A stretch of 30,934 nt of DNA, taken from Chlamydiota bacterium (lineage in GTDB: Bacteria > Chlamydiota > Chlamydiia > Chlamydiales > SM23-39). The notes beneath the pieces were generated by a model, which worked only from the letters and a program-made list of their open reading frames with translations, made no database searches and was not told the DNA's origin. The position numbers were made by a program, and so were the translations under genes. The stretch lies in NCBI GenBank assembly GCA_050049995.1, contig JASFVE010000014.1, forward strand, positions 1-30,934, written 5' to 3'. Each line of letters begins with the position of its first letter. Within the stretch, counting starts at the first letter, position 1. Shown here piece by piece: positions 1 to 30,934 of the stretch.

Positions 1-173
1 AAAAGATGATTGAAAAAACTGTTGTTAATACTTTACAAAAGATGGAAGATGATCCTGGCCTAATCATTAATTTGGGTCATGGAATTAAACCTCAAACTCC
101 TTTAGAAAATGTAAAATGGTTTGTAGACTGTGTTAAAAACTTTTCAAAATGTTCCCTTAGAGTCTTATCTTAA
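1..173 (+). CDS. hemE: Uroporphyrinogen decarboxylase, 3' end (partial, not in ORF track)
   Basis: Frame from nt 3 reads KMIEKTVVNTLQKMEDDPGLIINLGHGIKPQTPLENVKWFVDCVKNF..., stop TAA at 171-173. INLGHGI..TP.ENV is the HemE C-terminal motif, and the gene lies upstream of hemN-hemY. Confidence 0.93.
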   Translation, partial: KMIEKTVVNTLQKMEDDPGLIINLGHGIKPQTPLENVKWFVDCVKNFSKCSLRVLS

Positions 174-1500
174 ATATGATAGGCCCGTTCCTCGATATAC
201 CAGTTATCCTACTGCTGTAAAATTTTATGGAATAGAAGAAAGTCAATATAGGCAAACCTTAAGTCAATTAGATAAAAAACCACTCTCCATTTATATACAC
301 ATTCCTTTTTGTCAAAAGATGTGCCTTTATTGTGGCTGTTCTGTCATTTTAAATAGAAATGAAGAGCGCCAAGAAAAGTATGTGCAAGCTCTTTTACAAG
401 AAATTAAGCAGGTCCAAGCACAGGTTCAACATAAGCCAGAAGTTGAACAAATTCACTTTGGAGGTGGAACTCCTACTAACTTAACAAACCAGCAAATGGA
501 AAGAATTTTCACTGCATTGCGTCAAGGATTTACCATTTTAGATGAGGCGGAAATATCTATTGAAATTGATCCAAGGACGGTTGTCCCAGATGGGGGAAGA
601 AAGTTAAAGTTTTACCATGAAATAGGCTTTAATCGAGTTAGCTTTGGTATTCAAGATACCAATGACAAAGTGCAGGAAGCTGTCAGAAGAAGGCAGCCCT
701 ATAGCATGAGTTTGCAAACGGTGCAGTGGGCGAGAACTATAGGTTTTCAAGCAATTAATGTGGATCTAATTTATGGACTGCCTTTTCAAACGTATGAGAC
801 TTTTCAAGAGACAACCGAAAAAATACTATCTATGGAGCCTGATAGGATTGCTTTATTTTCTTATGCAAAAGTACCGTGGTTAAAGACACATCAAAAAGCT
901 ATACGAGATAAAGACCTCCCATCTAAACAAGAAAAACTGGCCATCTATGCCTATGCACGGTCACATTTTATAGAAGGTGACTATGTAGCCATAGGAATGG
1001 ATCACTTCTCTAAAAAGGACGATAGCTTATCTAAAGCATATGTAAGCAAGAGCCTTGTTCGAAACTTTCAAGGCTATTCCGTGCAGAAAGCACAAAACAT
1101 GTTAGGGTTTGGTGTAAGTGCTATTGGATATGTAAACGGTCTGTATGTAGCAAATACTAAAGACTTGACTCATTATCAGAACTGCATTGATCAAAACCTG
1201 CTACCTGTTGAAAGAGGGTATTTGTTAAACTCGGACGATCATATTCGAAGCTGGGTTATCCAAAAGATTATGTGTAATTTTTCGCTGGACATGGAAGAGT
1301 TTTTTTCCACTTTTAAAATTCCTTTTGAAGACTACTTTCAAAAAGAACTTGTAGTTTTGTCTTCTTTTTCTGAGCTTGCAAAGCAGCAGGGTAAATACAT
1401 TGTCGTCACAGAATTAGGTGAGCTATTTGTAAGAATAGTTGCTTCTATTTTTGATAAATATTATGAATTACAACCTGAAAAATTTTCACAAAGTATATGA
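130..1500 (+). CDS. hemN: Oxygen-independent coproporphyrinogen III oxidase (radical SAM)
   Basis: PRYTSYPTA N-terminal motif of true HemN, CxxxCxxC (CQKMCLYC), GGGTP, IGMDHF, RNFQGY. GTG start overlaps hemE. Confidence 0.95.
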   Translation: MLKTFQNVPLESYLKYDRPVPRYTSYPTAVKFYGIEESQYRQTLSQLDKKPLSIYIHIPFCQKMCLYCGCSVILNRNEERQEKYVQALLQEIKQVQAQVQHKPEVEQIHFGGGTPTNLTNQQMERIFTALRQGFTILDEAEISIEIDPRTVVPDGGRKLKFYHEIGFNRVSFGIQDTNDKVQEAVRRRQPYSMSLQTVQWARTIGFQAINVDLIYGLPFQTYETFQETTEKILSMEPDRIALFSYAKVPWLKTHQKAIRDKDLPSKQEKLAIYAYARSHFIEGDYVAIGMDHFSKKDDSLSKAYVSKSLVRNFQGYSVQKAQNMLGFGVSAIGYVNGLYVANTKDLTHYQNCIDQNLLPVERGYLLNSDDHIRSWVIQKIMCNFSLDMEEFFSTFKIPFEDYFQKELVVLSSFSELAKQQGKYIVVTELGELFVRIVASIFDKYYELQPEKFSQSI

Positions 1501-2765
1501 AAGCGGCGATTATTGGAGCAGGGGTTTCAGGGTTAAGCCTTGCCTGGTTTTTACAAAAAGAAGGCGTAGATTTTACTGTTTTTGAAGCATCACGAAGAGT
1601 CGGCGGCAAAATAGAAAGTGACTGCTCTTCAGGCTTTTTTTTTGAAAAAGGGCCAAGGAGTTTTAGTGTCAGTCGATCAGATAACTTACTTGATCTAATA
1701 GAAGATCTTGGCCTTTCTAAAGATATTATAGGATCCGCTGATTCTGCTAAAAAACGATACTTACTTCTCAATGGAAAATTAGTTGGCTTGCCCTCTTCTT
1801 TAAGCTCTTTTTTTACCAATCCCATATCTCGAAAATGCTTTTTTCCACTGCTTAAAGAAGCATTTGTAAAGAAGGGGAGTGCCGAAGATGAAAGCATTTA
1901 TAGTTTTGCCAAAAGAAGATTTAACTCTGAAGTAGCTGATATTTTTTTTGACCCTTTAACACTAGGTGTATATGCGGGTAATTGTAAAGAGCTATCCATT
2001 CGTTCATGCTTCCCAGCTCTTTATGACATGGAAAAAGAATATGGATCATTAATAAAAGGAATGCTGCTTAAAAAAAGAAAAGTAAAAAAATATCCTTTTT
2101 CTCTTTTTAGCTTGAAAAAAGGGATAGGAGCACTTACCAGTACACTGCATCAAAAGATGCAGAATAATGTACAGCTAAATACGCCTGTTCTTGGGGTAGA
2201 ACCCCTGAATAAAGAGATTCTTATTACTACTGCAAAAAAACAAGAAACTTTTACGCATTGCTTTTTTGCTACAGATTTTTCCAACTGTAAAAAACTGCTT
2301 CCTACTCTTTCTATCGATATACCTTCAATCAACTTATTTGTGGCAAATGTAGGGTTTCAGCAAAAAGTCTTACGACATGATGGCTTTGGATTTTTAGTTC
2401 CTAGTCAAGAAAAGAAAGACATTCTAGGCGCAGTGTTTGATTCTAATATTTTTCCAGACCAATCGGATCCTTTGCAGACAAGAATGACTTTTATGATTAA
2501 AGAAAGGTGCAAAGATGTGAAGCAAACAATAATTAATAGTTTGGTAAATACTCTGGACATTTCCAATGAACCAGATTATTTAAATACTTGTCTAGTTAAG
2601 AATGCCATTCCTCAATATGAAATTAATCACCACAAAAAAATTGAAGGTATTCAAGATAGATTCACTAATCTTTTTTTATGTGGCAATTACCTTCAAGGAG
2701 CATCTGTAGATCAATGCATACATCAAAGTAAAAAATTAGTTAGTAAATTCAAGTCTTTTATTTAG
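1497..2765 (+). CDS. hemY: FAD-dependent protoporphyrinogen/coproporphyrinogen oxidase, HemY family (called hemG in chlamydial annotations)
   Basis: IIGAGVSGL dinucleotide fold, R.GG, E.GP, GVYAG, GFGFLVP, AIPQY, CGNYLQG; ATGA overlap with hemN. Confidence 0.92.
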   Translation: MKAAIIGAGVSGLSLAWFLQKEGVDFTVFEASRRVGGKIESDCSSGFFFEKGPRSFSVSRSDNLLDLIEDLGLSKDIIGSADSAKKRYLLLNGKLVGLPSSLSSFFTNPISRKCFFPLLKEAFVKKGSAEDESIYSFAKRRFNSEVADIFFDPLTLGVYAGNCKELSIRSCFPALYDMEKEYGSLIKGMLLKKRKVKKYPFSLFSLKKGIGALTSTLHQKMQNNVQLNTPVLGVEPLNKEILITTAKKQETFTHCFFATDFSNCKKLLPTLSIDIPSINLFVANVGFQQKVLRHDGFGFLVPSQEKKDILGAVFDSNIFPDQSDPLQTRMTFMIKERCKDVKQTIINSLVNTLDISNEPDYLNTCLVKNAIPQYEINHHKKIEGIQDRFTNLFLCGNYLQGASVDQCIHQSKKLVSKFKSFI

Positions 2766-2794
2766 TTGACTTTTGTTATTTTTTGCTATAAAAT
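2766..2794 (+). promoter_or_regulatory. Putative sigma66/sigma70-type promoter for the ORF at 2820
   Basis: TTGACT (2766-2771), 17-nt spacer, TAAAAT (2789-2794); 25 nt upstream of the ATG, with GAGGA in between. Confidence 0.6.
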
Positions 2795-2819
2795 AATATA
2801 AGAACCTGAGGAATTAATT

Positions 2820-3281
2820 ATGGGTTTAGTAGTTAGTTTATTTTCTTCTTCTGAATTTCATTCTATTTTAAATAATTATAAGAAAGCGCTTTCTAACTCT
2901 GCTATTACATTTATGCAAGTGCAAGAGATAGCAGATCATTTAGGTGAAATTATTCAGCAAGGGGCTCAAAACCATTATACAGAAGATATTTTACAAGTGC
3001 TTTCCCAGATAGAACTTTTAGAAGAAAGTCGAAGAAAAAAAGATCATGAGCTGTTATTGCATTTTCAAAATGCATCTTTGGAGTTGAAGCAGTTAGAATT
3101 AAACTTAGATGTATTACTGCTTTCCGAAATAGAAGAAAGCATAAAAAACATGCATTTTAGAATTAATTCCTTACAAAAGAGTACTCCGTACCAAAATGAC
3201 TTTTTCCAAAAGGAGATTGAAAAACTTAAGTCTAGACTTGAGGATCTTCAACAAGTCTTTCAGCTTCGATATTTGGCTTGA
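2820..3281 (+). CDS. Hypothetical alpha-helical/coiled-coil protein
   Basis: 153-aa ORF with RBS (GAGGA) and its own promoter-like sequence; L/E/Q/K-rich; no family recognised. Confidence 0.75.
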   Translation: MGLVVSLFSSSEFHSILNNYKKALSNSAITFMQVQEIADHLGEIIQQGAQNHYTEDILQVLSQIELLEESRRKKDHELLLHFQNASLELKQLELNLDVLLLSEIEESIKNMHFRINSLQKSTPYQNDFFQKEIEKLKSRLEDLQQVFQLRYLA

Positions 3282-3373
3282 AGTATTCATTCATTAATAG
3301 TTTTAGAGAAAAGAGTGTTGTCATCGAATATTTATCTCATAAACATATTCTAGAGTAGAGTTGGATAGGCAAA

Positions 3374-4033
3374 CTACTCAGTAGGAAAAAACATTTTTGG
3401 GTTAATAATCCCTAAGGAAAGGGAAGTAAATTCCATTATGATGATAGGTGCTTGAAAAGCTCTAAAAGCTATGTTGTTTATTGTAGAGATTTTTCCAAAC
3501 GTCAAAAAAGACAATGAAGCAGCGCCTATTCCAATCACTCCGTCAGCAATTCTAATAATAACCGTTGTAACAGCTAAAAGCGCAACAGTAAGTCTTAATA
3601 CTATATGTCGCTTAAAAAAGCTTTTTGAGTTAAAGCAATGCATTGCGGATTCAAAAGGTTTAGTTTTTAAGATTAGTTCTGAAATAATGCCAGATGGAGT
3701 TTTAGATGAATCTTTTTCTAAATCAGGAATTTTTGCGTTTGGATTCAAAGTTTTTAATAGGCAGTTATAAGGATGAGCAATTATCCCACGAGCGTTTTCT
3801 GTAAAGCCTCGTGAAGGACTAAATGTAGCTGTTAAAAGAGACTTGTCACATGTTGCAAAAGATAAAACTATGGCTCCAACTGCTATGGATGTATAAAAAA
3901 TATTTGCAATTAGACTGATTGGAACAAAAATTGCAGCTTGAATTCTTTTTGAAATTTGGTCTCCAAAAAATTTTTTTCCAGCCTGATAAAATCCACTAGA
4001 GTCAGATACTTGGTTTAAACTCGTAGTTGCCAT
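3374..4033 (-). CDS. Hypothetical membrane protein with internal duplication (Inc-like candidate)
   Basis: 219 aa; two related halves, each with a long hydrophobic segment; S/T-rich N-terminus; AT-rich upstream region. Confidence 0.75.
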   Translation of the reverse strand: MATTSLNQVSDSSGFYQAGKKFFGDQISKRIQAAIFVPISLIANIFYTSIAVGAIVLSFATCDKSLLTATFSPSRGFTENARGIIAHPYNCLLKTLNPNAKIPDLEKDSSKTPSGIISELILKTKPFESAMHCFNSKSFFKRHIVLRLTVALLAVTTVIIRIADGVIGIGAASLSFLTFGKISTINNIAFRAFQAPIIIMEFTSLSLGIINPKMFFPTE

Positions 4034-4306
4034 AGTTATTTTAGTTATTGTTAATAATAGTAGTTATATTAACGCATTAATTGTTTTTTAATAAGATGAT
4101 TTTTTTGTTTTTTATCTAGATTAGTAGTTTAGATAATTATAAAAAATAAGTTCTTTATAGTTTTAAAATTTTTTCTTCAAAGTTCTAAGAAATACTTATG
4201 TATCTAAATGCCCGAGCTGAAGATATTTATAAAAAATTTGATGCAATCTAGAATGAAATATATTTTCTGATTATCCCAATGGAGTGCCAAAATTTTTTAT
4301 AATAGA

Positions 4307-4924
4307 TTAAGAAATAATAGGGTGATATTCATCTAGTAAAAAATCACCAAAGGTATAGCCAAATTGCTTTAAAAAATGAGTATTAGGATCCAGCTCATTT
4401 TTTACATAAAGAGTTTTTACAGGGCAAAACCCCAGCATGTAGGTAACCGAGTCTGGCTTTTGCAGATCTTCTAGAGGTAGAGCTTTGTAGGGTTGAATAA
4501 AGGTGCATCCTAAGGGGCTATTGCTAAAAAGGGTGTTCTTAGAAAAGTCCGTCTCATTTGCTTGAATAAGGACCATACAAGCTAATCTTTTAAAAGAAAA
4601 ATAAGATCCAAGCGAATCATTTTCTGAAAAAAGCTGATCTGCAAAATAAAGCTGATCAAAAGCTAATCGAAGTGAATTGATACCAGTTAGCTCCGAGGCT
4701 ATTTTTGCTAGGCTTTTTTTAAAGGCAAAGTTTTTAAAAATGGCGTTAGTTCTCCAGAGGTCTCTTCCTTTTTTATAAAGATCGCTGGAGGAAATGTCTT
4801 CTCTAAGACCACTTGCTTCTATGTATAGTTCTTTCTTTTCTTTTTCGGTAAAAACATCCTCAAAATCAATAAAGCCATGCTCTAAAAAAAAGTTGATGTG
4901 CTGATTAGTTATTGTGTAACGCAT
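4307..4924 (-). CDS. CT296/DcrA-like protein (PhyH/2OG-oxygenase-like fold)
   Basis: MRYTITNQHINFFLEHGFIDFE and LAKIASELTG...LAFDQL resemble chlamydial CT296 as I recall it; lies near rnc as CT296 does. Confidence 0.65.
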   Translation of the reverse strand: MRYTITNQHINFFLEHGFIDFEDVFTEKEKKELYIEASGLREDISSSDLYKKGRDLWRTNAIFKNFAFKKSLAKIASELTGINSLRLAFDQLYFADQLFSENDSLGSYFSFKRLACMVLIQANETDFSKNTLFSNSPLGCTFIQPYKALPLEDLQKPDSVTYMLGFCPVKTLYVKNELDPNTHFLKQFGYTFGDFLLDEYHPIIS

Positions 4925-6120
4925 AACGAGAGCCTATTTAATGCTTCTTTAATTATTTGTAATGGGGCAAATGCTGAAAAACGAACAAATCCTTTTCCTG
5001 CGTGGCCAAAGCCTTCTCCAGGAATCGTTATAATTTGATGGTTTTCTAAGAGATCGTCAAAAAATTCCCAAGAAGACTTTTGCGATTTACACCAGACATA
5101 AGGAGCGTCTATTCCTCCATACACTGTGAATCCTAGGTCGATAAGCCCTTCTCTTAAAACTTTTGCCTGAAGCTTATATTCATTAATTAATTGTTTGATT
5201 TCAAGTTGTCCTTGAGGAGAGTAGGTCGCAGCTGCAGCCTTTTGAATAGGGTAAGGAACTCCACCAAATTTGGTGTCTTGTCTTCGGCTCCAGTACTCAT
5301 TAAGCATTTGCCCTTCAATAATTAAATCATGCGGTACAATAGTATAAGAGGCACGTATGTTAGTAAAACCACATTTTTTGGAATAACTTTTAATTTCAAT
5401 GGCTACTTTTTTTGCATTGTCGATCTCAAAAATAGAATGCGGTACATTATCTGATGTAATAAAAGCTTCATAAGCCGCATCAAAAATAATGAGAGCCTTA
5501 TTTTCTAATGCATAATCTACCCATTTTTTTAATTCTTCATAAGTGAATCCAACACCGGTTGGGTTATTGGGAGAGCATAAGTAAATAACATCACAAGGCT
5601 CTTTGGGTAGGTCTGGGAAAAAATTATTTTCTTCCAAACAAGGTAGGTAGATAATTTTTTGGTATTGCCCGTTCGTGAAGTCAAGAGTCCTTCCAGCCAT
5701 TACGTTAGAATCTAAATAAACAGGATAGGTGGGGTCACATATAGCTACACGGTTTTCTTGGCAAAGGATTTCCTGAACATTAGCAATATCACATTTTGCG
5801 CCATTTGAGACAAAAATTTCGTCAGCAGTGATTTTTAGGTCTTTATAGTCGTTTTCAGCAATAAGTTTACGTAAAAAGTTATAGCCAGAAGAAGGGCCAT
5901 AGCCTTGCATCGAGGATTCAGAACCAAGTTCTTTAGATGCATCAACTAAAGCTGTGACAATACTGGGAGGTAAAGGCTTTGTTACATCCCCAATTCCTAA
6001 ATTTAAAAAAGTCTTCCCTTCATCTCTTTGTTTTAATTCAGAGACTTTGGACTGAATTTTAGGGAATAAATAGGAGGAAATTAACTTTTTGTAGTGAGGG
6101 TTGAGTTTAACCATAGCCAT
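4909..6120 (-). CDS. dapL: LL-diaminopimelate aminotransferase
   Basis: SYLF, LGIGDVT.PLP, GYGP, GAKCD, DPTYPVYLDSNV, CSPNNPTG, DAAYEAF, PLP Lys in SYSKKCGFT..R, PGEGFG..G.GFVR. True start may be the second ATG (6114), given AAGG spacing. Confidence 0.93.
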   Translation of the reverse strand: MAMVKLNPHYKKLISSYLFPKIQSKVSELKQRDEGKTFLNLGIGDVTKPLPPSIVTALVDASKELGSESSMQGYGPSSGYNFLRKLIAENDYKDLKITADEIFVSNGAKCDIANVQEILCQENRVAICDPTYPVYLDSNVMAGRTLDFTNGQYQKIIYLPCLEENNFFPDLPKEPCDVIYLCSPNNPTGVGFTYEELKKWVDYALENKALIIFDAAYEAFITSDNVPHSIFEIDNAKKVAIEIKSYSKKCGFTNIRASYTIVPHDLIIEGQMLNEYWSRRQDTKFGGVPYPIQKAAAATYSPQGQLEIKQLINEYKLQAKVLREGLIDLGFTVYGGIDAPYVWCKSQKSSWEFFDDLLENHQIITIPGEGFGHAGKGFVRFSAFAPLQIIKEALNRLSLCVTQ

Positions 6121-6149
6121 CCTTGAAAAATTGTGTTAATTTTAATACG

Positions 6150-6155
6150 TATAAT
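6150..6155 (+). promoter_or_regulatory. Putative -10 element for the rnc-radA-hemC-hemD operon
   Basis: Perfect TATAAT in the 61-nt divergent dapL/rnc gap; no clear -35 at canonical spacing. Confidence 0.35.
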
Positions 6156-6181
6156 GAAAAGGAACAACCTATTTTTCTTAA

Positions 6182-6895
6182 ATGGCGTCATTAGAAACTT
6201 TAAAAAAAAATAAAAAAGATATCGAGAATAAAATTGGTTATAAATTTAAAAATTTTGACCTTTTTTCTTTAATTTTTATTCATAGATCTTACTTTAATGA
6301 AAATAAATCAGTAGTTAATGCTCATAATGAAAGAATCGAGTTTTTAGGCGATAGTGTCTTAGGGCTTATTGTTGCAGATCTTTTATATAAACTTTTACCT
6401 GATAGCCCCGAAGGTGAGCTCTCTTTTTTACTGTCTAATTTAGTAAATGCAACTTCTTGTGCTGAATATATGAAAAAACTAGGACTTGACCAATATATTT
6501 TATTGGGAAAAGGGGAAAAAAATAATACGACTCGGGGTAGAAAAACTATTATTGCAGATGCCTTTGAGGCATTGATCGGAGCCGTCTATTTAGATGGAGG
6601 CCTGCAAAGCGCTAGAGAGCTTTTTGAAAATAATTTTAAAAAATCCATTTTTGAGAAAATTGAAAAACCTTCCCTTAATTTTAAGGCGCTGCTTCAAGAT
6701 TACTCACAAAAGAACTATCAGCTCCCGCCTCAATATAATCTTATTGAAGATAAGGGGCCGGCTCATGATAAAATTTTTACTGTTGAGGTTGTTGTAAACA
6801 ATCAGAAAATAGCAACAGCTGAAGGGCCCACTAAAAAAATAGCTCAACAAAAGGCGGCAGAAAAAGCGTTAATAAAACTTAAGGAGATTAAGTGA
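6182..6895 (+). CDS. rnc: Ribonuclease III
   Basis: HRSY, NERIEFLGDSVL signature, ADAFEALIGAVYLDGG, C-terminal dsRBD (GPAH.K.F, KK.AQQ.AA). Confidence 0.97.
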   Translation: MASLETLKKNKKDIENKIGYKFKNFDLFSLIFIHRSYFNENKSVVNAHNERIEFLGDSVLGLIVADLLYKLLPDSPEGELSFLLSNLVNATSCAEYMKKLGLDQYILLGKGEKNNTTRGRKTIIADAFEALIGAVYLDGGLQSARELFENNFKKSIFEKIEKPSLNFKALLQDYSQKNYQLPPQYNLIEDKGPAHDKIFTVEVVVNNQKIATAEGPTKKIAQQKAAEKALIKLKEIK

Positions 6896-8259
6896 GCAAG
6901 GTTAAGTCATTTTGGCAATGTTCTGAATGTGGCCACCAACAATCTAGGTGGACTGGAAGCTGCAGTCTGTGTCATCAGTGGAATACATTTTCTGAAATGC
7001 AATCAGTGGAAGAGTCAAAACCCAAGTTTGTTTCTCAAAAACCTTCTTCAAAACCTCTTAGAATATCAGAAATAAATATCTCCAGTTTTTCCAGAAAATC
7101 TACCAAAATGAAAGAAGTAGACAGACTATTTGGAGGAGGGATTGTCGGTGGGTCATTAATTTTATTAGGAGGCGATCCTGGCATTGGAAAGTCAACCCTT
7201 CTTTTACAGTTAGCGCATTTTCTAGCTGAACAAAATGAAAGGGTGTTATATGTCTGTGCAGAAGAGTCTATCGAACAAACTTCTTTAAGAGCCAACAGGT
7301 TAAATCTTGGGCAGGACAACTTATATTTATTTAACGAAACCTCTTTTACTCATATTAAGCAAGAAATAGATAAAATTAAGCCAACAGTTTTAATTGTTGA
7401 CTCTGTTCAGGTTGTTTATAAAACTGAGCTTCCTTCTTCTCCCGGATCTGTTGTTCAAGTTAGAGAGATTGCTAGTGAGTGCATGCATATTGCTAAGGGA
7501 TATGGTATTACCACATTTTTAATTGGCCATGTAACTAAGTCAGGAGAAATAGCAGGGCCAAGAGTTTTAGAACACTTAGTTGATACTGTTTTAGAGTTTG
7601 AAGGGGACCGACATCATGGATATAGGCTTTTAAGAAGTGTCAAAAACCGATTTGGCCCAACGGATGACATTGCTATTTTTCAAATGCATGAAAAAGGGCT
7701 AAAAGAAATTAGCAACCCTTCTGAGATTTTCTTAGAGCATAGGAAAGAAAATGTGTCAGGGTGTGTTGCAACGGCAACAGTCGAAGGTCTTCGACCTTTT
7801 TTAATTGAAGTGCAGGCTTTAGTCACGACAAGCGCTTATTCTACTGCTACAAGAAAAACAACAGGGCTTGATCAAAATAGACTGGCTCTTTTAATTGCCG
7901 TATTAGAAAAAAGAGTTGGCTATCTATTGCATCAATGCGATGTGTTTGTATCAGTTGCGGGTGGAATGAAAATTAAAGAGCCGTCCATTGATCTTGCCGT
8001 TCTTTTAGCTATTGCTTCTTCTTTTACGAATCGGTCAATTGATACGAACACTATTGTCATAGGAGAAGTAGGTCTTGCTGGTGAGGTAAGGGCAATCCCA
8101 AGAATAGAGAGCCGAATTAAAGAAGCAGTACATATGGGTTTTAAAAAATGTATTCTTCCTAAAAAGAATCAAAAAGAGCTCGATAAAGCCTTAGCAAGTA
8201 AAATTGAACTTGTTCCTGTCGATTTAGTCGATGAAGCAATTCAAGAGATTTTACCGTGA
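6892..8259 (+). CDS. radA: DNA repair protein RadA/Sms
   Basis: N-terminal C4 zinc finger (CSECG...CSLC), Walker A GDPGIGKST, KNRFG motif, Lon-like C-terminal domain. Confidence 0.97.
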   Translation: MSKVKSFWQCSECGHQQSRWTGSCSLCHQWNTFSEMQSVEESKPKFVSQKPSSKPLRISEINISSFSRKSTKMKEVDRLFGGGIVGGSLILLGGDPGIGKSTLLLQLAHFLAEQNERVLYVCAEESIEQTSLRANRLNLGQDNLYLFNETSFTHIKQEIDKIKPTVLIVDSVQVVYKTELPSSPGSVVQVREIASECMHIAKGYGITTFLIGHVTKSGEIAGPRVLEHLVDTVLEFEGDRHHGYRLLRSVKNRFGPTDDIAIFQMHEKGLKEISNPSEIFLEHRKENVSGCVATATVEGLRPFLIEVQALVTTSAYSTATRKTTGLDQNRLALLIAVLEKRVGYLLHQCDVFVSVAGGMKIKEPSIDLAVLLAIASSFTNRSIDTNTIVIGEVGLAGEVRAIPRIESRIKEAVHMGFKKCILPKKNQKELDKALASKIELVPVDLVDEAIQEILP

Positions 8260-8900
8260 AAATTACCATTGCAGCAAGAGACTCCAATTTATCAAAAGCT
8301 CAAGTAAAGGAAATTGTAAATAAGCTTAAGAAGGTCAATTCTACGATTTCTTTTGAGTTTCTTTTTCTTAAAAGTTCAGGAGATCTTGATTTAAAAACTT
8401 CTCTGAGAGTCTTAGGAAAAACAGATTTTTTTACTAAGGAAGTCGATCAGGCGCTTTTTTCTAGAAGAGCAAGGATAGTCGTTCACTCAGCAAAAGATTT
8501 ACCTGAAAAAATCCCTTCAGGTTTAACAATTGTTGCCATGACGGATAGTATTGATAAAAGAGACAGTTTAGTTGTAAGACCAGGGGAGTCTTTTTTATCT
8601 TTAAAGCCTGGAGCTATTATAGCCACCTCTTCAGTAAGAAGAGAGGAGATGGTAAAAAGATATAGAAAGGATTTGTCTTTTGTTGATTTGAGAGGAACCA
8701 TAGAAAAAAGACTTTCTTTATTGTCAGAAAATAAAGCAGATGGAGTGGTAGTCGCCGAAGCTGCTTTAATAAGGCTGAAAAAAACAGATTTGAATAGATT
8801 TATCTTTAATGATTCCACTGTTGAAGGACAAGGGCAGCTTGCTATTTTGGCACGCTCAGATGATCAGGAAATGGTAAAGCTTTTTGAAAAAATCCACTAA
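8256..8900 (+). CDS. hemC: Hydroxymethylbilane synthase (porphobilinogen deaminase), short form without domain 3
   Basis: R.S.L..AQ, GD, FTKE, VHSAKDLP, TSS.RR, LRG....RL, GQG.LA motifs; only 214 aa. Confidence 0.9.
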   Translation: MKITIAARDSNLSKAQVKEIVNKLKKVNSTISFEFLFLKSSGDLDLKTSLRVLGKTDFFTKEVDQALFSRRARIVVHSAKDLPEKIPSGLTIVAMTDSIDKRDSLVVRPGESFLSLKPGAIIATSSVRREEMVKRYRKDLSFVDLRGTIEKRLSLLSENKADGVVVAEAALIRLKKTDLNRFIFNDSTVEGQGQLAILARSDDQEMVKLFEKIH

Positions 8901-9540
8901 AAGAATTCTATATTTTGGACTTTCTATAGAGAACTTTAGCGATAAAAACTCAGCGGTGCATTATCCTTTGATAAAAATTGTGCCTCGTAAAAATATAAAG
9001 CGTAGTTTATTGGAAGTAGAGAAATTCTCTCATATTATTTTTACTTCACAGACTACCGTTGATATTTTTTTCTCCCATATTTCAAAAATACAACATCCTC
9101 AATGTATATCTATTGGTCCTCATACAAAAAAAGCTCTTTTAAAAAAGGGAATCTTTAGTGAGTGTCCTCAAGGGTATACGCAAGAAGGGATCATTCAATA
9201 CTTAAAAACTTGTTCTTTAAAAAATAGCTATATATTTCTTCCTCGCTCCTCATTGGCAAGAAAAAAAATAGACAGGTTTTTATCTGAAAACAACGTCAAA
9301 TTTGCGACTCTCGCATTGTATGACACAAAGTTTTACAAACCTAATGGGAAAATAAACTTTCAAGATTTTGAAGAATTTGTTTTCACAAGTCCTTCAACGG
9401 TAGATTCTTTTTTTCACTTTTTTCAGGAAATCCCACCACATATTAAGGTTAGGCATATTGGCCCTATTACTAAAGCTGCATATGAGAGCAGGCTTGAGAA
9501 AAACCGAGTTGAGGTCTATGATGACCTCAAAACTAACTAG
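8884..9540 (+). CDS. hemD: Uroporphyrinogen-III synthase
   Basis: HYPLI, IIFTS, IGP.T, LYDT, FTSPSTV, IGPIT motifs; directly follows hemC. The TTG start is uncertain. Confidence 0.85.
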
Positions 9541-9553
9541 GAGTTTAATTGGT

Positions 9554-10168
9554 ATGGCACAACAAACAAACTATCAACTTCCAGATCTTCCTTATGATTA
9601 TAGCGCATTAGAGCCAGTGATTAGCGCAGAGATTATGGAACTTCATCATGATAAGCACCATAAAGGATATGTCAATAAGCTCAATGAAGCTTTAGAAAAA
9701 TACCATGAAGCGGAAACTAAAAATAATGTATCCGATATGATAGCCCTTCAGTCTGCTATTAAATTTAATGGTGGTGGACACATTAACCATAGTATTTTTT
9801 GGACTATTTTAGCTCCTGAAAAAGAAGGGGGAGAAGGACCTTCTGGAAAACTTCTGCAAGCAATCGAAAAAGACTTTGGAGACTTAAGCTCTTTTCAAGA
9901 GAAATTTAATACAAAAACTTCAGGCATTCAAGGTTCAGGGTGGGGATGGCTCGGTTACAATAAGGCTACAAAAGAGCTGGAAATTGCTACTTGCGCTAAC
10001 CAAGATCCTTTAAGTACAAAAGGCTTGATTCCTATTTTAGGTGTTGATGTATGGGAGCATGCCTACTACTTACAATATAAAAACGTAAGACCTGATTATG
10101 TAAAAGCTATTTGGAAGATTTTCAACTGGAAAGAAATCGAAAAAAGATTTGAGCAAGCATCTTCTTAA
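9554..10168 (+). CDS. sodA: Superoxide dismutase, probably Mn type
   Basis: [45 protein letters not shown]. Start moved to ATG 9554, which follows AGGAG. Confidence 0.96.
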
Positions 10169-10174
10169 AAATAA

Positions 10175-10691
10175 CTAAGCTTTTTTACAGTATTGATAAT
10201 ACTGATTTTGATAATGAGAGATGGCACTTGTTTTATTTTTTCCAATAGTGCCATTTCTTACCATTTCTTGGTGCAAAGCTTGACAAGCTGATTCTTTGTC
10301 ATCTTTGTGGGCTAAAAATATTTCTAGATAATTAGGGTTTTTAATATAGCTTTGAAGGTTTAAGTCACATGCTATTTTACATTTTGTGAACATAGCTTCA
10401 GACTCTACTTGTAAAATTGTGCTTGCATATTGATGAGCTCTTTCCTTAGTTGGAGTTTCATCATGTAAAAAAGTCTCAAAGATTTTGGTAAATTTTTCTT
10501 TTTATAGCATCCGTATTTGCATTCGAGTCATTTAATGTGTCGCCGCAATATTTAAAACCTAATTTAGCTACTCGATCAATTAATTCGCACAATAGATCTG
10601 ATGTTTTACTTTTTTCAGCAAGGGCTTTGGCAAAGACTCCCATTCGGCCTGCTACCTGAGTGCTAGAAAAGAAAAAATTACAAAAAGTCAT
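10175..10691 (-). pseudogene. Orphan gene split by a single-base frameshift (171 aa if joined)
   Basis: The downstream frame is open from 10501 to 10175 and overlaps the upstream ORF, which ends at 10476. Deleting one A in ATAAAAAGAAAAATTT joins them as ...TDAIKEKFTKIFETFLHDE... Confidence 0.65.
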
Positions 10692-10901
10692 ATTATTAAT
10701 TACATTAAATTAAATTAAAATATATTATAATGTGTTTTTGTTGTTTATTTTAAATATTAAAAAAATAATTTGTTAAGCTAATTAATTAGATATTTTAATA
10801 AGTTCTTGGCTTTTAACAGTTTAAATTTTTTATGGTTTTTCAAGGGTTTCCGAAATTGGCTTTTAAGGTATAATTGCATGAAAAAAAATATTTGGTGAAG
10901 T

Positions 10902-11804
10902 ATGGGGTTATTTTCAAAAAGTAAGCCGAAAATTAAAGTTCAGTCGACTAAGAAAGATGGGTTTAGCGGGTGGATTAAGTGTAGTGGATGTAAAGAGCTT
11001 ATACATGCAAACGAGTTACAAGGAAATATTAACTGTTGTCCGAAGTGTGGTTTTCATTACCGAATTACAGTAAAGCAAAGGATTTCTCTTTTAGCAGACA
11101 AGGATTCTTTTCAATGTCTTTTCGATGATATAAGACCAGTTGATGCTCTACAATTTGAGGATACAGAGAAGTATCCTGAAAGATTGAAAAAAGCTACAGA
11201 AAAATCACATAACAACGAAGCTATTACTGTAGGTGTTTGTGAAATTAATAAAAGAGATGTAGCTCTAGGTGTGTTGGATTTTTCTTTTATGGGCGGATCT
11301 ATGGGATCTGTTGTCGGCGAAAGGATTACTTTGTTAATCGAGCATGCCTTAGAGAAAAAAATACCCTTGATTTTAGTATCTGCATCAGGTGGTGCCCGTA
11401 TGCAAGAGTCTATTCTTTCTTTAATGCAAATGGCGAAGACATCAGCTGCTTTGGCGAAGCTATCAGATGCAAAAATTCCTTATATTTCAGTTTTGACCAA
11501 TCCCACAATGGGGGGAGTAACGGCCTCTTTTGCTTCTTTAGGAGATATAGTGGTGGCTGAGCCAGATGCTTTAATCGGGTTTGCAGGTCCTAGGGTAGTA
11601 GAACAAATTACTAAGCAAAAGCTGCCTGACAAAGCTCAAAAATCGGAGTTCTTGCTTGAGCATGGGATGATCGACTGTATTTTTAAAAGAGAAGATCTTA
11701 AAGAAAAAATTTCACAACTGCTAGACTTTATGATGCCTGTTAATTTTCTTGCAGAAAATGCTGATGAGAGATTACAACAGCTTATAAAAATGGCAAAAAA
11801 ATGA
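10902..11804 (+). CDS. accD: Acetyl-CoA carboxylase carboxyltransferase beta subunit
   Basis: W.KC..C...CPKC zinc finger, [36 protein letters not shown]. Confidence 0.97.
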
Positions 11805-12244
11805 AAAAAGAGACAGTTATCTTACAAGCTGAAAAAGAAGAACTACTTCCTGTTTATGCCTCATCTGGAGCATCAGGGGCTGATTTGAAAGCTAATATTG
11901 AACAAGATGTCATTATTCCACCTAAAGGATTCAAGCTTATCCCTACAGGCGTTAAAGTGGAAATTCCAGTAGGTTTTGAAATTCAAGTAAGACCCCGTAG
12001 TGGTCTTGCCTTTAAATCAGGAATAACCGTGTTAAACACTCCCGGAACTATTGATGCTGATTATAGGGGAGATATTGGCGTAATTTTAATTAACTTATCT
12101 GATAAAGAGTTTACTGTAACTCCTTTTATGCGCATTGCTCAAATGGTTTTAGCTCCGGTTTATCAAGCTGAATTTATTTTACAAAACGAGCTCTCTTCTA
12201 CTGAGAGAGGCAGAGGTGGGTTTGGCCATACTGGCACGCATTAA
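11801..12244 (+). CDS. dut: dUTP diphosphatase
   Basis: [38 protein letters not shown]. Confidence 0.97.
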
Positions 12245-12290
12245 CTCTCAGATCACTGATCTTCTTACCAAAAATAAGAAAAAGGATGCT

Positions 12291-12740
12291 GTGAAAATAT
12301 TCAATTATATTGATTTAGAAAATATCTTATTTCTTTCCGAAGAAAAAAGAGATGATGCTCTTCAAACTCTGGTAGAAAGTCTTTCAGCGTCTGGGAAACT
12401 AAAAAATAAATCTGATTTTTTTAATGCTATTTTAGAAAGAGAAAAGATCGTATCGACAGGTATCGGGATGGGAGTTGCGATTCCCCATGCTAAAATGGAA
12501 GATTATCAAGACTTTTTTATTGCGATAGGGATACAACAACAAAAAGGATTAGAGTGGAACTCACTGGATCACCTTCCAGTGAAATTGATTTTCATGATAG
12601 GTGGCCCTGAAGATAAGCAAACACAATATTTGCAAATACTTTCTAAACTAACTCTAGTTATACGAAATGAACAGTTGAGAAAACAAATTATTTATACGAA
12701 TTCTTCTCAAGAAATCATCGATCTTTTTAAAGATTATTGA
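12291..12740 (+). CDS. ptsN: PTS EIIA (Ntr/Fru-type) protein
   Basis: ERE..STGIG.GVAIPHA phospho-His motif, W..LD..PV.LIF. Start moved to GTG 12291, which follows AAGGA. Confidence 0.88.
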   Translation: MKIFNYIDLENILFLSEEKRDDALQTLVESLSASGKLKNKSDFFNAILEREKIVSTGIGMGVAIPHAKMEDYQDFFIAIGIQQQKGLEWNSLDHLPVKLIFMIGGPEDKQTQYLQILSKLTLVIRNEQLRKQIIYTNSSQEIIDLFKDY

Positions 12741-12804
12741 ATTATTTAAAGAAATTACTTACTTTTCTACTCTTTAGACCAAAATGTCTTCAAGGGAGAA
12801 TACC

Positions 12805-13524
12805 ATGGACCTCAAAATAAAAGATTTAGCAGAGCTCCTAAATGTGTCAGAGACAACGATTAGGAGATGGCTTGCTGAAGGGAAAATTCCAGCTTATAGG
12901 TTAAACCATCAATTTCGCTTTTCAAGAAGTGAGATTGAAGACTGGGTAATGAGTTGTAGGATGAATAAAAATGCAGACAAAGTTCATCCTGATGTTTCCA
13001 TTCAGTCAGATACGATGAAAAATATCGTCGCGAAGTCAGGAACAAGACAGTTTAGCTTATATAGGGCTCTTCACCACGGAGAGGTTTTAAATGATGTTTT
13101 AGGCAGCGAAAAAGAGCAGGTTATTCGCGGCTCAGTAAAAAAAATAGCACAATCTATGAATTTAGATGGAGATGTTCTTTCTGAGCTGTTAATGGATAGA
13201 GAAAGGCTAATGCCCACCTCTTTAAATTATGGCATTGCAGTTCCGCATACTCGAGATTTTCTTTTACAGGAGACTAATGACGTTGTAACAGTTGTCTATC
13301 CTCAAGAGCCTATTGAATATGGTGCATTAGATAACCAGCCTGTACATACTTTATTCTTTTTATTTGCTTGTGAAGATAAAAGGCATTTGCATCTTTTAGC
13401 AAAACTAGCTCACTTTGCTAGCGATGAAAAATGCAGGGAATTCCTTCTAACCAAGCCCAAAAAGACAGAACTGCTTAAGTTCATTAAGGAATTTGAGTCT
13501 AAAATACCTGCTTTAGCAACTTAA
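12805..13524 (+). CDS. ptsN: Excisionase-like HTH fused to a PTS EIIA domain
   Basis: N-terminal [18 protein letters not shown]...IPAYR....RF HTH; C-terminal DRE...TSL..GIAVPH, HL.LLA.LA. Start moved to ATG 12805, which follows GGAG. Confidence 0.88.
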
Positions 13525-16007
13525 ACAGGTACTTTTGCTTCCTGATCAATAAAACGTAGCTCACCATCAACTACAGTTATAAGGAAATCTTTTCCTTGGG
13601 TAGGGCTACGAAGCAATGTTTCAGCAAGTGGATCTTCTAAGTACTGTTCAATCACTCTTCTTATAGGTCTTGCACCCATTTCAGGTTGATAACCTTTATC
13701 CACAAGGAATGAGGCAGCTTTTTCATCAAGAGTGATGTGAATGTTCTTTTCTTCTACTCTTGTTTTTAATTTATTAAACTCAAGTTGGATTACTTTCTCT
13801 AAGGATTCTTTATCGAGAGGTTTAAAGATAACGAGATCATCCAAACGGTTTAAAAATTCAGGTTTAAAGTGCTTTTTAGAAGCGCCCATGATTTTTTCTT
13901 GAATAGAGTTATAATCAAGGCTCTCTTTGGCTCCAAAACCTACTTCCGTAGACTTTTTAATTAAGTCAGCTCCAAGGTTAGAAGTCATGATGATGATAGT
14001 ATTTCTAAAGTCTACTTTCCTTCCTAAAGAGTCGGTGAGCCTTCCTTCTTCCAGAATTTGAAGTAAAAGGTTCATAACGTCCGGATGAGCTTTTTCTACT
14101 TCATCAAATAAAACTACACTATAAGGCCTTCTTCGAACCCTTTCAGTTAATTGGCCGCCTTCTTCATAGCCAACATAGCCTGGAGGAGATCCTGTCATTC
14201 GCGAAATAGCGAATTTTTCCATGTACTCAGACATGTCAACTTGAATAAGCGCATCTTCTCCACCAAACATATGAAGAGCAAGCTGCCTTGCTAATAATGT
14301 TTTACCAACTCCAGTAGGCCCTAAGAATAAAAAGGCTCCAATAGGTCTATTAGGATCTTTAATATCAGCCCGAGATCGGCGGATAGCTTTGCAGACTTTT
14401 TTAATAGAATCATTTTGTCCTATTACTTTGTCCTTTAAAAGAGAGTCTAAGTTGAGAACTTTTTCTGTTTCTCCTTGTGTAATGCGGCTTACTGGAATGC
14501 CAGTTTGCTTAGCTACAATATTAGCAATATCTTCTTCATCAACTATAACTTGCTCTTGACTCTCATTTTTTTTGCTTTGTTCTTGCAGTGCAGCCAACTG
14601 ATCCAATAATTTTTTCTCTTTGTCTCTAAGTCGTGCAGCTTTTTCATACTCCTGATTACCAATAGAGTCTTCTTTGGATTTTTTTATAGCTTCAATTTCT
14701 TGTTCCATTTTCAGAAGCTCTGGTGGTTGGTGTAGACTTAAAACACGCGCTTTAGCGCCTGCTTCATCCATAAGGTCTATTGCTTTATCTGGTAGAAATC
14801 GAGCGGGGATATAACGATCAGACAAATAGACCGCCTTTCGAATTGCTTCTTCTGTGTAAGAGCATTTATGATGGTCTTCATATTTTGTTTTAAGACCTTG
14901 TAGAATTGCTTCACTATCTTCTAAAGAAGGTGGAGCAACTAGAATTTTTTGAAATCGCCTTTCTAGGGCAGCGTCTTTTTCAATATGCTTACGGTACTCA
15001 TCTTGAGTAGTAGCTCCAATACACTGGATTTCACCTCTAGATAATGCAGGTTTTAAAATGTTGGAAGCATCAATGGCTCCTTCTGCAGCACCTGCACCCA
15101 CGATCGTATGGATTTCATCAATGAACAATAAAATATTGCCGTTTTTTCTAATTTCATCCATGACCGCTTTAATTCTTTCTTCAAATTGACCACGATATTT
15201 GGTTCCTGCGATCATAAGAGTAAGATCCAAAGAAATTAGCTTTTTATTGCGTAAGTTTTCAGGGACTTCTCCTTTAACAATGGCCTGAGCTAGCCCTTCT
15301 ACAATAGCCGTTTTCCCAACGCCAGCTTCTCCGATAAGAACTGGGTTATTCTTTCTTCTACGGCAGAGAATTAAAATAAGTCTTTCTACTTCATCTTTTC
15401 TTCCAATAACGGGGTCCATTTTTCCTTCTCTAACCATGTCCGTGAGGTCGTGCCCATACGCTCTAAGAGCTGGCATTTTCTCGCTGCCTGTGCTGGATGG
15501 AACCCTTTCTTGTTGTCTTGGCTGTGAGCCCGGAGTAGATCCTACTCCCATAGGAGGGAGTTGAAGGTTAAATGTTTCTAACTCTTTTAGTACTTCCTTA
15601 CGTACTTCTTTTAGATTAATGTTGAGATTTTCTAAGACTTGGGCAGCAACACCATCATTTTGTCTCAAAAGAGCTAAGAGTAGGTGTTCGGTTCCTACAT
15701 AATTGTGGTTTAAATTAGCGGCCTCTTCATTTGCAAACTCAAATACTTTCTTTACTTTTCCGGTTAAGGCTGGATCGCCATATACTTGAATCTCTGGGCC
15801 ATAGCCGACAATTCTTTCAATTTCAGCTCGGACTGTTTCATAGTCCAAGTTTAAATTTCTTAAGACGTTAACAGCGATCCCTTGTCCTAGCTTCATTAGT
15901 CCAAGTAGAACGTGTTCAGTACCTAAGTAATTGTGGTTTAGGCGTTGAGCTTCTTTTTTCGCAAGTTTTATGACTTGCTTTGCACGATTAGTAAATTTAT
16001 CAAACAT
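13521..16007 (-). CDS. clpC: ATP-dependent Clp protease ATP-binding subunit ClpC
   Basis: Two Clp_N repeats (GTEH), two AAA+ modules ([16 protein letters not shown]), UVR-like [10 protein letters not shown], ClpP-docking VGF loop, GARP. Confidence 0.96.
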
Positions 16008-16154
16008 AGTCTTTTCTCTCAGATAAGGCTGCTTACATCATTTTAATTTCTTTAGATTTTTTTGTAAATTATACCATTTTTATTTTGAAATGAATCAGAA
16101 TTAATTATCGAAAAGAAACATTGATTAAAGTATCTTATCACTCTTAGGTTTTGT

Positions 16155-16883
16155 ATGTTGAAAATTATTACTTCTCGACCAGTTTCGGCCAAAAAAAATA
16201 TGGATAGAGACGCAGATCTCTTAAGTCAGCTAGATCAACACTCCGATCCTATTTTACATTTTTATGAATGGGAGTCTCCATCGATTACCTATGGATACTT
16301 CATATTGCCAAGTAAAATTTTTAATTACGAAGGTCTTGCTAAACATAATATTGATATAGCTAGAAGGCCGACAGGAGGGGGAGTTGTATTCCATATTTGG
16401 GATCTAGCCTTTTCCTTTTTAATGCCCAGGACGCATCCTTTTTTTTCCTTAAACACCTTAGAGAACTATGCATTTGTGAATAAAATTGTGCTAAAAGCGA
16501 TAAAGCAAATGCTACACAAGACAAAGATAACTCTTACTTTGGAAGATGCTCAGGTTGACTTGTCTTTGCAGAAGCATTTTTGTATGGCCAGGCCAACAAA
16601 GTATGATGTAATTTTCCAAGGGAAAAAAGTAGCAGGTGCTGCGCAAAGAAAGACTAAATTAGGTTATTTGCATCAAGGAACTATCTCATTGGCCATGCCT
16701 AATGAGAAGATTGTAAATGACGTGCTTTTAAATGAAGAGATATACAATGCAATGCTCGCAAATACCTATGCTCCCTTGAAAGCAGATGTTTCTTTAAAAG
16801 AGCTAAATGAATTGAGAGAAGATATGAAAAAGAACCTAACTCATTTTTTTAAACAAGAACTTCAAGGAGCTCTGTCTGTATGA
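16155..16883 (+). CDS. Lipoate-protein ligase/octanoyltransferase family protein (LplA/LipM/LipL-like), catalytic domain only
   Basis: NM..D..LL, RRPTGGG.VFH, D......KKVAGAAQ, LHQGTI. Confidence 0.85.
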   Translation: MLKIITSRPVSAKKNMDRDADLLSQLDQHSDPILHFYEWESPSITYGYFILPSKIFNYEGLAKHNIDIARRPTGGGVVFHIWDLAFSFLMPRTHPFFSLNTLENYAFVNKIVLKAIKQMLHKTKITLTLEDAQVDLSLQKHFCMARPTKYDVIFQGKKVAGAAQRKTKLGYLHQGTISLAMPNEKIVNDVLLNEEIYNAMLANTYAPLKADVSLKELNELREDMKKNLTHFFKQELQGALSV

Positions 16884-18388
16884 AGAATGCGATTTACCCA
16901 ACGCGTGAAGAAGATTATCCAGAATGGTATCAACAAGTCATTAAAGCTGCAGATTTAGCTGAACACTCTCCAGTTCGAGGAGCTATGGTGATCAAGCCTT
17001 GGGGGTTTAGCATTTGGGAGAATATGCAAAAGCAGCTCGATAAAATGTTTAAAGAACTTGATGTGCAAAATGCCTATTTCCCTCTTTTTATCCCTTTAAG
17101 CTTTTTAGAAAAGGAAGCTAAGCATGTAGAAGGATTTGCTACTGAGTGTGCTGTAGTGACCCATCACAGACTGCAGAAAAATAAAGATGGTAGCTTAGTT
17201 CCAGCGTCAAAATTAGATGAACCTTTAATTGTAAGACCAACTTCTGAAATGATCATCGGCTATCATTTTTCAAAGTGGATCCAGTCTTATAGGGACCTGC
17301 CTTTAAAAATTAATCAATGGGCAAATGTAGTTAGGTGGGAGATGAGGACAAGACTTTTCTTGAGAACCTCAGAAATACTTTGGCAAGAAGGCCACACAGC
17401 GCATGCAACAGACAAAGAAGCCGATGAGCAAGCAATTGCTATACTTAAGCTTTATGAAACATTTATTAGAGAATATTTAGCCATCCCTTTATTAATTGGT
17501 GAGAAAAGCGAGTCAGAAAAATTTCCTGGAGCAGAAAAGACCTATACTATGGAAGCCATGATGCAGGATAAAAAAGCTCTACAAATGGGAACATCTCACT
17601 TTCTAGGACAAAACTTTGCTAAGTCGTGTGATATTCAATTTCAAGATGAGGAAGGGGATAAAAAATATGCATGGACGACATCTTGGGGAGTCACAACCAG
17701 ATTAATCGGGGCACTTATCATGAGCCACTCTGATGATGATGGGCTTGTTTTACCTCCTAAAATAGCTGCGGTTCAGGTTGTTATTTTACCTATTATGCAT
17801 AAAGAAGAATCTAAAGATGCTGTACTGAGCTTCTGTAAAACCCTTCAAAGCGAATTAGAAGGGCTTTTCTATCATGAAAAAAAACTTAAAGTAATTTTAG
17901 ATGATAGAAATATGAGAGGGGGAGAAAAAAACTGGAGTTGGATTAAAAAAGGAGTTCCTATTCGATTAGAAATTGGACCTAAAGACATAGAAGAAAACTC
18001 TATTATGGTAATGAAAAGAAATGCTCCTGTTAAAGAAAAGCAAAAACAAACAGTACAAGCTTTTAAAGAAACAGTTTGTGACCAATTAGATGAAATACAA
18101 AAAGATTTATATGAAAAAGCTAAAGTTCAAATGGAGCAACATTTAGTTCCTATTGAAGATAAAGAAGAATTTTACCGATTTTTTTCGAATAAAAATGAAA
18201 AAAAATCCTTTTGCAACGGTTTTGCTATGAGTTATTTTTCATTAAATCCTGAATTGGAAAAATTAATTAAAGAAGAGTTGAATGTAACAGTGCGGTGTAT
18301 TCCTTTTGACTTTAAAGAAGATAAAGGAGAATGTATTTTTACTAAGAAACCAAACTCACCAAAAGTTATTTTTGCTAAGGCCTATTAA
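16880..18388 (+). CDS. proS: Proline--tRNA ligase, eukaryote/archaeal-like type
   Basis: EWY.QVI..A.LA, VRPTSE, QWANVVRWE, FLRT.E.LWQEGHT, LQ.GTSH.LGQNFAK, TSWG.TTR, C-terminal AKAY; no INS editing domain. Confidence 0.95.
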   Translation: MKNAIYPTREEDYPEWYQQVIKAADLAEHSPVRGAMVIKPWGFSIWENMQKQLDKMFKELDVQNAYFPLFIPLSFLEKEAKHVEGFATECAVVTHHRLQKNKDGSLVPASKLDEPLIVRPTSEMIIGYHFSKWIQSYRDLPLKINQWANVVRWEMRTRLFLRTSEILWQEGHTAHATDKEADEQAIAILKLYETFIREYLAIPLLIGEKSESEKFPGAEKTYTMEAMMQDKKALQMGTSHFLGQNFAKSCDIQFQDEEGDKKYAWTTSWGVTTRLIGALIMSHSDDDGLVLPPKIAAVQVVILPIMHKEESKDAVLSFCKTLQSELEGLFYHEKKLKVILDDRNMRGGEKNWSWIKKGVPIRLEIGPKDIEENSIMVMKRNAPVKEKQKQTVQAFKETVCDQLDEIQKDLYEKAKVQMEQHLVPIEDKEEFYRFFSNKNEKKSFCNGFAMSYFSLNPELEKLIKEELNVTVRCIPFDFKEDKGECIFTKKPNSPKVIFAKAY

Positions 18389-18399
18389 AGGAAAGTTTT

Positions 18400-20592
18400 A
18401 TGCTACAATTTTTTAGAAAGTACCAAAAAATATTTTTTGTTGTTATTACCTTTGTGATCGTTGTTTCCTTTTCATTTTTTGGAACCTATTCGACACTTTC
18501 TTCCCATAAAGAAGCATCAGATTCTATTGTTACGACAACTGTAAAAGGGGAAAAAGTATCACTAAAAGAAATTAAGCTTCTAAGTTACTTTTTAGACCAT
18601 GACTATAATGATGATAACTTTCCTAATTTTTTCAATGACCAAGTCTTGCAAAAGGATGTTTTTCAGACAAAATTAGCAGACGAGCTAGCTTCTGAGTTTT
18701 TTCCTTTTTTTGAAGAGCATTTGAAAGAGAGCCTTATTAGAGTTAAAAACTATCACCCCTATAGACACCCTAAGTATCCGTTCTTTGGTGCTGAAATGAT
18801 CTGGGGACAGTATGTGCCTGAGATGATGCAGGAAATTACCACTCTTCAAAAAATGGATGTCCCTAATAAAGAGTCATTTACAGTGCTTTCTAACATATAC
18901 TTACATGAAACAAAATTTCCTCCTTACCTGCTAAAAGCTGTGCTTCTTAACTCACAACGAAGTCAGTCTTGGATGGAACCTGATCCATTTTTAGAACAGA
19001 AAGATTTTCATTTATTTGGCTTTAAAAAGGGTTCAGATTGGTTTGGTAAATCCTTTATTGACCTTGTAGCACAAGTAATTATTAATGTTTCCGATATGGT
19101 CGAAAAAGACAAAATGGGAACCTCTTATAATGAAGCAAAAGCAGACCTGCAAAAAACATTTGTTAGCAACTTAAAAAGAAAAGCGCAAGTAGATGAATCA
19201 AAATTAGCTGACTACTATGCAAGGCAATTAAGTCAGATAGGAATGAATGAAAAACAAGTAGTAACTTTATGGCAAAAAATTTGTAACTTTAGGAAGTATT
19301 TTAACTCCCTTCAAAATAGTGTTTTAATGGATCAAACAATGTGGCCTTGTGAAATGGCAAACTACAGTGTTGAAAAAAGCTTTTTGCCATCCTACTTGCA
19401 GTTTACCTCTTTTAAACAGCTTTTAGAATTTGATTTATATTTAATGCTAGTTTCAAATTCCAAAGGGACACTTCTTCCCCCAAAAGAGTTTCTTAAATTA
19501 GATGAGATTGTTAAAAGAGCTCCAGAATTGGTAGAGAGAACTTTCCAACTAAAGGTCAAAGAAGTTACGCAAAAAAGTCTCAAGGCGTCGATTCCTACTA
19601 AGCAAATGTGGCAATGGCAATTGAAAAATTACCCTGATTTAAGCGAAAAGTTTGTTTTTTTAACAAAAAATTTATCTACGCGTGATGCACGTTTTGAAGT
19701 CATTCAAAAGTTAAGTCCTAAAGATAGAAGTTTATTGGATGATTATACTCTAGAACAAATCATTAATAATGAGCCTGATATTATAGCTAAAGAACTTGAG
19801 AATGTTCAACCTGTAGAAATGGAATTAAGTATATCATTTAGTTCTCATCAAAATGAATTAGTGGGAATAGAAGACTATCAGAAATTGAAAAAGTTTCTAT
19901 TGGATCTAAAGCAGGGCAGTAGCTCCATTTATTCCGATAACAAAAAAGCTTTTTATCAGTTTGAAGTAATTGAGACATCAAAAAATGATCAAATCATGAC
20001 GTTCGAAAGAGCTCAGCAGAAAGGAGTCTTGCATAACCTGTTAGAAAAAGTTTTAGAGGAAAAGTACTCTAGTTTAAGGACTAAAGATCCAGGTCGCTTT
20101 CAAAATGAGGATGGAAAGTTTAAATCTTTGGAAGAAGCTATTGAAGATGTTGGTTTAAGTTACTTTCAAGACTTTTATGCTAAAATTAATAAAAAGTGGA
20201 TGAAAAAGGGGCAGAACCCTTTAGAATTTTATACCACTGCAAGACTTGCGGACTTTATTGAAGCCGTAAGAAAAAATTCTCAAAATTGGGAAAACTTATC
20301 AGGCCTTGCAGCTCAATGGAATATCCAAAAAGAAACTACTTCATTAAGTAGTAAAGAAGCTCCGTTTCCTCATGTTTCAGATTTAAAAGAAAATGAGCTT
20401 TCTCAAACTGTTATAACTTCTGATGGACCTATGTTTTTTAAGGTTCTTTCAAAAACAACAGCTGTAGATCAAGATTTATTGGATAGACAAAGACAGGTTT
20501 TATCGAGTGAGCTGTTAAAGAAAACTACACAGAGCTTGGTTCATGAAATCAAGGAAAAAAATATAGCCTACTTTGATAAAAACGATGTTTGA
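18400..20592 (+). CDS. Conserved chlamydial membrane-anchored protein (CT283-like; SurA/PpiD N-terminal-like)
   Basis: ML.FFRK..K followed by one TM helix, as in PpiD/SurA_N proteins; 730 aa; position near the lipoate ligase gene matches chlamydial synteny as I recall it. Confidence 0.6.
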   Translation: MLQFFRKYQKIFFVVITFVIVVSFSFFGTYSTLSSHKEASDSIVTTTVKGEKVSLKEIKLLSYFLDHDYNDDNFPNFFNDQVLQKDVFQTKLADELASEFFPFFEEHLKESLIRVKNYHPYRHPKYPFFGAEMIWGQYVPEMMQEITTLQKMDVPNKESFTVLSNIYLHETKFPPYLLKAVLLNSQRSQSWMEPDPFLEQKDFHLFGFKKGSDWFGKSFIDLVAQVIINVSDMVEKDKMGTSYNEAKADLQKTFVSNLKRKAQVDESKLADYYARQLSQIGMNEKQVVTLWQKICNFRKYFNSLQNSVLMDQTMWPCEMANYSVEKSFLPSYLQFTSFKQLLEFDLYLMLVSNSKGTLLPPKEFLKLDEIVKRAPELVERTFQLKVKEVTQKSLKASIPTKQMWQWQLKNYPDLSEKFVFLTKNLSTRDARFEVIQKLSPKDRSLLDDYTLEQIINNEPDIIAKELENVQPVEMELSISFSSHQNELVGIEDYQKLKKFLLDLKQGSSSIYSDNKKAFYQFEVIETSKNDQIMTFERAQQKGVLHNLLEKVLEEKYSSLRTKDPGRFQNEDGKFKSLEEAIEDVGLSYFQDFYAKINKKWMKKGQNPLEFYTTARLADFIEAVRKNSQNWENLSGLAAQWNIQKETTSLSSKEAPFPHVSDLKENELSQTVITSDGPMFFKVLSKTTAVDQDLLDRQRQVLSSELLKKTTQSLVHEIKEKNIAYFDKNDV

Positions 20593-21226
20593 AGAGCTTC
20601 CTGCACTTACTTCTCTCTCATTTTTTCAAATGAGTGCTCTTTGTTACTATGTTCCCCCATCAGATAGCTTAGTGACATCAAAAAAATATTTGCTTCCTTC
20701 TACTTCTAAGTATTTGGATGAAGAGTCATTTGCTCGAATCTTTATGGGGTTTAATGAACTAAAAATACTTTTGCATATAGAAGTAGATGTTCCTTTTCAA
20801 GAAGCCAGCCTTTCAGATTTTAGAAAAACAGATTCTATTGAACTTTTTTTTGACACAAGAGACTTAAAAGAAAAAGATATCATTACACAATTTCATCATC
20901 ACTTTGTTTTTTTTCCAGAAAAAATTGAGGGAACTTTAGGAAGAGAGATTACACGCTTTCGAACGGATGATATGCATATGCTTTGTGAGCCGCAATCATT
21001 AGTAGCTACTCCTTTTTATGGTAAAAAAAATTACATTCTAGATATAGAAATTCCATTAAGTGCACTTCATGGATATGATCCAACAGCATTTAAACGACTA
21101 GGCTTTTGCTATCGTATTAATCGTAAAGATGCAGATCCACAGCATTTTGGCATTTCTTCATTTGAATATGCGATAGAAAAACACCCCAGCCTTTGGCCTT
21201 CGCTTTCTTTAATTAATCTAATTTAA
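20585..21226 (+). CDS. CBM9/DOMON-like beta-sandwich protein
   Basis: DSIELFFDT, Y.LDIEIPLSAL and LGF..RIN.D strands typical of CBM9-like folds. ATG 20585 chosen as start (8-nt overlap with the upstream gene). Confidence 0.6.
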   Translation: MFEELPALTSLSFFQMSALCYYVPPSDSLVTSKKYLLPSTSKYLDEESFARIFMGFNELKILLHIEVDVPFQEASLSDFRKTDSIELFFDTRDLKEKDIITQFHHHFVFFPEKIEGTLGREITRFRTDDMHMLCEPQSLVATPFYGKKNYILDIEIPLSALHGYDPTAFKRLGFCYRINRKDADPQHFGISSFEYAIEKHPSLWPSLSLINLI

Positions 21227-21377
21227 CTTTAAATCTTCTTTTTTTTTGCTCTTCATAAGCATCTCAAAATTAACTACTTAATTAAAAAAATTTATTTACA
21301 TACTTAAGTGTTTGGATTAAATATTCATTATTAATTATTGTGTGCTGCCAACATTAACTGTAATAAAGGATGTAGGA

Positions 21378-22661
21378 ATGTCGAAAGTAACCTTTGAGAA
21401 CACTTTTAATGGTGCAGTAAGTGAGTTAGAAAAGAATAAAATTAGAGAGCTTGAGAGTAAAATCAATAGTCTTGGCTTTGATGTAATCTCACTTGGCAAT
21501 AAATTTGATAATATTATGCCTTTGCGAATGGCGGCAAGTATAGGAAATGATGTAGAGCATTATATTGAGAGATTAAAAGATATTTGTGCTACGGCTGATA
21601 AGGCTCATAGGCTAGCTCGTGGCATGAAGGGGATTTATAGTGTAGCATTAGTATTTCAAGGATTAAAATTAGCAGGGACTGCAGCTCTTGGAGTGGCTAA
21701 TCTTATCATTTTTGCTCCTCTTAAAGGAGATCCCAGCAAACTTATCCCCGAAAATGTTCATCAGAAAGCTAGAAGAGCGTCTGTGGTATTGGCTAAAATT
21801 TCTTCTATGAAAGATGAAAACAAAAAAGTGATAGCTACCCTTAAAGCGGAGCTTCAACAGAAAGAAGCAAGTTTAAAAGCTAATGTGCAACAAGAAAAAG
21901 CTTCACTTGAAGCTGAAGCTAAACAAAAAGAAGCCATACTTAAGGCGGAGCTTCAACAGAAAGAAGCAAGTTTAAAAACTCAAGTGCAACAAAAAAAAGC
22001 TTTATTAAAAACAACGCAAAAGCACATAGAGCAACTGGAGGTTTTATACAAATGCGAAAAAATTTATCCCTCGAAGGGTCTCCTAAATAAGCTAAACATT
22101 TACAGGCAAGCCATTAGCACCCTCCATAATGAGATAGAAAGTTCAATAAGTAAAATAAAACAAAAGAATGAAGAGTTTTTAATAAAGGTGAATGCCCGAA
22201 AAAAAATTCTTGAAGCGCAACTGCAAGATCTTGATGAGCAGCTTGCAAGTCAACTTAATGCCCTTAAAGAAAATTTAAAATCTGAGCTTAATAAACATAA
22301 AGAAGAAATACAAAATTTAAAAGATCAGTTGCCTCATAATTACCGCTTAAATTGTTTTGGGTCTTCAGTTAGATCGACTTTACAAGGGATAAATCTTAAA
22401 GATGGAATGGCGTATTCTATAAGTCAGGTTAAAAATATATATAAGAATGGAATTCAGCCATTCAATGCTAAATTATTAATTCCGAATATCGGTTCAAACA
22501 GAGAACCATCTTTACTAGCTACTGCTAAAAAAACTGCATTAACTATTATCGGTTTTAATAATAGTGGAGCACCTCATGTTCCAATTGCAGATCGAAAAAA
22601 TAGACAGAAACTAAGAATGTTGCTGAGGAATTATAAGCAACAGGTCTATCAATCACCCTAA
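21378..22661 (+). CDS. Hypothetical coiled-coil protein, paralog A
   Basis: ATG 21378 follows AAGGA/AGGA and aligns with the start of paralog B; conserved N- and C-terminal blocks flank a central coiled coil. Confidence 0.85.
   Translation: MSKVTFENTFNGAVSELEKNKIRELESKINSLGFDVISLGNKFDNIMPLRMAASIGNDVEHYIERLKDICATADKAHRLARGMKGIYSVALVFQGLKLAGTAALGVANLIIFAPLKGDPSKLIPENVHQKARRASVVLAKISSMKDENKKVIATLKAELQQKEASLKANVQQEKASLEAEAKQKEAILKAELQQKEASLKTQVQQKKALLKTTQKHIEQLEVLYKCEKIYPSKGLLNKLNIYRQAISTLHNEIESSISKIKQKNEEFLIKVNARKKILEAQLQDLDEQLASQLNALKENLKSELNKHKEEIQNLKDQLPHNYRLNCFGSSVRSTLQGINLKDGMAYSISQVKNIYKNGIQPFNAKLLIPNIGSNREPSLLATAKKTALTIIGFNNSGAPHVPIADRKNRQKLRMLLRNYKQQVYQSP
21840..22004 (+). repeat. Five degenerate 33-nt (11-aa) tandem repeats inside paralog A
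   Basis: LKAELQQKEAS/LKANVQQEKAS/LEAEAKQKEAI/LKAELQQKEAS/LKTQVQQKKAL. The 33-mer gcggagcttcaacagaaagaagcaagtttaaaa occurs identically at 21846 and 21945. Confidence 0.9.
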
Positions 22662-22676
22662 TAGAAAAAATCTTCA

Positions 22677-22703
22677 ATACCCCCTGCTTTTAGCGGGGGG
22701 TAT
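22677..22703 (+). terminator. GC-rich hairpin, probable intrinsic terminator between the paralogs
   Basis: ATACCCCCTGCT-TTT-AGCGGGGGGTAT is a 12-bp stem with one G.U pair, 15 nt after the paralog A stop; the U-tract is imperfect. Confidence 0.6.
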
Positions 22704-22864
22704 CTACTTATTTTTATAAAAAAAAGACCATGATTATATTGTAATAATTATTTCAATAAATAAGATATTTTTTGAATTAAAAGAAATAAATTTACTTTAT
22801 ATGTAAATATTTCATAATATATTCCGCGCTAAATAATAATTTTATTTTTATAAGGAGAAATGAA

Positions 22865-24121
22865 ATGTCTATTTCACATTTAACATTTGAGAGGAATTTT
22901 AATGGCGCAGCTGTAGATCCTCAACAATTAAGAAAAATTAATAAACTTGAAGCAAAAATTAATGGTCTAGGCTTTAAGTTGCAAAGCCAAGGGCGCGAGG
23001 TTAGCGGGATATTGCCTCTAAGAAATCTTGCTGAACACGGAGATCGCGTAACAGACTATATTGAGAAGTTAGAGTGCGTTTGCGCATTAATTAATAAAGC
23101 TAGGCGACTAACTTTTGGAGCTCGTGGAATTTATGGATCAGCATTGATATTTCAAGGAATAAAGTTTGCTGGAAATATTAGTTTAGGAGTTGTTAATGCA
23201 GTAATTTTCGCTCCTTTGGGAGGAGATCCAGGTAGGCTTATTCCTCATGAGGTTCATGCTACAGCAAGAGCTGCGTCATTGATATTTGACGCAATTGCAT
23301 CCAAAAAAATTACATGTAAAGATCGAATACAAGCTATTGAGGAAACAAAAGGTATTTTGCGTACACAAGCAGAGCAGCAAAGAACTCATTTACATGCTGA
23401 AACAGAGAGGAGTAATGTTGGATTACAAGATGAAATAAGACAGTTAGAAGCTGAAATAGCAGAAAAAACAGCTGACGTACAATCGCTAGAAAGCACTTTA
23501 AGCCAAATGGGGCGTGCAGCAGAGCATAGCCTAGTTAGACCTCAAGAGGTTTTTTTCAATTCTCTTCAGAAAAAAAATGAGGATCTACAAAGAGAAATAG
23601 AGGATTTAACAAGCATACTTGAGCAGAAGAAAGAGGACCTACCAAGGAGGGTAGAAGCCCTTAGAAATGATCTTGAGATGCAATTGCAAGAGATCAATGA
23701 GCAGCTTACAAGGGAGCTTGATAAACTTGAAAATGATCGTAAAGTAATGGTTGAGCAGCTTAATTCAGATATTACAAAGTTAAGAGCTACCTTACCTAGT
23801 AAACATCGTCTTTACCGTTTTGGATCATCTTTTAGATTCACTTTACAGAGTACGAGCCTAATAGGGGGAAGGAAATATTCTTGGAAGAAGGTTAAAGATT
23901 TATGGAAAGGGGCCTCTGAAGTTGATGTTGAATTTGTGATTAATAGAATATGTTCAAAAAGAGGGTTTGAGCTGAAAAAAACCGCAAAAAAAACTGCATT
24001 AACCCTTTTGGGTGTTAATGTGAATGGGACACCACATGTGCCACTTTCAGATCTAGTTATTTCAGGTAGGTTTACTAGAATTGAAAGTCAATATAAATAC
24101 GAATTATCTCGGAAAGATTAA
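22865..24121 (+). CDS. Hypothetical coiled-coil protein, paralog B
   Basis: AAGGAG RBS; shares TFE..FNGA, GIY..AL.FQG.K.AG...LGV.N..IFAPL.GDP..LIP, RL..FGSS.R.TLQ and TAKKTALT..G.N..G.PHVP..D with paralog A. Confidence 0.87.
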   Translation: MSISHLTFERNFNGAAVDPQQLRKINKLEAKINGLGFKLQSQGREVSGILPLRNLAEHGDRVTDYIEKLECVCALINKARRLTFGARGIYGSALIFQGIKFAGNISLGVVNAVIFAPLGGDPGRLIPHEVHATARAASLIFDAIASKKITCKDRIQAIEETKGILRTQAEQQRTHLHAETERSNVGLQDEIRQLEAEIAEKTADVQSLESTLSQMGRAAEHSLVRPQEVFFNSLQKKNEDLQREIEDLTSILEQKKEDLPRRVEALRNDLEMQLQEINEQLTRELDKLENDRKVMVEQLNSDITKLRATLPSKHRLYRFGSSFRFTLQSTSLIGGRKYSWKKVKDLWKGASEVDVEFVINRICSKRGFELKKTAKKTALTLLGVNVNGTPHVPLSDLVISGRFTRIESQYKYELSRKD

Positions 24122-24151
24122 TAAAAAAAAGTTATAATACAATGGAAATTA

Positions 24152-25594
24152 TTAGCTTTCAGAATTAATGATTTCTTTAAGAGGCTCTTTTAAAGAGCTA
24201 TAACTTTTTAACTTATTTGTAAATCGGTTATAGCCTGCTAGGATTCCTAGCAGGCCAAAGAACATAATTTTCCCTTGTTGGAAAAATAAAAAAAAGTAGT
24301 CACATAAACCAATAAATAAAAACCCTACCATAAAAGAAATTAAGAGCAATTTTTCCAATGTAATGCTTTTAAGGCTCTCTTTAAAAATAAAAAATAAAAA
24401 TAATAAAAAAGAGCAAAGGCTCATTATTCCAGTTTCAGCTCCAAGTAAAAGATAAATATTATGAACTGTTGCTCCACTTAGACTAGAATCATAGGCAATG
24501 GTGCCTAAATAAGCATTCGAGTTAGGAATAAACTGATCATAACCCACCCCAAGAATAGGGTGGCTTTTCATCATGTTTAGAGCTATCAGACTGTAATATA
24601 TTCGGGCATTGTTGGAACCATTCGATAATTCACTATTACTAACAATTCCACCACGATTGTTCACTTGTGGATAAAAAATATACCCATTAAACAAAAAGGA
24701 AGCTCCAATCAATAGCATTATCAGAAAAATTGTTTTTTTTAGTTTTATCTTTGCAAAAGTTAGAAAAAAGATAGAGCTAATAAAAAAACCAAAAATAGCA
24801 CTTCTTGAAAAAGTGACAATAAGGCATGTGGATTGCAAAAAAAACATGAGAATAAAAAACCCCTTTTCCCATCTTTTCTTCTCAAGTACTGCATATAAGG
24901 TACTAAGCATGGAAATGCTTAAAAAAGCACCTAAAATATTGGGGTGAGGGAATGTTCCATGTGCTCGAAAGATAGAGGTTTTAGCTGTTTTAAAAAGGTT
25001 AAATATCCATACCTTTCCACCTGTCGGGATCATAGCATAATTTATATTCGATTTAAATTTAGGCTCTCCCAGTTTGTAAAGACCTAAGGGATGCTGTAAC
25101 AGATAATGATAGAGGCCAATAAAGCTTTCTACCGTTCCTATTAAGGCCAAAAGAAAAAATATTTTTCTTAAGAAGTTAGAAGGATCATTTTTTGCGATGA
25201 CGCTTGCTGTGAAAATAAATAGCAATACAGAGAAAAAAAGTTGATGGATCTTTAGAAGTGAGTGGCTTAAATTTGCTGTTTTAGAAAAAAGAACTGAGAA
25301 CAAGCTAAAAATAAAAACAATCCAAAGGTATTTATTTTCATTTTGAAAAATTAAACTTGTTTTTTTCTTAGCTGTAATTAAAAAACTAATAAAGCAAATA
25401 AAAATAATAATATCAGTTAAATAAATGTTAAGATCTTTACTTAATTGATAAGCCGGGGAATGAAAAAATATTTTAGAAATTACATGGTATAGTCTGTGTT
25501 CAAAAGGCTTATATTCAAAAGCAAAGTATCCAATAATAAAAAGAATAGATAATTCTAAAAATGAAAGCCGAAAAATTTTTAAGGTTTTTTGCAT
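24152..25594 (-). CDS. O-antigen ligase/Wzy_C family polytopic membrane protein
   Basis: Many TM segments; RA.GTF.HPN..G, TFSRSA, R.......M...HP.LGVG and HNIYL....ETG motifs. Confidence 0.85.
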   Translation of the reverse strand: MQKTLKIFRLSFLELSILFIIGYFAFEYKPFEHRLYHVISKIFFHSPAYQLSKDLNIYLTDIIIFICFISFLITAKKKTSLIFQNENKYLWIVFIFSLFSVLFSKTANLSHSLLKIHQLFFSVLLFIFTASVIAKNDPSNFLRKIFFLLALIGTVESFIGLYHYLLQHPLGLYKLGEPKFKSNINYAMIPTGGKVWIFNLFKTAKTSIFRAHGTFPHPNILGAFLSISMLSTLYAVLEKKRWEKGFFILMFFLQSTCLIVTFSRSAIFGFFISSIFFLTFAKIKLKKTIFLIMLLIGASFLFNGYIFYPQVNNRGGIVSNSELSNGSNNARIYYSLIALNMMKSHPILGVGYDQFIPNSNAYLGTIAYDSSLSGATVHNIYLLLGAETGIMSLCSFLLFLFFIFKESLKSITLEKLLLISFMVGFLFIGLCDYFFLFFQQGKIMFFGLLGILAGYNRFTNKLKSYSSLKEPLKEIINSES

Positions 25595-25649
25595 TTAAAC
25601 TAAGGTTTTAGGAAAACATTTTTTTATAATCTTATTATAAGAGGCGCCT

Positions 25650-26039
25650 TTATATGGCTTGTTTTCGAATTAAGGTAAATGTTTTATCTAAAATTCCTTT
25701 AAGTTCATCCAGTAAGTCTTGTAAGTTTTTAGAGTATTCTATTTTTGAAGTAGTATCATCCATTTTAGGTCCAGCAGCATAGGTTGTAATAAGCTTTAAG
25801 GATTGGGTTTCAAAACTATGCAATAGTCCTTTCAGTTGTTCAAAAAAAACACAACCTAGTGTATTGATTTTTTCGGAAAGATTAGCTAAATCAACTTGCA
25901 AGTTTGTTAAGTTTAACTCTAGCTGTTTAGGATTTCGAATAAATTCATGAATAGATTTATTAACTTCAACATCTAACTTTTTAAAAAAAGTTTCTAAGGT
26001 ATTTTCTAACTGATTATAAAGTATTTTAGCGTCTGACAT
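25650..26039 (-). CDS. Hypothetical helical protein
   Basis: 129-aa ORF with AAGGA RBS just upstream; no family recognised. Confidence 0.7.
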   Translation of the reverse strand: MSDAKILYNQLENTLETFFKKLDVEVNKSIHEFIRNPKQLELNLTNLQVDLANLSEKINTLGCVFFEQLKGLLHSFETQSLKLITTYAAGPKMDDTTSKIEYSKNLQDLLDELKGILDKTFTLIRKQAI

Positions 26040-26128
26040 AGCTTCCTTAAGTTCAAATTCTTTTTGACATATTTTTTTCTTTCTTTCAATTATAAAGATG
26101 AGTATTTGTGAAAAAAAGGAGGGAAGTT

Positions 26129-26266
26129 ATGAATTCATTAGTTGCACCTATTGTGACAATAATTGCTGGAATAGCAATTCTGATTTTTCCAAGGTTGCTA
26201 AGCTACATTGTTGCTTTTTATCTAATTTTAGTGGGTATTTTAGAGCTTGTAATTCGCATGAACTAA
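26129..26266 (+). CDS. 45-aa two-helix membrane protein, DUF3096-like (not in ORF track)
   Basis: AAGGAGG RBS, then MNSLVAPIVTIIAGIAILIFPRLLSYIVAFYLILVGILELVIRMN*. AGI.IL..PRLL.YIVA.YLI..G matches DUF3096 as I recall it. Confidence 0.85.
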   Translation: MNSLVAPIVTIIAGIAILIFPRLLSYIVAFYLILVGILELVIRMN

Positions 26267-27861
26267 TGTTCTTTTCGGGTTTCTTCGGTACTTTTTATTT
26301 GTTCTTTTAACTTGGGAAAGTTGGCAATAAGAGCGCCGAAGTCACTTTTTCTAATAGCTAAAATATCAGAAGGATCGACACACTTTACCGTGGCATTTCT
26401 TCTTTTTTCATTCAAAAGTGACATTTCTCCAAAAAACTCACCTTCACCTAGATTGGCAACATGAACATCCTCGCCTTGCTTTTTCTTTAAGATTTCTACT
26501 TTACCTTTTACTATTATATAGAGGTAGTCGCCAATATCTCCTTCATGGAAGATAATGTCTCCAGGTTCAAAGTGAAGAGAGTTAATTCCTTGAGAAGGAG
26601 AAAGCTTCAATTGCACAGCTTCAATAGGAATAATCATATCTAAAAACCAAGAAATAGCTACTTTCAACTTTCTATCAAATCCAGGGAGTTTCATCCAATA
26701 AATCAGCCGCCACATAAACCAGGCTACAAAACCTGAGATCTTAATGAACCCAAATAATTCGGCCACGGCGCTGTGATGGCCAAGCGCTCCCAGCATCCCT
26801 AAGCTTTTGAATTTAAATTCGGTTTTACTTCTTCCATTTATGACGTTGACAATATTTCGAGCTAGTACTTTTGCCTCCCTAATAGCAAATTGGGCAGTAG
26901 GTGGACATGTTGATCCTGTTTGAAGGTCAGGTATTTGAGCACAGTCGCCAATAGCCCAAATGCAATCTTCTCCTTGTACTTGCATAGTTGCATCGACTTT
27001 AATTTTCCCCTTTTCTTGAGGTAATTTTAGGTGTTCCAATAAAGGATTGGGAGAAGAGGGGACTGTTGAAATTACCGTTTTACTATTTAGTTTTGTTTCA
27101 TCATCGAGTATTGCTCCAGCAGGAGTTGCTGTAGCCAGCCTTTTACCAAATTGGATATCTACCCCTCTTTTTTGTAAAATTTTACCGGCATAATTACTCA
27201 GTGATTCACTAAGTTCCCTTTCCAGCACTCGTTCTTTACTATGAATCAAATAGACTTTGACTAGGCCTGGGTCAATTGTCGGATATTTTTTGGCTAAATT
27301 ACGAACTAAGTCATTAATCTCTGCTGCGATTTCTGTTCCAGAAAAACCGCCGCCTCCAATTACATATGTCAATAAAGCTTTTTTTAGCTCTTCGTCAGCT
27401 TCTGTGGAAGCAGCTTCTATGGTATCAATAATATGATTTCTAATTCTTAGAGCATCTGACAAATTTTTAAATGGCAAGGCATGCTCATGAAGACCAGGTG
27501 TTGCTCTAAAATCAGTTACATTGCCTAAGCCAACTACTAAATGGTCATAGTGTACAACTGAGGGCTTATGGGAAAATTGTGGGTATAAATTAATTGCCTT
27601 CTTTTCTAAGTCAATTGACTCAATATCCCTAATATATAGCGTTGTTTTAGGAAGTCGTCTTTGTAAAGAGCTCACAGTGTCTATAATTCCCACAGAGCCG
27701 CCGACTACTTCTGCTAGCATGGGCTGATAGACAAAATAATTTTCCCTATTGATTAATGCAATCTCGTAATCTTTGATTTTTCCAAGTTGTTTTTCTAAAT
27801 GCATAGCGGTATACACACCGCCAAAACCGCCACCTAAGATTACTATTCTTTTCTTACTCAT
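26263..27861 (-). CDS. Type II NAD(P)H:quinone oxidoreductase-like flavoprotein with a C-terminal cyclic-nucleotide-binding domain
   Basis: GGGFGG, QP.L.EV..G, GGGFSGTE, WAIGDCA, PPTAQ.A.RE and the amphipathic GFVAWFMWR helix, followed by F..GD.IF.EGD.GD.LYII..G.V...GEFFGEMSLL...RNATV. Confidence 0.9.
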   Translation of the reverse strand: MSKKRIVILGGGFGGVYTAMHLEKQLGKIKDYEIALINRENYFVYQPMLAEVVGGSVGIIDTVSSLQRRLPKTTLYIRDIESIDLEKKAINLYPQFSHKPSVVHYDHLVVGLGNVTDFRATPGLHEHALPFKNLSDALRIRNHIIDTIEAASTEADEELKKALLTYVIGGGGFSGTEIAAEINDLVRNLAKKYPTIDPGLVKVYLIHSKERVLERELSESLSNYAGKILQKRGVDIQFGKRLATATPAGAILDDETKLNSKTVISTVPSSPNPLLEHLKLPQEKGKIKVDATMQVQGEDCIWAIGDCAQIPDLQTGSTCPPTAQFAIREAKVLARNIVNVINGRSKTEFKFKSLGMLGALGHHSAVAELFGFIKISGFVAWFMWRLIYWMKLPGFDRKLKVAISWFLDMIIPIEAVQLKLSPSQGINSLHFEPGDIIFHEGDIGDYLYIIVKGKVEILKKKQGEDVHVANLGEGEFFGEMSLLNEKRRNATVKCVDPSDILAIRKSDFGALIANFPKLKEQIKSTEETRKEH

Positions 27862-27957
27862 ATTTTTCTTTTAATTCACTTTACTTTTTTTTTCACATGA
27901 TAATTTGCGAAATAATTCATTTTTCATTTAAGGTGCAATTTAACGTGTGTTTGAAGG

Positions 27958-28548
27958 ATGTCTTTGCAAGATCAAATATTTAAAAAAATTAATAAGCAAT
28001 ATACACCTCTAAGTTTTTTTGCTAATCCAAAGGATGAGGCAGAGTTTTTTGAGTATTGGAAAAGATATTCCAAAAGAATGATTGAAGCCCAAGACCCTTC
28101 TTTAGTAAAAAAAGTTAGCCGACTTTTCAAAAGCATAGAAAGCAAAAAAAATGATGACGTTTTCGTCAAAGACTTAGAAGTTAAAAAAGTTAATGATCTA
28201 GTTGGATGGGGAGTCTTTGCCAAAAGAAAAATCCCTAAAAAAACCATCCTGACTCATTATGCCGGGATCATCAAAAAAGATCGTCAGGTAAGCAATAAAA
28301 ATCGTCATGTCTTTGGATTTTCTGGAACGGAAAAACTAAAAGATTGGGTAATTGATTCTGAGCGTGTTACTAATATGGGCTCTTTAATAAATCACTCCAA
28401 CAACGGGAATGTAGAGGCGATGGAATATTACGACAAAAAAGGGCCTAAAATTGTTTTCGAGACGATTCGTGATATTGAAAAAGGACAAGAGCTTACCTAT
28501 GATTATGGAGAGGGCTACTGGAAAGGGTTAAAAGAAAAACCACGATAG
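27958..28548 (+). CDS. SET-domain lysine methyltransferase
   Basis: GWGVFAKRKI, YAG, INHS and I..GQELTYDYG..YW motifs; no Cys-rich post-SET region. Confidence 0.9.
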   Translation: MSLQDQIFKKINKQYTPLSFFANPKDEAEFFEYWKRYSKRMIEAQDPSLVKKVSRLFKSIESKKNDDVFVKDLEVKKVNDLVGWGVFAKRKIPKKTILTHYAGIIKKDRQVSNKNRHVFGFSGTEKLKDWVIDSERVTNMGSLINHSNNGNVEAMEYYDKKGPKIVFETIRDIEKGQELTYDYGEGYWKGLKEKPR

Positions 28549-28551
28549 ACT

Positions 28552-29013
28552 ATGCCTAACTTTGTATTAGCCGCTAGACATGCCAAGCCTAAAAAAACTA
28601 CTTATGAAGAAGATCCTCCCTTAAGCGAAGAGGGGATTTTAATAGAAGAAAAAGTGGCAAAGCTTCTTGTTAAAGAAAATATTAACATAGATGTCATTTA
28701 TACTTCGCCTCTTCTTAGAGCAAGACAATCTGCTGAAATCATCGCCCAATATATTCCTGCTCCTATTTTTGTGGAAAATACTCTAGGAGAAGGCTTTGAT
28801 AAAAATGTATTATTAGAACTTATTTTATTTTCAAAAGAAAAGTCCATGACTACCTGCTTCATGGGACATGCTCCTACAATGGCAGAGTTTGTAAATGACT
28901 TGACAGGCTTCAATGCCTTGCCTAATGGATTAGATAAAAGCTCTATTGCACTTTTAGAGTTTCCAAACGAGATCGCTTTCCATAAAGGAAAATTAAAAAA
29001 AAATTTTCCTTAA
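28552..29013 (+). CDS. sixA: SixA-type phosphohistidine phosphatase
   Basis: RHAK, D.PLS.EG, TSP..RA.Q.A and GH.P motifs; 153 aa. Confidence 0.85.
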   Translation: MPNFVLAARHAKPKKTTYEEDPPLSEEGILIEEKVAKLLVKENINIDVIYTSPLLRARQSAEIIAQYIPAPIFVENTLGEGFDKNVLLELILFSKEKSMTTCFMGHAPTMAEFVNDLTGFNALPNGLDKSSIALLEFPNEIAFHKGKLKKNFP

Positions 29014-29086
29014 AATTATGAAAAATTTGCTACCCATAAATTTTTGACATCTATCAAAATGGAAAGTGAAAAACAAAGGTCAAAAT

Positions 29087-29446
29087 ATGAAATTTACTGA
29101 ATCACATGAATGGATTTCATTACAGGACAATATTGCAACTGTAGGGGTTACCGATTTTGCTCAAAATGAACTAGGTGAAATAGTTTATGTTGAACTCCCC
29201 AAAGTAGGCATGCAGGTAGAAGCAGGTGAAGAAGTATGTGTATTAGAGTCAACAAAAGCAGCTGCTGATGTATATAGTCCTGTCTCAGGTGAAATTATTG
29301 AGGTTAATCATTCACTGGATCAAGAAACAGAAAAAATTAACGAATCTTCTGAAAATGAGGGCTGGTTATTTAAAATAAAACTTACAAATCCTTTAGAGTA
29401 TAAAGGACTTTTAACATTAGAAGAATATCAAAACTTATTAGATTAA
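29087..29446 (+). CDS. gcvH: Glycine cleavage system H protein (lipoyl carrier)
   Basis: F...HEW, VGVTDFAQ..LG.IVYVELP, lipoyl-Lys in ESTKAA.D.YSPVSG, GWL.K. Start moved to ATG 29087. Confidence 0.96.
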   Translation: MKFTESHEWISLQDNIATVGVTDFAQNELGEIVYVELPKVGMQVEAGEEVCVLESTKAAADVYSPVSGEIIEVNHSLDQETEKINESSENEGWLFKIKLTNPLEYKGLLTLEEYQNLLD

Positions 29447-30153
29447 GGGGTTCCTTCTAAATCTTTCGTTTGTTCGATAGAAGCAGGGGTTTGAGCCTCT
29501 TCCATTTCATCTAGATTAATCCCTGTTAAAGCTAAAAATCCGAGTGCCATCAGTCCTGTAGTTATAAAAGTAATACCCATTCCTTTTAAATTAGCTGAAA
29601 CATCTGAATACTTAAGTTTTTCCCTAATCGAGGCAATAAGGGCAATAGCCAACCACCAACCAATTCCTGAGCCCAATACATATACCATATTAGGTATAAG
29701 AGGGTATCCCCTTGCCGTTGCAAAAAGGCAAGCTCCTAAAATGGCACAATTTACTGTAATCAATGGAAGGTAGACTCCTAAAGCAGAGTATAAAGCAGGC
29801 GAAAACTTATCGATGACGATTTCCAATACTTGTACAAAGGCTGCAATAACAGAAATATAAATAAGCAGTTCTAAAAAGTTAAGATTAACACCACTTGCAT
29901 CGATACCTAAATTAGACAGCCAAGTTAATGCGTTAGGAGCTGTGATGAATCTATGAACAAACCAGTTAATTGTCCCAGAGACAAAGATGACAAAAGTAAC
30001 CGCTTTTCCAAGGCCATTGGCTGTTGACATTTTATTGGAACAAGCTAAATAGGAACACATGCCAAGAAAATAGAAAAGTAAAATATTTTGAATAAAAACT
30101 GACTGAATTAGTAAGCCCAATAAATTTGTAAGACTATATTCTCCTAACCACAT
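29443..30153 (-). CDS. nqrE: Na(+)-translocating NADH:quinone reductase subunit E
   Basis: N..L..FLGMC.YLA.S, IAA.VQ.LE, LPLITVNCAILG, IREK.KYSDV...L.G.GITFI..GLMA. Confidence 0.93.
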   Translation of the reverse strand: MWLGEYSLTNLLGLLIQSVFIQNILLFYFLGMCSYLACSNKMSTANGLGKAVTFVIFVSGTINWFVHRFITAPNALTWLSNLGIDASGVNLNFLELLIYISVIAAFVQVLEIVIDKFSPALYSALGVYLPLITVNCAILGACLFATARGYPLIPNMVYVLGSGIGWWLAIALIASIREKLKYSDVSANLKGMGITFITTGLMALGFLALTGINLDEMEEAQTPASIEQTKDLEGTP

Positions 30154-30785
30154 TAAAAGGACCTTTTTTGATTAATAATGTTAGCAATCCAAATAAATCC
30201 ACCTAAGATAAAGAAAGCAGCCGGAGCGAGTGGCATTAACCCAAAGTTCACATAGGCACTAGGATTTTGAGGTGTTGCATAAAAGAAAGTAGGAATGATT
30301 TGAAATCCAAAGAAAGACCCAAAACCAAAAATTTCACGTATGGCTCCCACGGAAATGATAACATAGCCATAACCTATTCCTGCAGCAAGACCATCTAAAA
30401 AAGCTGGGATGGGAGGGACATTTTTAGCCATACTTTCAGCTCTTCCCATGACTAAACAGTTAGTGATAATAAGCCCCACAAATACAGATAAAACCTTTGA
30501 CATCTCAAAGAAGAACGCTTTAAGAAATTGATCCACAATAATTACAAACATGGAAATGATGGCAAGTTGGGCTATCATGCGAACATTGTCAGGTGTAATT
30601 TTTCTAATAAGAGAGACAAAAAAGCTGGAAAAGGCTGTTACGAAAGATACTGCTATTGCCATGGTAAGTGCCACTTGTACTTTAATGGTTACTGCCAAAG
30701 CGGAACAAATACCTAATATCGCTACAAGTATTTGGTTATTCCTCCATAAGGGGTCTAAAAAATAGGCTTTGTACGGCTTTGTCAT
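30153..30785 (-). CDS. nqrD: Na(+)-translocating NADH:quinone reductase subunit D
   Basis: [13 protein letters not shown]...[22 protein letters not shown]...G.GY, RE..G.G. Confidence 0.94.
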
Positions 30786-30934
30786 GGACTTACATTCTCC
30801 TGATGTACCTTTAATAAAAAGGGACGGTATTTTTCTAAAACATTCCTATAAGCATTGGTTACTCCCATTCCTGTTAAGGTAGCGCCCGTTATCCCGTCTA
30901 CAGCGCTATCTGACTTAGGTGAGGAACCGTATAC
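30782..30934 (-). CDS. nqrC: Na(+)-translocating NADH:quinone reductase subunit C, 3' end (partial, not in ORF track)
   Basis: Reads [58 protein letters not shown] is the covalent-FMN motif; ATGA overlap with nqrD. Confidence 0.92.

Follow-up and report, generated by a model that had tools for sequence, protein, structure and literature searches.

A single gene of an uncultured chlamydia-like bacterium joins a complete respiratory dehydrogenase of the NDH-2 type to an intact cyclic-nucleotide-binding (cNMP) domain. From its sequence, our preferred reading, held with some reserve, is that the product is a cAMP-gated, non-pumping NAD(P)H:menaquinone reductase, predicted to prefer NADPH. The gene lies in a 30,934-nucleotide stretch of DNA (the window). 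The closest named homologs belong to Simkaniaceae and other Chlamydiota, and the source genome (G000) comprises 1.88 Mb at 98% completeness. The features of the gene, with counts out of 120 aligned sequences (query included), are:

26263..27861, minus strand: NDH-2–cNMP fusion gene (P0001), stop included; a single unbroken open reading frame of 532 amino acids
26632..27861, minus strand: NDH-2 catalytic core and membrane-anchor region, aa 1-410 (PF07992 and PF22366; model compared with 5na1)
27817..27834, minus strand: FAD-binding Rossmann motif GGGFGG, aa 10-15 (G10, G12, F13 and G15 invariant, 120/120)
27337..27354, minus strand: NAD(P)H-binding Rossmann motif GGGFSG, aa 170-175 (G170, G171, G172, S174 and G175 in 120/120)
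27229..27243, minus strand: H207-S-K-E-R211, at the position of C. thermarum E198 by alignment to 4nwz (H207 in 120/120, R211 in 114/120)
26944..26949, minus strand: GD motif, aa 305-306 (120/120), whose role we take to be at the FAD pyrophosphate
26884..26895, minus strand: AQFA (AQxA motif), aa 323-326, presumably the quinone site (A323 and Q324 in 120/120, A326 in 119/120; aligns with AQIA of 4nwz)
26632..26730, minus strand: two membrane-anchor helices in the model, aa 378-391 and 395-410 (hydrophobic moments 0.23 and 0.45)
26587..26631, minus strand: conserved 15-aa linker from the last anchor helix to the sensor, aa 411-425 (coil in the model, pLDDT about 70)
26266..26586, minus strand: cyclic-nucleotide-binding domain, aa 426-532 (PF00027; matches PKG, PKA, SthK, MloK1 and CRP-type structures)
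26392..26433, minus strand: phosphate-binding cassette F477-G-E...R488-N-A490 (F477, G478, E479, R488 and A490 in 120/120)
26275..26277, minus strand: C-helix R529, in register with R348 of the MloK1 cAMP-binding domain (120/120)

Pfam places Pyr_redox_2 (PF07992) at aa 5-329 (E = 3.4e-37), NDH2_C (PF22366) at aa 355-407 and cNMP_binding (PF00027) at aa 430-514 (E = 3.5e-25; 88 bits against a cut-off of 27.5). An earlier note on this DNA had described an NDH-2 running in frame into a cNMP domain, and the single reading frame with Pfam matches for both parts agrees with it. Residue 430 starts at nt 26574, about where the note had the domain begin. The two Rossmann motifs, GD, AQxA and FGE...RxA cassette that it listed can all be read directly in the protein, and its amphipathic membrane helices correspond to the two helices of the model, the second (aa 395-410) being the clearly amphipathic one.

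The AlphaFold model, built from 150 sequences, has a pLDDT of 89.5 and a pTM of 0.84 (a 27-sequence model gave a pLDDT of 75). It aligns with S. aureus NDH-2 (5na1) over 390 residues (Z 45.6, rmsd 2.1 Å). The best solved relative of aa 1-388 is C. thermarum NDH-2 (E = 2e-48), and those of aa ~425-531 are the cNMP domains of PKG, PKA and channels, with the cassette in register with PKG; the likeness of the sensor to cNMP structures is by sequence only, as fold searches were filled by the NDH-2 domain. None of the 60 solved chains listed matches both parts of the protein. The model has a complete beta-barrel with B and C helices in the sensor domain. It has no N-terminal helix A (N3A motif), which in the model is replaced by the 15-residue linker. 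The linker stretch at aa 413-428 has a mean pairwise identity of 0.62, similar to the core. A complex prediction for core (1-415), sensor (422-532), FAD and cAMP scored 0.00 and is no evidence either way. Between 25500 and 28200, 8 promoter and 2 terminator sites were found, no more than in shuffles (7.8 and 1.7).

Two genes joined by chance through an assembly or annotation error would be an alternative source of such a frame, and we give it almost no credence. Both domains are present in all 119 homologs listed (60-81% identity), and 60 genomes encode the fusion as one open frame. An independent assembly (locus L021) carries a protein 98% identical to P0001, and a contig of another study (X2 record 3, 26482-26704) bridges the domain junction with zero differences. 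GC3 is alike in the two parts of the gene (0.29 and 0.28). The chimeric assembly that the earlier note named as a refutation is ruled out by the fused homologs, the second assembly and the junction-spanning contig.

The search for this architecture and its distribution that the note had proposed found the fusion across Chlamydiota, in Thermoleophilia and in other bacteria. The full-length fusion occurs in 60 of 300 scored Chlamydiota genomes, spread over 13 families. The best 80 GTDB loci comprise 55 that are chlamydial or unlabelled and 25 from Thermoleophilia (~48-51% identity). We scanned 71 of the 150 best representatives at 50% identity, picked for length or full coverage. A cNMP domain was present in 51 of these 71, with CBS added in 18 of the 51, FHA in 4 and TPR in 2; single cNMP-bearing representatives add DoxX, MIP, AhpC/TSA, HlyD or ApbA. 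Among ESM Atlas cluster members that have a record, this architecture is commonest in Pseudomonadota, Verrucomicrobiota and Acidobacteriota.

We also built a FastTree phylogeny of the catalytic core alone (132 subsampled rows, midpoint-rooted). Of 81 sensor-labelled rows, 80 fall in one 95-row clade with support 98, and this clade stands far from plain chlamydial NDH-2. The tree is consistent with one old fusion followed by losses; we make no claim from it on the donor or the order of events.

As an enzyme the protein has the two Rossmann motifs, GD, AQxA and C-terminal anchor of an NDH-2, with no transmembrane segment (the top 19-residue hydropathy is 1.57). It lacks the Glu or Asp of the NADH-specific NDH-2 subgroup: all 120 aligned sequences have His207 at this site, followed by basic residues (HSKxR in 87, HSQxR in 19). 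Blaza et al. (PMC5220320) report that E198 of C. thermarum NDH-2 gets in the way of the 2'-phosphate, that the site is Glu or Asp in most NDH-2, which use NADH only, and that a change from Glu to Gln moved Agrobacterium NDH-2 towards NADPH. With His in place of the NADH-selecting Glu, the fused NDH-2 is somewhat likelier to prefer NADPH than NADH, the mutant in that paper having been Gln, not His.

The comparison is sharpest within the source genome, which has a second, unfused NDH-2 of 423 aa on contig C41 with Glu at the specificity site. Glu or Asp is also found there in 6 of 7 plain chlamydial NDH-2 passing a coverage filter (16 unfused loci were taken and 8 were dropped by the filter). 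A second match is present in all 60 carriers and, in the 20 cases listed, consists of the catalytic part only. The fusion is a paralog beside a plain Glu-type NDH-2, which the earlier note had missed.

The sensor has the eight-stranded beta-barrel, B and C helices and Gly-Glu...Arg-x-Ala signature of a CAP/cNMP domain. It lacks the C-terminal helix-turn-helix of CRP/FNR proteins, the protein ending at residue 532, three residues past R529. The cassette region (aa 476-490) reads FFGEMSLLNEKRRNA and is the best conserved part of the protein, with a mean pairwise identity of 0.72 versus 0.65 for the core (110 close sequences). Hinge F508 is invariant (120/120). Compared with L021, the 112 sensor codons show 25 synonymous and 2 non-synonymous differences; the domain is under purifying selection. 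Among 40 distant members, the cassette Gly is kept in 40, Glu in 38, Arg (R488) in 34 and R529 in 17.

Residues 470-526 match MloK1 289-345 at equal length. We infer that G478, E479, R488 and R529 fall on MloK1 G297, E298, R307 and R348, the register of R529 with R348 coming from an extension of the match by three residues. We take R307 and R348 to hold and cap cAMP in MloK1. Mutants of both are among the MloK1 structures in Table 1 of a review (PMC10761061). It is very probable that the domain of the fusion binds a cyclic nucleotide, and a bound cyclic nucleotide would probably be cAMP. Binding, in turn, is strongly expected to change the activity of the enzyme.

An unlikely alternative is that the domain does not respond to cAMP and instead takes another ligand (cGMP, a further cyclic nucleotide or a metabolite that is not cyclic) or acts as a structural or oligomerisation module. 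Position 489, which we take to help select cGMP in PKG, would allow this, being Ser or Thr in 70 of 120 sequences and otherwise variable; so would the missing helix A in the model and the many distant members with added CBS pairs and eroded cassettes. Against it, the chlamydial branch shows no variation at any ligand-contacting residue. Four positions past R529, 75 of 120 sequences have Leu or Ile, presumably as in cAMP-preferring channels, although P0001 itself ends before that position. Further evidence on the ligand comes from the cyclases.

A search of the source genome for nucleotide cyclases, another suggestion of the earlier note, found three membrane class III cyclases. The one on contig C16 is complete in its catalytic residues (both metal Asp, Lys, Thr, Asn and Arg); that on C19 is without the Arg, and that on C21 has Glu in place of the second Asp. 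All three have the Lys/Thr pair, which we assume, as we do these catalytic-residue assignments, to mark ATP-using cyclases. The sole other cNMP domain in the genome is fused to an aspartase and is without the cassette Glu and Arg. Because the fusion is the only intact cNMP sensor of its type found in a genome with three cyclases, cAMP likely switches the enzyme directly.

The same pairing holds across the phylum. A class III cyclase is found in 59 of 60 fusion carriers versus 111 of 240 non-carriers; the exception, G219, is 90% complete. The control rates are 86/147 for genomes with only unfused NDH-2 and 78/156 for non-carriers with some other cNMP domain. In the window's own family the figures are 5 of 5 carriers versus 13 of 42 others. 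The fusion is the only PF00027 match in 49 of the 60 carriers, complete Simkaniaceae genomes included. P values for this co-occurrence overstate it, because related genomes are not independent samples (one family supplies 24 of the 60 carriers). Cyclase and cNMP protein can also be uncoupled in Chlamydiota: no cNMP domain was detectable in 33 of the 111 non-carriers with a cyclase, and in family f4 a cNMP protein is present in 29 of 29 genomes with a class III cyclase in 0 of 30. The f4 case, where cNMP proteins are kept without a class III cyclase, lends something to the reading of the sensor as binding another ligand or serving as a structural module. The excess of cyclases in carriers over genomes with other chlamydial cNMP proteins, and the ATP-type residues of the cell's own cyclases, argue for cAMP.

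These observations also bear on where the signal originates. The earlier note had proposed host cAMP or cGMP, and in one form of that idea the sensor reads such a host signal, or a developmental cue, and shifts flux between NQR and the fused enzyme. Chlamydiae are intracellular, and NQR genes lie 1.6 kb away. A study of Protochlamydia (PMC3738481) reports that elementary bodies respire glucose mainly via the pentose phosphate pathway, which makes a stage-linked role conceivable. We nevertheless regard this explanation as improbable. The bacterium has its own three membrane cyclases, all with ATP-type residues, nearly every carrier has a cyclase, and the fusion is also present in free-living groups, soil Thermoleophilia among them. 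The cell's own cAMP, and not that of the host, is the likely signal.

Nor did the link to the Na+-pumping nqr genes drawn in the note hold up. The nqrE gene ends at 29443, 1,582 nt upstream of the fusion start codon, with three opposite-strand genes between. Among 41 chlamydial loci with at least 3 kb upstream, nqrD/E is near the fusion gene in 2, both close relatives; the adjacency is incidental. What stands of the note's proposal is the predicted cyclic-nucleotide-gated, non-pumping entry point, which the invariant cassette, the purifying selection and the cyclase co-occurrence favour; its nqr link and host signal are unsupported.

Other neighbours recur more often. In the 55 chlamydial loci these are aldose-epimerase-like (22), EamA (20) and transaldolase-family (16) genes, and an aldose-epimerase-like and/or transaldolase-family gene is near the fusion in 26. 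The aldose-epimerase-like neighbour has no Pfam match, and the carriers with these neighbours are related. No homolog of the epimerase or transaldolase neighbours was detectable in the source genome. No cyclase is near the fusion gene in this window or in most loci. In 2 of the 80 loci (L066 and L067) the fusion sits beside a CHASE2 cyclase, a metallo-beta-lactamase-fold hydrolase and a cNMP-CAAX protease; the two are closely related and therefore count as one event. A weak cyclase-ATPase match is near the fusion gene in L093.

The source genome has cydA (cytochrome bd), a menB/menA/menG-like cluster, G6PDH and a transhydrogenase. An oxidase, a quinone and an NADPH source are therefore present. 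The quinone would come from the classical men route, the futalosine genes MqnA/D not being found in this genome. G6PDH was rejected as a marker of carriers, as it is present in 288 of 300 genomes. The transhydrogenase is another route for NADPH and makes an NADPH entry point less necessary.

The enzyme could also be cAMP-regulated and not mainly respiratory, reducing quinone for menaquinone synthesis ahead of methylation, in the manner of NdbB and NDC1, or holding the quinol pool in its reduced state as an antioxidant or NADPH overflow valve. We rate this as unlikely, slightly more so than a different ligand for the sensor. It fits the NADPH-type site, the automatic name of homolog P0020 ('Demethylphylloquinone reductase NdbB') and the MenA- and MenG/UbiE-like genes of the men route, and NQR and the plain NDH-2 already cover NADH entry. 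It also fits that NdbB and NDC1 act before MenG (PMC13452876). The same paper describes NdbB as necessary where MenG is monofunctional, as in cyanobacteria and plastids, unlike MenG/UbiE of E. coli, and this argues against such a role here. There is also no men or ubi gene among the annotated recurrent neighbour clusters (80 loci, 24 representatives scanned), and the men cluster of the source genome is on another contig.

For the cAMP-gated respiratory enzyme that we prefer, a mechanism can be proposed. Membrane sensor cyclases would make cAMP in the bacterial cytoplasm. G478, E479 and R488 would bind it and R529 would cap it, whereupon the C-helix would swing. As the sensor is only 15 residues from the last anchor helix, this motion could reach the membrane-binding and quinone-access face and alter turnover. 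We expect activation by cAMP sooner than inhibition, by comparison with other fusions that have a cNMP domain and with EF-hand NDH-2, which calcium activates. Once open, the enzyme would pass electrons from NADPH, probably a product of the pentose phosphate pathway, to menaquinone and on to cytochrome bd with no pumping; NADH would be left to NQR and the plain NDH-2. The pentose-phosphate respiration of Protochlamydia makes such an NADPH valve plausible, though it does not demonstrate one.

Several known systems resemble parts of the fusion. It shares with canonical NDH-2 (C. thermarum 4nwz, S. aureus 5na1, mycobacterial 9mqy, B. subtilis YjlD) the fold, Rossmann motifs, GD, AQxA, C-terminal anchor helices and lack of a transmembrane span; it differs in having only ~30% identity to them, His-Ser-Lys-x-Arg for the NADH-selecting Glu and a 122-aa tail with the cNMP domain. 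The EF-hand NDH-2 of plants and fungi (NDB1 type) are calcium-activated and NADPH-specific. Like the fusion they carry their own second-messenger sensor and are non-acidic at the specificity residue, but their EF-hand is inserted in the NAD(P)H domain, whereas the fusion is bacterial and has its cNMP domain after the membrane anchor. CAP-family cNMP domains (MloK1, SthK, PKG, PKA, Epac, CRP, Bd1971, mycobacterial Pat) share the beta-barrel, G-E...R-x-A, hinge Phe and C-helix Arg; here the output is a respiratory flavoenzyme, the model has no helix A and there is no DNA-binding helix-turn-helix.

The demethylphylloquinone reductases NdbB (cyanobacteria) and NDC1 (plants) are NDH-2-family quinone reductases like the fusion, one homolog of which bears the NdbB name by automatic transfer. 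The fusion shows no men-gene linkage among annotated recurrent neighbours, and we know of no sensor domain reported for NdbB or NDC1. Other proteins with cNMP and Pyr_redox_2 in one chain (ESM Atlas ranks 19-24) score 0.87-0.88 versus 0.99 for the NDH-2 clusters, and no NDH2_C family is listed for them. We take them to be thioredoxin-reductase-like fusions with an N-terminal cNMP domain. As there are two such groups, a plain domain-architecture query would mix both.

We found no description of an NDH-2–cNMP fusion in the searchable literature, which leaves out most subscription papers, and no paper on the cyclases of these chlamydial lineages. The terms 'Ndh', 'cyclase' and 'cyclic nucleotide' are absent from the main text of two papers on chlamydial genomics (PMC9816063 and PMC8242063). 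Databases already carry the domain annotation of the fusion, assigned automatically. New here are the phylum-wide cyclase co-occurrence with its controls, the sole-receptor count, the Glu/His paralog split and the rejection of the nqr link. The protein is a single 60-kDa chain with a standard spectrophotometric assay, which makes for a quick test of the claim, and an NDH-2 switched by a ligand would be useful as a redox tool.

In bacterial respiration, cAMP is known to act via modifying enzymes or transcription factors. If a dehydrogenase carried its own cAMP switch, electron entry would be controlled directly and post-translationally, and the cyclases would gain a target in those carriers where the fusion is the only cNMP domain found and no other receptor is visible. 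A bolder and more doubtful extension, which we offer tentatively, is that the one main target of the whole cAMP system in a fifth of chlamydial lineages is this enzyme and not a gene regulator: membrane sensor cyclases would directly switch on an NADPH-burning NDH-2, and within seconds pentose-phosphate reducing power would be dumped into respiration, perhaps in the elementary body, which is transcriptionally quiet. If the gating is real, this would be the first respiratory dehydrogenase gated by a second-messenger nucleotide; within a broad bacterial family that senses adenylate charge (CBS) and phosphorylation (FHA) as well, it would be the simplest member.

Several other genes lie in the window with the fusion (window coordinates):
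130-2765 and 8256-9540, plus strand: haem-pathway-like genes
21342-22661 and 22865-24121, plus strand: two tandem paralogous coiled-coil proteins (439 and 418 aa)
27958-28548, plus strand: SET-domain protein, divergent from the fusion across a 96-nt gap

The SET-domain gene is close to the fusion in just 3 of 80 loci. Neither coiled-coil protein had a family match over the cut-off; the first contains an internal repeat. The haem-pathway-like set encodes a HemN-type radical SAM protein, a flavin oxidoreductase (HemY-like), a short porphobilinogen deaminase of 214 aa and HemD.

Variants and relatives of the fusion were found in other records:
L024:3-2195 and G293:C90:8977-11151: partial tandem copies of the C-terminal part, immediately upstream of the intact copy
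G078:C67:3086-4387 (locus L130): sensor-less 434-aa protein of the wider NDH-2 group
P0122, P0124, P0155, P0202 and P0241 (one record each): NDH-2-cNMP core further fused to DoxX, an aquaporin-family (MIP) channel, AhpC/TSA, HlyD and ketopantoate reductase

The two tandem-copy records are possibly the same assembly, and the single-record fusions may include chimeras. At the specificity site, the sensor-less protein has Ser.

Besides the fusion, a second metabolic enzyme in G000, the window's own genome, bears a cNMP-type domain:
G000:C53:10514-12406 (L115), minus strand: aspartate ammonia-lyase (Lyase_1 + FumaraseC_C) carrying a cNMP domain at its N-terminus

Its cassette has neither Glu nor Arg. 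In the phylum search, a stand-alone cNMP protein of ~140-170 aa was present in many chlamydiae without the fusion; it seems largely absent from fusion carriers. Among these chlamydiae is family f4, which has no class III cyclase.

G000 also encodes cyclases and a metallo-beta-lactamase-fold protein:
G000:C19:23194-24669 and G000:C21:22986-24434: a pair of membrane cyclases that resemble each other
G000:C27 (L133:4299-5633), minus strand: 445-aa protein whose N-terminus resembles a response regulator and which also has a metallo-beta-lactamase-fold domain

The C19 cyclase keeps both metal Asp residues and is missing the catalytic Arg; the C21 cyclase keeps Asn/Arg, and its second Asp is replaced by Glu. 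These catalytic-residue losses are complementary, the pattern that an obligate heterodimer would be expected to show. The metallo-beta-lactamase-fold domain of the 445-aa protein shares 44% identity with the hydrolase adjoining the fusion in the related loci L066 and L067, and the protein is a candidate cAMP phosphodiesterase.
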